Positions 1 to 64,000 of a DNA stretch of 64,000 nt are shown piece by piece; position 1 is the stretch's first letter, and each line of letters opens with the position of its first letter. The DNA lies in contig JAWVDC010000071.1 in the NCBI GenBank assembly GCA_033857715.1, positions 11,932 to 75,931 on the forward strand, in the 5' to 3' direction. The notes under the pieces were generated by a model. It saw only the letters and a program-made list of their open reading frames with translations. It was not told the DNA's origin and did not search any database. Both the position numbers and the translations under genes were made by a program. Origin of the DNA: Gaiellaceae bacterium (GTDB lineage: Bacteria > Actinomycetota > Thermoleophilia > Gaiellales > Gaiellaceae).

Positions 1-1245
1 CGAGACGATGTCGCCGGTCTTGAACCAGCCGTCGGAGGTCCAGCGGTCGGCGCTCTCGGGCGCATCGAGATAGGACGCCGAGACCCACGGCCCGCGCACC
101 TCGAGCTCGCCCATCGCCTCGCTGTCCCAGGGAATCTCATCGTCGCCGGCGCGTGCGCGGATCTCGACGAGCGGCAGCGGGATCCCGGCCATCGCCTGGA
201 AGTCCCAGCGCGTGTCGTCGTCGGCCTCCATCAGGTCGGGCGGCAGGCATGCGGTCGACGCGACGGGTGACGTCTCGGTCATGCCCCAGCCCTGGATGAT
301 CTTGAGCCCGTGCCGCGACTCGAACGCCGCGATCATCGCGCGGGGCACCGCCGAGCCGCCGACGAGCATCGCCTTCATCGCGGAGAGATCCCACTTGCCC
401 GGCTCCTGGTCGAGCCGCGCGAGGATCCCCATCCAGATCGTCGGCACGCCGGCCGCCCACGTGACCTTCTCCTGCTCCATGTCCTCGAGCAGCGAGTCGG
501 GGTCGAGGTGCGGGCCGGGGTAGACGAGCTTCGCGCCCTGCATCGTCGCGAGGTACGGATAGCCCCACGCGTTCGCGTGGAACATCGGCACGACCGGCAG
601 CACCGCGTCGTCGACGCCGAAGCCCATGCCCATCGGGTTGTTCGCGCCGACGCCGAGCGCGTGTAGGAAGGAGGAGCGGTGGGAGTAGACGACGCCGCGC
701 GGGCGCCCGGTGGTGCCGGACGTGAAGCACATCGCCGCCGCCTCGTTCTCGTCGAGGAGCGGATCCTCCCACTCGTCGGGATCGGCGGTCGCGAGCAGCT
801 CCTCGTACGAATCCTCGACGACGAAGACGTGCTCGATCGGCGTCTCTGCCTTGAAGGTCTCGAGCAGCGGCAGCAGCGCGCGGTCGACGATCACCGCCTT
901 GTCGTTCGCGTGCGTCGCGATGTACGCGAGGTCGCCCGGGTGGAGGCGGAGGTTGAGCGTGTGGAGGACGAACCCGCCGCACGGGATCCCGAAGTACGCC
1001 TCGTGATGCTGGTAGTGGTTCCAGCAGAGCGTCGCAACGCGGTCGCCGCGCTCGAGCCCGGCCTTCTTGAGCGCCGCGGCGAGCTGCCGCGAGCGGCGCA
1101 TCGTCTCGCGGTAGTTCGTGCGGTGGAAGCTCTTGTCGGGAAGCCGCGTGACGATCTCGCGATCCCCAAAGAACTGCTCCGCGCGCCGCAGGAGGTGTGT
1201 GAGCGTGAGGGGGAAGTGCATCATCAGTCCATCCATGCGGCGCAT
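1..1245 (-). CDS. AMP-dependent acyl-CoA synthetase/ligase (FadD-like); C-terminus lies beyond the window start
   Basis: Hand translation of the minus strand from ATG 1245 (alternative ATGs at 1236, 1224, 1221) gives MRRMDGLMMHFPLTLTHLLRRAEQFFGDREIVTRLPDKSFHRTNYRETMRR... It carries the AMP-binding signature AMCFTSGTTGRPRGVVYSHRS. The frame stays open to position 1, so it is absent from the closed-ORF track. Confidence 0.85.
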   Translation of the reverse strand, partial: MRRMDGLMMHFPLTLTHLLRRAEQFFGDREIVTRLPDKSFHRTNYRETMRRSRQLAAALKKAGLERGDRVATLCWNHYQHHEAYFGIPCGGFVLHTLNLRLHPGDLAYIATHANDKAVIVDRALLPLLETFKAETPIEHVFVVEDSYEELLATADPDEWEDPLLDENEAAAMCFTSGTTGRPRGVVYSHRSSFLHALGVGANNPMGMGFGVDDAVLPVVPMFHANAWGYPYLATMQGAKLVYPGPHLDPDSLLEDMEQEKVTWAAGVPTIWMGILARLDQEPGKWDLSAMKAMLVGGSAVPRAMIAAFESRHGLKIIQGWGMTETSPVASTACLPPDLMEADDDTRWDFQAMAGIPLPLVEIRARAGDDEIPWDSEAMGELEVRGPWVSASYLDAPESADRWTSDGWFKTGDIVS

Positions 1246-1342
1246 TCTCCTACGTCGGAGAGATCGACGGGGAGCACCCGTCCCGGCACGCTCGACGATT
1301 GCCTGATTCCGACGACCCTCTCGCCCGGTCGCCGGGCGACAG

Positions 1343-2179
1343 CTAGCCGCGCCGGACGCTAGCCAGCGGTATTGAGTGCGCTGGCGCTCTTACGTGCACG
1401 GGCTCGTTCCAGTTGCTGAAGCGTCCGGCGAACGACGTGCCAGGCCCGAAATCCACAGCGGCGTAGATGGGCAGGCCGTTGCCGCCCGCGCGCGTCGAGA
1501 CCTTCAGGGACGGCCCGCCCCGACCTGGTTCTCCTTCTACGAAGTCGATGACCGATGTCCCCCCCAGCTTCGTTCTGATCACCCTTGGCGGGAAGGACGC
1601 GCCTAAGTCAGGTGAAGTGACGTTGCGAACCAACGACGCGAGCGTCAGGCCGTCCGAGGTGCGAGCGTAGAGATCGTCACTGGTCGGAACCGAGATCCAC
1701 TGCCCCGCGTATCTCGTCGCCTGTGCGTCCGTGAGCGATAGCGTCCATTGGAGCCCAGCCGGGTTGCCCTCCACGTAGACGACACCGTTGACGAAGCGGA
1801 TGTCGGCTTCTCCGTCGGTTGGCGGAAGCGTGAGCCGCTGCTCGCCTGAGTTGGCTGTCAGGTCGGAAGTCGACCGCCACGACCCCCGCATGTCCTCCCC
1901 TCCGGACTCTGTCCAGCGGACGGATTTCTGCGTTAGCGCTGCTGCGACCATCGAGCCGAGCACACCGTGCGGACCGGTGACCTGCGAAGGACCCGATGAC
2001 CGGAGCGCGAGCCCTGCACCAATCCCTCCTGCCAGCAGCAAGACGATCAAAGCGACGGCAAACCAGCGTCGTCGCATCCGCCGCTTGGCCTCCGCGATCA
2101 GCGGGTCGACGGGGAACGGCACGTCGGATGTGACGCCAGTCATAGCACCAGTATGACTAGCATCATCATCGCGTGTCAA
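1343..2179 (-). CDS. hypothetical membrane-anchored exported protein
   Basis: Track ORF of 278 aa. A basic N-terminus (PLIAEAKRRMRRRW) is followed by one hydrophobic helix (FAVALIVLLLAGGIGAGLAL) and a soluble domain. The likely start is the internal Met at 2143. GC is lower than in the neighbours. No family recognised. Confidence 0.5.
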   Translation of the reverse strand: MTRDDDASHTGAMTGVTSDVPFPVDPLIAEAKRRMRRRWFAVALIVLLLAGGIGAGLALRSSGPSQVTGPHGVLGSMVAAALTQKSVRWTESGGEDMRGSWRSTSDLTANSGEQRLTLPPTDGEADIRFVNGVVYVEGNPAGLQWTLSLTDAQATRYAGQWISVPTSDDLYARTSDGLTLASLVRNVTSPDLGASFPPRVIRTKLGGTSVIDFVEGEPGRGGPSLKVSTRAGGNGLPIYAAVDFGPGTSFAGRFSNWNEPVHVRAPAHSIPLASVRRG

Positions 2180-2207
2180 CTACTGCCGGCAGCCTAGAGC
2201 AGGGCTC

Positions 2208-2341
2208 CTAGCTGAGTAGGGCGTCTGCGACTTCAAGCCGCAGCAGCGCGGACGGCCGGGTGGCGTAGCCCTCGAGCCAGATGGCGCGCTTATAGACGCG
2301 GTGAGCGGGAAGTCCATCATCAGCCCGTCCATGCGGCGCAT
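2208..2341 (-). pseudogene. non-coding relic: 5' end of an acyl-CoA ligase gene fused out of frame to the 3' end of an acyl-CoA dehydrogenase gene
   Basis: 2301-2341 plus the upstream 45 nt (to about 2385) resemble 1205-1290, the ligase start with its AGGAGA SD (MRRMDGLMMDFPLT vs MRRMDGLMMHFPLT). 2208-2300 encodes RVYKRAIWLEGYATRPSALLRLEVADALLS*, matching the C-terminus RFYKRAIWLEGFGTRPPALRLEIANALLGAA* of the gene at 3044-3781. The two pieces are in different frames. Confidence 0.6.
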
Positions 2342-2403
2342 TCTCCTTCGTCGGACAGGTCAGCGGAGTGGGACCCGTCGCAGCAGCGCGTTAAAGTGCC
2401 TGA

Positions 2404-2982
2404 ATGCAAGGCCTTACTGCCGAGCTCCAGCAGGAACCTCTGTCGAGCAGGTCGACACGGATGGTTCCAATCGTCGCGGCGGTGGTCGGCGCGGCTTTCG
2501 CCGCGCTGGCGGTGACGGGAGTCTTCGGTGGTACGTCGCCTTCCCGGGGACCGATCGTCGCTGCACCCCGTGCAACGCAAGGCGGGCTCGAGGGTCCATG
2601 GGATTCGATGTCGGTCGCCTACACGCGTGACGGCGGAACACTGAGCTCGGTGAGCGTCACGGTAAATCCGGACATCGCCGACGCGAGCATCCAAGTCGAG
2701 GTTCTGCACAACAGCGCTACAGCGCGGGGGGCCGTAACGGGCGGGAACACGGACGTCGTCTACGAGAGTCCGGTCTTTGCTAGCACCGCCACCGGATCGA
2801 AATCCGGCGGCCTTTCCACCTGGTCCGGTTCGTTCTCTCCGAGCGATTGGAGCGGCGGCTGCCAGAGCGGCACCTACAACATCCTCGCGATCTCGATCCC
2901 ACCAGGGTTGTCGTTCGCCGAAGCCGCAGAGACGAACGAGTCCGCTCGGTACTACGGCCCGCGGTTCACCTGCACGGGCTAA
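2404..2982 (+). CDS. hypothetical membrane-anchored/secreted protein
   Basis: Track ORF of 192 aa. The probable start is Met at 2461 (MVPIVAAVVGAAFAALAVTGVFGG, a hydrophobic anchor). The domain is Ser/Thr/Gly-rich with 2 Cys. No family recognised. Confidence 0.45.
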   Translation: MQGLTAELQQEPLSSRSTRMVPIVAAVVGAAFAALAVTGVFGGTSPSRGPIVAAPRATQGGLEGPWDSMSVAYTRDGGTLSSVSVTVNPDIADASIQVEVLHNSATARGAVTGGNTDVVYESPVFASTATGSKSGGLSTWSGSFSPSDWSGGCQSGTYNILAISIPPGLSFAEAAETNESARYYGPRFTCTG

Positions 2983-3043
2983 GTAGAAGGCTGCTGCGCA
3001 CTCTCCGGTGTGGGAGGCGCGTGCACCAGTACGAGCTAGCGAG

Positions 3044-3781
3044 CTAAGCCGCCCCGAGGAGTGCGTTTGCGATCTCGAGGCGTAGCGCGGGCGGGCGGGT
3101 GCCGAAGCCTTCGAGCCAGATGGCGCGCTTGTAGAAGCGGTGGAGCGGGTGCTCCCACGTGAAGCCCGTGCCTCCGTGGACTTGGATCGAGCGCTCGCAC
3201 GCGACGACGGCCGCCTCCGTCGCGAACGCCTTCGCGGCGGCTGCGGCTAGAGCGGCGCGGTCGTCGTCGTTCGCGACGCACCACGCGGCCCAGTACGCGA
3301 GCGAGCGCGCGAGCTCGACGTCCGTGTACGTCTGCGCGAGTGGGTGGGAGACGGCCTGGTACGTACCGATCGGCTTGCCGAACTGCTCGCGCGTCTTCGC
3401 GTGCTCGATGCCGAGGTCGAGGGCGCGCTGCGCGATGCCGACCGCCTCCGCCGCCATCGCGGCGCGCAGCTTCGGCGACTCCTCGGGCGGCGTCGCGAGG
3501 GGACGGGTCGCGTCGACCGTGGTCGCGCCGTCGTTCTCGAGCCCCGTGACGTGCTGGAGGAACGGGCCGGGATAGAGCGCGTAGCCGAGCTCCTCGAGCA
3601 GTAGCGCCTCCTCGACGAAGCCGACTCCCGCGTCCGCGACGTCGGTCCAGCCGAGCTCCTCGAGCTCCGACCAGCGGTCGTCTTGAGCGTCCCAGTCGCG
3701 GTCGAGCGGGAACTTGTCCGCGAGCCACGCGCGCGCCGCGCCCTTGAGCTCCTGCTGATCCTCATTGAGCGCGAAATCCAT
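3044..3781 (-). CDS. short acyl-CoA dehydrogenase-family protein (245 aa), probable non-catalytic partner subunit
   Basis: Start re-picked at MDFALNEDQQELK. It has the ACAD N-terminal helical region and the C-terminal helical domain (AVGIAQRALDLGIEHAKTREQFGKPIGTYQAVSH..., VHGGTGFTWEHPLHRFYKRA). About 100 aa of middle domain are missing, and HGG replaces the usual catalytic xEG. Confidence 0.75.
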   Translation of the reverse strand: MDFALNEDQQELKGAARAWLADKFPLDRDWDAQDDRWSELEELGWTDVADAGVGFVEEALLLEELGYALYPGPFLQHVTGLENDGATTVDATRPLATPPEESPKLRAAMAAEAVGIAQRALDLGIEHAKTREQFGKPIGTYQAVSHPLAQTYTDVELARSLAYWAAWCVANDDDRAALAAAAAKAFATEAAVVACERSIQVHGGTGFTWEHPLHRFYKRAIWLEGFGTRPPALRLEIANALLGAA

Positions 3782-3790
3782 TAGGAGTGA

Positions 3791-3943
3791 CCCACCCGGT
3801 GATAGCCAGGGTCTCCCTGGCTGCTGCAAAGCGTCGCGATGCCGCGTCCTCGGTTGCGCCGATAGCTGGAGCTATCGGCGCGCCCTGCGTCCTTGCCTCG
3901 CTCGCTTTTCGCGAGCCAGGAAGACGTGTCTATTACCGGGCGG
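3791..3943. repeat. 153-bp structured palindromic intergenic repeat, copy 1 (MITE/REP-like)
   Basis: Collinear over its whole length with 50252-50404. The ends are inverted repeats (CCACCCGGTGATAG... / ...CTATTACCGGGCGG). The central perfect hairpin is GCGCCGATAGC-TGGA-GCTATCGGCGC (3856-3881). It fills the gap between the two ACAD genes. Confidence 0.8.
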
Positions 3944-3947
3944 ATCA

Positions 3948-5090
3948 CTAACGAGACCTCGGGAGGCCGAGGACGCGCTCGGCGATGATGTTGCGGAGAA
4001 CCTCCGACGTGCCGGCCTCGATCGTGTTGCCGCGCGAGCGGAGTTGCTGGTGGTTCCACCAGCCGTCGTCGAGGATCCCGTCCGGCCCGCGCAGCTCGCG
4101 CGCGAGCTTCGTCAGGCGCTGGTTCGCCTCCGACCAGCGGAGCTTCACGCCCGAGCCTTCCGGCCCCGGGATGCCCGTGCGCTCGAGCGTGCCGAGCGCG
4201 CGGTAGTTCGTGTACCGGAGCGCCTGCAGCTCGATCCACTCATGCGCCAACGCCTCGCGCACGCTCTCGCGGGGATTCCGCTCGCGCGCCTCTTCGAGCA
4301 GCCGCCCGACGACTCCGTCGAGCGTCGCGGTGAGCGCGAATCCGAGCGTCCCGCGTTCGTGGAGGAGCGTCGTCATCGCGACCGCCCAGCCGTCGCCCTC
4401 CTCGCCGAGCCGGTTCTCCACCGGCACCTCGACGTCGCTGAAGAAGATCTCGTTGAACTCCGCCTCGCCGGTGATCTGGCGCAGCGGGCGCACCTCGACG
4501 CCGGGCGCGTGCATGTCGACGATGAGGTACGTGAGGTTCCGGTAGCGCTGGCCCTCGGGGTCGCTCTGTGTGACGAGGATGCAGAAGTCGGCGATGTGCG
4601 CGAACGACGACCAGACCTTCTGGCCGTTGACGACGTAGACGTCGCCGCGCCGCTCGGCGCGCGTGCGCGCGGCGGCGAGATCGGAGCCCGCGTCCGGCTC
4701 GGAGAAGCCCTGGCACCAGATCTCCTCCGCGGCGAGTAGCGGCTGGAGGTAACGCGCCTTCTGCTCCTCGGTCCCGTGCGCGATGATCGTCGGGCCGGCC
4801 ATCCCGAGCCCGATCACGCCGACATGGGGCGGAGCCTGCGCCGCGGCGAGCTCCTCGTAGAGCATCGCCTGGTAGGTGTACGGAGCGCCGGCGCCGCCGT
4901 ACTCCTTCGGCCACGTCAGCCCGGCATAGCCCGCCTCGTACAGCAGCCGGCTCCACTCGCGGACGAACGGATCCTCGAACCGCTGCGCGCCGCCGCGGCT
5001 TCCGCGCTTGTCCTCGGGAAGGTTTACGTCGATCCACGCGCGCACCTCGGCGCGGAACGCGGCTTGTTCGGGCGTGTCCCTCAGGTCCAT
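3948..5090 (-). CDS. acyl-CoA dehydrogenase (full length, 380 aa)
   Basis: Track ORF. Typical ACAD blocks are present: WCQGFSEPDAGSDLAA, GQKVWSS, and the C-terminal NTIEAGTSEVLRNIIAERVLGLP carrying the catalytic-Glu motif. Confidence 0.9.
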   Translation of the reverse strand: MDLRDTPEQAAFRAEVRAWIDVNLPEDKRGSRGGAQRFEDPFVREWSRLLYEAGYAGLTWPKEYGGAGAPYTYQAMLYEELAAAQAPPHVGVIGLGMAGPTIIAHGTEEQKARYLQPLLAAEEIWCQGFSEPDAGSDLAAARTRAERRGDVYVVNGQKVWSSFAHIADFCILVTQSDPEGQRYRNLTYLIVDMHAPGVEVRPLRQITGEAEFNEIFFSDVEVPVENRLGEEGDGWAVAMTTLLHERGTLGFALTATLDGVVGRLLEEARERNPRESVREALAHEWIELQALRYTNYRALGTLERTGIPGPEGSGVKLRWSEANQRLTKLARELRGPDGILDDGWWNHQQLRSRGNTIEAGTSEVLRNIIAERVLGLPRSR

Positions 5091-5214
5091 CGCGCGAGCC
5101 TAAAGCAACAGGCCAAATCCCACCTGAGGAAGAGGCGACGGCTGGCTTTGACTTCCGCCAGGGGCGTGCACATACTCGACCCAACCTAGGAGAGATCGAG
5201 GAGGAGAAGTCGAG

Positions 5215-5964
5215 ATGCGTAAGCCGTCACCGTCGATGATCGTTGCTCTTGTTGCGCTGTTCGTTGCCCTGACCGGAGCGGGCGTGGCCGCGACCGGCGG
5301 CAACTTCATCCTCGGCCACGGGAACACTGCGGGTAAGGCCACCTCGCTCTCCGCCCCCGTCGTAGGCGGAATGGCGCTGAAGGTGACCAACGCCAACGCG
5401 ACTAACGCTGCCTCGACTGCGCTCAGCCTGAACGTTGCGGACGGTCACGCGCCGTTCACGGTGAGCAACGGCGTCAAGGTCGCCAATCTGAACGCGGACG
5501 CGCTGGACGGCATCGATTCAAGCGCGTTCCAGCCACTGGTGACAGGCAGCTGCAGCGGAAATAGCGCGATCACGCAGATCAACGCTGCGGGCGACGTCGG
5601 GTGTAGCAACGTGAAGTTCTACAGCGGTCGTGTCGTCGTGGTCCCGGGACCGAGCTCCGCAACGTTCCTGACCATCCCCGGCATCGCCCACGCGCAGGTG
5701 TTCAGCTGCCAGGCCGGCGACGCCCAGGCGTCCCTCGTTAACGACGCACCGGGAACGACCGACCTCTGGTACGACGGCGACTCGAGCTACTTTCCGACGA
5801 ACTGGGGCACCAGGAGCACCCCGTTCGCGGCCACAGCCGGACAGACATACCACCTCGGAAAGGGCTCCGGATCGGGCGCCACGACGATCACGATCACGCT
5901 CAACACCGAGGCGACCGGCAGCCAATGCATTTTCCAGGGAACAGCCGAGGTGATCACGAGTTGA
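5215..5964 (+). CDS. hypothetical secreted protein with fibre-like N-terminal region
   Basis: Track ORF of 249 aa, with a GAGGAGGAG SD upstream and a signal/anchor MRKPSPSMIVALVALFVALTGAGVAA. The motif NLNADALDGIDSSAF recalls tail-fibre/fibre-like proteins. The C-terminal domain contains Cys. An imperfect hairpin follows the stop. Confidence 0.55.
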   Translation: MRKPSPSMIVALVALFVALTGAGVAATGGNFILGHGNTAGKATSLSAPVVGGMALKVTNANATNAASTALSLNVADGHAPFTVSNGVKVANLNADALDGIDSSAFQPLVTGSCSGNSAITQINAAGDVGCSNVKFYSGRVVVVPGPSSATFLTIPGIAHAQVFSCQAGDAQASLVNDAPGTTDLWYDGDSSYFPTNWGTRSTPFAATAGQTYHLGKGSGSGATTITITLNTEATGSQCIFQGTAEVITS

Positions 5965-6108
5965 CGCCTGGACACTGGCGACCGATATCGGATCGCCAAC
6001 ACCATCTGTCCCACGTTTAGCGAGGCGTGACTCGCCTGGGCCAGTGCTCGGGAATGTCACCCGAGCTGCCTGTGGACAAAAGCACGCCCCGCGACGCATA
6101 CTCCGGGA

Positions 6109-6540
6109 TTGATGGGACGTTTCGCTTCCTGTCTGTCGGCCGGAGTTCTAGCTATAGCGGCCGCGGGGTGCGCTTCGTCGGGTCACGAGAGCGCCGCAGT
6201 GAACCCGTGCAAGGGAAAGCACACTGCTTGCCTCGTGTTGTCGCGTACGTCGGGTCAGATCGGTACGCGGGTACGAGTCGACGCCTTTAATTGCCCTCAC
6301 CCCCTCGGACAAGCGGACAGACTCGGCTGGCAGGATCACTACTACAACGTGCGCACGGTCAACAAGGACTTGCAGTACGACCGGTGGCGCGTTATTCCCC
6401 TTGTGCGGACCTCCGGCCTCACGGCGCAGGCTGTCTTCACGGTGAGTCGGTCCGACCATAAGGGTGCCGGACTGCTGGATATGTGGTGCGGCGGAGCCAA
6501 TCGAGGCAACGCCGTCGCGTACTTCACTGTCACCAACTGA
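6109..6540 (+). CDS. hypothetical lipoprotein
   Basis: Track ORF of 143 aa. The signal peptide carries a lipobox-like LAIAAAGC|ASS. No family recognised. Confidence 0.5.
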   Translation: MMGRFASCLSAGVLAIAAAGCASSGHESAAVNPCKGKHTACLVLSRTSGQIGTRVRVDAFNCPHPLGQADRLGWQDHYYNVRTVNKDLQYDRWRVIPLVRTSGLTAQAVFTVSRSDHKGAGLLDMWCGGANRGNAVAYFTVTN

Positions 6541-6683
6541 GAGGCCGGTTCAGGCTCACCACTTGGCCGGGCGAGTGCTCATTCTCACTTGAGCCCTGAA
6601 ATGCCAAAGCCCGCGAACGGCTTGCGCAGTTCCCGGGCTTCGACGCGGCGACTCTTTCAAAAGCCGCTGCCGGCTGTCAAGCG

Positions 6684-7346
6684 CTAGTCGAACTTGCGCC
6701 AGTGGCCCTCCGAGACCACTTCGACCTCGCCGTCGACCCAGACGATCGCGGTCTCGTCGTCCATCACGTACGCCGTCGGGACGCCGATCGTGGCGAACCA
6801 CTCCTCCGCTTCCTCCATCGTGTTGCCCCAGCCGCCTTCGGGCGGTTGGAGGTGCGGGAAGATCGCGAAGTCGACGAGGCCGAGCCCCGCGTCGCCGCCG
6901 GCCGGCGGATCCCATTGCTTGAACATCTCGCCGACCCGCGGGGCCATGACCATGCTGCCGGCGCTGATCCCGACCCAGACCGCGTCGAGCGTGGGGAGGA
7001 GCTCCGCGAGGCCCGACTCCCGCATCCAGTGGGCGAGGTAGAGCGCGTCGCCGCCGTTGACGAGGAAGACGTCGGTCTGCTCCACCCACGGCAGCCACGT
7101 GTCCCGGCCGAGGCTCGGGAACGTGGCCGGCTCAATGAGGCCGAGCGAGCGCCACGGGAGCGAGGTCATCGAGTCGTCGCCGGCGACGAACGCCCACGCG
7201 CGCGGCGGGCCAGCGTGCGGATGCGCGTACGACGCGGTCGTGATGCCGAGCGCTTCGCATTCTTCGATCGGCTTCGGTAGGAGGCGGCCGAGCGCCGCGC
7301 GGATGCTCGCGTTCCGAATCCCGCCCGACGTGAGGAGGAGCTTCAC
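6684..7346 (-). CDS. peptidase E-like S51 family dipeptidase
   Basis: This is the C-terminal 220 aa of fused track ORF 6684-8612. It starts at GTG (VKLLLTSGGIRN...) and contains the S51 nucleophile block VGISAGSMV. A GTGA overlap joins it to the upstream gene. Confidence 0.75.
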   Translation of the reverse strand: MKLLLTSGGIRNASIRAALGRLLPKPIEECEALGITTASYAHPHAGPPRAWAFVAGDDSMTSLPWRSLGLIEPATFPSLGRDTWLPWVEQTDVFLVNGGDALYLAHWMRESGLAELLPTLDAVWVGISAGSMVMAPRVGEMFKQWDPPAGGDAGLGLVDFAIFPHLQPPEGGWGNTMEEAEEWFATIGVPTAYVMDDETAIVWVDGEVEVVSEGHWRKFD

Positions 7347-8488
7347 GCGAGCAGCGTGGTGTCGAGCTCGCGGATCGACGTCCCTCCGCACAACGCGAGC
7401 GTCAGGTCGACCTCGGCGAGGAGCTGGCGACAAACCGCCTCGACCCCCGCGGCGCCGCCAACCGCGAGACCGTACGCATACAGACGCCCGAGCAGCACGG
7501 CGTCGGCGCCGAGCGCCATCGCCTTGACGACATCGGCGCCGCGGCGGATCCCGCCGTCGACGAGCAGCGGATAGTCCGGCCCAACCGTGTCGCGGATCTC
7601 GACGAGCGCGTCGAGCGTGGCGATCGCGCCGTCGACCTGCCGGCCGCCGTGGTTCGAGACGATGATCCCGTCGACGCCACGCTCGCGCGCGAGCTCCGCG
7701 TCGTCTCCGCGCAGGACGCCCTTCACGAGCAGCGGCAGCGACGTCTGCTCGCGCATCCACGCCAGGTCGTCCCACGTGAGCCCGAGATTTGGGAACGTCG
7801 CGAGCATCATCGCCGCGGCCGTGAGCATGTCCTCGTCGGGCGGCGCCGAGAGCTTCGCGCGGAAGACGGGGTCGGTGAAGAACTGCGCGCAGCCCTCGCC
7901 GCGGATGAACGGGAGGTACGCGTGCCGCAGGTCGCGCGGCCGCCACGCGAGGACGGGCGTGTCGAGCGTGACGACGATCGCGCCGAAGCCCGCCGCCTCC
8001 GCGCGCCGGACGAAGCTCGCGGCGACCTCGCGGTCGTTGATCCAGTAGAGCTGGAACCACCGCGGGGCGGCGCCCATCGCCTCCGCGATCTCCTCGATCG
8101 ACGACGACGCCGCGCTGGAAAGGACGAACGGCACGCCGGCCGCCGCCGCGCCGCGGGCCGCTCCGATCTCCTTCTCCTCGTGCGCGATCGACAGGACGCC
8201 GACCGGCCCGAGGAAGAACGGCGAGGGCGAGTGCAGGCCCAGCACGTCGACGGACAGGTCGCGCGAGACGTTCCCGCCGAGCATCCGAGGCCGCAGCCGC
8301 CGCCGCTCGAACGCCTCGAGGTTCGCGCGCATGGTCGACTCGCCGCCGGCGCCGCCAGCGATGTAGCCGAACGCCCCCGCATCGAGCTTCGCCTCGGCGC
8401 CCGCTTCCCAGTCCTCGGGCGCGATGGGCCACTCCGCCTCGCCGGCGATGTAGATCGCGTTCTGGACGAGCGACCCTTCGAAGCTCAT
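7343..8488 (-). CDS. FMN-dependent alpha-hydroxy-acid dehydrogenase/oxidase family (LldD/lactate monooxygenase-like)
   Basis: Starts at MSFEGSLVQNAIY within track ORF 7343-9346. Motifs present: RWFQLYW, VSNHGGRQVDG, DGGIRRGADVVKALALGA-type. Confidence 0.85.
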   Translation of the reverse strand: MSFEGSLVQNAIYIAGEAEWPIAPEDWEAGAEAKLDAGAFGYIAGGAGGESTMRANLEAFERRRLRPRMLGGNVSRDLSVDVLGLHSPSPFFLGPVGVLSIAHEEKEIGAARGAAAAGVPFVLSSAASSSIEEIAEAMGAAPRWFQLYWINDREVAASFVRRAEAAGFGAIVVTLDTPVLAWRPRDLRHAYLPFIRGEGCAQFFTDPVFRAKLSAPPDEDMLTAAAMMLATFPNLGLTWDDLAWMREQTSLPLLVKGVLRGDDAELARERGVDGIIVSNHGGRQVDGAIATLDALVEIRDTVGPDYPLLVDGGIRRGADVVKAMALGADAVLLGRLYAYGLAVGGAAGVEAVCRQLLAEVDLTLALCGGTSIRELDTTLLA

Positions 8489-9405
8489 GCGGGCGCGGGC
8501 TCCGGCACGAGGACGACATCTCGCCGACGCTGCACGGGAAGGAGCGTGACCGTGCCGAGGATGACCGCGACGCCGAGCCATTGGCTCCACGTGAGCGGCT
8601 GGCTTCTTCCATAGATGCCCGCGATCACGAACACCGCTGGGAACGTGAGCTCCCCGAGCGTCGCGAGCACGGCCGGCGTCTTCTGCAGCCCGTAGTAGTA
8701 GAGAACGAGTGCAAAGAGGCCGGTGACGAGGGCGAGATAGAGGATCAGGAGGCTGTCGTGACCGTTCGAGTACGCCCCCGCGCGCATGACGGGCAGGGCG
8801 ATCGCGCTCGCGATGAGGCCGAAGAAGAAGCGCAGGGCGAGCACGGCCTGGAACTCGATCTCGCGCGTGAGGTAGCGACCGAGCACCGTCCCCATCGCCC
8901 AGAGCACCGCGGCGCCCGTCGCCTCCGCGATCACGACGACTCCCTGCGCCGACGGATGGAACGGATCCGCCTGGTTGACGAGCCAGAAGCCGACGACTCC
9001 CGCGAGGAAGAACCAGGCGAAGCGGGGCCGCGGTCGTTCTTTGAGTAGCAGCGCGGCCCCGGCGACCGCGACGAACGGCTGGATCTTCTGGATCACCACG
9101 GGCGTGATGAAGTCGTAGTGGCCGATCAGCGCGTCGGTGAAGAGGATCGTCGCGATGGCCGAGGCGCCGGCCCCGACGACCACCGCAGCGGCGACGCAGC
9201 GCCAGCCGGCGTGGAAAACGGCGCGTAGCGCGGGGAGGAGCAGCGGCAACGTGAGCGCCACGAGGATCACGTGCTCGCCGAACACGATCGTCGTCGCCGA
9301 TGTCCCCGACGACATCGTCTTCCGGATGACCGGATCGGTGCCCCACATCGCCGCAGCAACCGCGATGAGGACGACTCCGGGAACGGCTGCGAGCCTCCGG
9401 CGCAT
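8485..9405 (-). CDS. DMT superfamily (EamA-like) transporter
   Basis: Starts at MRRRLAAVPGVVLIAVAAAMWG within track ORF 8485-10014. About 10 hydrophobic helices. An ATGA overlap joins it to the downstream dehydrogenase gene. Confidence 0.8.
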   Translation of the reverse strand: MRRRLAAVPGVVLIAVAAAMWGTDPVIRKTMSSGTSATTIVFGEHVILVALTLPLLLPALRAVFHAGWRCVAAAVVVGAGASAIATILFTDALIGHYDFITPVVIQKIQPFVAVAGAALLLKERPRPRFAWFFLAGVVGFWLVNQADPFHPSAQGVVVIAEATGAAVLWAMGTVLGRYLTREIEFQAVLALRFFFGLIASAIALPVMRAGAYSNGHDSLLILYLALVTGLFALVLYYYGLQKTPAVLATLGELTFPAVFVIAGIYGRSQPLTWSQWLGVAVILGTVTLLPVQRRRDVVLVPEPAPA

Positions 9406-9470
9406 CGCGGTGAGAGTACAGAGGTGACTACGTGACGCTTCTGTAGCACATTTTGTACTACAATCGCTCG

Positions 9471-9716
9471 ATGGCTCGCTCCTTGCATGTCCGTCTCGAC
9501 GACGCGTCAGCCGCGGCGCTCGAGATCGTTCGGCACGGGACACTGAGCGACTCCGAGGCTGTGCGTCTCGCGTTGCGCGAAGCCGCTGCCAGGCGGAGGC
9601 TCCGCTCGTCGATTCGGGACGAAGTGCGTGTGCTCGCCGCCGACGGGGACGACCGCGCGGAGATGACCGCCATCCGTGAGCACCTCGCCGAGCTTGCGCC
9701 GTCGCCGCCTGACTGA
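9471..9716 (+). CDS. ribbon-helix-helix type II antitoxin
   Basis: MARSLHVRLDDASAAALEIVRHG... has an RHH-like N-terminus. It overlaps the toxin start (ATGA at 9713-9716). Start taken at Met 9471 rather than 9453. Confidence 0.6.
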   Translation: MARSLHVRLDDASAAALEIVRHGTLSDSEAVRLALREAAARRRLRSSIRDEVRVLAADGDDRAEMTAIREHLAELAPSPPD

Positions 9717-10033
9717 TGGTCCGCGGCGAGATCTTCCGACTCCCTTCCCCGCGGGATGCGCGGGGGCACGAGCAGCGCGGCGCGCGCTTCGCAGTTGTGG
9801 TGCAGGCTGACGAGTTCCTCGACCTCAGCACGACCCTCGTTGCCCCAACGTCCGCGAGCGCTCGCTCGGCAAGTTTTCGACCGAGGATCACGGTCGGCGG
9901 TGAGGAGACACGGGTGCTCGTCGAGCAGACGACGGTCGTCGACCCGCAAAGACTCGGGCAATCGGCGGGACGACTCGATGCCCACGAGCTGCGAGCGGTG
10001 GACGAGGCGCTCATGCTCCTCCTCGGTCTCTAG
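9716..10033 (+). CDS. mazF: PemK/MazF-family type II toxin (mRNA interferase)
   Basis: Track ORF of 105 aa. MVRGEIFRLPSP...RFAVVVQADEF...LVAPTS...VLVEQTTVVDPQRL...VDEALMLLLGL matches the MazF/PemK layout. Confidence 0.75.
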   Translation: MVRGEIFRLPSPRDARGHEQRGARFAVVVQADEFLDLSTTLVAPTSASARSASFRPRITVGGEETRVLVEQTTVVDPQRLGQSAGRLDAHELRAVDEALMLLLGL

Positions 10034-10036
10034 GGC

Positions 10037-11035
10037 CTAACCGGACAGCGTGAGTTCGTCGACTGCATGCGAAGCCTGGCGAATCCGCGCTGCGAGCGGT
10101 CCGCTCACGCGGACCCACGGCGTCGATCCGCTCTCGAGTCGCTCCGCGTAGCGGCGTTGCATCCACTCGCGCCTCGGCCCGTCCTCGCGGAGGACATACG
10201 CGTCCTGCCGGAACGGGATGTCGTCGCTGCAGAGCACGAAGAGGTCGTAGCGGCTCTCCGCGGTGAGCCGGTCGACCTCCTCGGGCGGGGGCGTGCCGAG
10301 AAACGCCTCGTGCCAAAGGCCCGTCGTGAACGTGTCCGTGTCGCAGAAGAGGACGCGGCTGGCCTGGCTCGCCTGGAAGTCCTCGAGCCAGCGCTGCATC
10401 CGCGCGATCCGGACGAACTCCTCGCTCGACCACGCGCCGTTCGGGTCGTCGCGCGCGAGCGCCTGATAGAGGTGGCCGTACTCCGGCGCCCAGACGGTTC
10501 CGTACGCCTGCGCGAGCGCAGCGGCGAGCGTCGTCTTGCCGGTGCTCTCGGCTCCGAGGAGGCAGACCCGCAGCACGTAGTGCGCCCGAACGGTGGGATG
10601 GAGAGCGCCCAGGTGTGCGAGCGGATCCGCCCGGATCGCCGATCCCGAGATGGGAACGACGGATCGCTCGCGGTCGACGAGGACGTGCTCGCAGCCGAGG
10701 AACGCGGCGTAGGCGTCGCCGTAGTCCTCGCTCGTGAACACGGCATCGGGGCGGCCGCCGTCCAGCGCGTGCTCGGTTGCCGTTGCCCAGCCTCTCGAGT
10801 CGTCGTCCGCGAGTTGCACGTCGTCCTCGTCGATCACGAGGACGTCGACAGCGGGATGGATCGTGCGAATCCACTCGGCTCGCCGCTCCGGCCGGACCGC
10901 ATCGCTCTGACGGCCACACACGATCGCGGTCACGCGCTCGCACTGTGCCTCGGCGGTATCGATCAAGTGGCTGTGGCCGCGGTGGAAGGGGTGGAACTTC
11001 CCGATCACGAGCCCGTGCTCGAACTGCCCGCTCAC
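10037..11035 (-). CDS. nadR: NadR-type NMN adenylyltransferase / ribosylnicotinamide kinase, without N-terminal HTH
   Basis: GTG start (VSGQFEHGLVIGKFHPFHRGH, the nucleotidyltransferase HxGH motif) and P-loop LLGAESTGKTTLA. A GTGA overlap joins it to pnuC. Confidence 0.8.
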   Translation of the reverse strand: MSGQFEHGLVIGKFHPFHRGHSHLIDTAEAQCERVTAIVCGRQSDAVRPERRAEWIRTIHPAVDVLVIDEDDVQLADDDSRGWATATEHALDGGRPDAVFTSEDYGDAYAAFLGCEHVLVDRERSVVPISGSAIRADPLAHLGALHPTVRAHYVLRVCLLGAESTGKTTLAAALAQAYGTVWAPEYGHLYQALARDDPNGAWSSEEFVRIARMQRWLEDFQASQASRVLFCDTDTFTTGLWHEAFLGTPPPEEVDRLTAESRYDLFVLCSDDIPFRQDAYVLREDGPRREWMQRRYAERLESGSTPWVRVSGPLAARIRQASHAVDELTLSG

Positions 11036-11718
11036 GGCTCGAAGACCGCTTCCAGCGCGAAGACGGGCGTTGCCGGCCGCATCGAGCTCCGCCAAGCCAT
11101 GAGGCCGCGGACGCACATGCCGAGGAAGACGACGTAGAGGCCCGCGGTCAACGGCAGGTGCTTCCACGCGTACAGCGGGATGTAAATCAGGTCGGCGGTG
11201 ATCCAGACGAGCCAGTTCTCGATGAACTTGCGCGCTTGGAGGTACGTCGCGGCGAGGCTGAGGCAGGTCGTGAGGCTGTCGAGCGCCGGTGCCGTGTCCT
11301 GGACGCTCTGCAGGTAGCGCGCGAGCACGACGGTGCAGAGCGCGGTCACGGCGGCGACGGCGAGCGTCTCCGCGAGCGCGATCCGCCCGATCGGGCGATG
11401 GCCGCGTGCCGACCCGCCGCGCAGCCAGTACCACCAACCGCCGGCACCGAGCGCGATGAAGGCGAGTTGCAACACGCTGTCGGCAAACAGGCGCGCATGG
11501 AGGAAGACGACGAAGTAGAGGCCGCTGTTCGCGATCCCGACCGGCCAGTTCCAGACGTTCTCCCGGACGAGCAGCCACACGCAGATGCCGCCGGTGACGA
11601 AGCCGGCGACCTCGATCGTGGAGAACGGAAGCAGCCCGGCGAACGACGGGATCGCGAGCGCGAGGGTGGCAGCGGAACCGAGGACGAAGTCCCGATTTCG
11701 CAGTGAGGCGAGGTCCAT
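11032..11718 (-). CDS. pnuC: nicotinamide riboside transporter PnuC
   Basis: Track ORF of 228 aa. It has a PnuC-like multi-helix pattern (VRENVWNWPVGI, WYW, IYIPLY). It is coupled to nadR. Confidence 0.85.
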   Translation of the reverse strand: MDLASLRNRDFVLGSAATLALAIPSFAGLLPFSTIEVAGFVTGGICVWLLVRENVWNWPVGIANSGLYFVVFLHARLFADSVLQLAFIALGAGGWWYWLRGGSARGHRPIGRIALAETLAVAAVTALCTVVLARYLQSVQDTAPALDSLTTCLSLAATYLQARKFIENWLVWITADLIYIPLYAWKHLPLTAGLYVVFLGMCVRGLMAWRSSMRPATPVFALEAVFEP

Positions 11719-11825
11719 TGGAACCCCTTTCTTGTTGGTTTGGTTCGCTCCCGATGGGAGCCGGCGGGCGATCAGAAACCCCGCCGTGCACTGAGTCCGA
11801 TACGAACTATGCCACAGCCCATCCT

Positions 11826-11838
11826 CGGCAATTTGCCG
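11826..11838. promoter_or_regulatory. perfect 13-bp palindrome CGGCAATTTGCCG in the divergent pnuC / cyclase intergenic region
   Basis: Read directly from the sequence. It lies 17 nt upstream of 11855 and 108 nt upstream of the pnuC start. The binding protein is unknown. Confidence 0.25.
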
Positions 11839-11854
11839 CCCACCGGGAACTGCG

Positions 11855-13333
11855 ATGGAGCGGCCGCGTAGCCTTCCTTCGATGGCCGACGCGACCCCCG
11901 AGATCCGGTACGCGCGCAGCGGCGACGTGAACGTCGCCTACCAGGTCGTCGGCGACGGGCCGGTCGACATCGTCTTCGTCGAAGGGTCGTTCACGAATCG
12001 GCACGTGATGTGGGAGGCGCCGATCTACCGGCGCTTCATCGAGCGGTTCGCCTCGTTCGCGCGCGTGATCCTCTTCGACAAGCGCGGCATGGGTCTCTCC
12101 GACCGCGTCCAGGCCGGCACGCTCGAGGAGCGCATGGACGACGTTCGCGCCGTCATGGACGCAGTCGGCTCCGAGCGCGCCGCTCTATTCGGCGAGTCGG
12201 AGGGCGGGCCGCTCTCGATGCTCTTCGCTGCGACCCTCCCGGAGCGGACCGTCGCGCTGCTCCTGTGCGGGGCCGAGGTGAAGGAGCGGACGACCGACGA
12301 CTGGCCCTGGGGAGAAGCCACGCCCGAGGAGTTCGAGGCGTCGATGGCGGGACTGTGGGAGCGCTGGGGCCGGCGGCCCGCGTCGCTCGCGTCCTACCTG
12401 CCGAGCCGCGGCGACGATCCCTCGCTGCTCGACTGGTACCTCAAGCTCAAGCTGCAGTCGGCAACTCCGGCCGCCGCCGAGACGTTCATGCGGATGGCGT
12501 TCGACATCGACGTACGCCACGTCGCGCCGGTCATTCGCGTGCCGACGCTGATCCTTCACTCAGTTGGCGACCAGGTCTGCGACGTCGAGAACGGCCGGTT
12601 CCTCGCGCGCGTCATCCCCGGCTCGAAGTACGTCGAGCTCCCGGGAGGCGACCACGTGATGTTCGGCGAGCTCGCGGACCAGGCCCTCGCCGAGATCCGC
12701 GAGTTCCTGACCGGCGTGCGCGAGGCTCCGGAGCCCGACCGCGTGCTCGCGACCGTCCTCTTCACCGATCTCGTCGGCTCGACGGAGCACGCGCGCGAAG
12801 CCGGCGACCGGCGCTGGCGGGAGCTGTTGGAGACGCACCACGCCGCGGTGCGCCGCGAGCTCGTCCGCTTCGGCGGCCGGGAGATCGACACGGCCGGGGA
12901 TGGGTTCCTCTCAGCGTTCGACGGCCCGGCGCGCGCGATCCGTTGCGCGAAGGCCGTCGTCGAGGCGGTGAGCGGCCTCGGCCTGCAGATCCGCGCCGGC
13001 GTCCACACCGGCGAGTGCGAGGTGCACGGGGAGAAGCTCGCCGGGCTCGCCGTCCACGTCGGGGCGCGGGTCGCCGCCCAGGCGTCGCCGGGCGAGGTGC
13101 TCGTGTCGAGCACGGTGCAAGACCTCATCGCCGGCTCGGGGATCGCGCTCGAGGATCGCGGGCTGTTCGTCCTCAAGGGCTTCGACGGCGAGCGCCGCCT
13201 GTACGCCCTGGTCTACTCGCGAGCCGGTCGCAGGTCGCGCCGCGAGTGTGGGGCTCCAAGCGCAACGAAGCCGGCCGCGGCTGCTATTGCGCTGGCCGGG
13301 AACGCGAGAAACGGCCAGAGGCCTCCGACGTGA
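11855..13333 (+). CDS. alpha/beta-hydrolase fused to class III adenylate/guanylate cyclase domain (LipJ-like architecture)
   Basis: Track ORF of 492 aa; the likely start is Met 11882. The hydrolase part shows FDKRGMGLSD and GESEGG (nucleophile elbow). The cyclase part shows VLFTDLVGST...DTAGDGFLSAF...RAGVHTGE. The last 40 codons after ...RRLYALV look like read-through to the first available stop. Confidence 0.8.
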   Translation: MERPRSLPSMADATPEIRYARSGDVNVAYQVVGDGPVDIVFVEGSFTNRHVMWEAPIYRRFIERFASFARVILFDKRGMGLSDRVQAGTLEERMDDVRAVMDAVGSERAALFGESEGGPLSMLFAATLPERTVALLLCGAEVKERTTDDWPWGEATPEEFEASMAGLWERWGRRPASLASYLPSRGDDPSLLDWYLKLKLQSATPAAAETFMRMAFDIDVRHVAPVIRVPTLILHSVGDQVCDVENGRFLARVIPGSKYVELPGGDHVMFGELADQALAEIREFLTGVREAPEPDRVLATVLFTDLVGSTEHAREAGDRRWRELLETHHAAVRRELVRFGGREIDTAGDGFLSAFDGPARAIRCAKAVVEAVSGLGLQIRAGVHTGECEVHGEKLAGLAVHVGARVAAQASPGEVLVSSTVQDLIAGSGIALEDRGLFVLKGFDGERRLYALVYSRAGRRSRRECGAPSATKPAAAAIALAGNARNGQRPPT

Positions 13334-13425
13334 GCCATCACAGCTGCGAAAGCGGTCGCGCCGAGTACGATCGACAGGAGCGCCAGAGCTCCGGCCAGCG
13401 GGCGATGGGACGTCATGTGCGGCAC
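13213..13425 (-). CDS. possible small two-helix membrane protein (70 aa)
   Basis: Track ORF. It has two hydrophobic stretches and better third-position GC than the overlapping tail of the cyclase ORF. It overlaps the cyclase 3' end by 121 nt. Weak support. Confidence 0.3.
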   Translation of the reverse strand: MPHMTSHRPLAGALALLSIVLGATAFAAVMAHVGGLWPFLAFPASAIAAAAGFVALGAPHSRRDLRPARE

Positions 13426-13480
13426 ATCGGAGTGAGCTGCGCGTAACTCAATCCCTCCGTCGGATCGTGCGTACGTTCTG

Positions 13481-13918
13481 CTACGTCCCCGGGCCGGAGG
13501 GGATCGTCGTCGCGCGTGCCGAGCCGGGCGCGCGCACCGTTTCTACGCAGGGCCAGGGGTAGGACCCCGGCTTGAAAGTGTGTTTCACCACGCAGGTGAA
13601 GGTTGAAATGCGTCGAGAGCGGGGGTCCTCCAGCCTGATGCGGAGATGGCGAACGGACGGGAAGTCGTCCTCGAACGCGGACAACGCCCCAAGCATGGTT
13701 GGCCAATTCGACCGGGTGCGAAAGAGGCGGGGCTGCCACGACAGTGCGCACGCATGCCTAACGAGGGCGCACTTTACGCTCCAGTTGCGGCTATCTACGG
13801 CGATGCCAACGTCCGAGCGAACGCGCGCTGCAAGGCTTGTCGGCTGCTTCGGGTGACTCGCGCCGCACCCTGAGAGCACAAGAAGTGCGACGGCGGCGGT
13901 GAGAAGACCGCGCTTCAT
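13481..13918 (-). CDS. hypothetical lipoprotein (145 aa)
   Basis: Start re-picked at MKRGLLTAAVALLVLSGC|GASHP (lipobox) inside fused track ORF 13481-14440. Sits in a lower-GC patch. Confidence 0.5.
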   Translation of the reverse strand: MKRGLLTAAVALLVLSGCGASHPKQPTSLAARVRSDVGIAVDSRNWSVKCALVRHACALSWQPRLFRTRSNWPTMLGALSAFEDDFPSVRHLRIRLEDPRSRRISTFTCVVKHTFKPGSYPWPCVETVRAPGSARATTIPSGPGT

Positions 13919-13929
13919 GACGTCATCTT

Positions 13930-15153
13930 CTAGGCGGACTCGAATCGAAGCAAGTCCCGGACCGTCTCCCGCTCGCGGATCACCCGCGCCTTCGCGTCTG
14001 CGACCAGAACGACTGCGGGGCGCGGGAGGCCGTTGTACGTCGAGCCGAGCGCGAGGGTGTACGCGCCCGTGGCCGGGACCGCGAGGACGTCGCCGGCGCG
14101 CGGCTCCGGCAGCTCGACCGAGTCGATGAGGACGTCGCCGGACTCGCAGTGCTTGCCCGCGATCCGGTACTCGCCCGTCGGCTCCTCCTCCGCGCGATTT
14201 GCGAGGAGCGCTTCGTAACACGCGCCATAGAGCTGCGGGCGCGGGTTGTCGCTCATCCCGCCGTCGATCGCCGCGTACGTCACACCGCCCGAACGCTTGA
14301 CCGAGCCGATGCGGTAGAGCGTTACACCGGCGCGCCCGACGAGTGAGCGTCCGGGCTCGAGGATCGGCGTGACGCCTTCCGGCAGGCGCTCGACCAAAGG
14401 CCCGACGAAGTCCGCGACCGACGGGATCTGCTCCTCGCAATTGTGCCGCACGCCGAGGCCGCCGCCGAGGTCGATGTAGCGCGGCGTCCAGTCGAGCGCA
14501 CGGCAGAACGTCAGCACGCGCTCGAGCGCGACGAGGCTCTCCTCGACGCGGCCGAGCTGCGAGCCGACGTGGATGTGGACGCCCTCCACCGCGACGCCGA
14601 GCGCGAGCGCGGCGCCGACCTCGCGCGCCGCCTCGTCCGGCACGAGCCCGAACTTCGACTGCGCGTGCGCCGTCTGGATCGAACGGTGCGTCACCGCCTC
14701 GACGTCGGGTGTGATGCGCACCATCACGCGCTTCACGCCGGCCGCCGCCGCCCGCTGCGCCTCGCCCGAGACGTCGAGCACGACGAGCGCGCCCGCCTCG
14801 GCCGCGGCGCGCAGCTCCTCCTCCGACTTGTTGTTGCCGTGGAAGACGAGCTTCTCGCCGGGGATCCCCGCGGCTCGCGCGAACGCGAGCTCGCCGAGCG
14901 TCGAGACGTCCGCGCCGACGTCCTCCTCCGCAAGCAACTTCAACAGGGCGACGTTCGCGAACGCCTTCGTCCCGTAGACGATGACCGCGCCCGGAGCCGC
15001 CTCGCGGTACGCGCGCACCTGCTCGCGGATCGTCTCCTCGCAGTAGACGACGAGCGGTGTGCCGAACTCCGCAGCGAGGTCGCTCGCGCGCAGGCCGCCC
15101 AGCGAAAGCTCACCGTCGGCAACCCGCGCGGACGTCGGAAACAGCTCGAGCAC
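13930..15153 (-). CDS. lysA: diaminopimelate decarboxylase
   Basis: Track ORF of 407 aa with a GTG start. It shows the PLP-dependent group IV decarboxylase pattern: YGTKAF, HIHVGSQ, DLGGGLG, EPGRSLV, CESGD. Confidence 0.9.
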   Translation of the reverse strand: MLELFPTSARVADGELSLGGLRASDLAAEFGTPLVVYCEETIREQVRAYREAAPGAVIVYGTKAFANVALLKLLAEEDVGADVSTLGELAFARAAGIPGEKLVFHGNNKSEEELRAAAEAGALVVLDVSGEAQRAAAAGVKRVMVRITPDVEAVTHRSIQTAHAQSKFGLVPDEAAREVGAALALGVAVEGVHIHVGSQLGRVEESLVALERVLTFCRALDWTPRYIDLGGGLGVRHNCEEQIPSVADFVGPLVERLPEGVTPILEPGRSLVGRAGVTLYRIGSVKRSGGVTYAAIDGGMSDNPRPQLYGACYEALLANRAEEEPTGEYRIAGKHCESGDVLIDSVELPEPRAGDVLAVPATGAYTLALGSTYNGLPRPAVVLVADAKARVIRERETVRDLLRFESA

Positions 15154-15174
15154 CTTGCTAGTATCGGCGCAGTT

Positions 15175-15198
15175 ATGACGGAGCTGCTTCTTAGCTAG
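15175..15198 (+). CDS. candidate leader peptide MTELLLS (three consecutive Leu codons CTG CTT CTT)
   Basis: ATG ACG GAG CTG CTT CTT AGC TAG, read directly. The same residues form the last 7 aa of track ORF 14443-15198. There is no obvious SD; the ATG lies 11 nt after the -10-like box, so the transcript may be leaderless. Confidence 0.35.
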   Translation: MTELLLS

Positions 15199-15240
15199 GC
15201 CAGGGAGACAAGCGCGGCGACGCCGCGTCCGCCTCCCGCG

Positions 15241-15263
15241 ACCTCTCCTCGGAGAGGTTTTTT
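15241..15263 (+). terminator. intrinsic terminator-like hairpin 21 nt upstream of the leuS ATG
   Basis: ACCTCTC-CTCG-GAGAGGT forms a 7-bp perfect stem. A run of six T follows, the first of which pairs in the stem. Confidence 0.55.
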
Positions 15264-15283
15264 CGTTCTAGGAGACTTTCGCG

Positions 15284-17659
15284 ATGGACACACCGAGATA
15301 CGAGCCACACGAGATCGAAGCCAGATGGCAGCGCGTCTGGGAGGACGAGCGCGCCTTCAACACGCCCAACCCGGTCGAAGGCGAGCCGCAGGCGGAGAAC
15401 CACTGGTACCAGCTCGAGATGCTGCCGTACCCGTCGGGCCCGAGCCTCCACATGGGCCATGTCCTCAACTACACGATGGGTGACGTCCAGACGCACGTGC
15501 GCCGCCGCAGCGGCTGGCACGTCGTGCGGCCGATGGGCTGGGACGCGTTCGGCCTCCCCGCGGAGAACGCTGCGATCAAGGAAGGCCGCCATCCGCGCGT
15601 CACGATCGAGGCGAACATCGAGACGATGCGGCGCCAGATGAAGCGCCTCGGCTGGGCGATCGACTGGGAACGCGAGGTCGCCGCGCACCAGCCGACGTTC
15701 TACCGCTGGACGCAGTGGCTCTTCCAGCAGTTCGTCGCGCACGACCTCTGTTACCGGCGCGAGGGGCCGGTCAACTGGTGCCCGAACGACCAGACCGTCA
15801 TCGCGAACGAGTACGTCGTCGACGGCCACTGCGAGCGCTGCGGCGCCGAGGTCGAGCTGCGGAACATGACGCAGTGGTTCATGCGCACGACCGCGTACGC
15901 CGACGAGCTGCTCGAGTATCCGGGCGCGGACTGGCCGGAGAAGACGAAGGCGATCCAGCGCAACTGGATCGGGCGCTCCGAGGGCGCCGAGGTTCTGTTC
16001 CGCTGCGAGGAGACCGGCGACGACATCGCCGTCTTCACGACGCGCCCCGACACGCTGTTCGGCGCGACGTTCATGGTGCTCGCGCCCGAGCATCCGTTCG
16101 TCGACGCACACGCGAGCGACGAGGCGAAGGAGTACGCGCGGCGCGCCGGCGCGCGCTCGGTCGAGGATCGCTCAGCCGCGGTCGAGAAGACAGGCGTCTT
16201 CACGGGTCTCCACGCGGTCAATCCGGGGAATGGCGAGAAGCTCCCAATCTGGGTCGCCGACTACGTCCTCATGGACTACGGCACCGGCGCGATCATGGCC
16301 GTCCCCGTGCACGACGAGCGCGACGGCGAGTTCGCGGAGACGTTCTCACTGCCCGTCGTCCAGGTGATCGACGAGGCCGGGAAGCTCGTCAACTCCGGGC
16401 GTTTCGACGGCATGCCCGCCGACGAGGCGAAGCGTGCGATCGTCGCGGAACTCCAGCAGGACGGCCGCGCGAAGGCGACCGTCAACTACCGCCTCCGCGA
16501 CTGGAGCGTCTCGCGGCAGCGCTACTGGGGCTGCCCGATCCCCTTCATCCACTGCGAGAGGTGCGGCGTCGTGCCGGTGCCGGCGAGCGACCTGCCGGTG
16601 ATCCTCCCCGACATCGAGGACTACGCCCCGAAGGGCATGTCCCCGCTCGCGCAAAACGAGCAGTACATGAACGTCACATGCCCGCAGTGCGGCGGCGCGG
16701 CACGGCGCGACCCCGACACGATGGACACGTTCGTCGACTCGTCGTGGTACTTCCTGCGCTACATCGACTCGCACAACGACGAGGCGCCGTTCGACCCGTT
16801 CGTCGTCAACTACTGGCTGCCCGTCTCGCAGTACATCGGTGGCATCGACCACTCGACCGGCCACCTCCTGTACTCGCGCTTCTTCGTGAAGGCGATGAAC
16901 GACTGGGGGATGGTCGGCTTCCGCGAGCCGTTCGAGCGGGTGTTCCACCAGGGCTGGGTGACGCTCGGCGGGACGAAGATGTCGAAGACGAAGGGCAACG
17001 TCGAGGGGCCGGACGCGATCGTCGACTTTTACGGCGCCGACGCGACGCGGCTGACGATCCTCTTCATGGGGCCGGCGGATCAGGACATGGAGTGGACGCC
17101 CGACGGGGCGGAGGGCATCGGCCGCTTCCTGCGCCGGCTGTGGCGGCTCGTGCACGAAGTCGCGGAGAAGGCGCCGGCCTCCGGCGAGCCCGGCCCGCTC
17201 ACGCGCAAGGCGAACGAGACGATCGCGCGCGTGACCGACGACGTCCTGCGCCGCTTCCAGTTCCACACGCCGATCTCCGCGGTGATGGAGCTGTGCAACG
17301 AGATCTCGGCGGCGCCCGACGCGCCGGGCGCGCGCTTCGCGATGGAGACGGCCGTGTCGCTGATCCAGCCGTACGCGCCACACATCGCCGAGGAGCTGTG
17401 GGGCGTGCTCGGCCATGAGCGGCTGTGGGAGACCCCGTGGCCGGAGGCGGACGAAAGCCAGCTCGTGAGGGACACGTTCGAGCTCGTCGTGCAGGTCAAC
17501 GGCAAGGTGCGCGACCGCTTCGAGGTCGAGGCGGGGCTGAGCGAGGACGAGCTCGTCGCTCGCGCGCGCGGCTCGGAGCGAGTGCAGTCGTTCCTCGACG
17601 GAGCGGAGCCGCGAAAGACGATCGTCGTCCCCGGCAAGCTCGTGAACTTCGTCGTTTAG
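15284..17659 (+). CDS. leuS: leucyl-tRNA synthetase
   Basis: Track ORF of 791 aa. It has a HIGH-type motif (PYPSGPSLHMGHV), a KMSKS motif (GTKMSKTKGN) and the LeuS editing-domain layout. Confidence 0.95.
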   Translation: MDTPRYEPHEIEARWQRVWEDERAFNTPNPVEGEPQAENHWYQLEMLPYPSGPSLHMGHVLNYTMGDVQTHVRRRSGWHVVRPMGWDAFGLPAENAAIKEGRHPRVTIEANIETMRRQMKRLGWAIDWEREVAAHQPTFYRWTQWLFQQFVAHDLCYRREGPVNWCPNDQTVIANEYVVDGHCERCGAEVELRNMTQWFMRTTAYADELLEYPGADWPEKTKAIQRNWIGRSEGAEVLFRCEETGDDIAVFTTRPDTLFGATFMVLAPEHPFVDAHASDEAKEYARRAGARSVEDRSAAVEKTGVFTGLHAVNPGNGEKLPIWVADYVLMDYGTGAIMAVPVHDERDGEFAETFSLPVVQVIDEAGKLVNSGRFDGMPADEAKRAIVAELQQDGRAKATVNYRLRDWSVSRQRYWGCPIPFIHCERCGVVPVPASDLPVILPDIEDYAPKGMSPLAQNEQYMNVTCPQCGGAARRDPDTMDTFVDSSWYFLRYIDSHNDEAPFDPFVVNYWLPVSQYIGGIDHSTGHLLYSRFFVKAMNDWGMVGFREPFERVFHQGWVTLGGTKMSKTKGNVEGPDAIVDFYGADATRLTILFMGPADQDMEWTPDGAEGIGRFLRRLWRLVHEVAEKAPASGEPGPLTRKANETIARVTDDVLRRFQFHTPISAVMELCNEISAAPDAPGARFAMETAVSLIQPYAPHIAEELWGVLGHERLWETPWPEADESQLVRDTFELVVQVNGKVRDRFEVEAGLSEDELVARARGSERVQSFLDGAEPRKTIVVPGKLVNFVV

Positions 17660-17668
17660 GGTCGCGCT

Positions 17669-18133
17669 ATGGAGATCGTCAACCTGCTCTCGATCCCGGT
17701 CGGCGGAGCGATGGAGCACGAAGGATTTCGGGTCCGCGGCGTCGGCGTCGGCCGGAGGATCGGCGCCGAGCTGCTCGGCGGTGGTCTCTACGAGATCGAT
17801 CCGGGCAAGAAGTTGTGGCCGTATCACGTGCACCACGCGAACGAGGAGTGGGTCGTCGTTGTCCGAGGCCGGCCGACGCTGCGCACGCCAGACGGCGACC
17901 GCGAGCTCGTCGAAGGCGACGTCGCCTGCTTCCCGCGCGGTGCTGCAGGCGCGCATCAGCTCCGAAACGCGACCGACGAGACAGTCCGGGTGCTGATGCT
18001 GTCGACGATGCTCTCACCGGAGTTCATCGAATATCCCGATAGCGGGAAGGTGCTTGCGAAGGATGCGAAGGACGACGACATCTTCATGGGCCGCCTCGGC
18101 GAGCCGGCCGAGTACTGGGACGGCGAGTCCTAG
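17669..18133 (+). CDS. cupin-domain protein
   Basis: Track ORF of 154 aa with a cupin motif region: YHVHHANEEWVVVVRG...GDVACFPRG..GAHQLRN. Confidence 0.7.
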   Translation: MEIVNLLSIPVGGAMEHEGFRVRGVGVGRRIGAELLGGGLYEIDPGKKLWPYHVHHANEEWVVVVRGRPTLRTPDGDRELVEGDVACFPRGAAGAHQLRNATDETVRVLMLSTMLSPEFIEYPDSGKVLAKDAKDDDIFMGRLGEPAEYWDGES

Positions 18134-18784
18134 CTAGCGCTCGCGCGGCTGCGGCCGGTCGACGTTCCAGTGACGGCCGACTGACGCGTACCAACGGAGC
18201 CCGTCCTCGGCCTCCCGCGGGGTGAGAAGAAAGCGGCTGATCGCGCGCTGTCCTCCTTCGAAGTCACCATAGAGGACGTCGATGCTCATCCGTTGCGGCG
18301 CTTCGACCGCAGCTCGCGCCTCCGCGTACGCGTCGGCTGAGGTGTCCCGCAGGGCGCCCTGCCAGAAGCCGACGTCCCCCGGCGCGATCTAGAGGTCGCG
18401 TGTGAGCTGCGTGAAGTCGTCGAGCGCCGTTGGTCGCATGTCCGGCCCGAGCTGAATCGCGGGAAAGAGGTGCCAGCCGTGAAGGACGGCGATCCCTGTC
18501 CCGACGTTGCGGACGGCGATCGCGAGATACACCGCTTCGTCCGTTGCGCGAACGGCTCCCTGTCCGCCGGGGGCGTACAGCCAGACGTCGTCGTGGAAGC
18601 CGACCTTCTGGGGCGGATCGTCCACGCGGGAGGCGACGAGAAGGGGCCGCTGCGCGGCGAGGAGGGACATCTCCGCCACGCGTGCGGCGCGGTTCGCGGA
18701 GCGGACGGACGCGACGGTCACGCCCGCGAGGACGAGCGTCCCGCCGGCGGACGCGAGAGCGGAGATCGTCACCCAGTCGGCCAT
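18134..18784 (-). pseudogene. hypothetical membrane-anchored protein gene interrupted by an in-frame TAG at 18389-18391
   Basis: Track ORF 18389-18784 (131 aa) ends ...FTQLTRDL*. The same frame continues for 84 codons with coding-like GC3 (IAPGDVGFWQGALRDTSADAYAEARAAVEAPQRMSIDVLYGDFEGGQRAISRFLLTPREAEDGLRWYASVGRHWNVDRPQPRER*), down to the stop at 18134-18136. Confidence 0.55.
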
Positions 18785-18848
18785 TTCGTGACCCTATCGC
18801 CACGAAGTCTCGACAGACACGGCACGCCTCAACGGGCAGCGTTGGCGT

Positions 18849-19439
18849 GTGGCCTTTCTTCAATCGCTCACGCGGAGGCAACTCTTCGGCGGCGCGCTCG
18901 CGGTGGCCGTGGTGCTCGTCCTCGGGTTCCGGCACTTCGGAGGCGGCGCTGCCGGTGCCGCGGCTCCGAGCTACGCGCCCCTCCCCGCGCGCACCGCGAA
19001 GCCTGCGGCGGCGAAGCTCCTGGTCATCGACGTCGCGGGAGACGTCCGGCGTCCCGGCCTCTACCAGGTGCCCGCCGGCTCGCGGGTCGACGATGCGATC
19101 GCGGCGGCCGGCGGCGCGACGCGCAAGGCACAGCTCGACGCGGTCAACCTCGCGGCGCCGGTGGCCGACGGGGAGCAGATCGTCGTCCCGGGTAGCGGCG
19201 CGGGCGGCGCCGCGGCGGCTTCCTCCCCCGCCGGCTCGTCGCCGTCTGCGCCGCTCGATCTCAACTCCGCGAGCCTCGAGCAGCTCGAGGCGCTGCCGGG
19301 GATCGGGCCCGTTACCGCGCAGAAGATCCTCGACTACCGACAGCAGCACGGCGCATTCCACGCGGTGGCGGAGCTCGAGGGCGTGCCGGGGATCGGGCCC
19401 GCGCACATGGCGCAGCTGAAGGATCTGGTGATCCCGTGA
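18849..19439 (+). CDS. comEA: ComEA-family DNA-binding competence protein
   Basis: Track ORF of 196 aa with a GTG start and an N-terminal anchor. It has a SLBB-like block (LLVIDVAGDVRRPGLYQVPAGSRVDDAIAAAGG). The C-terminus carries tandem helix-hairpin-helix motifs: LNSASLEQLEALPGIGPVTAQKIL and LEGVPGIGPAHMAQL. Confidence 0.8.
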   Translation: MAFLQSLTRRQLFGGALAVAVVLVLGFRHFGGGAAGAAAPSYAPLPARTAKPAAAKLLVIDVAGDVRRPGLYQVPAGSRVDDAIAAAGGATRKAQLDAVNLAAPVADGEQIVVPGSGAGGAAAASSPAGSSPSAPLDLNSASLEQLEALPGIGPVTAQKILDYRQQHGAFHAVAELEGVPGIGPAHMAQLKDLVIP

Positions 19440-19440
19440 C

Positions 19441-20967
19441 TTGAGCTGGCGGCTACCGCATATCGTCGTCGGTGCCGTGTGCGTCGGTTGCGCGGGTGCC
19501 AACGCGGCGCGCGTGCCGGCGCTTCCAGCCGTGCTCGCAGCCGGTGTCGCCGGCGGGCTCGTGCTCGTTCTCGCCGACCAGCGTTCCCGCCTCGTGTTGT
19601 CGGCGATCGCGGTCGTCCTCGGCAGCTGGGCGTGGGGGAGCGTCCGCCTCGCGGAGCTCGATCGGAGCGTCCTTGTCCCGCACATAGGCACCGTCGAGCG
19701 CGCGCTCGTCGAGGTGGACGAATCACCGAGAGCCGGCAGTTTCGACCAGCGCGCGCGGGCGATTCTGCTCCGTTGGGGCTCGCTCCGCCCGGCCGAGCCG
19801 GTCTACCTCCAGCTGCCGCTCGGCCGTTCCCCGCCGCCGGGCGCCGACATCTCGCTGCTTGCCGAGCTCCGCGCGCCGACCGGGCCGTCGAACGGCTTCG
19901 ACGAGGGGACATGGCTGCGACGGCAAGGGATCCATGTCGTTCTCCGCGCGAAGGGATCGTGGCGCGTCGTCGGGCGGCGGGGTGGGATCTACGCGCTGGG
20001 CGACCGCGTCGAGCGGTGGCTCGCGGGTGACAGCGCACGAGGCCTGAGCGGGGAGCGTCGGAACGTCATCGAAGCGATCGTGCTCGGCCGGTCGAGTCTC
20101 GTCGGCGAGTCGCTACTTCCCGACTTCCGCGCCTCCGGTCTGTACCACTGCCTCGCTGTCGACGGGCTGAAGGTGGCGACGATCGCGCTCGCGGTCGTGA
20201 CGCTCGTTCTCCTCGCCGGCCTGGGAAGGCTCGTGGCCGAGATCGCAGCGCTCGCCGCCGTCGCCGCGTACGCGCTCGCGGTCGGCCTCCACCCGTCGGT
20301 CGTACGGGCCGGGATTGCCGCCGCCCTCGGCTCGCTCGCGTGGCTCGCGGCGCGCCAGCGCGACCGGTGGCAGGCCCTCCTCGTCGGCGCGGCGGTCCTC
20401 CTTGCCTGGAACCCGTACTCGCTTCTCGACGCTGGCTTCCAGCTCTCGTTCGCGGCCGTCGCGTCGATCTTCGTCGTCACGCCGCGCGTCGTCCGCGCGC
20501 TCGAGGGCTACCCCGTCTCGCACGAGGTCGCGCAGCTGATCGGCGTCTCGACCGCCTGCGGCTTGGCCACCGCGCCGGTGACCTGGCTCCAGTTCCACGA
20601 GATCTCCCTCGTGACCGTCCCGGCGAACGTGGTCGCGGTCCCCGTGGTCGTGGAGGTGCTCGGCCTCGCGCTCCTGACGGCGGCCATTGCACCGTTCGCG
20701 CCACCGGTCGCGGCCGCGCTCGCGTGGATCAACGGCTGGGGCGCATGGCTCGTCGCGGCGTGCGCCCGCGTGTTCGGAAGCCTGCCGGCGGCCGAGATCA
20801 CGTCGGGCCGCTGGGCCGCAGTCCTCGGCCTGGGCGCGGTCGGGGCAGCCGCCTATGCTTGGCAACGTGGCGAACGAACGCGCGCTGAAGCCCGTCTACC
20901 TGTTCATGGGGAGCGACCGGCCGAAGATCGCGCTCGCTCTCCAGCGGCTCCGGGCACGGATCGGTGA
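19441..20967 (+). CDS. comEC: ComEC/Rec2-family competence channel protein (508 aa, no C-terminal metallo-beta-lactamase domain)
   Basis: Track ORF with a TTG start. It is polytopic, with ComEC core blocks (FRASGLYHCLAVDGLKV, GFQLSFAAV). Its length is too short for the nuclease domain. Confidence 0.75.
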   Translation: MSWRLPHIVVGAVCVGCAGANAARVPALPAVLAAGVAGGLVLVLADQRSRLVLSAIAVVLGSWAWGSVRLAELDRSVLVPHIGTVERALVEVDESPRAGSFDQRARAILLRWGSLRPAEPVYLQLPLGRSPPPGADISLLAELRAPTGPSNGFDEGTWLRRQGIHVVLRAKGSWRVVGRRGGIYALGDRVERWLAGDSARGLSGERRNVIEAIVLGRSSLVGESLLPDFRASGLYHCLAVDGLKVATIALAVVTLVLLAGLGRLVAEIAALAAVAAYALAVGLHPSVVRAGIAAALGSLAWLAARQRDRWQALLVGAAVLLAWNPYSLLDAGFQLSFAAVASIFVVTPRVVRALEGYPVSHEVAQLIGVSTACGLATAPVTWLQFHEISLVTVPANVVAVPVVVEVLGLALLTAAIAPFAPPVAAALAWINGWGAWLVAACARVFGSLPAAEITSGRWAAVLGLGAVGAAAYAWQRGERTRAEARLPVHGERPAEDRARSPAAPGTDR

Positions 20968-21841
20968 GGACGCGACGGAGAACCTCCACGCGTCCGAGGC
21001 GTCCGGCGCCGACGCGGTCTCGGCTTGCAACTCCCTCGGCCTCTTCGGCGGTGAGTCCCGCGCGGTGGTCGTCTCCGGTGTCGAAGCGTGGAAGGCCGCC
21101 GACGTCAAGGAAGTCGAGCAGTACCTCGCCTCGCCCGCCCCCGACACCGTCCTCGTCCTCGTCGCCGAAGCGGTGAAGAAGGACTCCGCGCTCGCGAAGG
21201 CGGTCGCGAAAACGGGCGACTTCATCCCGTACGAGGTGAGCAAGAAGCAAATGCCGGAGTGGGTCGGCGAGCAGTTCGCGCGCCTCGGCGCGACCGCCGA
21301 TCGCGATGCCTGCCGCTCCCTCGTCGAGGCGGTGGGTGACGACATCGGCGATCTCGCCTCCGAGATCCAAAAGCTCGCGACGTGGGCGAACGGCGAGGCG
21401 ATCACCCGTGCCGTCGTCGAGGAGCTCGCCGTCGGCCGCGCCGAGACGCCAATCTTCGCGGTGACGGACTCGTGGGGAAGTCGCGACGTCGCGGGCACCC
21501 TGCGAGCGACCGAGTCGCTGTTCGAGCGCTCGTCGCGTGCGCGCTCCGGCGAGCTGATGCGGATCATCGGCTCGCTCGTCAGTCACGTCGGCCGCGTCCG
21601 GAAGATCGCCGCGCTCGCCGACGAGGGCGTCCGGTCGAGCGAGATCGCCTCACGGCTCAAGGTGCATCCCTTCGTCGCAGAGAAGTCAGCGCGCCAGGCC
21701 CGCAACTTCTCAGCCGACGAGCTCGCGCAGGCGACGGTCAAGCTCGCCGAACTCGACGCAGGCGCAAAGGGCGGGTCGCGGCTCCCCGCGGACCTTCAGC
21801 TCGAGCGGACGCTCGTCGAGATCACAAGCCCCGCGAAGTAG
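20855..21841 (+). CDS. holA: DNA polymerase III delta subunit
   Basis: Start re-picked at Met 20855 (MLGNVANERALKPVYLFMGSD...); alternatives are 20867 and 20906. The layout is delta-subunit-like and the position after comEC is conserved. It overlaps the comEC 3' end. Confidence 0.7.
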   Translation: MLGNVANERALKPVYLFMGSDRPKIALALQRLRARIGEDATENLHASEASGADAVSACNSLGLFGGESRAVVVSGVEAWKAADVKEVEQYLASPAPDTVLVLVAEAVKKDSALAKAVAKTGDFIPYEVSKKQMPEWVGEQFARLGATADRDACRSLVEAVGDDIGDLASEIQKLATWANGEAITRAVVEELAVGRAETPIFAVTDSWGSRDVAGTLRATESLFERSSRARSGELMRIIGSLVSHVGRVRKIAALADEGVRSSEIASRLKVHPFVAEKSARQARNFSADELAQATVKLAELDAGAKGGSRLPADLQLERTLVEITSPAK

Positions 21842-21850
21842 CGGGCGGCG

Positions 21851-22126
21851 CTAGCTCTCGTCGGCGGGCGTGCCGGCGGCGAGCTTCGCGGCCTGCGACT
21901 TGCGGCGCGCGACGGTGTTCTTGTGGAGGACGCCGCTGGAGACGGCGCGGTCGAGCCAGCGGACGAGCTCGCGGTGCGCGGTCTCGGTGGCCTCGGAGTC
22001 GGCGGCCTCGGACGCCTCGCGTAGCCGCCGCATCAGCGTCTTCGCGGTGGAGCGCCAGCGCAGATTCTCCTGCCGCTGGCGGGCCGCCTGGCGCACGCGC
22101 TTCTCCTGTTGCTTGATATTCGGCAT
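21851..22126 (-). CDS. rpsT: 30S ribosomal protein S20
   Basis: Track ORF of 91 aa: MPNIKQQEKRVRQAARQRQENLRWRS...HKNTVARRKS. Confidence 0.9.
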   Translation of the reverse strand: MPNIKQQEKRVRQAARQRQENLRWRSTAKTLMRRLREASEAADSEATETAHRELVRWLDRAVSSGVLHKNTVARRKSQAAKLAAGTPADES

Positions 22127-22192
22127 CTCGTGAAAGCGCCCGCGAAACGCGGGCCGGGCGATGGTAGCAACCCCTCTCCCTATGCTGCCTTC

Positions 22193-24049
22193 GTGGAAGA
22201 GGCAGAGGACGAGGTCGACCGGGAGCGACGCGCGAGGCAGCTCGAACGCGACCGGCGCCGGCGCGAGCAGGGAAAGCAGACGTACTTCGAAGACACACCG
22301 GCCGACACGTTCGTCGAGTCGGCTCCGCCGGATGAGCCGACCGCGATCGTCGAGCGCAGCGACCTCGAGCTACCGCCCCCGGTAGAAGGCCTCGAGTCGA
22401 CTCCACCCGCTCGACCCAACGAGATCGTCGGGCGCAGCGATCTCGAGCTACCGGTCGAGGAGCCGCCCATAGAGGGAGAGTTGCCCGAGGCCCAGCGTGG
22501 GCTCGCCCGCTCGGGAGTCATCTTCGCGGTCGCAACGGGCCTTTCACGGGTCGTCGGCCTGGTCCGGGAGATCGTCCAGGCGGCGGTGTTCGGGATCTCG
22601 GGCCCGGTCAACGCCTTCGAGATCGCGTTCCTCATCCCGAACACGGTGCGCTCGCTCGTTGCCGACTCGGCGTTGTCGGCCGCGTTCGTCCCGGTCTTCA
22701 GCGACCTCCTCGTCAAAGGCGAGCGGCAGCGTGCATGGCGAGTCGCGTCGTCGCTCTTTTGGCTGATGCTGCTCGGGCTCGGAGGCCTGACGGCGCTCTT
22801 TGTCGTGATCGCGCCATGGGTGATGGCGCTCTTCGGCTTCGGTCCCGGCCACAAGTACGCGGTGCTCGCAGCCGGCCTCGCGCGCATTCTCTTCCCGCTC
22901 GTGCTCGTGCTCGGCCTGACGGGGATCGTCGTCGGAGTCCTCAACAGCTACGACCACTTCACCATTCCGGCGCTCACGCCGATCGCGTGGAACCTCGTCA
23001 TCCTCCTCGGGCTCGGGCTTGGCGTGCAGAGCTCGCACGCGCAGTCGACGCGGCTCTACTGGTACGCCGCGGCCATCCTCGTCGCGACCATCGTCCAGTT
23101 CCTGTTGCCGCTGCCCTGGCTGCGCGGCCGGGACGACCGACTACGGATGGCGATCGACATCCACGACCCCGCCGTAAAGCAGACGTTCAAGCTGATGCTG
23201 CCGGTGACGATCGGGCTCGGCCTGATCAACATCAACGCGGCGATCGACCAGCTCTTCGCGACGCACTTCCTCGATCCGCTTCAGGCGCCCGCGGCGATCG
23301 TGCGCGCTTTCCGCCTGTACATGCTCCCGCAGGGCGTGTTCTCCGTCGCCGTCGCGACCGTCCTGTTCCCGCTGCTGTCGCGGCACTCGGCGCGCGAGGA
23401 CTGGGAGGGGTTCAAGACGACGATCGCGATGGGCCTCCGGTTCATCTCGTTCCTCCTGCTTCCGGCAAGCGCGGCGGCGGCTGTGCTGGCCATGCCGATC
23501 GTGCGGCTCCTGTACCAGCACGGTGTGTTCACGGCCGAGCAGACGCACGTCGTTGCGCCGTGCCTGGCGGCGTTCGCGCTCGGGTTGACGTTCAACGGGA
23601 CGATGCTGATGCTCAACCGCGGCTTCTTCTCGCTGCAGTCGGCGTGGATCCCGACCGTCGTCGCGCTCATGAACCTCGCGATCAATGCGGGCCTCGACGC
23701 GGCGTTCTACCGCGTCGGAGTCTGGGGGATCCCGCTCTCGACCTCGATCGTCAACATCGCCGGCACGTGGGCGATGCTCATCCTCTTCCGGCGGCGCCTC
23801 GGCGGCTTCGACATGCGGGAGACGGTGGAGCGGTTCATGCTCGTCGCGGTCGCGTCGGCGGTGCTCGCTGCGGTCGCGTGGTGGACATGGCACCTCCTCG
23901 ACTTGGGGCTCGGCCAGTCCCTGGCGGCGCAGATCGTCTCTCTCGGCAGCGCGCTCGTCCTCGGCTACGCCGCCTTCTTCGGTGTGTGCCGGTTGTTGGA
24001 CGTGCGTGAGCTGGAGACGCTGCTGCGCCTGCGACGCGGCGGCGCTTGA
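22193..24049 (+). CDS. murJ: lipid II flippase MurJ with ~100-130 aa low-complexity N-terminal extension
   Basis: Track ORF 22109-24049. A TTG at 22109 would overlap the rpsT start, so GTG 22193 (or 22130) is preferred. The MurJ core starts near 22500 (GLSRVVGLVREIVQAAVFG..GPVNAFEIAFLIPN) and has about 14 helices. Confidence 0.8.
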   Translation: MEEAEDEVDRERRARQLERDRRRREQGKQTYFEDTPADTFVESAPPDEPTAIVERSDLELPPPVEGLESTPPARPNEIVGRSDLELPVEEPPIEGELPEAQRGLARSGVIFAVATGLSRVVGLVREIVQAAVFGISGPVNAFEIAFLIPNTVRSLVADSALSAAFVPVFSDLLVKGERQRAWRVASSLFWLMLLGLGGLTALFVVIAPWVMALFGFGPGHKYAVLAAGLARILFPLVLVLGLTGIVVGVLNSYDHFTIPALTPIAWNLVILLGLGLGVQSSHAQSTRLYWYAAAILVATIVQFLLPLPWLRGRDDRLRMAIDIHDPAVKQTFKLMLPVTIGLGLININAAIDQLFATHFLDPLQAPAAIVRAFRLYMLPQGVFSVAVATVLFPLLSRHSAREDWEGFKTTIAMGLRFISFLLLPASAAAAVLAMPIVRLLYQHGVFTAEQTHVVAPCLAAFALGLTFNGTMLMLNRGFFSLQSAWIPTVVALMNLAINAGLDAAFYRVGVWGIPLSTSIVNIAGTWAMLILFRRRLGGFDMRETVERFMLVAVASAVLAAVAWWTWHLLDLGLGQSLAAQIVSLGSALVLGYAAFFGVCRLLDVRELETLLRLRRGGA

Positions 24050-24103
24050 CGCGCGCCGCGCGTGTCGCGACACTCGCGCCGACAACGACGAGGAGGTTGA
24101 AGC

Positions 24104-24421
24104 GTGTCAGTGCTCATGACCATGGTGCTCGACGGCGACGGTGCGAATCTCGAACGCTTTGCGGCGGAGAACCCCGATCAGATCAAGGCCATCCGCGACC
24201 ACGCCGTCGAGCACGGCCTGATCGGGCATCGGTTCTATGCGTCCGAGGGCCAGATCATGGTCGTCGACGAGTGGCCCGACGCGGAGAGTTTCCTCTCGTT
24301 CTTCGGCCACGTCGAAGGCGAGGTCGCCGCGATGATGGAAGCCGTCGGAGTCACCGGCCGGCCGCAGCCGATGTTCTGGCGCGAGCTCGAGTCGCACGAC
24401 AAGTACGGCTGGGGGGAGTAG
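24104..24421 (+). CDS. hypothetical small cytoplasmic protein (105 aa), ABM/dimeric alpha-beta-barrel-like by impression only
   Basis: Track ORF with good codon bias. No motif is firmly recognised. Confidence 0.5.
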   Translation: MSVLMTMVLDGDGANLERFAAENPDQIKAIRDHAVEHGLIGHRFYASEGQIMVVDEWPDAESFLSFFGHVEGEVAAMMEAVGVTGRPQPMFWRELESHDKYGWGE

Positions 24422-27400
24422 CCGAGCGAGACGACCGTCGCCGGCCCGCCACTTCCGTCGGGCCGGCGCGGTGCGGCAGCCGGCACGAAGGTCGCCGTGA
24501 CCGACTGGGCCTGAGTCATGGTCACGGTGCACGTGCTGCCCGTACCGACGCACGCTCCGCTCCAGCCGCTGAAACGCGAGCCGGTCGCGGGGGCCGCAGT
24601 CAAGGTGACCTGCGTGCCGTAGCTGAAGCCGTGCGAGCACGTGCTGCCGCAGGAGATTCCGGGGGTCGTCGAGGCGACGCGTCCCGTGCCGAACCGGTGC
24701 ACCGCGAGGGTCTCGAGAATCAGCGTGAAGGTGGCGGTGGCGGAGCGGGCCTGGCTCATGGTCACGGTGCACGTGCTCGTCCCGGTGCACGCTCCCGTCC
24801 AGCCGGCGAAACGGGAGCCGGTCCCCGGGGTGGCGGTGAGGGTGACCTTCGTGCCGTATGCGAAGCTGCTCGAGCAGGCGCTTCCGCACGAGATCGCGTC
24901 CGGCTTGGAGGTCACGCTCCCCGATCCGTTTCCGCCCGCGCGAACCGTGAGCAACTCGGGCATGAGGTTGAGGGTCGCGCTGACCGACTGCGCCTGGTTC
25001 ATGGTCACCGCGCAGGTGCCGGTTCCGGTGCACGCTCCCGTCCAGCCGACGAAGACCGAACCGGTCGCCGGGCTCGCGGTGAGGATGACCGTCGCGCCGT
25101 AGTTGAAGGTCGTCGAGCACGTGCTGCCGCAGGAGATTCCCGCGGGGTTGGAGGAGACGGTGCCAGAGCCGTTTCCCGCCCGGCTCACGGTGAACGGCTC
25201 GGGAATCCGGGTGAAGGTCGCGGTGACCGACTGGGCCTGCGTCATGGTCACGGTGCAGCCGCCGGTGCCCGTGCAGGCGCCCGCCCAGCCGCTGAAGCGC
25301 GCGCCGAGGGCCGGTGTGGGGGAGAGCGTGACCGTCGCGCCGTAGGGGAAGCTGCTCGAGCAGATCGTCCCGCAGGAGACGCCGGTCGGCTCTGAGCTCA
25401 CGCTGCCGTAGCCGTCGCCGGCCCGGCTGATGGTGAGAGTCGCGGAGACGAGGGTGAAGGTCGCGGTGACCGAGGCACTTTGGCTCATGGTCACGGTGCA
25501 CCTGCCGGTGCCGGTGCACGCGCCAGACCAGCCGACGAAGACCGAATCGGCTCTGGGTGTGGCCGCCAGCGTCACCGACGTGCCCGGGCCAAAGCCGCGC
25601 CAGCAGGTCGAGCCGCAGACGATCCCGCTCGGATCGCTCGCGACCGCGCCGGACCCGGTTCCGGCGGCGGCGAGCGTGAGGGTCGGGTCGACTGCGGCGG
25701 ATGGGTCGAAGGCGTCCGTTGCGAACTCGTAGCCGATGCGATCGTGCGGCGAGACGGCGAAGGCGAGCCCGGTCGGCGACATGGGCGCGTCGATGAAGCT
25801 GCCGTCCTCCGGCGCCGCAAGCGTCAGCCAGCCGCGTGGTTGGCCCTGTCCCAGCAGGTCGGAGCCCAGGCCGTCGCCCGCGAAGGCTTTCAGTGCCTGC
25901 GGCTGCGCGGAGCTCCAGCCGGCGGCCGGGCGGTCGTAGATGTAGATCGCGCCCTGGGCGGCATTGAATCCGACGGTCTCGAGCGCACCGCAGATGATGC
26001 GCGCGCCGTCTTGAGCGAGTGTCGGGCACTGGAGGCCGGGCTGCGACAGCTGCGTGCCGGCGCGCCAGCCGGCCGCGTCGCGCTCGAGCACCCACGACGA
26101 GCCCGAGCTGCCGATCACTGCGGTGGCGCCGTCTTCGGAGAGGGCCGTGTCGAGACCGAACCGCTGGCTCTCGACGGGGACGGGGGAGTGGATCGTCTGT
26201 GCCCGTGTCCACACGCTGCCGACGCGTGTGTACGCATAGACGAGGCCGGCGGCGGTGAGGGCCGCATCGTCGCAGTCGGGGCTTCCGACGAGCATCGTCG
26301 CGCCGTCCCCGGAGAGACTCAGGAGCCGCGGCCCGATCGTGTGCGCGCAGCCGCCGTTCGGGGACGGGAGCGTCACCTGCTGCTCCGCGCTCCAACCGCC
26401 GGGCGACTCGACGTAGACGTCTGCGCGGAGGACGCTGCCTCCGGACGGGCCGAGGCCGGCCGCGAGCATCGCCACGCGGTTTCCGCTGTCGGAGATCGCT
26501 CCGCCGATGCCGAAGTAGCCGCAGCCCTCCCAGGTCAGGGATCCACGCGCGTCGGCTCCCGGCGGGTAGAGCACGGCGTCCAGGCTCCAGCCGGTGTTGC
26601 CGCGGCGGTAGACGTACGCGGCGCAGCGGTAGCGTCCCCCAGACGGATCCGGATCCCAGACGCGCGCCATGTCCGGCGCGACGAGCAGCGTCGTTCCGTC
26701 GGCGGAGAGTTGCGTGACCGTCCCGAAGTCGGAGCAGTTCGCCCACCGCGCGGCAGGGTCACCGGCATAGCCCGGGAGGCTCGGTGCCGTCACCGCGCCG
26801 TCGGCGACCCAGCCGGAGCTCGTGCGCCGCTCGAGGAACACGCCGCCGGTGTCGGTCGAGTCGTAGCCGCAGTAGCCGGACGGCGGGTTGAAGATCGTCT
26901 TGGCGCGCTCGCTTCCGTCGGCGGAGACGGCGACGTTGTAGAACGAGCTGAAGTCGCCGGGGCCCCGCTGGAGCGCGGACCCGGGCACGAATGGGTCACG
27001 TCCGGCAGGAGCCGAGAGCGGCTGCTGGCGCCACCCGGCAGGGCTGCCGGAAGCGCGGAAGGTGGCGGTCACGTCCCCGATCCCCGTCGCGGCAACGGTG
27101 CAGGCGTCGGAACCACTGCATGCGCCGCCCCAGCCGACGAAGATCGAGCCCGAGCCCGGCGTCGCCGTAAGGGTCACGGTCGTCCCGAGAGGGACGGATG
27201 CCGCACACGTCGCGCCACAGTCGATCGCCGCGGGGTCGGAGCGGACAGTTCCCTCGCCGGTTCCGCGCAGCCGGAGGCAGACGATCCCCCAGTCGGGACG
27301 CGTCGGATCGGTCGCGGCGGCGACGTTGATCTGGCCGCACGTCGCCACCTTGCCGGCGAGGCTCGCCAGCGGGCTTGCAGTAGTCAGGAGGCGCATCCGG

Positions 27401-28677
27401 ACCTGTTGCATCGTCCAGTCGGGGTGCTCGGCCCAGAGCAGCGCAGCCGCGCCCGTGACCTGGGGCGCCGCCATCGACGTCCCGCTCAGCGCCCCGTAGC
27501 CGCTCGGGTTGCTCAGCGGGCCGCTCGTGAGCATCGTGCTGAGGATGTCCTGACCCGGCGCCGCCACGAGGACGCTCGTGAAGCCGTAATCGGAGAACGA
27601 TGCGAGCCCTTGCGAGGAGGTCGTCGCGGCGACCGAGATGATGTTGTCGAGCGGATAGCTCGCCGGATAGAAGGGCATGAGGTCGTTGTCGTAGCCGGCG
27701 TTGCCCGCGGCAGCCACGTAGAGGAGCCCCTTCCGGCCGGCAGCGGCGATCGCGTCCTCTTCGGGCTGGTAGCCGCCGTAGTTGCCGCCGAAGCTCGCGT
27801 TCGCGATCTTCGCGCCGTGATCGACCGCGTACTGGAGGGCCGACACCTCGTCGTCGAGGGAGCACGATCCTCCGGCGTCGCAGATCTTGAGGGGCATGAT
27901 GCTCACGTGTGAGCCGGCGCCGGCCACGCCGACACCGTTGCCACCGATCGCGCCGATTATCCCGGCGACGTGCGTGCCATGTCCCAGGTCGTCTGACGGG
28001 TCGCTCGTGTTGTCGACGAAGTTCCAGCCGGGGACGAGGTTCGCCGCGAGGTCGGGATGGTGGAGATCGACGCCGGAGTCGAGGACGGCCACGGTGACAT
28101 TGGTGCTCCCGGCTGTCCGATCCCAGGCCGCCGGAGCCCCGATCGCCTGTAGAGCCCACTGGCTCGAGTAGAGCGGGTCGTTCGCTGTCGCTGCCGTCCG
28201 GACGATGACATCCGGAACGGCGTACTCCACGCGTGGGTCCCGTGAGAGCGCGGCGATCGCACTCACCACCGACTGGCCGCGCGGAAGGTGCAGCAGCTCG
28301 AGCCTCGGCACGAGGTGGTACGCGGTGGAGCCCGTCGCCTCGACGTCCGCACGGGCAGCGATGCGCGTGGCGGCCGGCGTGCCCGCGCGAAAGCGAACGA
28401 GCACCCGATGCGGCACGACGCTCGTTCCGCGCGCAATCGCCATGACTCCGTCCGGCGAGACGATCAATCCCGTGTGCGAGGGACGAGCAGCCACGACCTG
28501 CACCGGAGACGGGCCTGCGCTGCCGAGGCGTTCCGGGCTGCGCTGCCCAGCCGCAGCGGCCGGCCCGAGGACGAGGAGGCAAGCGCCAATCGCCGCCAGG
28601 AGGAAGAGAAGCCGGACCTTGCCGGCCGCCCTCGCGAGTGTCGATTCACGTGCGTCGTGCATGAAATCTCGCTCCAT
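24235..28677 (-). CDS. secreted subtilisin-like S8 serine protease with propeptide, beta-propeller-like region and six B-repeat-like modules (1480 aa)
   Basis: Track ORF with a signal/anchor LLFLLAAIGACLLVLGPAAAA. The S8 triad blocks are VAVLDSGVD, HGTHVAGIIGA and GTSMAAPQVTGAAALL. The middle region repeats SxDG motifs (SADGSERA, SADGTTLLVA, SDSGNRVA, SGDGATMLVGS, SEDGATAVIGS, AQDGARIICGA). The modules follow the pattern G.G.V.S.P.GI.CG..C...F..G..VTLTA.P..GS.F.GW.GAC.GTG.C.VTM.Q..SVTATF. Confidence 0.85.
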   Translation of the reverse strand: MERDFMHDARESTLARAAGKVRLLFLLAAIGACLLVLGPAAAAGQRSPERLGSAGPSPVQVVAARPSHTGLIVSPDGVMAIARGTSVVPHRVLVRFRAGTPAATRIAARADVEATGSTAYHLVPRLELLHLPRGQSVVSAIAALSRDPRVEYAVPDVIVRTAATANDPLYSSQWALQAIGAPAAWDRTAGSTNVTVAVLDSGVDLHHPDLAANLVPGWNFVDNTSDPSDDLGHGTHVAGIIGAIGGNGVGVAGAGSHVSIMPLKICDAGGSCSLDDEVSALQYAVDHGAKIANASFGGNYGGYQPEEDAIAAAGRKGLLYVAAAGNAGYDNDLMPFYPASYPLDNIISVAATTSSQGLASFSDYGFTSVLVAAPGQDILSTMLTSGPLSNPSGYGALSGTSMAAPQVTGAAALLWAEHPDWTMQQVRMRLLTTASPLASLAGKVATCGQINVAAATDPTRPDWGIVCLRLRGTGEGTVRSDPAAIDCGATCAASVPLGTTVTLTATPGSGSIFVGWGGACSGSDACTVAATGIGDVTATFRASGSPAGWRQQPLSAPAGRDPFVPGSALQRGPGDFSSFYNVAVSADGSERAKTIFNPPSGYCGYDSTDTGGVFLERRTSSGWVADGAVTAPSLPGYAGDPAARWANCSDFGTVTQLSADGTTLLVAPDMARVWDPDPSGGRYRCAAYVYRRGNTGWSLDAVLYPPGADARGSLTWEGCGYFGIGGAISDSGNRVAMLAAGLGPSGGSVLRADVYVESPGGWSAEQQVTLPSPNGGCAHTIGPRLLSLSGDGATMLVGSPDCDDAALTAAGLVYAYTRVGSVWTRAQTIHSPVPVESQRFGLDTALSEDGATAVIGSSGSSWVLERDAAGWRAGTQLSQPGLQCPTLAQDGARIICGALETVGFNAAQGAIYIYDRPAAGWSSAQPQALKAFAGDGLGSDLLGQGQPRGWLTLAAPEDGSFIDAPMSPTGLAFAVSPHDRIGYEFATDAFDPSAAVDPTLTLAAAGTGSGAVASDPSGIVCGSTCWRGFGPGTSVTLAATPRADSVFVGWSGACTGTGRCTVTMSQSASVTATFTLVSATLTISRAGDGYGSVSSEPTGVSCGTICSSSFPYGATVTLSPTPALGARFSGWAGACTGTGGCTVTMTQAQSVTATFTRIPEPFTVSRAGNGSGTVSSNPAGISCGSTCSTTFNYGATVILTASPATGSVFVGWTGACTGTGTCAVTMNQAQSVSATLNLMPELLTVRAGGNGSGSVTSKPDAISCGSACSSSFAYGTKVTLTATPGTGSRFAGWTGACTGTSTCTVTMSQARSATATFTLILETLAVHRFGTGRVASTTPGISCGSTCSHGFSYGTQVTLTAAPATGSRFSGWSGACVGTGSTCTVTMTQAQSVTATFVPAAAPRRPDGSGGPATVVSLGYSPQPYLSCDSSSRQNIGCGRPVTPTASIIAATSPSTWPKNERKLSASGHSSTTMIWPSDA
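24487..25680 (-). repeat. five tandem 243-bp (81-codon) coding repeats inside the protease gene
   Basis: Counted from the translated sequence: 75+6+75+6+75+6+75+6+74 residues. A sixth isolated copy lies right after the S8 domain, at about 27065-27290. Confidence 0.85.
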
Positions 28678-28839
28678 TCGGTCGACCTGGACGCCGTCGT
28701 CTCTCTCCCTGTCGGCGCAGACCGATGGCCGCGATATCCGCGAATCACACGCTGCTGGCTACGTAATTGCGCGATTTCGACTCACCCTTCTGGGGGTGCG
28801 CGGACCGCGCGGTCGAGCAGGGCTTCGCCGGCGAGCTGG

Positions 28840-29277
28840 CTACGCGGCAGCCGGCGGTGGCGTCGGGGGCGGCTCGTTCAGCAGGAGCCAGAACATCCCG
28901 AGATGCTTCACCGCCTCGACGAAATCCCCGAAGTCGACCGGCTTGCGGACATAGGCGTTCGCGCCGAGGCCGTATCCCTTCAGGCGATCCTCCTCCTCGA
29001 GAGAGGACGTGAGGATCACGACGGGGACGAGCTTCGTGCGCTCGGACGACCGCATGTGCTCGAGCACCTCCAGACCGCCCACCTTCGGCAGCTTGAGGTC
29101 GAGCAGCACGATAGACGGCAGCTCCTCCGACATGTCGTCGAGGATCGCGATTGCCTCGCTGCCGTCGTGCACCACGCGCAACTCGTTGACCATGTTGTTC
29201 TTGAGGAGCGCTCGCTGTGTCAGAGCGATGTCGTCCGGATTGTCGTCCACGAGCAGGACCTTTCTTCTGCTCGGCAT
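28840..29277 (-). CDS. single-domain CheY-like response regulator
   Basis: Start re-picked at MPSRRKVLLVDDNPDDIAL... The phospho-acceptor context is IVLLDLKLPKVGG, followed by ILTSS and YVRKP. It overlaps the stop of the upstream kinase (TGATG). Confidence 0.85.
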   Translation of the reverse strand: MPSRRKVLLVDDNPDDIALTQRALLKNNMVNELRVVHDGSEAIAILDDMSEELPSIVLLDLKLPKVGGLEVLEHMRSSERTKLVPVVILTSSLEEEDRLKGYGLGANAYVRKPVDFGDFVEAVKHLGMFWLLLNEPPPTPPPAAA

Positions 29278-30502
29278 CACTCGCGATTCCTTTCCGGGAG
29301 GGTGAAGTAGAAGGTTGCTCCCTCGTCGACCGCTCCCTCGGCGCGCACGACGCCGCCGTGGCGAGCGACGATGCGGGCGACGGAGACGAGACCGATCCCG
29401 GTGCCGGGGAAATCCGACGACGGGTGGAGGCGCTGGAACGGCTGGAAGAGCTTCGCGGCGAATGCAGGCTCGTACCCAACGCCATTGTCGCGGACGAAGA
29501 ACGCCCCGTCCTTGCGGCCGACGTCGATTTTGGCCGGGTTGCGCGGGCGGGTGAACTTCCACGCATTCCCGATTAGGTTCTCGAGCACGGCGCGGATGAG
29601 GGCTCGGTCGCCCGTCGCCCCGAGCCCGTCCTCGACGCGGATGTCGACCTCCCGCTCGGGCTCGGTGTGCCGCAGTGTGGCGACAACCTCGCGAGCGAGC
29701 TCCGAGATGTCCACCAGAGTCATGCGCAGCTCCTGGCGGCTGACACGAGAGAGCGCGAGGAGATCGTCGAGCAGCCTCGCCATCTGCTGGGCGGCGCGCG
29801 GATTCGGTTCGCGTGCGAGCGGCCCGTCTCGTCGAGCGCCGCTCCGTAGTCCTCGAGCAGAGCCTGTGCGAAGCCGTCCATCGCGCGGAGGGGCGCGCGG
29901 AGGTCGTGGGATACCGAGTACGTGAACGCCTCGAGCTCCGCGACGCGGCGGGCGAGCTCATCGTCGGCGTACGCACGCCCGATCGCGGCCGAGAGAAGGC
30001 TCGCGATCGTCTCGAGGAACTCGACTTCGCCGGGCTCGAACGTCCGCCGCTCACGGCTGAATGCGCTGAGCACCCCCCAGGGCCGGTCGTAACCCCGTAC
30101 CGGCACGCTTACGCCGCTCACGACTTCGTGCTCGGCGAGGAGCCGGGACGGGACGAAGCGGGTCTCGGTCTCGAGATCCTCGACGACGACGGGCTGTCCG
30201 ACCTGCAGCGTGTAGCCGGACTGCGATTCCTCGCCGCCGAGGAGCGTCCCGATGAGCCCCGGATCGAAGCCGTACGCGGACATCAGGCGCAGGCCCGAGC
30301 CGCCGGGGGCGACCTCGAGGACCTTGACGAAGTCGGTCTGCAGCGCCTCGGCGACGACTGTCGCGACGACGAAGAGGAGTGCAGGGACAGGCTCTCCACC
30401 GAGTGCCCGGCGGCTGAAATCGACTGCCGCGGCGCGCTGGCGGCCCGACTTTGCGGCCGCTGCCTGGAGCTCCTCCAGGCTCTCGGGTTGCGACGCAGTC
30501 AC
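29277..30502 (-). pseudogene. GAF-HisKA-HATPase sensor histidine kinase split by a 1-nt deletion near 29795 (or assembly error)
   Basis: Track ORFs 29720-30502 (GAF domain plus H-box FTYSVSHDLRAPLRAM) and 29277-29783 (MARLLDDLLALSR...N-box/G-box...GTGIGL) are consecutive parts of one kinase in different frames. The span is 1226 nt, which is 2 mod 3. Confidence 0.75.
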
Positions 30503-31107
30503 GTCAGCAACTTCTGTCGGATGGCGAGCGCGACAGCCTCGGTCCGGGTCGTGGCCCCGAGCTTCGTCATCGCCTTGCCGAGATGCGTGCGCACCGTCGC
30601 GGGCGCGATGAAGAGACGGCGTCCAATCTCCTCGTTCGCGTGGCCCTCGGCGAGGAGGCGCAGCACGTCCCGCTCGCGGGCCGTCAGAACGCGTGAGGCG
30701 TCCATGACGAGGCCGGCCGCCACGACGGGGTCGATGTAAATGCCTCCCGTGAGAACCGTCTCGATCGCCCGCTTGAGATCCCGCAGCGGCGAGTCCTTCT
30801 GCACAAAACCGCGGACTCCGGCGTCGAGCGCGTCGGAGAGCGAGGTCGTGTCGCCCACGCCGGTGTACGCGACCACGAACGTGTCGGGTGCCTTCTCCGC
30901 CGCACGTCTGGCCAGCGAGATGCCGTCGAGCCCGGGCATGTGCAGGTCGACGACTGCGAAGTCCGGTTGCTCGCGCTCGATCTGCGCCAGGGCCTCGGCC
31001 CCGTTCCCGGCGGTGGCGACCACGGCGAACCCCTGCGAGGTGAGGTGGTCGCAGAGGAAGGCGACGATCGCGGGGTGGTGGTCGGCGACGACGCAGCGGG
31101 CGGTCAC
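30499..31107 (-). CDS. NarL/FixJ (LuxR-type HTH) response regulator
   Basis: GTG start (VTARCVVADHHPAIV). Receiver motif FAVVDLHMPGLDG. C-terminal HTH: LTARERDVLRLLAEGHANEEIGRRLFIAPATVRTHL. GTGA overlaps are present at both ends. Confidence 0.85.
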   Translation of the reverse strand: MTARCVVADHHPAIVAFLCDHLTSQGFAVVATAGNGAEALAQIEREQPDFAVVDLHMPGLDGISLARRAAEKAPDTFVVAYTGVGDTTSLSDALDAGVRGFVQKDSPLRDLKRAIETVLTGGIYIDPVVAAGLVMDASRVLTARERDVLRLLAEGHANEEIGRRLFIAPATVRTHLGKAMTKLGATTRTEAVALAIRQKLLT

Positions 31108-31763
31108 GTCCGCGCCTCCATGATCTCCACCACGTCGTCGAGACTTCCGAGGAAGCACTCGAGGACTTCGGGGTCGAAGCCGTGCTGCTCCGAGCGGAGA
31201 ACGGCGAGCGCCTGGTCGAGCCTCAGCCGCGCCCGGTAGGGGCGGTCGCTCGTGATCGCATCGAAGACATCCGCGAGCCCCGCGATCCGGCCCTCGAGCG
31301 GGATCTCCAGTCCCACGAGGCCGCGCGGATACCCGCTGCCGTCGAAGCGCTCGTGGTGGGTATACGCGATCAGGGCCGCAAGGTCGAGCAGCGGTTCGTC
31401 GGCGCCGGCGAGGAGGTCGTGCCCGATCTGGGCATGCGTCTCCATCAGCTTGCGTTCTTCGGGCGTGAGCGGCCCTTGCTTGTCGAGGATTGCGTCGGAG
31501 ATCGCGATCTTCCCGACGTCGTGGAGCTTGCTCGCGAGCTCGATCAGGTCGCAGGATCGCGTGCTGCCGCCGAGCCTGCGGCAGAGCAGCGAGCAATAGC
31601 GCCCCACGCGCTCGACGTGCCGTCCTGTCGTGTCGTCACGCAACTCGATCGCGCGACCGAGCCGTTCCACCGTCTCGACGCGCGAACGGGCGAGTTCGGC
31701 CTCGCGGCTCTTCAGCCGCGCCACGAGCTCGTTGAGCGCGCGAGTCCGCTCGATGTCGATCAC
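31104..31763 (-). CDS. HD-GYP domain protein (putative c-di-GMP phosphodiesterase)
   Basis: GTG start (VIDIERTRALNELV...). Motifs HDVGKIAI and HHERFDGSGYPRGL are present. A GTGA overlap joins it to the upstream kinase stop. Confidence 0.8.
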   Translation of the reverse strand: MIDIERTRALNELVARLKSREAELARSRVETVERLGRAIELRDDTTGRHVERVGRYCSLLCRRLGGSTRSCDLIELASKLHDVGKIAISDAILDKQGPLTPEERKLMETHAQIGHDLLAGADEPLLDLAALIAYTHHERFDGSGYPRGLVGLEIPLEGRIAGLADVFDAITSDRPYRARLRLDQALAVLRSEQHGFDPEVLECFLGSLDDVVEIMEART

Positions 31764-33683
31764 GAGACCATCGCCGCCCTCACCGCGTTCACGAGCTCGT
31801 TCGGCGTGAACGGCTTCTGCAGCAGCGGCACGTTCGGCTCGAGCTCGTGGACAGTCGACCGCAGTCCGTCGGCGTAGCCGGAGATGAGGATCCTGCGGAT
31901 ACCGGGCCGGCGTTCGAGGACCGTGGCGGCGAGGTCGTATCCGCTCATGCCGGGGAGCATCACGTCGGAGATGAGGAGATCGATCGGCTGGTCGGCGTTC
32001 GCAACGATCTCGAGCGCGTCGCTCGGGCGTTCGGCCGCCAGCACGGTGTAGCCGTGCTCCGTGAGAACGGACTCGAGGAGCTTGCGCACCGCGTCGTCGT
32101 CCTCGACGAGGAGGATGTGGCCCTGGCCTCGGGCTCCGCTCGACGAACTTTCGGCGGGATGGTCGGCTCCCGGCTCCGCCCCCCCCGGCAGCGGGCAGGA
32201 GGACGGTAAAGATCGTCCCCGCGCCCGGAGCGCTCTCGATGGAGACTGCGCCGCCGCTTTGCGCGACTGCGCCGTGCACGGTCGAGAGGCCGAGTCCGGT
32301 GCCGACGCCGGGGGCTTTCGTCGTGAAGAAGGGCTCGTAGATGTGGGCGAGTGTCTCGGCGTCGATCCCGGTCCCGGTGTCGCCGACGCGGACGGCGACG
32401 TACAGCGCCGGCTCGAGGTGGGGATCCGTCGACGTGTCGCCTTCCCCGATGTGGACGCTGTCCCAACCGATCGTGATCGCGCCGCCGGTAGGCATCGCGT
32501 CGCGCGCGTTCGTTGCAAGGTTGACGAGGATCTGCTCGAAACTCCCGGCGTCTACCCAGGCGTAGACCTGCTCGCCCGGGATTAGGACGAGCTCGATGTT
32601 CTCGGGCAAGAGCCGGCGGAGGAGGCGCTCGATGTTCTCCACGGCCTGGCCGATGTCGAGCGCTCGCGGCCTGAGGCTCTGCTTGCGGCCGAAGGCGAGC
32701 AGCTGCCGCGTCAAAGCCGCAGCCTGCTCGGCAGCCGCCACGATCGCCTCCGCCTTCTCCGAATGCGGCGTGTCGGCGAGCCTCTCCACGAGCTGAGCGC
32801 CGTAGCCGCGGATCACGAGGAGCACGTTGTTGAAGTCGTGCGCGATGCCGCCGGCGAGCTGACCGATCGCGTCGAGGCGGTCGCGCCGCTGCAGGAGCTC
32901 CTCGAGCTTGCGACGCTCGGTTACGTCGCGCGACGTGACGAGGATCCCCTCGATCGCCGGGTCGTGCAGGAGGGTCCGGCCGTACGACTCGAGGACGATC
33001 CACGAGCCGTCGCGGTGCTTCACGCGGTACTCCGCCGCATCGACCCAGTCGGGGTTCGTAACGCCGGCGGCGAACCTCTCCCGCATGATCTCGCGGTCGG
33101 CGGGGTGGACGAGGTCGAAGGACTTCGTTCCGAGGATCTCGTCCGGGGTGTAACCGAGCGTCCGCTCGAACGCCGGGTTCACGTAAACGAACCGGGCCTC
33201 CGCATCGAGGATCGAGACGACGTCGAGCGTGTTCTCGATCAGGCCGCGGTAACGGGCCTCGCTGTTGGCGAGCGCGAGCTTCTGCTGGGCGCGCTGCCGT
33301 GCGCCCGACACCTCGCGATCGAGGGCGTGGGGCAGCCGCGCCATCTGCTGCTTCGTGACGAAGTCGCGCGCGCCCGCCTGCATCGCCGCGACGGCCATGT
33401 CCTCGTTGATCGTTCCGGACACGACGATCGCCGGCGTATCGGGTGTGACGGCGCCCAGTCGAGCGAGCGCGTCGAGCCCGCTGAACTCCGGGAGGGAGTA
33501 GTCGACGATGACCGCATCCCAGGAATCGGCCAGCGCATCGTCGAGGGCTGCAAGAGAGTCGACGCGGTGATTCTCGACGCTGGGAAATTCTTGACTAATC
33601 GCGCGCAGGACGAGGAATGCATCGTCCTCGGAGTCTTCAACGAGAAGGACACGGAGTGGTGCGGGCTCGAGAACCCTCCCCAC
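31760..33683 (-). pseudogene. hybrid histidine kinase REC-PAS-HisKA-HATPase-REC, frameshifted in a C8 (G8 on the coding strand) run at 32179-32186
   Basis: The N-terminal 500 aa lie in the frame of track ORF 31104-33845 (RVLLVEDSEDD..., PAS, IAHDFNNVL, GTGLGLS, ...TIFTVLLPAAGGGG). The C-terminal receiver lies in the frame of ORF 31760-32518 (GHILLVEDDDAVRKLL...LLISDVMLPGMSG). The span is 1924 nt, which is 1 mod 3. Start taken at GTG 33683. Confidence 0.75.
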
Positions 33684-33734
33684 GATTGATAGAACCCTAC
33701 CTACTCGTTCTTGCGACCGACGGGGGACTCCGGT

Positions 33735-33768
33735 GACGCGAATTGGCTTACGCGAATTCGCGACGAAT
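33735..33768. promoter_or_regulatory. GCGAATT repeat cluster including the perfect palindrome CGCGAATTCGCG, upstream of the signalling operon
   Basis: GACGCGAATTGGCTTACGCGAATTCGCGACGAAT, read directly. It lies 52-85 nt upstream of the GTG at 33683 in a lower-GC non-coding stretch. Confidence 0.25.
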
Positions 33769-33885
33769 GGCGGATTGCAAAGGCGCGCCCAATCCGACGA
33801 TAGGTAAGGCGAGGCGGGAAGGGGCTCAGCCCTCGCGTTTTGCAATCGCGGGGGGTGAGGGATGTGTCCGGCACTTTCGGTTCAC

Positions 33886-34275
33886 AGCGAGAATGCATCG
33901 GTGACGATCTCGTACCGGATCGACGGCGCGCGCGACGTCATCTTCGCGAGGTGGACGGGTCGCGTCGCCGCAGCCGACGTGGGCGACACTGGGAGCGCTA
34001 CCTCGCCGATCCCGAGGGGGCACTGCGGCGGACGCTCGTCGACTTGCGGGGCGCCGAGATCGTCTCCACGGGCTAGGAGTTCGACGAGCTCTCCGCACGA
34101 TCGACGAACCGACGCCGGGCGATCTGTACTGGACGAGGGTGAATCGTCCTCGACGGCCCGGTGAGTTCGGCGTGGCGCGCCCGTACCGCGTGTTCGCCGA
34201 GCGGTACAGCACCGACGCGATTTCGAGAGCGAAGACGACGCCCTCGGTTGGCTGACCGCCGAGCCCGTACGGTAG
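33886..34275 (+). pseudogene. decayed small gene: protein-like segments scattered over all three + frames plus an in-frame TAG
   Basis: The segments are: SVTISYRIDGARDVIFARWTGRVAAADVG; HWERYLADPEGALRRTLVDLRGAEIVSTG*EFDEL; IVLDGPV; EFGVARPYRVFAERYSTDA; DFESEDDALGWLTAEPVR*. Each is coding-like but needs at least 3-4 frame changes to join to the next. Confidence 0.35.
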
Positions 34276-34407
34276 AGCGGCCGCCCGCGGTGGCGCAGGG
34301 CGACGCGACGCCGGAGAACGAGGACGGCACGGCGACCCCGCGGACGAGGGGCCGGGTAGGTCGAGACAGCCGAGCCGCGGACGGCCCCCAGTACCATCGC
34401 CGACGGG

Positions 34408-36197
<1,790 letters not shown>

Positions 36198-36201
<4 letters not shown>

Positions 36202-36377
36202 GCCTCGAGATGCGGAGCGCGTGCGAGCGGTGCGGGCAGGCGCTGGCGCCGGAGGGCTCCGTGGTCATCTGCTCGTACGAGTGCACGTTCTGCGCCGGCT
36301 GTGGGGACGCGCTCGGCTACGTGTGCCCGAACTGTGGCGGCGAGCTCGTGCCGCGGCCGAGGCGGGCCGCATCGTGA
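36198..36377 (+). CDS. small Cys-rich zinc-ribbon protein (DUF1272-like)
   Basis: The GTG at 36198 overlaps the lepA stop (GTGA); an alternative ATG is at 36210. The sequence is [52 protein letters not shown], with 8 Cys. Confidence 0.6.
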
Positions 36378-37534
36378 GCGGCGCCGGCGTAGGTTCGACG
36401 GAGCCGGCCAGGAGCGGAGGCGACGGCTCGGCCGTCGCCGGAGCGGGAAGAGTTCGGCATCTCTACGTCCACCTGCCGTTCTGCGCGCACCGCTGCGGCT
36501 ACTGCGATTTCGTCACCGTCGTGGGGCGTGGGGGGCAGCACGCCGCGTACGTCGATGCGCTGTTCCGTGAGCTCGAGCTCGAAGGCGCATCGCTCGCGCC
36601 GGAGCTCGAGACGGTTTTCGTCGGTGGCGGCACGCCGACCTTCACGGAGCTGCCCGAGCTCTCGCGTCTCCTCGCGGCGCTCCCGGCCGCGGAGGAGGTG
36701 ACGGTCGAGGCGAATCCCGAGACGGTCACGCCGGAGCTCGCCGCGGCGCTGCGCTCGGCGGGCGTGAACCGCGTCTCGCTCGGCGCGCAGACGTTCCAGC
36801 CGGAGCTCCTCCGAGTGCTCGAGCGCATTGCGGGGCCCGCCGACGTCCGGCGCGCCGTGCATCATCTCCGTGATGCCGGATTTGACAACATCTCGCTCGA
36901 TCTCATCTACGGGATCCCGGGTCAGAGCCCCGCCGATCTAGCCGCCGACCTCGACGACGCGCTCGCGCTCGAGCCGGAGCACCTCTCCTGCTACGAGCTC
37001 GAAGCGAAGCCGGGGACGCGCTTCACCCATGCCTGGGGAACCGAGCTGGAACGGCAGGCCGAGGCGCTCGAGGACTACTTCGAGCGCGTCGTCGCCCGCC
37101 TGACCGGCGCCGGCTACCGCTGGTACGAGACGGCCAACTTCTGCCGCACAGACGCGGAGGGGCAGGACCTGCGCGCGCGCCACAACCTTGGCTACTGGCT
37201 CGGCCACGACTACCTCGGGCTCGGGATGGGCGCGGTCACGACAATCAGAGAACGGCGCTGGCGGAACACGCCGAAGCTCGCGCGGTACCTCGCCGGCCGC
37301 TACGACCGCGAGGTCGAGCTCTTGGACGAGGAGACGAAAGCGCGCGAACGCGTGATGCTCGGTCTGCGCCTCGACGAGCCCCTCGCGGTTGGCGGGCTGC
37401 GCGCGACGCTCGATCCGGCCGGCCTCGCGCGTGCCGAGCGCCTCGGCCTTGCCGTCGAGACGGAGGGCACGTTGACGCTCACACGGCGCGGACGCTTCCT
37501 CGGCGGCGGCGTCACGGCCGAGATACTGGCCTAG
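36374..37534 (+). CDS. hemW: radical SAM heme chaperone HemW / oxygen-independent coproporphyrinogen oxidase-like
   Basis: The GTG at 36374 overlaps the upstream stop. The motif is LYVHLPFCAHRCGYCDF (CxxxCxxC). The layout is HemN-like. Confidence 0.85.
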   Translation: MSGAGVGSTEPARSGGDGSAVAGAGRVRHLYVHLPFCAHRCGYCDFVTVVGRGGQHAAYVDALFRELELEGASLAPELETVFVGGGTPTFTELPELSRLLAALPAAEEVTVEANPETVTPELAAALRSAGVNRVSLGAQTFQPELLRVLERIAGPADVRRAVHHLRDAGFDNISLDLIYGIPGQSPADLAADLDDALALEPEHLSCYELEAKPGTRFTHAWGTELERQAEALEDYFERVVARLTGAGYRWYETANFCRTDAEGQDLRARHNLGYWLGHDYLGLGMGAVTTIRERRWRNTPKLARYLAGRYDREVELLDEETKARERVMLGLRLDEPLAVGGLRATLDPAGLARAERLGLAVETEGTLTLTRRGRFLGGGVTAEILA

Positions 37535-37557
37535 GCGACGGCTAAAATCTCCTGCAA

Positions 37558-38595
37558 ATGCCGGAAACGATGCAGCTGAGCGAGCGCCAAGGAGCAATTC
37601 TCCGGCGCGTCGTCGAGGAGTTCGTCTCGACGAAGCAGCCCGTCGGGTCGAAGGCTCTCGTCGAGCGCTCCGACCTGCGCGTGTCGCCGTCGACGGTGCG
37701 TGCCGAGCTCGCGGAGCTCGAGACACTCGGCCTGCTCACGCATCCGCACACGTCCGCCGGCCGTGTGCCGACCGAGGCCGGTTACCGCTACTACGCCGAC
37801 GAGCTGCTCGGGCATCTCGAGCCGCAACCGCCTGCATTCCCGCTCGATCTCACGACGACGAACACCGAGGTCGAGTCGGCACTGCAGGCGACGACGGAGA
37901 TGCTCTCGCAGGTGACGCGCCTCCTCGCGCTCGTCTCTGCGCCGCCGCTCGAGGTGACGCACATCCGCCATGTCGAGGTACTGCTCCTGCAGCCGCAGCT
38001 CGTCATGGTCGTCGTGATCACGTCCGCGGGAGGCGTCTCAAAGCGGCTCTTCCACTTCGACGAGCCGGTCGATCAGGGTCTCGCCGTGTGGGCCGGCGAC
38101 TACCTCAACGAGGCCGTCTCGGGTCTCCAGCTCGGGACGGGCCTGCTTGCGCGCCGGTTCGACGACCCGAGCCTGTCGCCGCGCGAGCACGCCTTCCTCG
38201 ACACCTTGCGTCCCGCGTTCACCGAGCTCGTCTCGGCCGAGCAGCGCCTCTACGTCGGCGGCGCCGCCGACTTGCTCGGCGAGGTTCGCGCCGAGGAGCT
38301 CGACGCGTACCGCAGTCTCTTCGAGCTCGTCGAGCGGCGGAACGACATGCTCGACGTGATCGGCCGGCCAAGCGCGTCCCAACGTCCGTTCGTCCGCCTC
38401 GGTCACGAGCTCGCGCATCCGGGTCTCGCGGAGGTCGCGCTCGTCGGGGCGTGTTACGGCCTCGTCCATCGGGCGCTCGGCGCCGTCAGCCTCGTCGGGC
38501 CGGTACGGATGGACTACGAGAAGGCGCTCGGGGCGGTGCGTTCCGCCGCGGTCGAGCTCTCCCGCTTCGTCGAGTCGATCTACGACGAAGCCTGA
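37558..38595 (+). CDS. hrcA: heat-inducible transcription repressor HrcA
   Basis: Track ORF of 345 aa, starting LSERQGAILRRVVEEFVSTKQPVGSKAL. Confidence 0.9.
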   Translation: MPETMQLSERQGAILRRVVEEFVSTKQPVGSKALVERSDLRVSPSTVRAELAELETLGLLTHPHTSAGRVPTEAGYRYYADELLGHLEPQPPAFPLDLTTTNTEVESALQATTEMLSQVTRLLALVSAPPLEVTHIRHVEVLLLQPQLVMVVVITSAGGVSKRLFHFDEPVDQGLAVWAGDYLNEAVSGLQLGTGLLARRFDDPSLSPREHAFLDTLRPAFTELVSAEQRLYVGGAADLLGEVRAEELDAYRSLFELVERRNDMLDVIGRPSASQRPFVRLGHELAHPGLAEVALVGACYGLVHRALGAVSLVGPVRMDYEKALGAVRSAAVELSRFVESIYDEA

Positions 38596-39710
38596 TGGCG
38601 ACGACCGATCGCGACTATTACGCGCTCCTCGGCGTCTCGCGCACCGCCGACGAAGCCCAGATCAAGCAGGCGTTCCGCGGACTTGCGCGCGAGCTCCATC
38701 CCGACGTCTCCGACGCGCCCGACGCGGAGGAGCGGTTCAAGGAGGTCGTCGAGGCGTACGAGGTGCTCTCGAAGAGCGAGACCCGCGCGCTGTACGACCG
38801 CTACGGCCACGCGGGGCTTCGTAGCGGCGGCTTTCAGCCGGGGCACGTCGACTTCGGAAGCCTCGCCGATCTCTTCTCCGCGTTCTTCGGGGACGACGTC
38901 CTCTTCGGCGGCCGGCCGCGGCGCGGGCGGGGAGCCGACCTCGCCGCCGCGGTGGAGATCGATCTCGTCGAGGCGGCGCACGGCGTCTCGCGTGATGTCC
39001 CGTTCGAGGTCGCCGTTCTCTGCGGTCATTGCGGCGGCAATGGTGCGGAGCCGGGCACCGAGCTCACGACGTGCCCGTCGTGCAACGGCGCCGGGCGGCT
39101 CCAGCAGGTGACGCGGAGCGTCTTCGGCGAGTTCGTCCGCACCCAGACGTGCCCCGACTGCGGCGGCTCGGGCCAGCGGATCGAGACGCCGTGCCACGAA
39201 TGCCGAGGCGGGGGCCGCGTAGTCGAGGAGCGGACGCTGAAGGTCGAGATCCCGGCCGGGATCCACGACGGTCAGCGGATCCGCCTCGGCGGGGAGGGTC
39301 ACGCCGGCGTGCTCGGCGAGGTCGCCGGCGACGCGTACCTCGAGGTGCGTGTCCGGTCCGACGAGCGGTTCGTCCGCGAGGGAAACGACGTCTACACGAC
39401 GGTCGGCGTCACGATCACGCAAGCCGCGCTCGGCGCGACGATCCCGATCCCGACGCTCGACGGCGAGGAGGAGTTCGAGCTCGAGCCCGGCACGCAGCCG
39501 GGGGAGATCATCGTCCTCCGCGGCCGCGGCATGCCTGTGCTGCAGGGACTCGGGCGCGGCGACGAGCGGATCCTCGTCAACGTCCTCGTGCCGCGGCAGC
39601 TCAACGACGAGCAGCGCCGGTTCCTCCGCGAGTTCGAGGAGCACGCCGACGAGCGGACGTACGACAAGCCCGACGGCTTCTTCGACAAGCTCAAGAGCGC
39701 GTTCCGCTGA
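38595..39710 (+). CDS. dnaJ: chaperone DnaJ
   Basis: Start re-picked at MATTDRDYYALLGVSR (J domain, HPD motif LHPDVS). Four CxxCxGxG zinc motifs follow. A TGATG overlap joins it to hrcA. Confidence 0.9.
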   Translation: MATTDRDYYALLGVSRTADEAQIKQAFRGLARELHPDVSDAPDAEERFKEVVEAYEVLSKSETRALYDRYGHAGLRSGGFQPGHVDFGSLADLFSAFFGDDVLFGGRPRRGRGADLAAAVEIDLVEAAHGVSRDVPFEVAVLCGHCGGNGAEPGTELTTCPSCNGAGRLQQVTRSVFGEFVRTQTCPDCGGSGQRIETPCHECRGGGRVVEERTLKVEIPAGIHDGQRIRLGGEGHAGVLGEVAGDAYLEVRVRSDERFVREGNDVYTTVGVTITQAALGATIPIPTLDGEEEFELEPGTQPGEIIVLRGRGMPVLQGLGRGDERILVNVLVPRQLNDEQRRFLREFEEHADERTYDKPDGFFDKLKSAFR

Positions 39711-40402
39711 AGCGGTACGTCATCGTCGGCGGCGAGCCCGAGCTCGCCCTGCTCCTCCACATCTTCCCCGAGGGCGTCGAGGAGCTCGACGGCGCATTCG
39801 CCGTGTATGCGGACGAGCCACCGATCGGCTTCGACGTCGTCGAGGTAGAGGACGTCCGTCAGGGGTGGGAGGACGAGTGGCGCGCGTTCCACCACGGCGT
39901 CACCGTGGGCCGGCTGTGGGTCGGGCCGCCGTGGGAGGAGGCACCCGCAGGGACGATTCCGGTCGTCGTCGACCCGGGTCGCGCCTTCGGCACCGGCGCC
40001 CATGCGACGACGCGGCTCTGTCTCGAGCTGCTGCAGGAGGCCGAGCCGACGAGCCTCGTCGACGTCGGCTGCGGCTCCGGCGTTCTCTCGATCGCCGCGG
40101 CGAAGCTCGGCTTCGCGCCCGTCGCCGCGCTCGACCTCGACGAGGTTGCGGTCGAGGTCACGGCTGAGAACGCGGTCGCGAACGGAGTGGAGATCGAGCT
40201 TGTGGGCACGCCGCCCCCGGCCGACCTCGCGGTAATGAACATCGCGCTCGATGTCGTCGAGGGGTTCCTCCCGACGCTCGAGGTTCCTCGCGCGATCACG
40301 TCCGGCTACCTCGAGCGGGACACTCCGAGCGCGGACCTCTGGACCTCGGTCGAGCGGCGCGTCCGCGACGGCTGGGCGGCGGATCTGCTCATCCGCAGGT
40401 AA
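39707..40402 (+). CDS. prmA: ribosomal protein L11 methyltransferase-like (PrmA); start codon unresolved
   Basis: Contains the block DPGRAFGTGAHATTRLCLELL and the SAM motif VDVGCGSGVLSIAAAKLG. No ATG/GTG/TTG lies near the N-terminal homology; the only candidate at the gene junction is CTG 39707 (CTGA overlap with the dnaJ stop). Confidence 0.65.
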   Translation: MKRYVIVGGEPELALLLHIFPEGVEELDGAFAVYADEPPIGFDVVEVEDVRQGWEDEWRAFHHGVTVGRLWVGPPWEEAPAGTIPVVVDPGRAFGTGAHATTRLCLELLQEAEPTSLVDVGCGSGVLSIAAAKLGFAPVAALDLDEVAVEVTAENAVANGVEIELVGTPPPADLAVMNIALDVVEGFLPTLEVPRAITSGYLERDTPSADLWTSVERRVRDGWAADLLIRR

Positions 40403-40645
40403 CCCCGCGTAGAACCGTGCGCGCCACGCGGTCAAGTACGGGCACATTCGCGACAGAACGTTCAATGCGCTGTTGCGACTCGCCTGGTAGGACATGCGAC
40501 AGCCCCTGCGGCCCAGCACAGCACAGCGCAGCCCCTGGGAGGGTGGGGGTTTGGGATGGGACCAACGGAGTGCGCCGACTCCCCAGGCCGCGAACGCCGA
40601 ACTGTTTGCCTCAGGCGCGCAGGCGAACGCTCTACGATCCCGCCG

Positions 40646-41845
40646 ATGGCGAGCTTCTCGGTCAGGTTCCTCGGCTGCAAGGTTTCCCACGTCGACGCCC
40701 ACGCGGTGCGCGAGCGGCTGCTCGCGGACGGCCACTCAGAACGCGAGCTCGGGGCCGACGTCGCGGTGGTCAACACGTGCTGCGTGACGAACGAGGCCGT
40801 CGCGAAATCGCGCAAGGAAGCCGCCCGCGCGGCGCGCACGCACCGTCGCGTCTACGTCACCGGCTGCGGCGCGAACCTTGCCGGTGAGGCGTTCGCCGGT
40901 CTCCCGGAGAACGTCGTCGTCGTTGCGGAGAGAAGCGAGCTGACGCCGGACGCGGTCGCGGGCGACGTCGGCGCGATCGGCTGCGTCCAGGCCGAGGCCC
41001 GGCTCGATCGCGTGCGCGCGTTCGTCAAGGTGCAGGACGGCTGCTCCTTCTCGTGCCGCTTCTGCGTCATCCCGCTCGTGCGCGGCGCCTCCCGCAGTCG
41101 CGCCGCCGACGCCGTGCTCGGCGAGATCCGCCGCCGTGTCGCGCAGGGGCACCGGGAGATCGTCCTCACCGGGATCAACCTCGGCTGCTACCGCGACCGC
41201 GGGGCGGGCTACGACCTGCCGCGGCTCGTGCGCGAGGCGGGGGAGACGCCCGGGCTGCAGCGGCTGCGGCTCTCCTCGATCGAGATCAACCACGTGAACG
41301 ACGACCTCATCGCCGCCCTGCGCGAGACGCCGACCGCGAGTCGCCACCTCCACGTGCCGCTGCAGTCGGGGGATGACGGTGTCCTCCGCGACATGGGCCG
41401 CCGCTACTCCGTCGCGACGTACCTTCGTCGCCTCGAGCCGCTGCGGGGCGAGTTCAACCTCACGAGCGACGTCATCGTCGGCTTCCCGACTGAGGACGAG
41501 CGCGCGTTCGAGCAGACGCTCCGTACGATCGCCGACGCCGGGCTGACGAAGGTGCACGTCTTCCCATACTCGCCGCGGCCCGGCACCGTCACGGCCGGCG
41601 ACGACGCCGTCCCTCCGAGCGTGAAGAAGGAGCGCGGCGCGCGTCTCCGCACCGCCTCGCACGACGCGTGCCTTGCGCACTGGCGCTCGAAGCTCGGCAC
41701 GGAGGACTCTGTGCTCGTCGATCGCCCGGGACGCGGGTACGGCGACGACTACTCGCCGTGGCTCGTGCCCGAATCGGCGCCGGTCGGGGAGCTTGTCCGC
41801 GTCCGCGCCGCCGGTGTTTCCGACGAGGGAGTGCTCGCCGCGTGA
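40646..41845 (+). CDS. mtaB: MiaB-like radical SAM tRNA methylthiotransferase (MtaB/YqeV type)
   Basis: Start re-picked at MASFSVRFLGCKV. The radical SAM motif is CSFSCRFCVIP, with VVNTCCVT in the N-terminal domain. Confidence 0.8.
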   Translation: MASFSVRFLGCKVSHVDAHAVRERLLADGHSERELGADVAVVNTCCVTNEAVAKSRKEAARAARTHRRVYVTGCGANLAGEAFAGLPENVVVVAERSELTPDAVAGDVGAIGCVQAEARLDRVRAFVKVQDGCSFSCRFCVIPLVRGASRSRAADAVLGEIRRRVAQGHREIVLTGINLGCYRDRGAGYDLPRLVREAGETPGLQRLRLSSIEINHVNDDLIAALRETPTASRHLHVPLQSGDDGVLRDMGRRYSVATYLRRLEPLRGEFNLTSDVIVGFPTEDERAFEQTLRTIADAGLTKVHVFPYSPRPGTVTAGDDAVPPSVKKERGARLRTASHDACLAHWRSKLGTEDSVLVDRPGRGYGDDYSPWLVPESAPVGELVRVRAAGVSDEGVLAA

Positions 41846-42222
41846 CCGAGCGTAGGCTCGACGGAGCTCGGCCAAGAGCGGAGGTGTCGGCTTCGCCGTC
41901 GCCGGAGCGGAAATCCGACTGTCTCTTCTGCACGCTCTACCGCGATGGCGACCGCGTCGCGGCCGCCGACGGCTTCGTCGCCATCCGCGACATCGACCCG
42001 CAAGCGCCCGTTCACCTGCTCGTGCTGCCCGAGCGGCACATCGACTCGTTCCGCGACATTGCCGCGTTCACGCCCGACGAGGCGAAGCGAATGCTCGAGT
42101 TCGTCGCCGAGGTCGCTGCGGGCGAGGGCCTGAAGGACTACCGTGTCGTCGTCAACGTCGGACCGAGCGCCGGTCAGACGGTCTTCCATCTTCATTGGCA
42201 CGTCATGGGCGGTTGGGCATGA
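41842..42222 (+). CDS. HIT-family (histidine triad) protein
   Basis: The GTG at 41842 overlaps the mtaB stop. Contains CLFC..., PVHLLVLPERH and the triad HLHWHVMGG. Confidence 0.8.
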   Translation: MTERRLDGARPRAEVSASPSPERKSDCLFCTLYRDGDRVAAADGFVAIRDIDPQAPVHLLVLPERHIDSFRDIAAFTPDEAKRMLEFVAEVAAGEGLKDYRVVVNVGPSAGQTVFHLHWHVMGGWA

Positions 42223-42662
42223 GCTTGATCGAGGAAATCGACGACGAAATCAAGGACGCCATGAAGGCGCGCGACGCCGACCGCCGCGACGCTCTGCGCC
42301 TCATCGCCGACGCCCTCCAGAAGTCCGAGAAGGAACTGCAACGGCCGCTCTCGGAGGACGAGGAGCTGCAGGTGCTGCAGCGCGAGCGGAAGAAGCGGCT
42401 GGAGGCGGCGGAGGCATACCGCGCAGGCGGCCGCGACGAGCAGGCCGAGGCCGAGGAGCGCGAGCTCGAGATCCTCGAGGAGTTCATGCCGGAGCCGCTC
42501 TCGGAGGACGAGATCGAGGAAATCGTCGACGACGTCATCGCCGAGGTCGGCGCCACGTCGATGGCCGACCTAGGCCGCGTAATGGCCGACGTCATGCCCC
42601 AGATCGCCGGCCGCGCGGATGGTTCGCAAGTTAGCCAGATCGTCCGCGAAAAACTCGCCTAG
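42219..42662 (+). CDS. GatB/YqeY-domain protein
   Basis: The ATG at 42219 overlaps the HIT stop (ATGA). The sequence runs MSLIEEIDDEIKDAMKARD...LSEDEIEEIVDDVIAEVGA. Confidence 0.8.
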   Translation: MSLIEEIDDEIKDAMKARDADRRDALRLIADALQKSEKELQRPLSEDEELQVLQRERKKRLEAAEAYRAGGRDEQAEAEERELEILEEFMPEPLSEDEIEEIVDDVIAEVGATSMADLGRVMADVMPQIAGRADGSQVSQIVREKLA

Positions 42663-42667
42663 CTCCC

Positions 42668-42704
42668 TAGCTCGCGAGTGCCGCGCAGTCCGCACCGCGA
42701 GCTA
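42668..42704. terminator. bidirectional hairpin between convergent yqeY-like and NlpC/P60 genes
   Basis: TAGCTCGCG (42668-42676) pairs perfectly with CGCGAGCTA (42696-42704). An inner GTGC/GCAC pair extends the stem. There is no U-run. Confidence 0.45.
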
Positions 42705-43805
42705 CTAAGGGACGCGACGCGCGCCGTCGATCGGGCCGAAGCCGTAGATGCTCTCGATGCGGACGACGGCTCCGGTGTGCGGTGCGTCGACCATTTGCCC
42801 GCCTCCGATGTAGATCCCGACGTGTCCGACGCCGTCGAAGAAGACGAGGTCGCCCGGCTGCAGCTGCGACATCGAGATGGGCTGTGTCGCAGCCCACTGC
42901 GAGCCCGTGTAGTGCGGGAGGTAGATGCCGAGCTGCGCGTAGACGTACATCACGAGGCCGGAGCAGTCGAAGCCGCTCGGGCTGGCTCCGCCCCAGACGT
43001 ACGGGACGCCGAGGTAGTGGAGGCCGATCGACGCGGCCTCGGGGTGTCCAGCACCGGTGCTGACGATCGGCGGGATCGGCGGGGGGAAGTTGTTCTGCTG
43101 TTGCTGCTCCCTCGCCTGCTCGGCCTCGCGCTCCCTCTCCGCCTGGATCTCGCGGAGCCGTGCCAACGCTGCCTGCCTCTTCCGCTCCTCGCGCCGGGCC
43201 TCCTCCACCTGGAGCTGGTGGATCGACGAGTGGATCGACTCGAGCAGTTGCTTTTGCCGCGCAAGCGTGGACTGAATCTGCTGCTTCTTCGCGGCGAGGC
43301 TGAGGACCGCCTTCGCCCGCTTGGCACGAAGCTCCTTCAAGCTGTCCTCGCGCTGCTGGACGGCTTCCTGGAAGTGGAGCGCCTCGCGGCCGAGCGCGGC
43401 GTCCTGCCGCGACATCGCCTGCGCGGCCTCGGCGCGGTCGATCACCTGCGAGAGGCTTTTCGCGCCGGCGAGGACGTCGAGCGTCGTGGGATTGCCGTTG
43501 ACGTAGAGCGAGTAGATCCGCGCCATGATCCGCTTCTGCGCCGCGTGGAAGTTCGCGCGCGCGATGCGGAGCTTGTGCGTGTTGCTCGCGAGGCTTGCCT
43601 TGACCTGCTGGAGCTCGACGCGAGCGCCGTCATAGGCCTGGATCGTCGACTCGAGGTCCTTGCCGATCCGCTCGACTTCCGCCTTCACGGCGCGGGCGTG
43701 TTGCTCTGCCGCCTGGATCTGCGGCGTCGTCTTGGCGCCCGCACTGCCCGCGACGAGCGTGGCTAGGGCGAGAGCACCGGCGATGAGGAGACCGAGGCGA
43801 CGCAT
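42705..43805 (-). CDS. secreted coiled-coil NlpC/P60 (C40) peptidoglycan endopeptidase (RipA-like layout)
   Basis: Track ORF of 366 aa with a signal peptide and a long heptad-like Q/E/R/A-rich region. The C-terminal catalytic block is YVWGGASPSGFDCSGLV...GHVGIYIG. Confidence 0.85.
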   Translation of the reverse strand: MRRLGLLIAGALALATLVAGSAGAKTTPQIQAAEQHARAVKAEVERIGKDLESTIQAYDGARVELQQVKASLASNTHKLRIARANFHAAQKRIMARIYSLYVNGNPTTLDVLAGAKSLSQVIDRAEAAQAMSRQDAALGREALHFQEAVQQREDSLKELRAKRAKAVLSLAAKKQQIQSTLARQKQLLESIHSSIHQLQVEEARREERKRQAALARLREIQAEREREAEQAREQQQQNNFPPPIPPIVSTGAGHPEAASIGLHYLGVPYVWGGASPSGFDCSGLVMYVYAQLGIYLPHYTGSQWAATQPISMSQLQPGDLVFFDGVGHVGIYIGGGQMVDAPHTGAVVRIESIYGFGPIDGARRVP

Positions 43806-43927
43806 GGGAAAGGCGGTACAAAGAACGACCCGGAGCCCGAAACGCTAGCGGACGTGGCGGCTGAAGCCAACTTCGCGGCACTTGCGACGAGTCCTGCGGA
43901 GGCCGCCTGCGGCCCTACACTGGGCTT

Positions 43928-44887
43928 GTGCAAACGGTTCTCGACATTTCGAACGACGTCGCCGCGGAGCTCGCAGGCATCGGTGACGGGATACTCGACG
44001 CCCTGCGTGAGCGGCTCGGGTGCACCATCAACCTGCGCGGAAACCGGCTGACGCTGACGGGCGACGACGTGAAGGTCGCCGAGGCGCAGGCCGTCGTCGA
44101 GGAGCTCGTCGAGCTCGTCGAAGGAGGGCAGGACGTCGGCGCCGGCACGGTCGACGCGATCCTCGGCGCACTCGACCAGGCCGAAGATGTCCGGGAGATC
44201 TTCGAGGACCTCGTCTGGTCGCACCGCGGCAAGAAGATCACGCCGAAGACCATCACGCAGAAGCGCTACGTCGACGCTATCCGCAACTGCACCGTCACGT
44301 TCGGCATCGGCCCCGCGGGAACCGGCAAGACGTATCTCGCCATCGCGCTCGCCGTCGCCGCCCTGTCCGAGCGGCAGGTGGGGCGGATCATCCTCACGCG
44401 CCCTGCGGTCGAGGCGGGCGAGCGGCTCGGCTTCCTCCCGGGTGACGTTCTCGCGAAGGTCGACCCGTACATGCGCCCGCTCTTCGACGCGCTCTACGAC
44501 ACGATGGACCCGGAGAAGCTCAACACGTTCATGGAGCGCGGCACGATCGAGGTTGCGCCGCTCGCCTTCATGCGCGGCCGCACGCTTAACGACAGCTTCG
44601 TCATCCTCGACGAGGCGCAGAACACGTCGCCTGAGCAGATGCAGATGTTCCTCACGCGGCTCGGGTTCGGGTCGAAGATGGTCGTGACCGGCGACGTGAC
44701 TCAGATCGACCTCCCGCGCGAGCAGGCTTCGGGTCTGATCCAGGTGCGCGACATCCTCTCGGCGGTCGACGGGATCGCGTTCGTCGAGTTCAGCCACAAG
44801 GACGTCGTGCGGCACAAGCTCGTGCAGCGGATCGTCGAGGCGTACAAGAAGCACGCCGAGTCGACCGGGACGCAGCGCTCCCGATGA
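43928..44887 (+). CDS. phoH: PhoH-like ATPase
   Basis: Track ORF of 319 aa with Walker A GPAGTGKTYLA. Also FLPGD and ILDEAQN. Confidence 0.9.
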   Translation: MQTVLDISNDVAAELAGIGDGILDALRERLGCTINLRGNRLTLTGDDVKVAEAQAVVEELVELVEGGQDVGAGTVDAILGALDQAEDVREIFEDLVWSHRGKKITPKTITQKRYVDAIRNCTVTFGIGPAGTGKTYLAIALAVAALSERQVGRIILTRPAVEAGERLGFLPGDVLAKVDPYMRPLFDALYDTMDPEKLNTFMERGTIEVAPLAFMRGRTLNDSFVILDEAQNTSPEQMQMFLTRLGFGSKMVVTGDVTQIDLPREQASGLIQVRDILSAVDGIAFVEFSHKDVVRHKLVQRIVEAYKKHAESTGTQRSR

Positions 44888-44897
44888 TCAAAGACCG

Positions 44898-45272
44898 GTG
44901 ATCGACGTCGCGGTCGACAACCGCAGCGGCGAGGAGGTCGACGAGGCGGGAGCGGTGGCCCTCGCGCAGCACGTTCTTGCCGGCGAGGGCGTCGAGTCGG
45001 GCGAGCTCGGTCTCGCTTTCGTCGGGCCGGAGGAGAGCCGCGCGCTTAAGAGCGAGCATCTCGGCATCGACGAGGCGACCGATGCGCTCGCATTTCCGCT
45101 CGACGGCCTCGACGAAGTGCCGGACGGCCTGCCACGCCAACTCGGGGACGTCGTCGTCTGCCCGCACGTGGTCGGCTCGGAGTGGCGCGGTCCGCTCGTC
45201 CACGCGCTGCTCCATCTCGTCGGCTATGACCACGGCCCCGAGATGGAGGCCCGCGAGGAGCTCTACACGTGA
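44898..45272 (+). CDS. ybeY: rRNA maturation endoribonuclease YbeY
   Basis: Track ORF of 124 aa with the zinc motif HALLHLVGYDH. Confidence 0.9.
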   Translation: MIDVAVDNRSGEEVDEAGAVALAQHVLAGEGVESGELGLAFVGPEESRALKSEHLGIDEATDALAFPLDGLDEVPDGLPRQLGDVVVCPHVVGSEWRGPLVHALLHLVGYDHGPEMEAREELYT

Positions 45273-46009
45273 GCCGGCCGGCACTCGGCCGTCCCGCTCC
45301 GGGGCGCGCGCCGACGCTGCTCGACAGCTTCAACTACGCGTTCGAAGGCGTCATCCACGTCCTCCGCACGCAGCGGAACCTCCGCCTCCACTTCCTTGCG
45401 GCGATCCTCGTCTTCGCTGCCGCGATCGCGCTCGGCGTCTCGCGGCTGCAGCTGATCGCGCTCGTCCTCTCGATCGCGTTCGTCCTCGTCGCCGAGATGC
45501 TCAACACGGCGATCGAGGGGGTGATCGACGTGTCGACCACGAGCTTCGACCCGAACGCGAAGCTCGCAAAGGACATCGCGGCCGGGGCGGTGCTCATCGC
45601 GTCGATTGCGGCGCTCGGCGTCGGCTATCTCGTCTTCGAGGACGCCGCCGGGACGCGCGGTACCCGCGTTCTCGACCGCGTCCGCAACGCGCCCGCGTCG
45701 CTGACGCTGGCGGCGCTCGTCCTCGTCGTACTCCTCGTGATCGTCACGAAGGCGTGGACGGGGAGGGGCACTCCGCTGCGCGGCGGGCTGCCGTCGGGGC
45801 ACACGGCGCTCGCCTTCTCCGGTTGGATGGCGGTGACGTACCTCGTCGGCGACCACCATCGCTTCGTCGTCTCGTCGCTCACGCTGATCATGGCCCTCCT
45901 CGTGGCGCAGACCCGCGTCGAGTCGGGTGTCCACTCCGTGCTCGAGGTCGCCTACGGCGGAGCCCTCGGCGCGATCGTCACGCTCGCGGTCTTCCAGGCG
46001 GTCTCGTGA
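45269..46009 (+). CDS. dgkA: diacylglycerol/undecaprenol kinase (DgkA) domain fused to a PAP2 phosphatase domain
   Basis: Track ORF of 246 aa. The N-terminal half carries DgkA blocks (FNYAFEGV, VAEMLNTAIE, AKDIAAGAVL). The C-terminal half carries PAP2 motifs (PSGHTA, QTRVESGVHSVLEV). Confidence 0.7.
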   Translation: MSRPALGRPAPGRAPTLLDSFNYAFEGVIHVLRTQRNLRLHFLAAILVFAAAIALGVSRLQLIALVLSIAFVLVAEMLNTAIEGVIDVSTTSFDPNAKLAKDIAAGAVLIASIAALGVGYLVFEDAAGTRGTRVLDRVRNAPASLTLAALVLVVLLVIVTKAWTGRGTPLRGGLPSGHTALAFSGWMAVTYLVGDHHRFVVSSLTLIMALLVAQTRVESGVHSVLEVAYGGALGAIVTLAVFQAVS

Positions 46010-46647
46010 GAGATCTCCTCGAGGAACAGAAGCGCTACTACGCCGAGCGGGCGCCGGAGTACGACGACTGGTGGTACAAGCGCGGGCGCTACGCCGTGGA
46101 GCCGGACGCGCTCGCGCGGTGGCAGGCCGACATCGCAGAGGTCGACGCCGCGCTCGAGGCGTTCGCGCCGCGCGGATCGGTGCTCGAGCTCGCAGCGGGG
46201 ACCGGGCTGTGGACGCGGAAGCTCGTCCGGCTCGCCGACCGCGTCGTCGCGGTGGATGCGAACCGCGAGACCCTTGCGCTCAACACGAACGAGGCTGAGC
46301 ACGTCCTCGCGGACGTCTTCGAGTTTCAGCCCGAGGAGGCGTTCGGCGTCGTCTTCTTCGGTTTCTGGCTCTCGCACGTACCGGAGGAACGGTTTGACTG
46401 CTTCTGGCGCACGGTGCGCTCGGCGCTCGCTCCCGGCGGCCGCGTGTTCCTCGTCGACAGCGGCCCGATCGAGACGGAACCGGGCGACGACCGGCAGGTG
46501 CGGCAGCTCGCCGACGGCCGCGAGTTCCGCATCGTCAAGAAGTTCTGGCGTCCTGCTGAGCTGACGGCGCGCGTCGCGGCGCTCGGCTTCGACCTGGAGC
46601 TCGGCCTGACGGCGAACGGCAACTTCCTGTACGGATTCGGGTCATGA
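46006..46647 (+). CDS. class I SAM-dependent methyltransferase
   Basis: The GTG at 46006 overlaps the dgkA stop. Motif I is VLELAAGTGLWT; RVFLVD is also present. Confidence 0.7.
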   Translation: MRDLLEEQKRYYAERAPEYDDWWYKRGRYAVEPDALARWQADIAEVDAALEAFAPRGSVLELAAGTGLWTRKLVRLADRVVAVDANRETLALNTNEAEHVLADVFEFQPEEAFGVVFFGFWLSHVPEERFDCFWRTVRSALAPGGRVFLVDSGPIETEPGDDRQVRQLADGREFRIVKKFWRPAELTARVAALGFDLELGLTANGNFLYGFGS

Positions 46648-47015
46648 CGGCCGACGAGCTTCTCGCACGGGCCGATGCGGCGGCGAAGAACGCGTACGCG
46701 CCGTACTCGAACTACTTCGTCGGCGCCGCGGCCCTTGCCCGCGACGGCCGGGTTTTCGCGGGCGCGAACGTCGAGAACGCCGCGTATCCGCTCGGGATCT
46801 GCGCCGAGCGATCCGCGATCGCGCAGGCGGCAGGAGAGGGCTTGCGGCCGGGCGAGCTCGAGGCGATCGCGATCACCGCGTCGCCGTGCGGCGGCTGCCG
46901 GCAGTGGATCCACGAGTGGCGGCTCGATCGCGTCTGGTTCCGTCGTGCGGACGGGTCCGTCGCGGAGCACGCGGCCGCCGACCTGCTCCCGGACACCTGG
47001 GAGCTCCCCGCGTGA
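46644..47015 (+). CDS. cdd: cytidine deaminase
   Basis: Track ORF of 123 aa with the zinc motifs CAERSA and PCGGCRQ. Confidence 0.85.
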   Translation: MTADELLARADAAAKNAYAPYSNYFVGAAALARDGRVFAGANVENAAYPLGICAERSAIAQAAGEGLRPGELEAIAITASPCGGCRQWIHEWRLDRVWFRRADGSVAEHAAADLLPDTWELPA

Positions 47016-47941
47016 GGTCAGGATTCGTCGCTGTCGCGGGCCGTCCGAACGTCGGCAAGTCGACGCTCGTGAACGCGCTTTGCGGGGGCAAGGTCGCGAT
47101 CGTCTCCGACAAGCCGCAGACGACGCGGCGGCGGATCTTCGGGATCGCGAACGGTGACGACTGGCAGCTCATCCTCGCCGACCTGCCCGGCTTCCAGCGG
47201 CCGCTCGACGAGCTGACGGAGCGGATGCAGAAGACAGTGGACGCCTCGTTCGAGGAGGTCGAAGCCGTGCTCTTCGTCCTCTCGGCGCGCGAGCGGATCG
47301 GCGCCGGCGATCGCTTCATCGCCTCGAAGGTGTTCGCGCTAGGCGTCCCGGTGGTCGTCGTGCTCAACAAGGTCGACCGGCTCAAGCCGTCGCACATCGC
47401 CGAGCAGATGGCCGGCGCGGCCAAGCTCGCCGCCGGGCCGAAGGCTCTCGCCGCCGGGGCGAGGTTCCGCGCCGATCATCCGGAGGCCGACTGGATCGAC
47501 AACTTCCACGCGCTCCATCCGGTCAGCGCGAAGACGGGTGACGGGATCGCCGCGCTGCGCGACGAGCTCGTCGCGCTCCTCCCGGAGGGCCCGCAGTACT
47601 TCCCGGCCGAGCAGCGGAGCGACCTCTCCCTCGAGATGCAGATCGCGGAGCTCGTACGCGAGAAGGCGCTCTGGCTGACGCGCGACGAGGTGCCGCACGC
47701 TATCTCCGCCGAGGTCGAGTCGATCGAGGACAAGACCGTGACCGCATCGATCCTCGTCGAGACGGAGTCGCAGAAGCAGATCCTCGTCGGAAAGGGCGGC
47801 GCGATGGTGAAGGACATCGGCACGCGCGCGCGGCCCGAGATCGAGGAGCTGCTCGGCCACTCGGTGTTCCTCGAATTGCGCGTCAAGGTGCGCCCGAAAT
47901 GGCGCCGCGACGCGGCGACGCTGGAGCGTCTAGGGCTCTAG
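47012..47941 (+). CDS. era: GTPase Era
   Basis: The GTG at 47012 overlaps the cdd stop. G motifs are GRPNVGKST, DLPG and NKVD, and there is a C-terminal KH domain (VGKGGAMVKDIG). A roughly 25-aa insertion follows the G4 motif. Confidence 0.9.
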   Translation: MRSGFVAVAGRPNVGKSTLVNALCGGKVAIVSDKPQTTRRRIFGIANGDDWQLILADLPGFQRPLDELTERMQKTVDASFEEVEAVLFVLSARERIGAGDRFIASKVFALGVPVVVVLNKVDRLKPSHIAEQMAGAAKLAAGPKALAAGARFRADHPEADWIDNFHALHPVSAKTGDGIAALRDELVALLPEGPQYFPAEQRSDLSLEMQIAELVREKALWLTRDEVPHAISAEVESIEDKTVTASILVETESQKQILVGKGGAMVKDIGTRARPEIEELLGHSVFLELRVKVRPKWRRDAATLERLGL

Positions 47942-49023
47942 GAACAGTGCGGGCCGCCGTGCGTGGTGGCCCATCTCTTCAGCGCGCGGATACGTCCGGC
48001 CGCTTGCGCGAGTCTCGCCCGGAGAGCGCTCGAGCCCGGCGCGTCCGCGACGAGCGTCGCGTAACCCCGCTCGGCCGCGGATTCCGCGCCCCAGATCAGG
48101 AGGTCGGAGCCGGCGAGCATCGCCTTCGTCGCGGCGTGGGGAATCGCGCTCGGCGCCGGCGCGGTGAGCGAGTCCGTGACGGTGATTCCCTTGAAGCCGA
48201 GTTGCTGCCGGAGGATCCCGTCGATGATCTTGCGCGAGAAGGCCGCCGGCTTGCGCGTCGCGTCGAGCTGCGGGTAGATCGCCGTGTTGACCATCACAAG
48301 CTTGATGCCGACGTCGATCGTCGCCTGGAAGGGGAGCAGTCCCGGCTCGATCTTCGCCTTCGAGGCGTTGATCGTGATCTGGCCGTTGTCGGTGTTCCCG
48401 CCGGCGAGCCCGAGACCCGGGAAGTGCTTTGCCGTGGCGGCGACGCCGTTTTGCTGAAGCCCGCGGACGAACGCCTTCCCCAGGGCTGCGTTCCATGTGG
48501 TCGACCCCGAGAACGCGCGCGAGCCGAGGAAGTTGTCCGGCGAGCTCGGCGTGTCGACGACCGGCGCGAAGTCGATGTCGATGCCCGACTGGCGGAGAGC
48601 GAGTGCTGCAGCCGCGGCTTGATTGTGCGCGTCGGTCGCGCCCTTCATGTCGCCGGGGGCCTCGGTGGGCGGCGCCCAGGAGAGGCGCCGGACGATCCCG
48701 CCCTCCTGGTCGATCGCGATGAGGAGCGGCTCGCCGCGCGTGCAGGCCGCTGCCTGCAACGTGGTCGTGATCTGCTTGACCTTCGTGCGGGTGAGCCAGT
48801 CGTTGCCGAGGAACAGGACGCCGCCCATCTTCCCGTGACGGATGCGGGCGAGGAACGTGCTCGTCGGAGGCGCAGTGAGCGTCCCCATCACGACCTCGGC
48901 GGCGTTGCGGAAGCCGAGCGCCTGGTGCGCGGTGGTGGTCGCAGGAGCAGAACCGGCGCCGAGGCAGGCGGTGAGCGTCGCGAGCAACGCGATGGCGGCT
49001 CCGGTGGCGACCCCTCTCGGCAT
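47938..49023 (-). CDS. glycoside hydrolase family 3 N-terminal-domain lipoprotein (NagZ/LpqI-like beta-N-acetylhexosaminidase)
   Basis: Track ORF of 361 aa with the lipobox LATLTAC. Also IDQEGGIVRRL and KHFPGLG. Confidence 0.8.
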   Translation of the reverse strand: MPRGVATGAAIALLATLTACLGAGSAPATTTAHQALGFRNAAEVVMGTLTAPPTSTFLARIRHGKMGGVLFLGNDWLTRTKVKQITTTLQAAACTRGEPLLIAIDQEGGIVRRLSWAPPTEAPGDMKGATDAHNQAAAAALALRQSGIDIDFAPVVDTPSSPDNFLGSRAFSGSTTWNAALGKAFVRGLQQNGVAATAKHFPGLGLAGGNTDNGQITINASKAKIEPGLLPFQATIDVGIKLVMVNTAIYPQLDATRKPAAFSRKIIDGILRQQLGFKGITVTDSLTAPAPSAIPHAATKAMLAGSDLLIWGAESAAERGYATLVADAPGSSALRARLAQAAGRIRALKRWATTHGGPHCS

Positions 49024-49090
49024 GCCGAGAGAGTAGCGAGCGAATAGGCCGGACTAGACTCAGCGCGATGGCGCAGGCTCCCGAACCTGT

Positions 49091-50245
49091 TTGGCACCCG
49101 ATGGATCAGTGACGGCAGAGAGCCACGACTTTCCCGCCGCCCAGGACGTTCCCGCCTCCGTCGCAGACCCGACGGAATCGGAGCGGCTGCACCGCAACCT
49201 CACTCCCGCGATCGCGGAGGTCGGGGACGATCGCGGCTTCTTGCGCTACGTCATTGCGACGCTCGTGGCGATGTTCGTCGGCCTTGCGCTCGTGTTCACG
49301 CTCAACGCGCTCGTCGATCCGTTCTCGCTCATGGGCACGAAGCTCCTCCCGCCGGCGATCGAGACCGACCGCTCGATCAAGCTCGACCTGATCGACAAGC
49401 TCACGACGAACCCGCAGCTCGTCGTCCTCGGCAGCTCCCGCTCCCGCCAGGCGGAGCCGTCCTTCATCGACAAGCTTACCGGCCTCAAGACAGGCTTCAA
49501 CGCCGGCGTCACGGGCGGGAACGCCTCCGACGCCTGGGTGATGATGCGCAACATCGACGCCCGCTTCCCCGGCCAGAAGCGCACCTATGTCTGGTTCGTC
49601 GACTATCCGCTCGCGTCGAACGGGATCAACCCGCAGCTCGCCGAGGACTCCCGCTCCGGCCCGTATCTCGGCGGTCAGAGCGTCCGCTTCTCGCTCGCCG
49701 ACGTCGGCACGTATCTCGGCTTCCAGGCGACGCAGGCGTCGTACCGCGTGCTCAAGGCGTGTATCGAGGGACGCTGCCACGGGAGCCTCCTCTACAACGC
49801 CGACGGCTCGCTCCGCGGCGCAGCGCTCAGGTACCTGCCCGAGAACGCGCCGTCGCTGAAGAAGGCGGTGGCCGAGAAGCTCAAGGCCGTCCGCACGCAG
49901 TCGCTCACGCTGCCGCCTTTCACCCCGAAGCAGCTCTCGTACTTCACGAAGGCGCTCGCATGGATGAACGCGCACGGCGCGACGCCCGTCATCGTCCTCA
50001 ACCCGCAATACCCGAGCGTCTACCACCTCCTGCGCGAGCGCGGCTCACACCGCGAGGCCGAGGCGCTCGCCGAGCTCCACAAGCTCCAGCAGCGCTACCG
50101 CTTCGCCGTCGTCGACTGCGCCGACATTCGCCTCTGGGGCGGAAAGGCGCGGGACTTCAACAACGCGACGCACGTCAACCGCCGGAACATGCGGCGGATG
50201 CTCCGCTACATCGTCGCCAATTCCGATGGAGCGCTCACCCGGTGA
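49091..50245 (+). CDS. membrane-anchored DltD/AlgJ-like putative O-acyltransferase partner protein (paralog 1)
   Basis: Track ORF of 384 aa (TTG 49091 or GTG 49109) with one N-terminal helix. It has the Ser block VVLGSSRSR and the C-terminal block FNNATHVNRRNM. It is about 40% identical by eye to 51812-52750. The family call is an inference. Confidence 0.55.
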   Translation: MAPDGSVTAESHDFPAAQDVPASVADPTESERLHRNLTPAIAEVGDDRGFLRYVIATLVAMFVGLALVFTLNALVDPFSLMGTKLLPPAIETDRSIKLDLIDKLTTNPQLVVLGSSRSRQAEPSFIDKLTGLKTGFNAGVTGGNASDAWVMMRNIDARFPGQKRTYVWFVDYPLASNGINPQLAEDSRSGPYLGGQSVRFSLADVGTYLGFQATQASYRVLKACIEGRCHGSLLYNADGSLRGAALRYLPENAPSLKKAVAEKLKAVRTQSLTLPPFTPKQLSYFTKALAWMNAHGATPVIVLNPQYPSVYHLLRERGSHREAEALAELHKLQQRYRFAVVDCADIRLWGGKARDFNNATHVNRRNMRRMLRYIVANSDGALTR

Positions 50246-50251
50246 TAGTGC

Positions 50252-50404
50252 CCCACCCGGCAGTAGACAGGGCGGCCCCGACGGCTGCAAAGCTTCGCGC
50301 TGCCGCGTCCTCAGTCGCACCGATAGCCATGGCTATCGGTGCTCCCTGCGTCCTTGCATCGCTCGCTTTTCGCTCGCCGGAACCGCGTGTCTACCACCGG
50401 GCGG
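50252..50404. repeat. 153-bp structured palindromic intergenic repeat, copy 2
   Basis: Collinear with 3791-3943 and the same length. The central 26-nt perfect palindrome is GCACCGATAGCCATGGCTATCGGTGC (50317-50342). It ends 8 nt before the MBOAT GTG. Confidence 0.8.
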
Positions 50405-50411
50405 GGCACTA

Positions 50412-51812
50412 GTGCTCTTCAACTCGTACGTCTTCCTCTTCGGCTTCCTGCCGCCCGTGCTCGTCGGCGTCTGGGCGATGCGGATCAAGGACGCCCGCCT
50501 CCTCTTCATCACTCTCGCGTCGTGGGTGTTCTACGCGTGGTGGGACTGGCGCTTCCTGCCGCTCATGCTCTCGACGACGACCGTCGACTACGTCGCGGCG
50601 CTCGCGATCCACCGCACTGCCAACGCGCGGAAGCGGAACCTGTGGCTGATCGGCTCGCTCGCGGTCAACCTCGGCCTGCTCGGCTACTTCAAGTACGCGA
50701 GCTTCTTCCTCAACTCGCTCAACGGCCTGGGGAAGGCGATCGGCGCACCGGTCGGGCTCCCCGACCTCCACATCCTCCTGCCGATCGGGATCAGCTTCTA
50801 CACGTTCAACTCGATGTCGTACACGATCGACGTCTGGCGGGGCCGTGTCGAGCCGACGAAGCACATCCTCGAGTACTCGGCCTTCGTCGCACTCTTCCCG
50901 CACCTCATCGCGGGGCCGATCGTGCGGTTCATCGACCTCCAGCCGCAGTTGCGCATGCCCCGGCCGCGGCTGACCGCGGAAGCCGCGGGTGTCGGCGTGT
51001 ACTTCTTCGTGTGCGGCCTTACGAAGAAGCTGCTGCTCGCCGACCAGCTCTCGCCGCACGTCGACGCGCTCTTTGCGAACTCCAATCAGCTCGGCTTCGT
51101 CGGCTCGTGGGCGGCCGCGATCGGCTACGCGCTCCAGCTCTACTTCGACTTCTCGGGGTACTCGGACATGGCGGTGGGGCTCGCGTGGCTCATCGGCTTC
51201 CGGTTCCCCCAGAACTTCAACTCGCCGTACAAGGCGGTGAACGTGTCGGACTTCTGGCGGCGCTGGCACATGAGCCTGTCGGCGTGGTTCCGCGACTACC
51301 TCTTCATCCCGCTCGGCGGGTCGCGGCGTGGGGCGAGGCGGACGGTCGTCAACCTCGTGCTGACGATGTTCCTCGCCGGGCTCTGGCACGGTGCGGCGTG
51401 GACCTTCGTCGTGTGGGGGCTTGCGTGGGGGCTCGCGCTCGGTGTCCACGGCGTGCTCTCGAACCTCGGCTTGACGCCGAGGAGCCTGGTCGTCAATCGC
51501 GTTCTGACGTTCCTCTTCGCCGTTGCGGCTTTCGTCATCTTCCGCGCGCCGAATCTCCACGTCGCCGGGACGATCCTCTGGCGGATGGCCGGGACCGCCG
51601 GCGTCGAGTCGTGGGCGACGCTCCAGCCGTTCCTGCCGGGCCGGTTCATCCTCCTCCTGATCGCGCTACTCGCCTTCGTCCAGTTCGCGCCGAACACGTG
51701 GCAGGTGAGGCTCAGGCCGCGCTTCGTCTACGGCCTTGCGACTGGTGTTGCCGCCGCGCTGGCAGTAATGTCGATCGCGGTGCCGCATCCGTTCATCTAC
51801 TTCCAGTTCTGA
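50412..51812 (+). CDS. MBOAT-family membrane-bound O-acyltransferase (AlgI/DltB/PatA-like)
   Basis: GTG start at VLFNSYVFLFGFLP. It is polytopic and carries the signature FWRRWHMSLSAWFRDYLFIPLGGSR with the conserved His. Confidence 0.85.
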   Translation: MLFNSYVFLFGFLPPVLVGVWAMRIKDARLLFITLASWVFYAWWDWRFLPLMLSTTTVDYVAALAIHRTANARKRNLWLIGSLAVNLGLLGYFKYASFFLNSLNGLGKAIGAPVGLPDLHILLPIGISFYTFNSMSYTIDVWRGRVEPTKHILEYSAFVALFPHLIAGPIVRFIDLQPQLRMPRPRLTAEAAGVGVYFFVCGLTKKLLLADQLSPHVDALFANSNQLGFVGSWAAAIGYALQLYFDFSGYSDMAVGLAWLIGFRFPQNFNSPYKAVNVSDFWRRWHMSLSAWFRDYLFIPLGGSRRGARRTVVNLVLTMFLAGLWHGAAWTFVVWGLAWGLALGVHGVLSNLGLTPRSLVVNRVLTFLFAVAAFVIFRAPNLHVAGTILWRMAGTAGVESWATLQPFLPGRFILLLIALLAFVQFAPNTWQVRLRPRFVYGLATGVAAALAVMSIAVPHPFIYFQF

Positions 51813-52750
51813 TGCAGCGGGCTCTCATCGCGCTCGTGGTTGTGCTCGTGGCGGCGCTCACGGCCATCGGAGTCGCCCTCGCGCTCAGGCACACGAATGG
51901 GGACGGGAGCGCGAACGGCGATCCGAACGCCCACCTCCGTCCCTGCAGCGACGGCGGTGACCGCTTCACGAAGCTCCAGCTGATCGACCACCTCAGCACG
52001 GCGCCGCACATCGTCGTCCTCGGCAGCTCGCGCGCGCGCGTCGCGATGCCCGCGGCGGTGGAGTCGATCTACGGCGGCCCGGCGTTCAACGCCGGAGTTC
52101 AGGGAGGCGGCGCGCCCGACGAGTACGTCTTCACGCGGCTCCTCGCGCAGCGCTTCCCGGACGCGAAGCCGAAGTACGTCATCTTCGTGGACGTCTCGAT
52201 CGCCGGGGACACGGTGAATCCCGACCTCGCCGACCAGCCGCTCGCCCGCCCGTTCCTCGGCAACGACGCGGTCCCGGGGAAGTCGGCGTGCACGAACAAC
52301 GGCTTCTACACCGCCGACGGAGGGCTCTCGTACCCCGCCGCCACCAAGAACGCGCAGAAGGTCGCCAGGGAGGTCGCCGCGACGCTACGAGGCATTCCCG
52401 CCGACTCGAAGATCCCGCGCCACATCGCGCCCTCGTCGACGACGTACTTCCAGAAGCTCCTCCGGTTCATGAACGCGCAGGGAGCGACGCCGGTCATCGT
52501 CCTCAACCCGATCTACCCGACGATCCTCGCCGCGCGGAACAGGTACGGCTTCCCCGAGCTCAAGGCGGCGAACACGTACATCGCCTGGCTCCACAAGCGC
52601 TACGACTTCATCTTCCTCAACCTCGAGGACATCCGGAAATGGGGCGGCAAGCCGTCGAACTTCTGGAACAAGGATCACATCGATCGGCCGGGCATGGCCA
52701 AGATGCTCGCGTACATCGCTCACCACTCGAACGGCGTGCTGGCCCGCTAG
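51812..52750 (+). CDS. membrane-anchored DltD/AlgJ-like putative O-acyltransferase partner protein (paralog 2)
   Basis: The ATG at 51812 overlaps the MBOAT stop (TGATG). The N-terminal anchor is MQRALIALVVVLVAALTAIGVAL. Blocks VVLGSSRAR and FWNKDHIDRPGM are present. Confidence 0.55.
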   Translation: MQRALIALVVVLVAALTAIGVALALRHTNGDGSANGDPNAHLRPCSDGGDRFTKLQLIDHLSTAPHIVVLGSSRARVAMPAAVESIYGGPAFNAGVQGGGAPDEYVFTRLLAQRFPDAKPKYVIFVDVSIAGDTVNPDLADQPLARPFLGNDAVPGKSACTNNGFYTADGGLSYPAATKNAQKVAREVAATLRGIPADSKIPRHIAPSSTTYFQKLLRFMNAQGATPVIVLNPIYPTILAARNRYGFPELKAANTYIAWLHKRYDFIFLNLEDIRKWGGKPSNFWNKDHIDRPGMAKMLAYIAHHSNGVLAR

Positions 52751-53778
52751 CCGAAGAACGCGCTGGCGACTTCGTACCAGTCGCGCGGCACGAGCTTCAG
52801 TTGGGCGGTCGCCTCCGCCAGCGGGACGGCGACGATCTCGTCGCCGTGGAGCGCCGCCATCTGCCCGAACTCGCCGGCAACGGCAAGATCCGCCGCCTTG
52901 AGCCCGAAGCGCGTCGCGAGCACGCGGTCGCGCGGCGTCGGTGTGCCGCCACGCTGTGTGTGACCGAGCACGGTGACGCGCGTCTCGAAGCCCGTGCGCT
53001 CCTGAATCTCGCGGCCGAGCGTGTCGCCGACGCCGCGATGCGAGAGCGTGACGTGGCCGAACTGGTCGGTCTCGCCGTGATCGGCGAGTCCCGGCAGTTC
53101 CGTGCCCTCGCTCACGACGACGATGGAGAAGTTCTTGCCGTGCGCGTGGCGCTTGCGGATCGTCTCCGCCACGACGTCGTAGTCGACCGGGATCTCGGGG
53201 ATGAGGATCACGTCGGCGCCGCCCGCGATGCCGCTGTGCACCGCGATCCAGCCCGCGTGGCGGCCCATCACCTCGACGACCATGACGCGGTTGTGCGACT
53301 CGGCCGTCGTGTGCAGCCGGTCGATCGCCTCGGTCGCGATCGAGACGGCGGTGTCGAAGCCGAACGTGTAGTCCGTGCCGGAGAGGTCGTTGTCGATCGT
53401 CTTGGGGACGCCGACGACGGGGAAGTCGTGCTCGGCGTGGAGGCGCGCCGCGACGCCGAGCGTGTCCTCGCCGCCGATCGCTACGAGCGCGTCGAGCTCC
53501 CGCTCGCGGAAGTTACGGAGCACGCGCTCGACGCCGTCCTCGAGCGTGAACGGATTCGTGCGACTCGTCCCGATGATCGTCCCGCCGCGCGGCAGGATCC
53601 CGGAAACCTGCGCCGGCCCGAGCTCCTCGAACAGCGGCTCGACGAGGCCGCGCCAGCCCTCGCGCACCGCGACGACCTCCCAGCCCGCCGAGGCGGCACG
53701 CCGCACGACAGCGCGGATGACCGCGTTCAAGCCCGGGCAATCGCCGCCGCCGGTGAGAATTCCGATCGTCTTCGTCAT
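52747..53778 (-). CDS. pfkA: 6-phosphofructokinase
   Basis: Start re-picked at MTKTIGILTGGGDCPGLNAVIR. Also GGEDTLG, PKTIDNDL and MGRHAGW. Confidence 0.9.
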   Translation of the reverse strand: MTKTIGILTGGGDCPGLNAVIRAVVRRAASAGWEVVAVREGWRGLVEPLFEELGPAQVSGILPRGGTIIGTSRTNPFTLEDGVERVLRNFRERELDALVAIGGEDTLGVAARLHAEHDFPVVGVPKTIDNDLSGTDYTFGFDTAVSIATEAIDRLHTTAESHNRVMVVEVMGRHAGWIAVHSGIAGGADVILIPEIPVDYDVVAETIRKRHAHGKNFSIVVVSEGTELPGLADHGETDQFGHVTLSHRGVGDTLGREIQERTGFETRVTVLGHTQRGGTPTPRDRVLATRFGLKAADLAVAGEFGQMAALHGDEIVAVPLAEATAQLKLVPRDWYEVASAFFG

Positions 53779-53823
53779 CGCGTTCGAGCCTAGTTGCCCG
53801 CGGTGTGGACGTAGCATGCTTCC

Positions 53824-55287
53824 GTGACCGTGAAGAGGTCGCTCATCGCCGTCGGGCTCGCGCTCGCGGTGGCTGCGGCCGTCGCGTCCGCCGTGCTGGC
53901 CATGCGCGGCGGGGACGCGTGGGACGGCTCGACGCTGCACGGAAGCTGGGTCGATCCGCACGGGACGGGCGTTCTCGTCCGGGGGCCCGGGGAACCGCTG
54001 GTCGACCGGACCGATCTCGCGCCGCAGTCGCTGCCGACACGGACTTTGGCGACCTTCGTCGCGATCGGCGACCCGGAGATCACCGACGCGCAGTCGCCCG
54101 CGCGGGTGGAGATGCTCGACCGGTACGGACCGCCGTTCACTGCCGCCTTCCGGCCGCAGGAGACATTGACAGCACAGGTCTTCGCGGCGTCGCTCGCAAC
54201 GGTCAACGCCCTGAAACCGGACGCGGTCGTGTTCACCGGCGACTTGATCAACAACAACCAGGAGAACGAGCTCGACGAGTTCCTCGCGATCATGCGCGGT
54301 GGCCGGGTCCGTCCCGACAGCGGAGGACCGGGCTATCAAGGCGTCCAGTCCGCGAGCGATCCGGATCCGTACTACTACCGCCCGTCGGTCGATCCGCCGC
54401 AGCACGCTGATCTGCTCAGTGCGGCGGTGCGGCCGTTCGACTCGCCCGGCCTGGACGCGCCGTGGTACCCGGTCGTCGGTGACCACGATCTGCTCGTCCA
54501 GGGCAATCTGCGCGCGACTCCGGCGACGAACGCGATTGCAACCGGCAGCCGGAAGATCGTCTCGCTCTATCTGGCTGCACTCCGGATCGCCGAGCTGAGA
54601 CGACTTCGGCCGCAGCTCGTATCCGCCCTGCTCGCGCGCGGGCTTCCCGGGAAGTCGATCCCCGTGACCCCCGACCGGCGCCGGCGCGAGATGACGCCGG
54701 AGGAGGTGCTGGCGCGTCTCCGCAAGGAGAGCGGCATCGGCGGGCATGGGCCGCTCCTCGACTACACGTTCCCGCTCAGCCGGCATCTCATGGGCATCGC
54801 GCTCGACACGATCAGCCGCACCGGCACCGCGGACGGCGTCTTGCGGCCCTCGCAGGTGCGCTGGCTTCGCGATCAGTTGCAGGCGGCCGGCGGGCGGAGG
54901 GTGATGCTCTTCTCGCACAGCGCACTCACGAGTTGCATCGGCGGCGAGGCCGCAATGGATTTGCTCGATCACGACCCCCACGTGCTCGCCCTCGTGAGCG
55001 GCGGCTCGCACCGCAGCAAGATCACGCCGAGGCACACGTACGCCGGCGGCTACTGGATGATCTCGACCTCGTCCCTCGTCGACTATCCGGAGCAGGTGCG
55101 GGCGTTCCGGCTGCAACGGACGGCCAGCGGCGACCTCGTCCTGCAGACGTGGATGCTCGATCCCGACCCGACCAATCGGCTCGCCGCGTTGTCGATGCAG
55201 CTCGCGTACCTCGACTTCCAGGCAGGGCGGCCTCAGGACTTCGCCGGGGAACCGGCCGACCGCAACGCGAACCTGTACGTCCGCTAG
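53824..55287 (+). CDS. secreted/anchored calcineurin-like metallophosphoesterase
   Basis: Track ORF of 487 aa with a GTG start and an N-terminal anchor. Metallophosphoesterase-like blocks are IGDPEITD, FTGDLINNN and VVGDHD. Confidence 0.65.
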   Translation: MTVKRSLIAVGLALAVAAAVASAVLAMRGGDAWDGSTLHGSWVDPHGTGVLVRGPGEPLVDRTDLAPQSLPTRTLATFVAIGDPEITDAQSPARVEMLDRYGPPFTAAFRPQETLTAQVFAASLATVNALKPDAVVFTGDLINNNQENELDEFLAIMRGGRVRPDSGGPGYQGVQSASDPDPYYYRPSVDPPQHADLLSAAVRPFDSPGLDAPWYPVVGDHDLLVQGNLRATPATNAIATGSRKIVSLYLAALRIAELRRLRPQLVSALLARGLPGKSIPVTPDRRRREMTPEEVLARLRKESGIGGHGPLLDYTFPLSRHLMGIALDTISRTGTADGVLRPSQVRWLRDQLQAAGGRRVMLFSHSALTSCIGGEAAMDLLDHDPHVLALVSGGSHRSKITPRHTYAGGYWMISTSSLVDYPEQVRAFRLQRTASGDLVLQTWMLDPDPTNRLAALSMQLAYLDFQAGRPQDFAGEPADRNANLYVR

Positions 55288-57601
55288 TCCGTGCGCAGGC
55301 CGGTCACGACCGGCTGCCGCACGATCGCCCGCACGAGGAGCGCCGACACGACGGTCGCCCCGAGCAGGAGGCCGCCGAGAGTCACGGCGAGCAGCTGGCC
55401 TCCCGCCGAGAGGCTGAGCACGACGTAGGAGGCGGCGAGGTGCGCCACGCCGGGTGCGACCGCCCAGCGTTCGAGCGCTGCGGCCAAGATCCAGGCGAGG
55501 AGGACGAGGAACCCGGCAACGACTCCGAAGACCGCGAACAGATGAAGCCGGCCGGCGCCCTGGGCGCGAATGACGGCGAGCGCGCGCCGTCGCTCCTGGC
55601 TCGTCAACGCGAGCGCCTGGCCGACTGCGTAGAGGCACACGCAGATGTCGAGAACGGCCACGGTGCGGAGGAGAGCGACGAGGATCCCGATGAAGCCGCT
55701 GCTGCGCGAGGCCCATCCCTGGACACTCTGGCCCGCGATGCCACCCGAGCTCGTGCTCGGCTTCCCGGTGCGTGCGAGCGCTGCGGTGACCGCGGCCGAG
55801 GACGCTCCCGGCTTGAGCTTCACCGCGATCTGCCCGGGGAGGCCGCCGAAGGTCGGAACCCGCACGCCGGTCGGGTTCCAGGCAGCGAGGAGGCGCGGGC
55901 TCTCGACGTACGCGACCCGCCCCTGATCCTCGAGCGACTGCACGATCCCGGCGACGCGGAACCGCACCTCACGTCCGTTCGGAAGCTGGGCAGCGAGCAC
56001 GCCGCCCGGGTGCAGGCCGAGCGCCTCCGCGAGTCCCAAGCCGACTTCCGCCTCGTCTGGCTTGTATGCGAGGTGGCCGGCCACGAGCGGCGGTGCCTCG
56101 TAGGCAGGAGGAGGGGCGCCGAACGCCTGGAGCGTGAACGGCTCGTCGAGGGCGAACGAGTCCACGACTTCGAGGCTGTAGAACGGGGTCGCCGCGGCCA
56201 CGCCCGGCAGCCGCCGGATCTCCTCCAACTGCGAGGACGGGGCGTAGACGAGGAGTTGGTAGCGCTTGCCGACGCTCAGCGGTTGCTCGTTGAGGTTCTG
56301 CAGCACCGTCGCGATGGAGAGGATCGCGAGCACGACTGAGACTGCGAAGCCGACAACCGCGACAGTCGCGGCGGCTCGCACCGGCCGCGCGAGCACGAGG
56401 CGAACACCGAGCAGCGGCAAGAAGGGAGGCAAGCGCAGGTGACGCGCGCCGTGCCCGACGTCGCCCCCGCGGAGCACCTCGACCGGCGATCGTTGCGTCG
56501 CCCGCCACGCGGGCCAGCACGTCGCGGCCACCACGAGCAGCGTCAGCCCGACGACGCTCCCGATGAGCAGCAGAGTGAGAGACGTTCCGGGCGGGAGCTC
56601 GTTGAGGGACGCGAGCAGCCGGCCGGCGGAGCCGTTCACAGCCAGCCATCCCCCGAGGACGCCGAGCGTCGCGGCGGGGAGGGTGAACAGCGTCGCCTCG
56701 ACCGCCGCCGCCGCGACGAGCGTGCGCGCGGAGATTCCGACCGCGCGCAGCAACCCGACCGCGGTGAGACGCCGCTGCACCTCGGCGGCCGCCGACGCGC
56801 TCAGCATCACGCAGGCGACGAGGAGGGCGATCAGGGAGAAGGCGACCACGACGGCGATGACGATCCCCGCGGCCTGACCGATCAAGAGCTTCAACCCGGA
56901 ACGCGTCACGAGTTGCAGCCCGGCAACGCCGAACGATGCCGAGCGCGCCTGCGCGAGCGTCACGTCGACGAGCCGCGGATCGGCCAGCCACAGGTCGACT
57001 CCGCTCACGTAACCGGGCGGCACGCCCTCGATCCGCCGGACGTCCTCGTAGTCCGCGTACACGCGCGGGCCTTTCGTCAGCGGGAATGCGACCGTGTCGG
57101 GTGGCACGACCATCCCGACGATCCGCAACGGCAGGCCGCCGTTGTACCGGACGTTGATGTACTGACCGAGCTGCAGCTTCCAGTCGCGGGCGAGGCCGAT
57201 CTCGATGACGGCCTCGCCGGGGCCGTCGATATCGTGGCCGGCGACGATGACGTAGCCGTGCCGCCCAGGGCTGATGCCGTACAGCTTCCCGTGGTCGGTG
57301 TAGTTGCCGACGGCGGAGATCTGCGCGCCGGCGTGCTGCAGCACGTACGAGGCGTCGCGAATGTTCGCGAGGCGCGAGACGACGCGAGCGACCTGCGCGC
57401 GCGGAAGCGGGGAGAAGGTCGCGAGGACGTCGGGCAGTCCTGCACGCTGCGCCGTCCGGTCGAAGCCTCCGTTCAGCGTCCCCGCGATCGTGATCGACGC
57501 GCCGACCATGGTGGCGGCCGCCACGACCCCGAGGAGCGCGAGTACCTGCCGTCCCCGGTGCGCGCGGGCCCGCGCCCACGCATACGCGAGCACGGCCCCC
57601 A

Positions 57602-57602
<1 letters not shown>
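55284..57602 (-). CDS. ABC transporter permease with two FtsX-like domains (MacB-type)
   Basis: Track ORF of 772 aa. It has two four-helix FtsX-type modules separated by large extracytoplasmic regions. Confidence 0.8.
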
Positions 57603-58264
<662 letters not shown>

Positions 58265-58422
58265 GAGGGAAGAGAATGCCTACCCGCGGGAACCGCCGCA
58301 CGAGAGGCGCTTCCGTCTACCTCCCTGTCGCTTGAGCGCTGGTCTTCGGGAGCGCCTCGCGGCGCGCCCGACATGCGCGGGCGCGCCGTCGCTATGCCGG
58401 GCGCTCCAGCGCGGAGGGTGCC

Positions 58423-58449
58423 CACGGGAGAAACCCGGTTTCCCCCGTG
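58423..58449 (-). terminator. 12-bp hairpin immediately downstream of tRNA-Leu
   Basis: On the minus strand: CACGGGGGAAAC-CGG-GTTTCTCCCGTG, with one G-U pair. There is no U-run. Confidence 0.45.
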
Positions 58450-58471
58450 AAGCGAGCGCAGCGATGCGTCA

Positions 58472-58555
58472 TGCCGAAGGTGGGAATCGAACCCACACTC
58501 CCCGGAGGGAACCGGATTTTGAGTCCGGCGCGTCTGCCAGTTCCGCCACTTCGGC
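58472..58555 (-). tRNA. tRNA-Leu (anticodon CAA), long variable arm, no encoded CCA
   Basis: The reverse complement is GCCGAAGTGGCGGAACTGGCAGACGCGCCGGACTCAAAATCCGGTTCCCTCCGGGGAGTGTGGGTTCGATTCCCACCTTCGGCA. The acceptor stem is GCCGAAG/CTTCGGC. The anticodon stem is CCGGA/TCCGG with loop CTCAAAA. The T-arm is GTGGGTTCGATTCCCAC. Confidence 0.85.
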
Positions 58556-58563
58556 TCGGGCGG

Positions 58564-60051
58564 TCATGGTACGTCCACCTTCAGCGGGAAGTACGGCGGG
58601 GCGAGGAGGAAGCCGATCCGCGCGTCGGGGCCGCGCTGGCCGAGCGCCATCTGCCGTGCCGCACCGATGCTCCCGATCGGGATGAAGCCGAGGTGGCGCG
58701 CTGCGGTGCCGTCGCGCGCGCCGGCGACGTAAACGTCCCCGATCCGCTCGAGCGCGGGCTGGCACGACTCCCAGTCGCGGAACGGGAGCAGTGGGTGGAC
58801 GGTGCGGCCCGCGCGGTAGTCGGCGATCGCCTTCTCGTCCGTGGTCACGCCGTGCTCGGCCTCGGCGAGCAGCTCGGGGCTGCGGGCGATCGGCGTCTGG
58901 TGGAAGAAGCAGCGGTAGGGCTCTTGCGTCGGGCGGGCGAACGAGCGGGTGAACCGGTCGACGAGGATCACGATGCCGCCGTCGACGACGGGAAAACCGT
59001 CGCGCCAGAGCGCGAGCGCATGCCCAAGCGCGACCTGCGCAGCCGCGAGCGGGTTCGGCGACTCCCCGTTGAGCGACGGGGTCGTGCTGGGCACGCCGAG
59101 CACAAGCGCGTCGAGCGGCGCGTCGAGCGTCGCGCCTCGTAGCTCGATTCCCCGGAGCAGCGCCTCCGCATGGGCGACCGCGGGCGGCCCGGCGAGGACG
59201 GCGGCCGCCGTCCGGACGATGCGGAGGGAGCGGAGAAACCGGCGCCGTAGAGGCTCGGGGGCCGCCGCGTAGGCGAGTCGCAGAGGGGAGTTGGCGATCC
59301 GCTCGACCCTGCCGGGGTGGTACGGGTAGCCGTGCAGCAGCCCGCCCGTGCGCGGGTGGTTGAGCACGAGCGAGACGCCGAAGAGCGGCACGCGCGCGGC
59401 GAGTGCCCGCTCGAGGCGCGTCGCGAGTTGCCATCCCTCCGCGCCGCTCGTCTCGAGCAGTGAGTCCGCGGTCGCGCGCCGCTGCGCCGCCGCGTCCGCC
59501 GCCGCGAGGAGGGTCGCCGGGCCGCCGTGGAGCACGGTCTCTGCTGCGCTCACGACCACGACGAGATCCGTCTCGACGAGCTCCCGCGCGACGCGGAACT
59601 CGCCGACCTGGACGAGCTCCGGAGCCTCGGCGTCGTGGATCGCCACGTGGCCGTGGAAGCGGCGCGCGAGCCCGGGCGTGACGAGCGCGGCAGCGGCTGC
59701 TCGCCCGGTCGGGCGCCGGGTGAGCCCGCACGCTACGAGGAGTGTCTGCTGCGCGGTCGGGATCCCTAGCTCTTCGAGCGCGGCCGACACCGCGGCGACC
59801 GTGCTCGGCCGCGGATCGCCGAACGCCCCGGGCAGCGGCAGGAGCGGTGCCTGGACGACGATCGTCGCGCGGCCGGCACCGCGCGCGAGATCCTCGAGCG
59901 ACGGGCCGTCGAGCGGGAAGCGGAGGGCTTCGCGCGTGGCGGCCTCTGCGTCGGTCGCCCGTCCCGGCGCCGGCGGCCGCAGAACGAGCGCGTCGTCGGG
60001 CGCGGACGCGACGACGAGCCGCGTGCCGGAGAGGAGTGGGACGCGGCGCAC
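58564..60051 (-). CDS. LarA-like / DUF2088 (lactate racemase N-terminal domain) family protein
   Basis: Track ORF of 495 aa. The overall layout and blocks such as LVVVVSAAETVLHGG resemble the family. The call is from memory only. Confidence 0.45.
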   Translation of the reverse strand: MRRVPLLSGTRLVVASAPDDALVLRPPAPGRATDAEAATREALRFPLDGPSLEDLARGAGRATIVVQAPLLPLPGAFGDPRPSTVAAVSAALEELGIPTAQQTLLVACGLTRRPTGRAAAAALVTPGLARRFHGHVAIHDAEAPELVQVGEFRVARELVETDLVVVVSAAETVLHGGPATLLAAADAAAQRRATADSLLETSGAEGWQLATRLERALAARVPLFGVSLVLNHPRTGGLLHGYPYHPGRVERIANSPLRLAYAAAPEPLRRRFLRSLRIVRTAAAVLAGPPAVAHAEALLRGIELRGATLDAPLDALVLGVPSTTPSLNGESPNPLAAAQVALGHALALWRDGFPVVDGGIVILVDRFTRSFARPTQEPYRCFFHQTPIARSPELLAEAEHGVTTDEKAIADYRAGRTVHPLLPFRDWESCQPALERIGDVYVAGARDGTAARHLGFIPIGSIGAARQMALGQRGPDARIGFLLAPPYFPLKVDVP

Positions 60052-60067
60052 GCCGTGATTCTGCGCG

Positions 60068-60775
60068 CTAGAGGTCGGGGAGGCGGCGGAACAGCCGGAT
60101 GTGCGTGATCTCGAAGCCGCGCTTCGGCCAGAACCGCGACGCCTCGAGGTTCGTCACGCGCCAGTTCGTGCGCATCCGTTCGTAGCCGCGCTCCGCTGCG
60201 TACGCGAGGGCGTGCTCCGTAAGCGCCCGACCGACCCCGGTGCCGCGTTCGGCGGGCACGACCGCGGTCGATGCGAGGTGCAGAGCGCCGGGATCGTGAG
60301 GGTCGGGATAGAGCGTCGCGTGCCCGACCGCGACGCCCGCACGCTCGGCGACCACGTACGTGACCTCGTCGTCTTCCAGCGTCTCGAGCCATGACGCGCG
60401 GTGGCTATCCGGGGCCTCGGTGAAGGAGGAGTAGGACGGCGGCGCCGCCTGCGCCTCCGCGATCAGCCCGTCGATCTCGAGCGCCGTCTCCAGGTCGTCG
60501 GGCCCCCCGGCGCGAAGGGCGACGCCCGGCACGTCGAAGGCCTCGCCGCCGCTCGGGCGGCAGCCGTACGCGTGCATCTGCGCAAAGCCGAGCCGGTACC
60601 AGGGGTCGAGAGCGTCCGGCTTGGCGATCGCGAAGTGGAGGGGAGGCCACTGCGGTGACAGCTCCGCGTACGCGCCGCGAACCTCTTCCGCGTCGTCACT
60701 CAGGGCCTCGACGAAGACGCAATCGCCCCAAATCGAGTGCTCGCGGAACCGCTCGACTTTCAGGACGTCCGCCAT
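60068..60775 (-). CDS. GNAT-family N-acetyltransferase
   Basis: Track ORF of 235 aa. The acetyl-CoA binding block is VVPAERGTGVGRALTEHALAYAAERGY, followed by the C-terminal RFWPKRGF. Confidence 0.75.
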   Translation of the reverse strand: MADVLKVERFREHSIWGDCVFVEALSDDAEEVRGAYAELSPQWPPLHFAIAKPDALDPWYRLGFAQMHAYGCRPSGGEAFDVPGVALRAGGPDDLETALEIDGLIAEAQAAPPSYSSFTEAPDSHRASWLETLEDDEVTYVVAERAGVAVGHATLYPDPHDPGALHLASTAVVPAERGTGVGRALTEHALAYAAERGYERMRTNWRVTNLEASRFWPKRGFEITHIRLFRRLPDL

Positions 60776-60796
60776 CCGCGGCGGACGATATCGCGC

Positions 60797-61408
60797 CTAG
60801 CGAGCCGGGCGAATCGAGCGGAGCGCACTCAGGAGTGCGGCGCGATCGCTCGGCTGCGCGTCACCCCCGATCCAGTACACGACGGAATACAACTGGCCGT
60901 GGAAGCGGAAGTAGCCATGACGGAAGCTCGGGTCACCGTTCGCGACCTGCTCCTGGACCCACGGCTGACTCGGGTCGAGGGGCAGGTGCAGCCGTACGGA
61001 CGGAGGAGGACATGGACCGATACATCCCGGCCCGTCGGGCGAGTCGAGACTGAGCTCGAGGGCGACGACGAACGAGGGCGCGCCGTGGTTGTAGTTCTTC
61101 ACGTAGACGTACTTCATGTCGGCCGCGGCCCAATGCGAAAGCACCCGGTCGATCGTCGTGTCTGCGGGGACGGGGTAGTTCGTGATCACGCGACTCGCTA
61201 ACGGCGAGCCCGGTCCACGGTTGACGGGCCTCGGGTAGCTGTTGAAGCCGCGCGGGATCGGGAGGATGAGCCGCCCGACGGTTGCTGACGGCAGGTCAGG
61301 CGACGAATGCAGAGCAAACGCAAGACCGACGGCAAAACCGGCCGTCGTGACGAGAGCGGCTGCGATCCCTCGGCGACGATTCATCGGCAGAGAATACGGC
61401 GGCGGCAC
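60797..61408 (-). CDS. hypothetical membrane-anchored protein (paralog of 61445-62071)
   Basis: Track ORF of 203 aa; the likely start is Met 61384 (MNRRRGIAAALVTTAGFAVGLAF). The C-terminal blocks LHLPL...FRFHGQLYSVVYWIGGDAQPSDRAALLSALRSIRPAR are shared with the divergent neighbour. Confidence 0.5.
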   Translation of the reverse strand: MPPPYSLPMNRRRGIAAALVTTAGFAVGLAFALHSSPDLPSATVGRLILPIPRGFNSYPRPVNRGPGSPLASRVITNYPVPADTTIDRVLSHWAAADMKYVYVKNYNHGAPSFVVALELSLDSPDGPGCIGPCPPPSVRLHLPLDPSQPWVQEQVANGDPSFRHGYFRFHGQLYSVVYWIGGDAQPSDRAALLSALRSIRPAR

Positions 61409-61444
61409 TTGACAGCATCAACTGGTACTAGCGATACTGGTTTT

Positions 61445-62071
61445 ATGACTGTGCACGCTTCGCGGCTCCCGAACGGGTTCGCTGCCCTCATTGCGGAGGC
61501 AAAGCGCCGCATGCGTCAGCGGCGCTCGCTCGCCCTTCTCCTGATCGTCCTCGTCGGCCTGGGAGTCGGTCTGACGTTTGGGTTGCGCTCTCCTTCCGGG
61601 GGACCGGGCGTACCGCGTCCGCTCACCTCCTCGGTACGCGCTGGAGACCTCAGAGTCTCGGTGCCTGAGGGCTTCTACCGCTACGCGATTTACGGTGGCC
61701 ATATGGTCGGAACGCCCGCGCCGGTGGTCGGCTACGTCCTCACGGACTTCGCGCTTCCGGCGAAGGTGAAAGCCGACCGTCTGTTGGCGCGGTGGTCTGT
61801 GCCCGGCGACTCGGGCCCGCCTGCCACGCGGGTCGCGCTCATGCTCGCGCCCGGCCGGACGATCGGGCCGGAACGGCTCCATTTGCCGCTTACCGTCAAC
61901 CAGGATTGGGACCACCAGAGGTTCAACAGCGGTGCAATCGGCTCTCGGTTTGGCTTCCTCCGATTCCACAACGCGGACTACCAGGTCATGTATTGGAGCG
62001 GGCCAGCCGCCCCGGCAAACGACCGAGCAGCGATCCTGCGCGCGCTCGAGTCGATCCGTCCTGCGCGCTAG
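61445..62071 (+). CDS. hypothetical membrane-anchored protein (paralog of 60797-61408)
   Basis: Start re-picked at MTVHASRLPNGFAALIAEAKRRMRQRRSLALLLIVLVGLGVGL. The C-terminus is LHLPL...LRFHNADYQVMYWSGPAAPANDRAAILRALESIRPAR. Confidence 0.5.
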   Translation: MTVHASRLPNGFAALIAEAKRRMRQRRSLALLLIVLVGLGVGLTFGLRSPSGGPGVPRPLTSSVRAGDLRVSVPEGFYRYAIYGGHMVGTPAPVVGYVLTDFALPAKVKADRLLARWSVPGDSGPPATRVALMLAPGRTIGPERLHLPLTVNQDWDHQRFNSGAIGSRFGFLRFHNADYQVMYWSGPAAPANDRAAILRALESIRPAR

Positions 62072-62083
62072 TAGTCTCGGAGC

Positions 62084-64000
62084 GTGTCTCCGAAGACGCT
62101 GACGGGCGCCGAGCTCGACCTCAACGACGCGCCTGCGCGCGACTCCGAGCTCTTCCTCGTGGACGGCAACAACCTCGCCTACCGCGCCTTTTTCGCGCTG
62201 CCGGAGGAGCTCGCGACGAGCGAGGGATTCCCGACCGGCGCGCTGCTCGGCTTCGCGAACATGCTCTTCAAGCTTCTCTCCGACTACAAGCCGAAGGGCG
62301 TCGCTGTCGCCTGGGATACGCGCCCCGTGCACCGCGCCGCCGAGGCTGCCGCGGCCGACGTCGTCTACAAGGAGGGCCGGAAGCCGATGCCGGATCTGCT
62401 GCGCGAGCAGTTCCCGCACTTCCGGCCGATCGTCGAGGCGTTCGGCTACCGCAACCTCGAGTTCGAGGGCTGGGAGGCGGACGACGTCATCGCGACGCTC
62501 GCGACCCGCGCCGACGCCGCGGGCGTGAAGACGTGCGTCGTCTCGACCGACCGCGACGCGTTCCAGCTCGTCTCCGAGAACGTCTGCCTGATGATGACGC
62601 CGCGCGGCGTGAGTGACGTCAACGTCTACACGCCCGAGCGCGTCGAGGCGCGGTACGGCATCACGCCGGCGCAGATCCCCGACTTCATCGGGCTCAAGGG
62701 CGACACGTCCGACAACATCCCCGGCGTTCCCGGCATCGGGGACAAGACCGCCGGCCAGCTCATCGCGCAGTACGGCGCGCTCGAGGAGGTGCTCGCGCAC
62801 GCCGACGAGATGTCGCCCGCGCGGAAGAAGAACCTCATCGAGTTCGCGGACCAGGCGCGCACCGCGAAGCAGCTCGCGACGATGCGGCGCGACCTCGACC
62901 TCGACTGCGACCCCGCCGCCCTCGTGCTCGCGCCGCCCGATCGCGGCACGCTGCGCGAGACGTTCCGCCGCTTCGAGTTCCGGGCGCTCCTCGGGCGGAT
63001 CGACGAGCTCGAGGATGCAGTGCCCGCGCGCGAGCGGATCTCCGCCGGCACTGCCGTGCGCTGGCGCGAGGGAGAGCCGCCAAGCTCAGGCGGGATCGCG
63101 GCCGACGAGGGCCGGATCGCGGTTGCCTCTGGCGACGAGGTCGTCGTCGCCGCCCGGCCGATGTACCTCGACGGCGACTACGTCGCGCACGACTCGAAAG
63201 CCCTGCAAATCGACGCAACCGACGACACGATGATCCTCGCGTACCTCATCGACCCGGGCCGCAGCGAGTACCTCCTCGACGACCTCGCCGCGGAGTACGA
63301 CGTCGAAGCGGTTCCCGAGCCCGAGGCGGAGGAGGAGACGGCGCGCCTCGTCCGCCACGCAGCCGTCACCGCGCGCCTGCGCGACCCGCTCCTCGAGCGC
63401 GTGCGCGAGCGCGGGGAGGAGCCCCTCTACCGCGACATCGAGATGCCACTCGTCCGCGTCCTCGCCGACATGGAGAAGACTGGCGTCAAGATCGACGCGT
63501 ACCGCATGGGCGAGATCACCGCGCGCCTCGCCGACCGCGTCGAGGAGCTCGAGGCGAAGACGTACGAGCTCGCGGGCGAGGAGTTCGTCATCGGCTCGCC
63601 GCAACAGCTCGGCCGCATCCTCTTCGAGAAGCTCCAGCTCACTCCCGGCCGCAAGGGCAAGACCGGCTACTCGACCGACACGAAGGTGCTGCGGTCGATC
63701 CGGTCCGACCACGCGGTCGTCCCGCTGATAGAGGAGTGGCGCGAGCTGTCGAAGCTCCTCAACACGTACCTCCAGCCGCTGCCGTCGATGATCGGCGAGG
63801 ACGGCCGCCTGCACACGACGTTCAACCAGACCGTCGCCGCGACCGGCCGCCTCTCGACGTCGAACCCGAACCTCCAGTCGATCCCGATCCGCACCGACCT
63901 CGGCAAGGAGATCCGCTCCGCCTTCGTCGCGGAGCAGGGCGCGCGGCTCATCTCTGCCGACTACTCGCAGATCGAGCTGCGGATCCTCGCGCACGTCTCG
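62084..64000 (+). CDS. polA: DNA polymerase I (5' part; runs off the window end)
   Basis: Hand translation from GTG 62084. It begins with a 5'-nuclease domain (LFLVDGNNLAYRAFFA, GWEADDVIATLA, GDTSDNIPGVPGIGDKTA). The polymerase domain follows (RLHTTFNQTVAATGRLSTSNPNLQSIP, DYSQIELRILAH). The frame is open to 64000. Confidence 0.95.
   Translation, partial: MSPKTLTGAELDLNDAPARDSELFLVDGNNLAYRAFFALPEELATSEGFPTGALLGFANMLFKLLSDYKPKGVAVAWDTRPVHRAAEAAAADVVYKEGRKPMPDLLREQFPHFRPIVEAFGYRNLEFEGWEADDVIATLATRADAAGVKTCVVSTDRDAFQLVSENVCLMMTPRGVSDVNVYTPERVEARYGITPAQIPDFIGLKGDTSDNIPGVPGIGDKTAGQLIAQYGALEEVLAHADEMSPARKKNLIEFADQARTAKQLATMRRDLDLDCDPAALVLAPPDRGTLRETFRRFEFRALLGRIDELEDAVPARERISAGTAVRWREGEPPSSGGIAADEGRIAVASGDEVVVAARPMYLDGDYVAHDSKALQIDATDDTMILAYLIDPGRSEYLLDDLAAEYDVEAVPEPEAEEETARLVRHAAVTARLRDPLLERVRERGEEPLYRDIEMPLVRVLADMEKTGVKIDAYRMGEITARLADRVEELEAKTYELAGEEFVIGSPQQLGRILFEKLQLTPGRKGKTGYSTDTKVLRSIRSDHAVVPLIEEWRELSKLLNTYLQPLPSMIGEDGRLHTTFNQTVAATGRLSTSNPNLQSIPIRTDLGKEIRSAFVAEQGARLISADYSQIELRILAHVS

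What the first reader, a model, noticed from the sequence alone, without database searches (positions are those of the whole stretch)
3791..3943. 153-bp highly structured palindromic repeat (copy 1) with compensatory changes relative to copy 2
The 153-bp segment 3791-3943 is collinear, at equal length, with 50252-50404. Each copy folds on paper into one long hairpin.

- Outer arms: copy 1 has CCACCCGGTGATAGCCAGGGTCTCCCTGGCT against AGCCAGGAAGACGTGTCTATTACCGGGCGG.
- Middle arms: GCAAAGCGTCGCGATGCC against GGCAAGG...GCGAGCGCTTTTCGC-type pairing.
- Apical hairpin: perfect in both copies.

Where the copies differ, both strands of a stem change together:
- Apical stem: GCGCC...GGCGC in copy 1 versus GCACC...GGTGC in copy 2.
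- Outer stem: GTCTCCCTGGC/GCCAGGAAGAC in copy 1 versus GCGGCCCCGACGG/CCGGAACCGC in copy 2.

This argues for selection on the structure, or for co-evolving terminal inverted repeats, as in MITE or REP/BIME-like elements.

Copy 1 exactly fills the spacer between the two ACAD genes, which are on the minus strand. Copy 2 sits between plus-strand genes in the same absolute orientation, so the element works or is tolerated in both transcriptional orientations.
Basis: seen in the sequence. Interest (0 to 1): 0.6.

Follow-up and report, generated by a model that had tools for sequence, protein, structure and literature searches.

The report
Mobile hairpin repeat at gene junctions
The 153-bp palindrome is one copy of a roughly 160-nt mobile hairpin-forming DNA repeat, not found in the literature I searched, that soil Thermoleophilia bacteria carry in dozens of copies wedged between tightly packed genes; it is a small genomic parasite or passenger, not a dedicated regulator of the neighbouring genes.

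Summary
The two segments are equal-length (162 nt) and 79% identical. Each folds into one long hairpin and fills its whole intergenic gap.

They are not a private pair:
- The 2.4-Mb genome holds about 47-50 copies.
- The 75-nt core occurs in 161 of 301 sampled genomes of the class, plus one other actinobacterial family.

Each element has a near-invariant asymmetric core and interchangeable outer arms of at least three types. In the core, two stems covary and the two internal-loop strands are invariant.

The elements are mobile:
- Copy 1's site is empty in all eight genus relatives whose junction I aligned, and the flank hits in several more also abut without an insert.
- Copy 2's site is empty in four relatives.
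- Fifteen other copies have empty sites in the nearest relative, and none is shared.

Two polarities emerged. All 47 copies fold better on the window's minus strand (wobble pairs 64 versus 6). Yet the other strand is the sense strand in 57 of 73 co-directional contexts.

Best reading: a non-autonomous palindromic element, akin to MITEs and REPs, that propagates through a strand-specific single-stranded hairpin. The mobilising enzyme is unknown. An IS630-type parent, TnpB and a cognate RAYT are each unsupported. I see no consistent target duplication.

The parts
3782..3950 (-). Copy 1 of the element. GTG...CAC body at 3787-3948, an extra GGA at 3784-3786, and TA dinucleotides at 3782-3783 and 3949-3950. 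The strand given is the one that folds best.
   Evidence: The site is empty in the eight genus relatives whose junction was aligned, and flank hits abut without an insert in several more.
3836..3901 (-). Conserved core of copy 1. On the plus strand: P1 arms 3836-3842 and 3895-3901; loop strands 3843-3855 (CGCGTCCTCGGTT) and 3882-3894 (GCCCTGCGTCCTT); P2 hairpin 3856-3866 and 3871-3881; apical loop 3867-3870.
   Evidence: Alignments. Pair counts. Model R1 hit at C71:15762-15836.
50246..50411 (-). Copy 2 of the element. GTG...CAC body at 50248-50409, with TA at 50246-50247 and at 50410-50411.
   Evidence: Four relatives have only TGA, a 12-nt spacer and a start codon at this junction.
50297..50362 (-). 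Conserved core of copy 2. P1 arms 50297-50303 and 50356-50362; loop strands 50304-50316 and 50343-50355; P2 hairpin 50317-50327 and 50332-50342; apical loop 50328-50331.
   Evidence: R1 hit at C71:62223-62297.
3948..5090 (-). Acyl-CoA dehydrogenase gene (380 aa). Its TAG stop codon (CTA at 3948-3950) is made of the element's last base plus the flanking TA.
3044..3781 (-). ACAD C-terminal-domain gene (245 aa). Its ATG (CAT at 3779-3781) directly abuts the element.
49091..50245 (+). Upstream ORF of copy 2 (384 aa, no Pfam hit). Its TGA stop is at 50243-50245, 2 nt before the element body. Its last 13 nt (50236-50248) repeat an element-terminus-like motif, CACCCGGTGATAG.
50412..51812 (+). MBOAT acyltransferase gene. 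Its GTG start follows the element immediately.

Best explanation
What it is:
- The segment is one copy of a non-autonomous, mobile, palindromic intergenic element of about 160 nt. It is akin to MITEs and REPs.
- The family is specific to Thermoleophilia and one further actinobacterial family.

Anatomy:
- A 75-nt core sits at the centre. It has a 7-bp stem (P1), an asymmetric internal loop and an 11-bp hairpin (P2).
- The two loop strands are invariant. On the folding strand they read AGGACGCAGGG and GAGGACG.
- Interchangeable outer arms extend the hairpin to the element ends.

Shown here:
- It is multi-copy.
- It is absent from the orthologous sites of related species, so it moves or turns over quickly.
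- It lands exactly in the tiny gaps between genes, against stop and start codons.
- Its stems covary.
- Its hairpin is built for one strand (the window's minus strand).

Inferred:
- It is copied or moved as a single-stranded hairpin of that strand, most likely ssDNA.
- An enzyme supplied in trans recognises the conserved core, and the ends are set by the base of the stem and not by a fixed terminal sequence.
- It is tolerated because each end brings an inbound stop codon (TA plus the terminal G or C) and G-rich, Shine-Dalgarno-like ends.
- Insertions that put the very stable strand into an operon's mRNA are mostly purged. This would explain the 57:16 orientation bias.
- It is not a dedicated regulator of the ACAD or MBOAT genes.
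For: Copy number and spread:
- nhmmer finds 50 loci in the 2.38-Mb assembly.
- The exact core pattern occurs 39 times in this genome. The reversed-pattern control finds none in any of the 41 genomes searched.
- The pattern is found in 26 of 41 relatives.
Of the 80 loci listed, all but one came from MAGs labelled Actinomycetota/Actinomycetes, Thermoleophilia, Gaiellales or Solirubrobacterales; the exception was labelled Acidobacteriota.
- Covariance model R1 hits 161 of 301 class genomes, covering 70 of 105 genera.
- In a phylum sample, R1 hits only the class plus one other family.

Mobility:
- Copy 1's site is empty in the eight genus relatives aligned across the junction, and left- and right-flank hits abut in several more.
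- Fifteen further copies have empty sites in the closest relative, G008, and none of the 28 tested is shared.
- Copy 2's site is empty in four relatives.
- Genome G014 holds 16 copies at 80-96% identity to their consensus (14 of them at 89% or more), which indicates a recent burst.

Structure:
- 82.4% of cells pair, against 59.6% in shuffles.
- 270 cells show changes on both sides, against 103 in shuffles; 0 of 500 shuffles reach the observed value.
- Slid-partner controls pair at 29-42%.

Strand polarity:
- Non-Watson-Crick pairs in P2 are C.A/A.C 64 versus G.T/T.G 6 on the plus strand, so they are wobble pairs on the minus strand (binomial 2e-13).
- All 47 of 47 copies fold better as the minus strand, by a mean of -20.5 kcal/mol.
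- The bias is the same in every gene context.

Gene junctions:
- About 25 flanking stop codons lie within 0-5 nt of an element end.

Orientation:
- 57 versus 16 in co-directional contexts, p = 1.5e-6.
Against: - No mobilising enzyme was identified.
- I see no consistent target-site duplication. TA lies on both sides of both window copies, but of only 3 of 13 recent copies in G014.
- Junction bases differ from the empty sites by more than the flanks do.
- The orientation bias runs opposite to what lagging-strand ssDNA transposition of the IS608 type would predict. It therefore has to be explained by selection.
- Class-wide invariance of the loop motifs is unusual for a purely selfish MITE. It would also fit a host function.
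Confidence: 0.72

Rival explanations
1. A REP/REPIN-type element mobilised by the genome's RAYT-like Y1 tyrosine transposases. This names the enzyme within the best explanation: the RAYT would bind the core hairpin with its GACG/CGTC motifs on one strand.
For: - The genome has three Y1_Tnp / REP_Tyr_transpos-like genes.
- Two of them lie about 0.6-0.8 kb from an element copy. My rough estimate of this happening by chance is below 0.01.
- The strand-specific hairpin fits HUH/Y1 chemistry.
- Y1_Tnp is present in 13 of 16 high-copy genomes and 8 of 20 zero-copy genomes (Fisher p = 0.019).
- Both loop strands carry CGTC on the plus strand. CGTC is the tag of one REP super-family (PMC3733652).
Against: - Each RAYT-like gene is flanked by, or abuts, a different repeat family built on GGACRTGTCC hairpins: on both sides at C18 and C73, and one motif at the 3' end at C132. 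GGACGTGTCC alone occurs about 50 times in the genome.
- No adjacency is seen in relatives.
- Four copy-rich genomes show no RAYT match. G012 has 23 exact cores and no homologue of the C18 RAYT-like protein. G043, G065 and G229 have no Y1_Tnp match.
- The association is confounded by phylogeny.
- The tag spacing does not match the CGTC-REP definition.
Confidence: 0.22
2. A functional structured RNA, such as an intercistronic processing, stability or termination element or a protein- or ribosome-binding site. It would have been spread by a mobile carrier and then retained for host benefit.
For: - The loop motifs are invariant across 70 genera and the stems covary.
- Orientation relative to transcription is strongly biased.
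- The elements sit directly on stop codons.
- On the mRNA-sense strand the loops are pyrimidine-rich and resemble an anti-Shine-Dalgarno sequence.
Against: - The strand that folds well is antisense to the flanking genes in 78% of co-directional cases.
- None of the 28 tested copies sits at a shared orthologous site.
- Rfam gives no match at gathering threshold, and only chance-level hits at E of 0.1 or more.
- Neighbouring genes are functionally unrelated.
Confidence: 0.15
3. A classical cut-and-paste MITE of an IS630/Tc1-mariner-type DDE transposon that inserts at CTAG/TA and duplicates the TA.
For: - TA flanks both ends of both window copies.
- CTAG occurs at 5 of 16 empty sites, and YTAR or GTAG at 5 more.
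- Earlier AI note e1-2411433 made this proposal.
Against: - TA lies on both sides of only 3 of 13 near-identical copies in G014. Recurrent TAG...TGATG junctions are not duplications.
- DDE_3 is absent from 9 of 10 high-copy genomes, including this one.
- No split or autonomous copy exists in the burst genome or in this genome.
- The termini are the most variable part and the centre the most conserved.
- The strand asymmetry is unexplained by a double-stranded DNA mechanism.
Confidence: 0.08
4. A local duplication or a chance palindrome with no wider family.
For: None beyond the initial two-copy view.
Against: About 50 copies lie on 40 or more contigs, and the family is distributed across the class.
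Confidence: 0.01

Closest known systems
ERIC/IRU (127-bp enterobacterial repetitive intergenic consensus) and Correia/NEMIS elements of Neisseria
   Same: - Elements of 100-170 nt that fold into one long hairpin.
- Dozens of copies per genome.
- Intergenic and co-transcribed, often against stop codons.
- Insertion-polymorphic between related species.
- No transposase of their own.
- Orientation matters for the mRNA.
(The properties of ERIC and Correia elements are stated from my own knowledge. PMC2759123 and PMC3184786 appeared in the search but were not read.)
   Different: - Here the centre is conserved and the termini are variable.
- The outer arms are modular, with at least three types plus an optional module of about 35 nt.
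- I see no consistent TA duplication.
- There is a strong single-strand folding asymmetry.
- The core is conserved across a whole class, not a genus or family.
REP/REPIN-RAYT systems, including CGTC-tagged REPs (Di Nocera et al. 2013, PMC3733652; Bertels and Rainey 2011, PMC3116915)
   Same: - Strand-specific hairpin with short conserved unpaired motifs.
- Long vertical persistence.
- RAYT-like genes are present in the genome.
- CGTC tetranucleotides occur in both loop strands.
- CGTC REPs likewise lack a dedicated transposase.
   Different: - The core is not two inverted REPs.
- The CGTC motifs lie 6-7 nt from an 11-bp stem, as a direct repeat on both sides. They are not a terminal tag next to an 8-9-bp stem that begins with A-T pairs.
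- The RAYT-like genes here are flanked by another repeat family.
IS200/IS605-derived PATEs (palindrome-associated transposable elements)
   Same: - Single-strand, hairpin-based recognition.
- No target duplication.
- Strand polarity.
   Different: - The genome has no TnpB and no IS200-type copy with matching ends.
- There is one central hairpin, not two subterminal ones.
- Orientation relative to genes is opposite to the lagging-strand expectation.
MIRUs of mycobacteria (Supply et al. 1997; from my own knowledge)
   Same: They sit between operon genes and overlap stop and start codons. In A-type copies one frame is open from the left TAG to the right TGA (165 nt).
   Different: B-type and C-type copies have stop codons in all three frames, so a coupling ORF is not a property of the family. 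MIRUs are tandem direct repeats, not hairpins.

Membership tests
IS630/Tc1-mariner-type MITE | Exact TA target-site duplication at every copy | tested here: not met
   TA lies on both sides of both window copies, but of only 3 of 13 recent G014 copies. Many junctions read TAG...TGATG.
IS630/Tc1-mariner-type MITE | Parent IS or DDE_3 transposase in the genome with the same terminal inverted repeats | tested here: not met
   PF13358 is absent from 9 of 10 high-copy genomes, including this one. No split copies were found.
IS630/Tc1-mariner-type MITE | Terminal inverted repeats are the conserved, recognised part | tested here: not met
   Mean per-column diversity is 0.13-0.16 in the terminal 14 nt and 0.055 in the interior. 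Three unrelated arm types share one core.
REP/REPIN-RAYT | The RAYT gene is flanked by the repeat it mobilises | tested here: not met
   The RAYT-like genes at C18 and C73 are flanked on both sides by GGACRTGTCC-type hairpins, and the one at C132 has one such motif at its 3' end. The nearest copies of this element are 0.6-3.7 kb away, on one side only.
REP/REPIN-RAYT | Repeat and RAYT co-occur across genomes | tested here: inconclusive
   Y1_Tnp is present in 13 of 16 high-copy and 8 of 20 zero-copy genomes (p = 0.019) but is absent from G043, G065 and G229. G012 has 23 exact cores and no homologue of the C18 RAYT-like protein. The association is confounded by phylogeny.
REP/REPIN-RAYT | Recognition of a hairpin on one DNA strand | tested here: met
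   Wobble asymmetry is 64 versus 6, and 47 of 47 copies fold better on one strand. Binding itself is not testable with these tools.
CGTC-tagged REP super-family (PMC3733652) | Terminal unpaired CGTC directly next to an 8-9-bp stem that begins with A-T pairs, a 4-5-nt loop and a 3-nt tail | tested here: not met
   The CGTC motifs are 6-7 nt from an 11-bp G-C-closed stem, and loops are 3-7 nt. The definition was read.
Known RNA families (Rfam 15) | Match at gathering score | tested here: not met
   The only hit in the window is a tRNA. Over the element, only chance-level hits at E of 0.1 or more appear.
IS200/IS605 PATE | Companion TnpA/TnpB element with the same ends | tested here: not met
   No TnpB domain scores above its cut-off. 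No orphan half-elements flank a gene.
ERIC/Correia-like hairpin MITEs (functional class, not a sequence family) | A 100-170-nt hairpin, multi-copy, intergenic, insertion-polymorphic and without coding capacity | tested here: met

The most novel reading that the evidence does not exclude
The near-invariant asymmetric core is the recognition module of an as yet unknown strand-specific system conserved across Thermoleophilia. This could be an ssDNA, or possibly RNA, mobilising or processing activity. It would be distinct from DDE transposases and from the RAYTs that serve the genome's other REP family. It would cut at the base of a hairpin wherever that base lies, so the element ends would be defined by structure and would be rewritten in pairs at each round.
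Probability: 0.25. Interest if true: 0.75.

Novelty: new variant of a known kind. Interest (0 to 1): 0.5.

Why it matters
- Small palindromic repeats (REP, ERIC, Correia, CGTC-REPs) are widespread, but for many of them the mobilising activity and the reason for their persistence are unknown.
- This family offers an unusually clean handle on that question:
  - a class-wide invariant core;
  - modular arms;
  - a tenfold wobble asymmetry that names the active strand;
  - a clear orientation filter relative to transcription;
  - recent bursts in some genomes.
- It is also a practical annotation issue for Thermoleophilia MAGs. The elements sit on stop and start codons and lie near several contig ends, so they probably break assemblies. 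They can also be mistaken for riboswitch-like regulators.

Tried and rejected
1. Termini copied from the target site. Eyeballed similarities between element ends and empty-site sequences did not survive a permutation test (own pairs 7.82, cross pairs 7.81, p = 0.52).
2. Long direct duplication of a terminus in the opposite flank. This is sporadic only (one 12/12 case, L180; the mean is not above cross-copy controls).
3. MIRU-like coupling ORF. A frame is open only in A-type copies. B-type and C-type copies have stops in all frames.
4. Autonomous parent with split halves. None exists in this genome or in the burst genome G014.
5. TnpB/IS605. Absent.
6. IS630 DDE_3. Absent from 9 of 10 high-copy genomes.
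7. RAYT as the cognate enzyme. The RAYT-like genes carry a different flanking repeat.
8. Rfam. No family matches.
9. Plasmid or phage carriage. No match.
10. Replication-strand bias. Hit strands along the long contigs of G014 show no obvious switch pattern. This was not tested formally.
12. Literature. Nothing was found on such repeats in Thermoleophilia.
13. Nucleotide-level junction rules. The nearest genome is only about 80-90% identical in the flanks, so exact insertion chemistry could not be read.

Full report
**1. Observation**

- Window 3791-3943 and 50252-50404 align without gaps.
- Read with their ends, the two elements are 3787-3948 and 50248-50409. Both are 162 nt and share 128 of 162 positions.
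- Each is flanked by TA on both sides. Copy 1 has three extra bases, GGA, at its left end.
- Both fold into a single long hairpin far more stable than dinucleotide shuffles, with z between -6.6 and -10.
- Copy 1 occupies the whole gap between two minus-strand acyl-CoA dehydrogenase genes. On one side is the ATG of the 245-aa gene (CAT at 3779-3781). On the other is the TAG of the 380-aa gene (CTA at 3948-3950), which is built from the element's last C plus the flanking TA.
- Copy 2 lies between the TGA of a plus-strand ORF (50243-50245) and the GTG start of an MBOAT gene (50412). It has the same absolute orientation as copy 1.

**2. It is a family**

- BLAST and three rounds of nhmmer on the window's own 2.38-Mb, 172-contig, 69% G+C assembly give 50 loci on more than 40 contigs.
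- The alignment shows a shared central core. On the window's plus strand it reads GCGMTGC-NG-CGTCCTCRGTC-[11-bp hairpin]-TCCCTGCGTCCTTG-GCMTCGC.
- At least three unrelated kinds of outer arm surround the core:
  - A-type, as in the window: TAG-GTGNCCC...GGGNCAC-TGA/TAG.
  - B-type: TAG-GAGCTCCTAACG...
  - C-type: TAG-GAGGGATCGG...
- Each arm type extends the hairpin. An optional module of about 35 nt occurs in some A-type and C-type copies.
- Several copies lie within a few hundred bases of contig ends.

**3. Distribution**

- The exact pattern CGTCCTCRGT-N22-40-CCCTGCGTCCT occurs 39 times in this genome. The reversed control finds none in any of the 41 genomes searched.
- The pattern is in 26 of 41 relatives. 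That includes a second family of the order, with up to 49 copies.
Of the 80 loci listed, all but one came from MAGs labelled Actinomycetota/Actinomycetes, Thermoleophilia, Gaiellales (including Gaiellaceae) or Solirubrobacterales (including Solirubrobacteraceae and Thermoleophilaceae). The exception was labelled Acidobacteriota.
- A covariance model of the core (R1) hits 161 of 301 class genomes, covering 70 of 105 genera.
- In a 251-genome phylum sample, R1 hits only the class plus one other family (10 genomes). The remaining roughly 220 genomes have none.
- There is no match in plasmid or phage collections, and none to any Rfam family.
- No paper on such repeats in these bacteria was found.

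**4. Structure**

- I aligned 70 representative cores, each less than 90% identical to the others, on the folding strand. The structure tested was P1 (7 bp) plus P2 (11 bp).
- 82.4% of cells pair, against 59.6% in shuffles and 29-42% when the partners are slid.
- 17 of 18 pairs show changes on both sides. That amounts to 270 cells, against 103 expected, and 0 of 500 shuffles reach the observed value.
- The two strands of the internal loop are invariant: AGGACGCAGGG, and GA..GAGGACG.

**5. Polarity**

- Non-Watson-Crick pairs in P2 are C.A or A.C in 64 cases and G.T or T.G in 6, read on the plus strand (p = 2e-13). On the minus strand they are therefore almost all G.U/T wobbles.
- All 47 full-length copies fold better as the minus strand, by a mean of 20.5 kcal/mol. 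Copy 1 gives -104.9 versus -96.2 kcal/mol, and copy 2 gives -119.5 versus -91.0.
- The bias is the same whatever the orientation of the neighbouring genes. It is therefore a property of the element and not of local selection.
- A double-stranded binding site would not show this. A single-stranded form of one defined strand is therefore what is copied or selected.

**6. Gene context**

- About 25 flanking stop codons lie within 0-5 nt of an element end.
- In co-directional contexts, the plus-motif strand is the sense strand 57 times and the antisense strand 16 times. This pools this genome with 120 instances from other genomes (p = 1.5e-6).
- The strongly folding strand is thus usually the template strand.
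- This is the opposite of what insertion into the lagging-strand template would give if genes are mostly co-oriented with replication.
- I therefore attribute the bias to selection against a hairpin of about -105 to -120 kcal/mol inside operon transcripts, or on the exposed non-template strand. This is inference.
- Copy 1 is one of the minority cases in which the stable strand is transcribed.

**7. Mobility**

- I aligned the ACAD-ACAD junction from eight genus relatives. All lack the element and read ...CCATCAGCG..., which on the minus strand is CGC TGATG GAC, a stop codon overlapping the start codon.
- In several further relatives, the left- and right-flank hits abut without an insert.
- Of 27 further copies tested against the closest relative, G008, 15 have both flanks adjacent with no element. 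None has an orthologous copy.
- At the MBOAT junction, four relatives have TGA, a 12-nt G-rich spacer and then ATG or GTG, and no element.
- Genome G014 carries 16 A-type copies at 80-96% identity to their consensus, 14 of them at 89% or more. No split or longer version exists.

**8. Ends and insertion chemistry (unresolved)**

- TA, TAG or CTA is common at the junctions, and CTAG occurs at 5 of 16 empty sites.
- However, TA lies on both sides of only 3 of 13 recent G014 copies. The recurrent TAG...CAC-TGATG junction is not a duplication.
- The bases next to the junction differ from the empty sites more than the flanks do.
- In the G014 burst, the terminal 14 nt and the top of the apical stem are the most variable parts (0.13-0.16 versus 0.055). 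Yet they change in pairs, for example GCGTCCC...GGGACGC and GTGGCCC...GGGCCAC.
- Paired changes on so short a time scale suggest correction of one arm from the other. Candidates are quasipalindrome template switching, a known replication process (PMC7202029), or repair within a hairpin intermediate. This is inference.
- The idea that the termini are copied from the target was tested and rejected.

**9. Candidate enzymes**

- The genome has three RAYT-like Y1 transposase genes. They score 50-66 bits on NF047646, below its cut-off of 80, and they pass the Pfam Y1_Tnp cut-off.
- Two of them lie 0.6-0.8 kb from an element copy.
- However, the genes at C18 and C73 are bracketed on both sides by a different palindromic family, and the one at C132 has one such motif at its 3' end. 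That family is built on GGACRTGTCC hairpins, and GGACGTGTCC alone occurs about 50 times. It is their likely cognate REP.
- Across genomes, Y1 genes are commoner in high-copy than in zero-copy genomes (13 of 16 versus 8 of 20, p = 0.019).
- They are nevertheless undetected in several copy-rich genomes. G012 has 23 exact cores and no homologue of the C18 protein. G043, G065 and G229 have no Y1_Tnp match.
- TnpB is absent. IS630-type DDE_3 is absent from 9 of 10 high-copy genomes.
- The plus-strand loops each contain CGTC, the tag of a REP super-family that also lacks a dedicated transposase. The spacing and stem rules of that super-family are not met.

**10. Verdict**

- The thing is a member of a large family of mobile palindromic intergenic elements. 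I found no description of the family in the literature I searched.
- Its unusual features are a conserved centre with variable ends, modular arms, single-strand polarity and a class-wide core.
- How it moves is not shown. My best guess is a strand-specific single-stranded hairpin intermediate handled by an enzyme supplied in trans.
- Other agents of this scan reached similar descriptions for copies in other genomes. I treat those as leads, not as evidence.

Noticed in passing
Own genome outside the window: L174:2540-2570 and 3188-3218 (= C18:22039-22069 and 22687-22717); L175:2230-2290 and 2875-2935 (C73); C132:5337: A second interspersed palindromic family is built on GGACRTGTCC/GACACGTCCGG hairpins. 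GGACGTGTCC alone occurs about 50 times. It brackets two of the three RAYT-like Y1 transposase genes and abuts the third. This looks like a classical REP-RAYT system in a Thermoleophilia genome.
   Followed up: partly
window 50236-50248: The last 13 nt of the ORF upstream of copy 2 (CACCCGGTGATAG, including its TGA) repeat an element-terminus motif that is identical to copy 1's left arm. Relatives end this gene one codon earlier and follow it with a 12-nt Shine-Dalgarno spacer. This may be a remnant of an earlier insertion or excision.
   Followed up: partly
Own genome copies C13:24655-24849, C171:862-1057, C140:20518-20712, C146:17058-17230, C132:885-1081, C17:1254-1448, C13:27642-27802: An optional module of about 35 nt (GACTCCTCGCTTCGCTCGTCGGCCGGCTTCGCCGGCTG, itself a small hairpin) is inserted between the P1 5' arm and the loop strand. 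It occurs in copies of two different arm types, which gives a mosaic, BIME-like modularity.
   Followed up: no
L180 (G014:C3:39770-40370): In one burst copy, the 12-nt left terminus GTACCCCTCCAG, including its private A variant, recurs exactly just beyond the right end. The test found no such duplication above cross-copy controls across the 13 G014 and 10 own A-type copies; a second copy (L188) showed 9 of 12.
   Followed up: partly
Phylum sample, family f15 (e.g. G477:C10:7920-7993, G562 several): The core also occurs at high scores in ten genomes of one actinobacterial family outside the class. This points to either an old origin or horizontal spread. The lineage name is hidden by the tool.
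   Followed up: no
A-type copies, e.g. window 3782-3951: The left TAG and the right stop codon are in the same frame, 165 nt apart, with no stop between them. A read-through or re-initiating ribosome would therefore translate a 54-codon peptide that ends on the next gene's start codon. Given the base composition this is not significant (chance about 0.3), and it is not shared by B-type or C-type copies.
   Followed up: yes
Own genome contig ends (C26:31-189, C159:290-451, C17:405-567, C166:775-944, C132:885-1081, C154:63323-63395): Several copies lie within 1 kb of contig ends, and one is cut by a contig end. The family probably fragments short-read assemblies of these MAGs.
   Followed up: no
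window 49091-50245: The 384-aa ORF upstream of the MBOAT gene has no Pfam hit at E of 0.01 or below.
   Followed up: no

What the first reader, a model, noticed from the sequence alone, without database searches (positions are those of the whole stretch)
15159..15283. Leu-codon mini-ORF plus intrinsic terminator directly upstream of leuS: candidate ribosome-mediated attenuator
The 130-nt gap between divergent lysA and leuS contains, on the leuS strand, these elements in order:
- A -10-like TAGTAT at 15159-15164.
- An 8-codon ORF, ATG ACG GAG CTG CTT CTT AGC TAG (15175-15198, MTELLLS). It has three consecutive Leu codons. Two are CTT, which looks like a minority Leu codon in this window (CTC/CTG dominate; not counted).
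- A GC hairpin at 15212-15228.
- A textbook terminator, ACCTCTC-CTCG-GAGAGGT followed by a run of six T (15241-15263).
- AGGAG at 15270-15274, then the leuS ATG at 15284.

GGGAG (15203-15207) lies 5 nt after the mini-ORF stop. It can pair either with CTCCC (15233-15237) or with TCTCC in the 5' arm of the terminator (15244-15248). The fold could therefore depend on where a ribosome sits on the Leu codons.

This is the logic of pheM-pheST and leuL attenuation, applied here to the Leu-tRNA synthetase gene itself. The ATG is only 11 nt from the -10-like box, which would fit a leaderless short ORF as reported in mycobacteria. I am not aware of a described leuS leader of this type, but I cannot search.
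Basis: partly seen in the sequence, partly recalled or inferred. Interest (0 to 1): 0.72.

Follow-up and report, generated by a model that had tools for sequence, protein, structure and literature searches.

The report
Leucine-sensing attenuator ahead of leuS
A 7-codon mini-gene with three leucine codons, a conserved hairpin and a transcription terminator sit just upstream of the leucyl-tRNA synthetase gene in about 70 related soil actinobacteria (Gaiellaceae); it is most likely a ribosome-read switch that raises enzyme production when charged leucine tRNA runs low, a kind of control already reported for leuS in Streptomyces.

Summary
Every listed element is at the stated coordinates.

The same layout recurs upstream of leuS in 71 of 79 Gaiellaceae/Thermoleophilia genomes that have upstream sequence. 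In order it is:
- an extended -10 box
- a near-leaderless ORF M-x(1-3)-L-L-(L)-x-stop
- a 4-nt spacer
- hairpin P1
- a 2-4 nt linker
- an intrinsic terminator, then leuS

The mini-ORF evolves like coding sequence:
- start codons ATG or GTG
- stops TAG, TGA or TAA, never TGG
- indels of whole codons only
- Leu codon positions 1-2 invariant, position 3 free

It also favours the rare codon CTT: 55% of leader Leu codons against 4.6% in window genes.

No Rfam family matches. A Leu-sensing, ribosome-mediated attenuator is therefore well supported.

But it is only 5 bp and competes with P1. It never beats the terminator at equilibrium, and one subclade that keeps everything else has lost it. How a stalled ribosome causes read-through is unresolved.

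The kind is known: leuS leader-peptide attenuators were predicted in Streptomyces in 2005 and seen by RNA-seq in 2021. This is a new, unusually minimal variant in another actinobacterial class.

The parts
15156..15164 (+). Extended -10 promoter element TGC-TAGTAT. The predicted transcription start lies 0-4 nt upstream of the mini-ORF ATG.
   Evidence: Read. TGNTANNNT is present in 57 of 68 distinct leaders and occurs only twice in the whole window. The gap from the -10 box to the start codon is 6-8 nt in 29 loci and 9-11 nt in 39 loci; it is 10 nt in the window. The transcription start itself is inferred, not mapped.
15175..15198 (+). Leader mini-ORF ATG ACG GAG CTG CTT CTT AGC TAG (MTELLLS*). 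It has no Shine-Dalgarno sequence and is probably leaderless or near-leaderless.
   Evidence: 69 of 72 leaders keep an ORF of the form M-x(1-3)-L-L-(L)-x-stop. Start codons are 55 ATG and 14 GTG. Stops are 59 TAG, 6 TGA and 4 TAA, never TGG. Lengths are 7 codons (42 loci) or 6 codons (27 loci). There are 32 distinct nucleotide versions.
15184..15192 (+). Regulatory Leu codons CTG CTT CTT. CTT is a rare codon.
   Evidence: In alignment A1, positions 1 and 2 of the two universal Leu codons are invariant in 68 of 68 sequences and position 3 varies (T/G/C and T/C). CTT accounts for 101 of 184 leader Leu codons, against 4.6% in window genes and 0 of 47 in leuS.
15199..15202 (+). Fixed 4-nt spacer between the stop codon and hairpin P1.
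   Evidence: The spacer is 4 nt in 67 of 68 distinct leaders (alignment A1). The distance from the last Leu codon to P1 is 10 nt, and this holds even in L079, where the stop codon is lost.
15203..15237 (+). Hairpin P1. The outer helix is GGGAG (15203-07) with CUCCC (15233-37). The inner GC helix is 15212-18 with 15222-28.
   Evidence: P1 is predicted in all 68 leaders, with a mean energy of -21.6 kcal/mol. The outer helix covaries: GGGAG/CUCCC, GGAAGC/GCUUCC, GGAGG/CCUCC and GGGAGC/GCUCCC. 99.6% of cells are paired, against 50-68% when the structure is slid.
15204..15208 (+). Candidate antiterminator 5' strand GGAGA. It shares bases with the 5' arm of P1.
   Evidence: It forms 5 Watson-Crick pairs with 15244-48. 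Mean duplex energy is -8.4 kcal/mol, against -9.9 for the P1 outer helix. In the window, 2.2 base pairs are expected with the ribosome on the last Leu codon and about 0 with the ribosome at the stop.
15240..15263 (+). Intrinsic terminator T: GACCUCUC, loop CUCG, GAGAGGUU, then a U run (U6 at 15258-63). 15244-48 (UCUCC) is the candidate antiterminator 3' strand.
   Evidence: Found by the terminator scan. The core CCUCUC/GAGAGG is invariant in 72 of 72 leaders, and the basal pair covaries GC/AU/GU. It contains the only T run of 6 or more in the window.
15270..15274 (+). Shine-Dalgarno sequence AGGAG of leuS.
   Evidence: Read, 9 nt upstream of the ATG. AGGAG, AGAGG or GGAG occupies the same place in most relatives.
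15284..17659 (+). leuS, the regulated gene (leucyl-tRNA synthetase, 791 aa).
   Evidence: ORF. Pfam finds the LeuRS editing domain, the class I catalytic core and the anticodon-binding domain. It is 61-92% identical to 80 Gaiellaceae LeuRS sequences.

Best explanation
This is a ribosome-mediated (leader-peptide) transcription attenuator that sets leuS expression according to the supply of charged tRNA-Leu.

Proposed sequence of events:
1. An extended -10 promoter starts a transcript at, or a few bases before, the AUG of a 7-codon ORF. A ribosome loads on it without a Shine-Dalgarno sequence.
2. Behind the polymerase the RNA folds into hairpin P1, whose 5' arm begins 4 nt after the stop codon. 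Two to four bases further on lies a strong intrinsic terminator.
3. When Leu-tRNA is plentiful, the ribosome runs through CUG-CUU-CUU to the stop codon. Its leading edge then covers or unwinds GGGAG/GGAGA, so that strand can pair with nothing. The terminator 5' arm is free, the terminator closes, and a transcript of about 90 nt is released.
4. When Leu-tRNA is scarce, the ribosome stalls on the Leu codons, 10-16 nt short of P1. GGAGA stays exposed. It partitions between P1 (with CUCCC) and a short antiterminator with UCUCC in the terminator 5' arm. That lowers termination and lets polymerase read into leuS. Because the terminator is efficient, even a modest antiterminator population would multiply read-through several-fold.

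Shown here: the elements, their conservation, the coding-type evolution of the ORF, the rare-codon bias, the P1 and terminator structures, and the fixed spacings.

Inferred: the transcription start, translation of the ORF, the stalling, and above all the link between P1 or ribosome position and termination.
For: Conservation and specificity:
- Of 79 related leuS loci with upstream sequence, 71 carry the terminator core, exactly once each and always upstream of leuS. A covariance model built from the leader finds no other copy in 672 kb.
- The leader stays with leuS even where the upstream neighbour is not lysA.

Coding signature of the mini-ORF:
- Start codons swap between ATG and GTG.
- The stop is always TAG, TGA or TAA: all six sequences with TG have A as the third base.
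- The only length change is one whole codon.
- In the two universal Leu codons, positions 1-2 are invariant and position 3 varies.
- The other residues are free.

Codon choice and geometry:
- CTT is 55% of leader Leu codons, against 4.6% genome-wide in the window and none in leuS.
- Geometry is fixed: LL, one codon, stop, 4 nt, P1, then 2-4 nt to the terminator.
- P1 and the terminator are supported by 99.6% pairing and by compensatory changes.

Ribosome-mask folding:
- P1 stays intact with the ribosome on the Leu codons. Its outer helix is lost with the ribosome at the stop.
- The GGAGA:UCUCC pairing is possible only in the stalled state. In the window it is worth 2.2 expected bp, against about 0 at the stop.
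- Across the family its duplex energy is close to that of the P1 outer helix: -8.4 against -9.9 kcal/mol.

Context and precedent:
- The extended -10 is conserved in 57 of 68 leaders and is rare in the window.
- Leaderless-type starts look common in this genome.
- Leader-peptide attenuators on leuS exist in Streptomyces, one of them a leaderless LLL peptide followed by a hairpin and a U stretch.
Against: - Nothing here is experimental.
- With the terminator 3' arm present, the terminator has probability of about 1.0 in the free, Leu-stalled and stop states in all ten leaders shown, so no antiterminator wins at equilibrium.
- The candidate antiterminator is only 5-6 bp. Its strand is also the 5' arm of P1, and P1's partner is transcribed first and is not removed by a stalled ribosome.
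- At the decision point the antiterminator reaches 2 or more expected bp in only 17 of 68 leaders.
- The overall probability that the terminator 5' arm is paired does not differ between states: 0.24 against 0.27.
- Eight leaders of the GGAAGC subclade have lost the complementarity but keep the ORF, the spacings, P1 and the terminator.
- In 39 loci, including the window, the -10 box is 9-11 nt from the ATG. The ORF may therefore carry a 2-4 nt leader rather than being strictly leaderless.
- Nothing in the model explains why the terminator stem sequence is invariant.
Confidence: 0.62

Rival explanations
1. The Leu-sensing attenuator has no RNA antiterminator and works by steric hindrance. P1 acts as a rigid bridge. 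It brings a ribosome stalled at the 5' end (leading edge at the base of P1) to within a few nucleotides of the base of the terminator. Ribosome and RNA polymerase would then clash if the terminator stem closed, so termination fails. A ribosome that reaches the stop opens the P1 outer helix and then leaves. That removes the constraint, and the terminator closes.
For: - No family-wide antiterminator exists.
- The universally conserved features are geometric: 10 nt from the last Leu codon to P1, 4 nt from the stop to P1, and 2-4 nt from P1 to the terminator. P1 itself is kept by covariation.
- The GGAAGC subclade keeps all of this without the 1:3 pairing.
- L079 lost its stop codon but kept the Leu-to-P1 spacing.
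Against: - I found no precedent for a hairpin-bridged clash, and the idea rests on rough distance estimates from general knowledge.
- It does not explain the invariant sequence of the terminator stem.
- It cannot be tested with sequence tools.
Confidence: 0.13
2. The terminator is a constitutive, leaky attenuator. The Leu mini-ORF acts after transcription, by one of two routes. In the first, the P1 3' arm (CCUCCC, anti-SD-like) pairs with the leuS Shine-Dalgarno sequence once the terminating ribosome opens P1, giving translational attenuation as in mycobacterial leaderless sORFs or the actinobacterial LEU element. In the second, a ribosome stalled at the very 5' end protects the leuS mRNA from 5'-end-dependent decay.
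For: - In some leaders the SD is far more exposed with the ribosome on the Leu codons than at the stop. In L048 the values are 0.71 against 0.04. Eleven of 58 leaders differ by more than 0.2, and none differs the other way.
- Leaderless sORFs that control translation of the downstream gene are shown in mycobacteria (10.1101/834739).
- Pairing of Leu-codon runs with an SD is proposed for leuA.
- In L033, L042, L049, L061 and L064 the only SD-like sequence near the leuS ATG is the terminator 3' arm.
Against: - The mean difference in SD exposure is small: 0.34 against 0.24.
- P1 would re-form as soon as the ribosome leaves.
- A perfectly conserved strong terminator with a U6 tract makes little sense if termination is not the regulated step.
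- The stability effect is not testable here.
Confidence: 0.12
3. P1 plus the terminator is a binding site for a trans-acting factor, such as LeuRS itself (autoregulation), another protein, or uncharged tRNA-Leu in a T-box-like manner. On this view the ORF-like features are secondary.
For: - The terminator stem and the inner P1 stem are unusually invariant in sequence, beyond what pairing alone requires.
- No RNA antiterminator explains regulation.
Against: - No T-box or other Rfam family matches, even at E up to 10.
- The stop-codon-preserving covariation, the whole-codon indel, the ATG/GTG starts and the wobble-only variation in the Leu codons are hard to explain without translation.
- The loops of P1 and the terminator vary freely.
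Confidence: 0.05
4. There is no regulation: the ORF is a chance occurrence next to an ordinary terminator or insulator.
For: Short ORFs are frequent in any sequence. The z-score for folding of the whole region is unremarkable (-0.53).
Against: - Conservation of the ORF, the spacing, P1 and the terminator in about 70 genomes spans LeuRS identities from 92% down to 61%.
- The ORF shows a coding signature and a rare-codon bias.
- The terminator sits between a promoter and an essential gene.
Confidence: 0.02

Closest known systems
Streptomyces leuS leader-peptide attenuator (leuL2). Predicted in S. coelicolor and S. avermitilis by Seliverstov et al. 2005 (PMC1262725). Supported by RNA-seq in S. 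lividans TK24 by Droste et al. 2021 (PMC8079986).
   Same: - The regulated gene is the same (leuS).
- The phylum is the same (Actinomycetota).
- The short ORF is transcribed leaderless.
- It has three consecutive Leu codons (MRAVRLLLSEPR* against MTELLLS*).
- A hairpin and a U stretch follow it.
   Different: - The host belongs to a different class (Thermoleophilia, Gaiellaceae).
- The ORF is 6-7 codons instead of 12, and only one codon separates the Leu run from the stop.
- The Streptomyces elements were described as classical, with an antiterminator hairpin. Here the large hairpin P1 does not overlap the terminator, and only a 5-bp alternative pairing exists.
- Sequence homology between the two could not be tested, because no Streptomyces sequence was within reach.
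Classical enterobacterial leader-peptide attenuators (trpL, leuL, pheM-pheST); this comparison rests on established knowledge.
   Same: - A short ORF is enriched in codons of the cognate amino acid, including rare ones.
- An intrinsic terminator precedes the structural gene.
- Ribosome position is the sensed variable.
- A ribosome at the stop codon masks the strand that would otherwise form the antiterminator.
   Different: - There is no 1:2 / 2:3 / 3:4 series.
- The Leu codons are not part of any conserved helix.
- The competitor of the antiterminator (the P1 3' arm) lies downstream of the sensor strand and is not displaced by a stalled ribosome.
- The ORF is leaderless and far shorter.
- There is no match to Rfam Leu_leader or any other leader family.
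Mycobacterial leaderless poly-Cys sORF attenuators ('ribulon'; Canestrari et al. 2020, 10.1101/834739).
   Same: A leaderless short ORF whose run of cognate codons lets ribosome stalling control the downstream gene in an actinobacterium.
   Different: Those act on translation, by blocking a duplex that sequesters the downstream ribosome-binding site, and they have no intrinsic terminator. Here a canonical terminator is the most conserved part, and SD sequestration is weak on average.
Actinobacterial LEU element upstream of leuA (Seliverstov et al. 2005).
   Same: [quoted passage not shown] The CUN-CUN run is complementary to SD-like purine boxes. Here CUUCUU is complementary to AGGGAG and to GAGAGG in the 7-codon clade.
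   Different: The LEU element is a pseudoknot with a base stem pairing the Leu codons with the SD, and it has no obvious terminator. In this family such pairings are not conserved across the whole set.

Membership tests
Ribosome-mediated leader-peptide transcription attenuators | A short ORF upstream of the regulated gene, enriched in codons for the cognate amino acid and evolving as coding sequence | tested here: met
   The ORF M-x(1-3)-LL(L)-x-stop is present in 69 of 72 leaders. Start and stop codons are preserved by covariation, the only indel is one whole codon, and Leu codons vary only at the wobble position.
Ribosome-mediated leader-peptide transcription attenuators | An intrinsic terminator between the leader ORF and the structural gene | tested here: met
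   An 8-bp GC-rich stem with a 4-nt loop and a U6 tract at 15240-15263. It is conserved in 72 of 72 leaders.
Ribosome-mediated leader-peptide transcription attenuators | An antiterminator helix that excludes the terminator and forms only when the ribosome stalls on the regulatory codons | tested here: inconclusive
   GGAGA:UCUCC (5 bp) is available only in the stalled state. It is populated in 17 of 68 leaders at the decision point. It never wins at equilibrium. It is lost in the GGAAGC subclade.
Ribosome-mediated leader-peptide transcription attenuators | Read-through responds to the supply of the amino acid or to tRNA charging | not testable with these tools
   This needs Term-seq, Northern blots or reporter experiments.
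Streptomyces leuS leader (leuL2) | A leaderless Leu-run ORF followed by a hairpin and a U stretch, directly upstream of leuS | tested here: met
   The architecture matches the published description. Leaderless status here is inferred from the position of the -10 box only.
Streptomyces leuS leader (leuL2) | Sequence or structure homology to the Streptomyces element | not tested
   No Streptomyces leuS upstream sequence was available.
T-box riboswitch | A match to the T-box covariance model (Stem I specifier loop, and a T-box bulge pairing with the tRNA 3' end) | tested here: not met
   No T-box hit at the gathering threshold in the window, nor at E up to 10 in 15100-15350. The element is only about 90 nt long.
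Rfam amino-acid leader families (Leu_leader and similar) | A match to the family covariance model | tested here: not met
   Only chance-level hits (istR, RNAI and others, all far below their gathering scores).
Leaderless sORF translational attenuators (mycobacterial type) / LEU element | A duplex that sequesters the downstream gene's ribosome-binding site and is relieved by the stalled ribosome | tested here: inconclusive
   SD exposure is 0.34 in the Leu-stalled state and 0.24 at the stop on average. The difference is clear in 11 of 58 leaders and never reversed.

The most novel reading that the evidence does not exclude
This would be an attenuator that senses ribosome position without any antiterminator helix. 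A covarying hairpin with length-invariant linkers (4 nt to the stop codon, 2-4 nt to the terminator) bridges a ribosome stalled on a 5'-terminal 7-codon ORF to the base of the terminator. Ribosome and RNA polymerase then collide sterically and the terminator cannot close. A ribosome that reaches the stop codon opens the bridge, and termination is restored.
Probability: 0.13. Interest if true: 0.8.

Novelty: new variant of a known kind. Interest (0 to 1): 0.5.

Why it matters
If confirmed, this would be one of the smallest leader-peptide attenuators known: 6-7 codons, without a Shine-Dalgarno sequence, about 90 nt in all.

It would also show that aminoacyl-tRNA synthetase control by ribosome stalling is widespread in Thermoleophilia, a largely uncultured and abundant group of soil actinobacteria.

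The family offers about 70 natural variants. They include a subclade that lost the only candidate antiterminator and single genomes that lost the ORF, the stop codon or P1. These variants make one question directly testable: does a stalled ribosome need an RNA antiterminator to suppress an intrinsic terminator?

On the practical side, the covariance model can annotate this leader in metagenome-assembled genomes, where it is currently unannotated.

Tried and rejected
- Rfam (gathering threshold on the whole window; E up to 10 on 15100-15350) gave no family.
- Equilibrium folding with ribosome masks: the terminator always forms, so no classical switch is visible.
- An alignment-wide search for conserved alternative helices found several in the closely related 7-codon clade: Leu codons with AGGGAG, Leu codons with GAGAGG, and GGGAG with CUCUC. 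None passes 80% in the more diverse 6-codon clade.
- Pairing of the purine-rich 5' half of the ORF with the terminator 5' arm looked attractive in the ribosome-free fold. It is no better than shuffled ORFs (mean z -0.39) and is weaker than shuffles in many 6-codon leaders, so I rejected it.
- SD sequestration by the freed P1 3' arm is only a weak average effect.
- The covariance-model search for further copies upstream of other genes found none in the window or in 80 loci (672 kb).
- The look-up of the exact LeuRS in public assemblies found nothing on record.
- The protein homology search returned only close Gaiellaceae LeuRS (79-92% identity), so it did not give more distant lineages or Streptomyces for comparison.
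- I considered reversed logic, in which stalling causes termination. I rejected it on physiological grounds: it would create a positive feedback loop on an essential synthetase.
Full report
**1. The observation**

- TAGTAT at 15159-64.
- The ORF ATG ACG GAG CTG CTT CTT AGC TAG at 15175-98.
- GGGAG at 15203-07 and CTCCC at 15233-37.
- A GC hairpin at 15212-28.
- The terminator GACCTCTC-CTCG-GAGAGGTT at 15240-59, with T6 at 15258-63. The terminator scan also found it.
- AGGAG at 15270-74 and an ATG at 15284.

The ATG opens a 791-aa ORF. Pfam identifies it as leucyl-tRNA synthetase. The divergent upstream gene is a PLP-dependent DAP/ornithine decarboxylase, that is lysA-like.

Three refinements:
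- The -10 box is an extended one, TGC-TAGTAT (15156-64).
- The GC hairpin is the inner part of a larger hairpin, P1 (15203-15237).
- The best alternative pairing is GGAGA 15204-08 with TCTCC 15244-48, five Watson-Crick pairs.

CTT is indeed rare. It is 4.6% of Leu codons in 35 window genes, and none of the 47 Leu codons of leuS.

In this 69% G+C window, TGNTANNNT occurs twice on both strands together. A run of 6 or more T occurs once, and a run of 6 or more A never. The terminator core pattern occurs once.

**2. Relatives**

A scan of one genome per species with the LeuRS protein returned 80 loci. All are Gaiellaceae or Thermoleophilia metagenome-assembled genomes, with LeuRS 61-92% identical.

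Printing the upstream regions shows the same architecture in nearly all of them. Of the 79 loci with upstream sequence, 71 carry CCTCTC-N(3-9)-GAGAGG, exactly once each and always just upstream of leuS.

A covariance model built from 68 distinct leaders finds one copy per locus. It finds nothing else in 672 kb, including the rest of the window. The leader stays with leuS even where the upstream neighbour is not lysA.

Exceptions:
- L030, L031, L052-54 and L080 have no leader.
- L010 also lacks the terminator core; only 78 nt of upstream sequence are available there because the contig ends, so nothing can be concluded from it.
- L021 has a deletion that fuses P1 to leuS.
- L033 has lost the ORF and P1 but kept the terminator.
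- L039 has the ORF MRSGLT*.
- In L079 the stop is lost and the ORF runs into P1.

**3. Is the mini-ORF translated?**

Sixty-nine of 72 leaders encode M-x(1-3)-L-L-(L)-x-stop. Across 32 distinct nucleotide versions:
- The start is ATG (55) or GTG (14).
- The stop is TAG (59), TGA (6) or TAA (4), never TGG. All six TG- cases carry A in the third place.
- The only length variation is one whole codon (7 or 6 sense codons).
- In the two universally aligned Leu codons, positions 1-2 are invariant in 68 of 68 and position 3 varies (T46/G16/C6 and T53/C15).
- The flanking residues are free.

This pattern is expected of a translated regulatory ORF in which only the identity of the Leu codons matters. 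CTT makes up 101 of 184 leader Leu codons.

No Shine-Dalgarno sequence precedes the ORF. A TANNNT box lies 6-8 nt upstream in 29 loci and 9-11 nt upstream in 39 loci; it is 10 nt in the window. Fifty-seven of 68 carry the TGN extension. Sixteen long ORFs in the window also have TANNNT 5-9 nt before their start codon, so leaderless expression is probably common in this organism.

The transcription start is inferred, not mapped. In the window's group a 2-4 nt leader is possible.

**4. RNA structure**

P1 folds in all 68 leaders, with a mean energy of -21.6 kcal/mol. Its outer helix covaries: GGGAG/CUCCC, GGAAGC/GCUUCC, GGAGG/CCUCC and GGGAGC/GCUCCC. Its inner GC helix shows one compensatory change.

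On a model-based alignment, 99.6% of cells pair, against 50-68% for slid controls. Three pairs carry double changes.

The terminator core is invariant. Only its basal pair covaries (GC, AU or GU).

Spacings are fixed:
- Stop, 4 nt, P1 in 67 of 68 leaders.
- Last Leu codon to P1, 10 nt.
- P1 to the terminator, 2-4 nt.

No Rfam family matches, even at E up to 10.

**5. Mechanism**

I folded the leaders with the ribosome footprint masked, covering the RNA from the 5' end to 12 nt beyond the first base of the A-site codon.
- With a Leu codon in the A site, P1 is intact.
- With the stop codon in the A site, GGGAG is covered and the P1 outer helix is lost.

The fixed geometry therefore turns 'did the ribosome reach the stop?' into 'is GGGAG free?'.

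What GGGAG does next is less clear. With the full terminator present, the terminator has probability of about 1.0 in all three states in the ten leaders I examined. There is no classical equilibrium switch.

Its duplex energy is close to that of the P1 outer helix, -8.4 against -9.9 kcal/mol on average.

At the decision point the RNA is exposed only as far as the terminator loop. There, with the ribosome on the last Leu codon, the pairing contributes 2 or more expected base pairs in 17 of 68 leaders (window 2.2) and about 0 with the ribosome at the stop. In several leaders it is the minimum-free-energy fold, helped by a GGCC:GGCC helix.

Expression scales with the small read-through fraction of an efficient terminator. 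Even partial occupancy could therefore give a several-fold response; this is inference.

Against the pairing:
- It is short.
- It shares its strand with P1, whose partner is made first.
- It is broken in eight leaders of the GGAAGC subclade that keep everything else.
- Averaged over the family, the terminator 5' arm is no more paired in the stalled state than in the stop state, 0.24 against 0.27.

Other candidate helices do not hold up:
- Leu codons with AGGGAG or with GAGAGG are confined to the closely related 7-codon clade.
- The ORF 5' half with the terminator arm is no better than shuffled sequence.
- SD sequestration by the freed P1 3' arm is marked in a minority (11 of 58) and small on average.

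My conclusions:
- The general reading, a Leu-tRNA-sensing ribosome-mediated attenuator of leuS, is well supported.
- A structure-independent (steric) coupling or a post-transcriptional component remains possible.
- Reversed logic, in which stalling causes termination, is rejected. It would put an essential synthetase under positive feedback.

**6. Comparison with what is known**

Leader-peptide attenuators upstream of leuS were predicted in S. coelicolor and S. avermitilis in 2005 (PMC1262725). RNA-seq in S. lividans TK24 then described leuL2: a leaderless 12-codon ORF (MRAVRLLLSEPR*) followed by a hairpin and a U stretch upstream of leuS (PMC8079986). Leaderless sORF attenuators are established in mycobacteria, where they act on translation (10.1101/834739).

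A full-text search found no report for Thermoleophilia or Gaiellales.

The present element is therefore not a new kind. It differs from the known ones in four ways:
- Its class of host.
- Its minimal size.
- The large non-overlapping hairpin between the ORF and the terminator.
- The absence of a robust antiterminator.

Homology to the Streptomyces element could not be tested.

**7. Verdict**

- Observation: confirmed.
- Interpretation: partly supported. The attenuator reading is strongly backed by comparative evidence. The specific switch is only partly backed. The claim of no precedent is wrong.
- Novelty: a new variant of a known kind.
- Interest: moderate. It rests mainly on about 70 natural variants that could show whether ribosome-dependent attenuation can work without a conventional antiterminator.

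Noticed in passing
window 15153-15165 (both strands): The lysA-like gene starts with GTG at 15153 on the - strand. That is 6 nt downstream of GATACT (- strand, 15165-15160), which overlaps the leader's TAGTAT (15159-64, + strand) by 5 bp. The two are face-to-face -10 boxes, and lysA is probably leaderless. The block GAGCACnnTGCTAGTAT is conserved in about 39 related loci.
   Followed up: partly
window, e.g. 17669 (+), 22193 (+), 40646 (+), 53824 (+), 5090 (-): Sixteen ORFs of at least 150 aa have a TANNNT box 5-9 nt upstream of their ATG or GTG. This is well above the roughly 3 expected from base composition (my own estimate, not a tool result), so leaderless mRNAs appear common in this genome.
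   Followed up: partly
window 22169-22161 (- strand) and downstream to about 22130: This is the only other extended -10 motif (TTGCTACCAT) in the window. It is followed by the hairpin CCCGCG-TTTC-GCGGG, and it is divergent from a leaderless-looking 618-aa ORF at 22193 (+). It may be a small RNA or another leader.
   Followed up: no
L021 2934-3010: The leader ORF and P1 are intact, but P1 is fused directly to about codon 5 of leuS. The terminator, the SD and the start codon are missing. This is either a deletion between short repeats or an assembly artefact.
   Followed up: partly
L033, L039, L079 (leader regions near 2900-2990, 99-188 and 2879-2980): These are natural degenerate variants. L033 lost the ORF and P1 (another hairpin takes their place) but kept the terminator. 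L039 has the ORF MRSGLT* with a single Leu. L079 lost the stop codon, so its ORF (MDLGLTGDRES*) runs into P1, yet the Leu-to-P1 spacing is unchanged.
   Followed up: partly
L033, L042, L049, L061, L064 (just upstream of the leuS start): The leuS ATG lies 7-8 nt after the end of the terminator core GAGAGG in four of these loci (about 13 nt in L033), and there is no separate Shine-Dalgarno sequence. The terminator's 3' arm is the only SD-like sequence nearby, so in these genomes the terminator hairpin may also affect translation.
   Followed up: no
all 72 leaders; window 15242-47 and 15252-57: The terminator stem sequence CCUCUC/GAGAGG is invariant, although LeuRS identity falls to 61% and the neighbouring P1 helix covaries. 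No conserved alternative partner was found, so the constraint is unexplained.
   Followed up: partly
window 58472-58555 (-): A tRNA-Leu(CAA) gene. It is the only tRNA in the window.
   Followed up: no
window 11855-13333 (+): A 492-aa ORF that combines an alpha/beta-hydrolase domain with an adenylate/guanylate cyclase catalytic domain.
   Followed up: no
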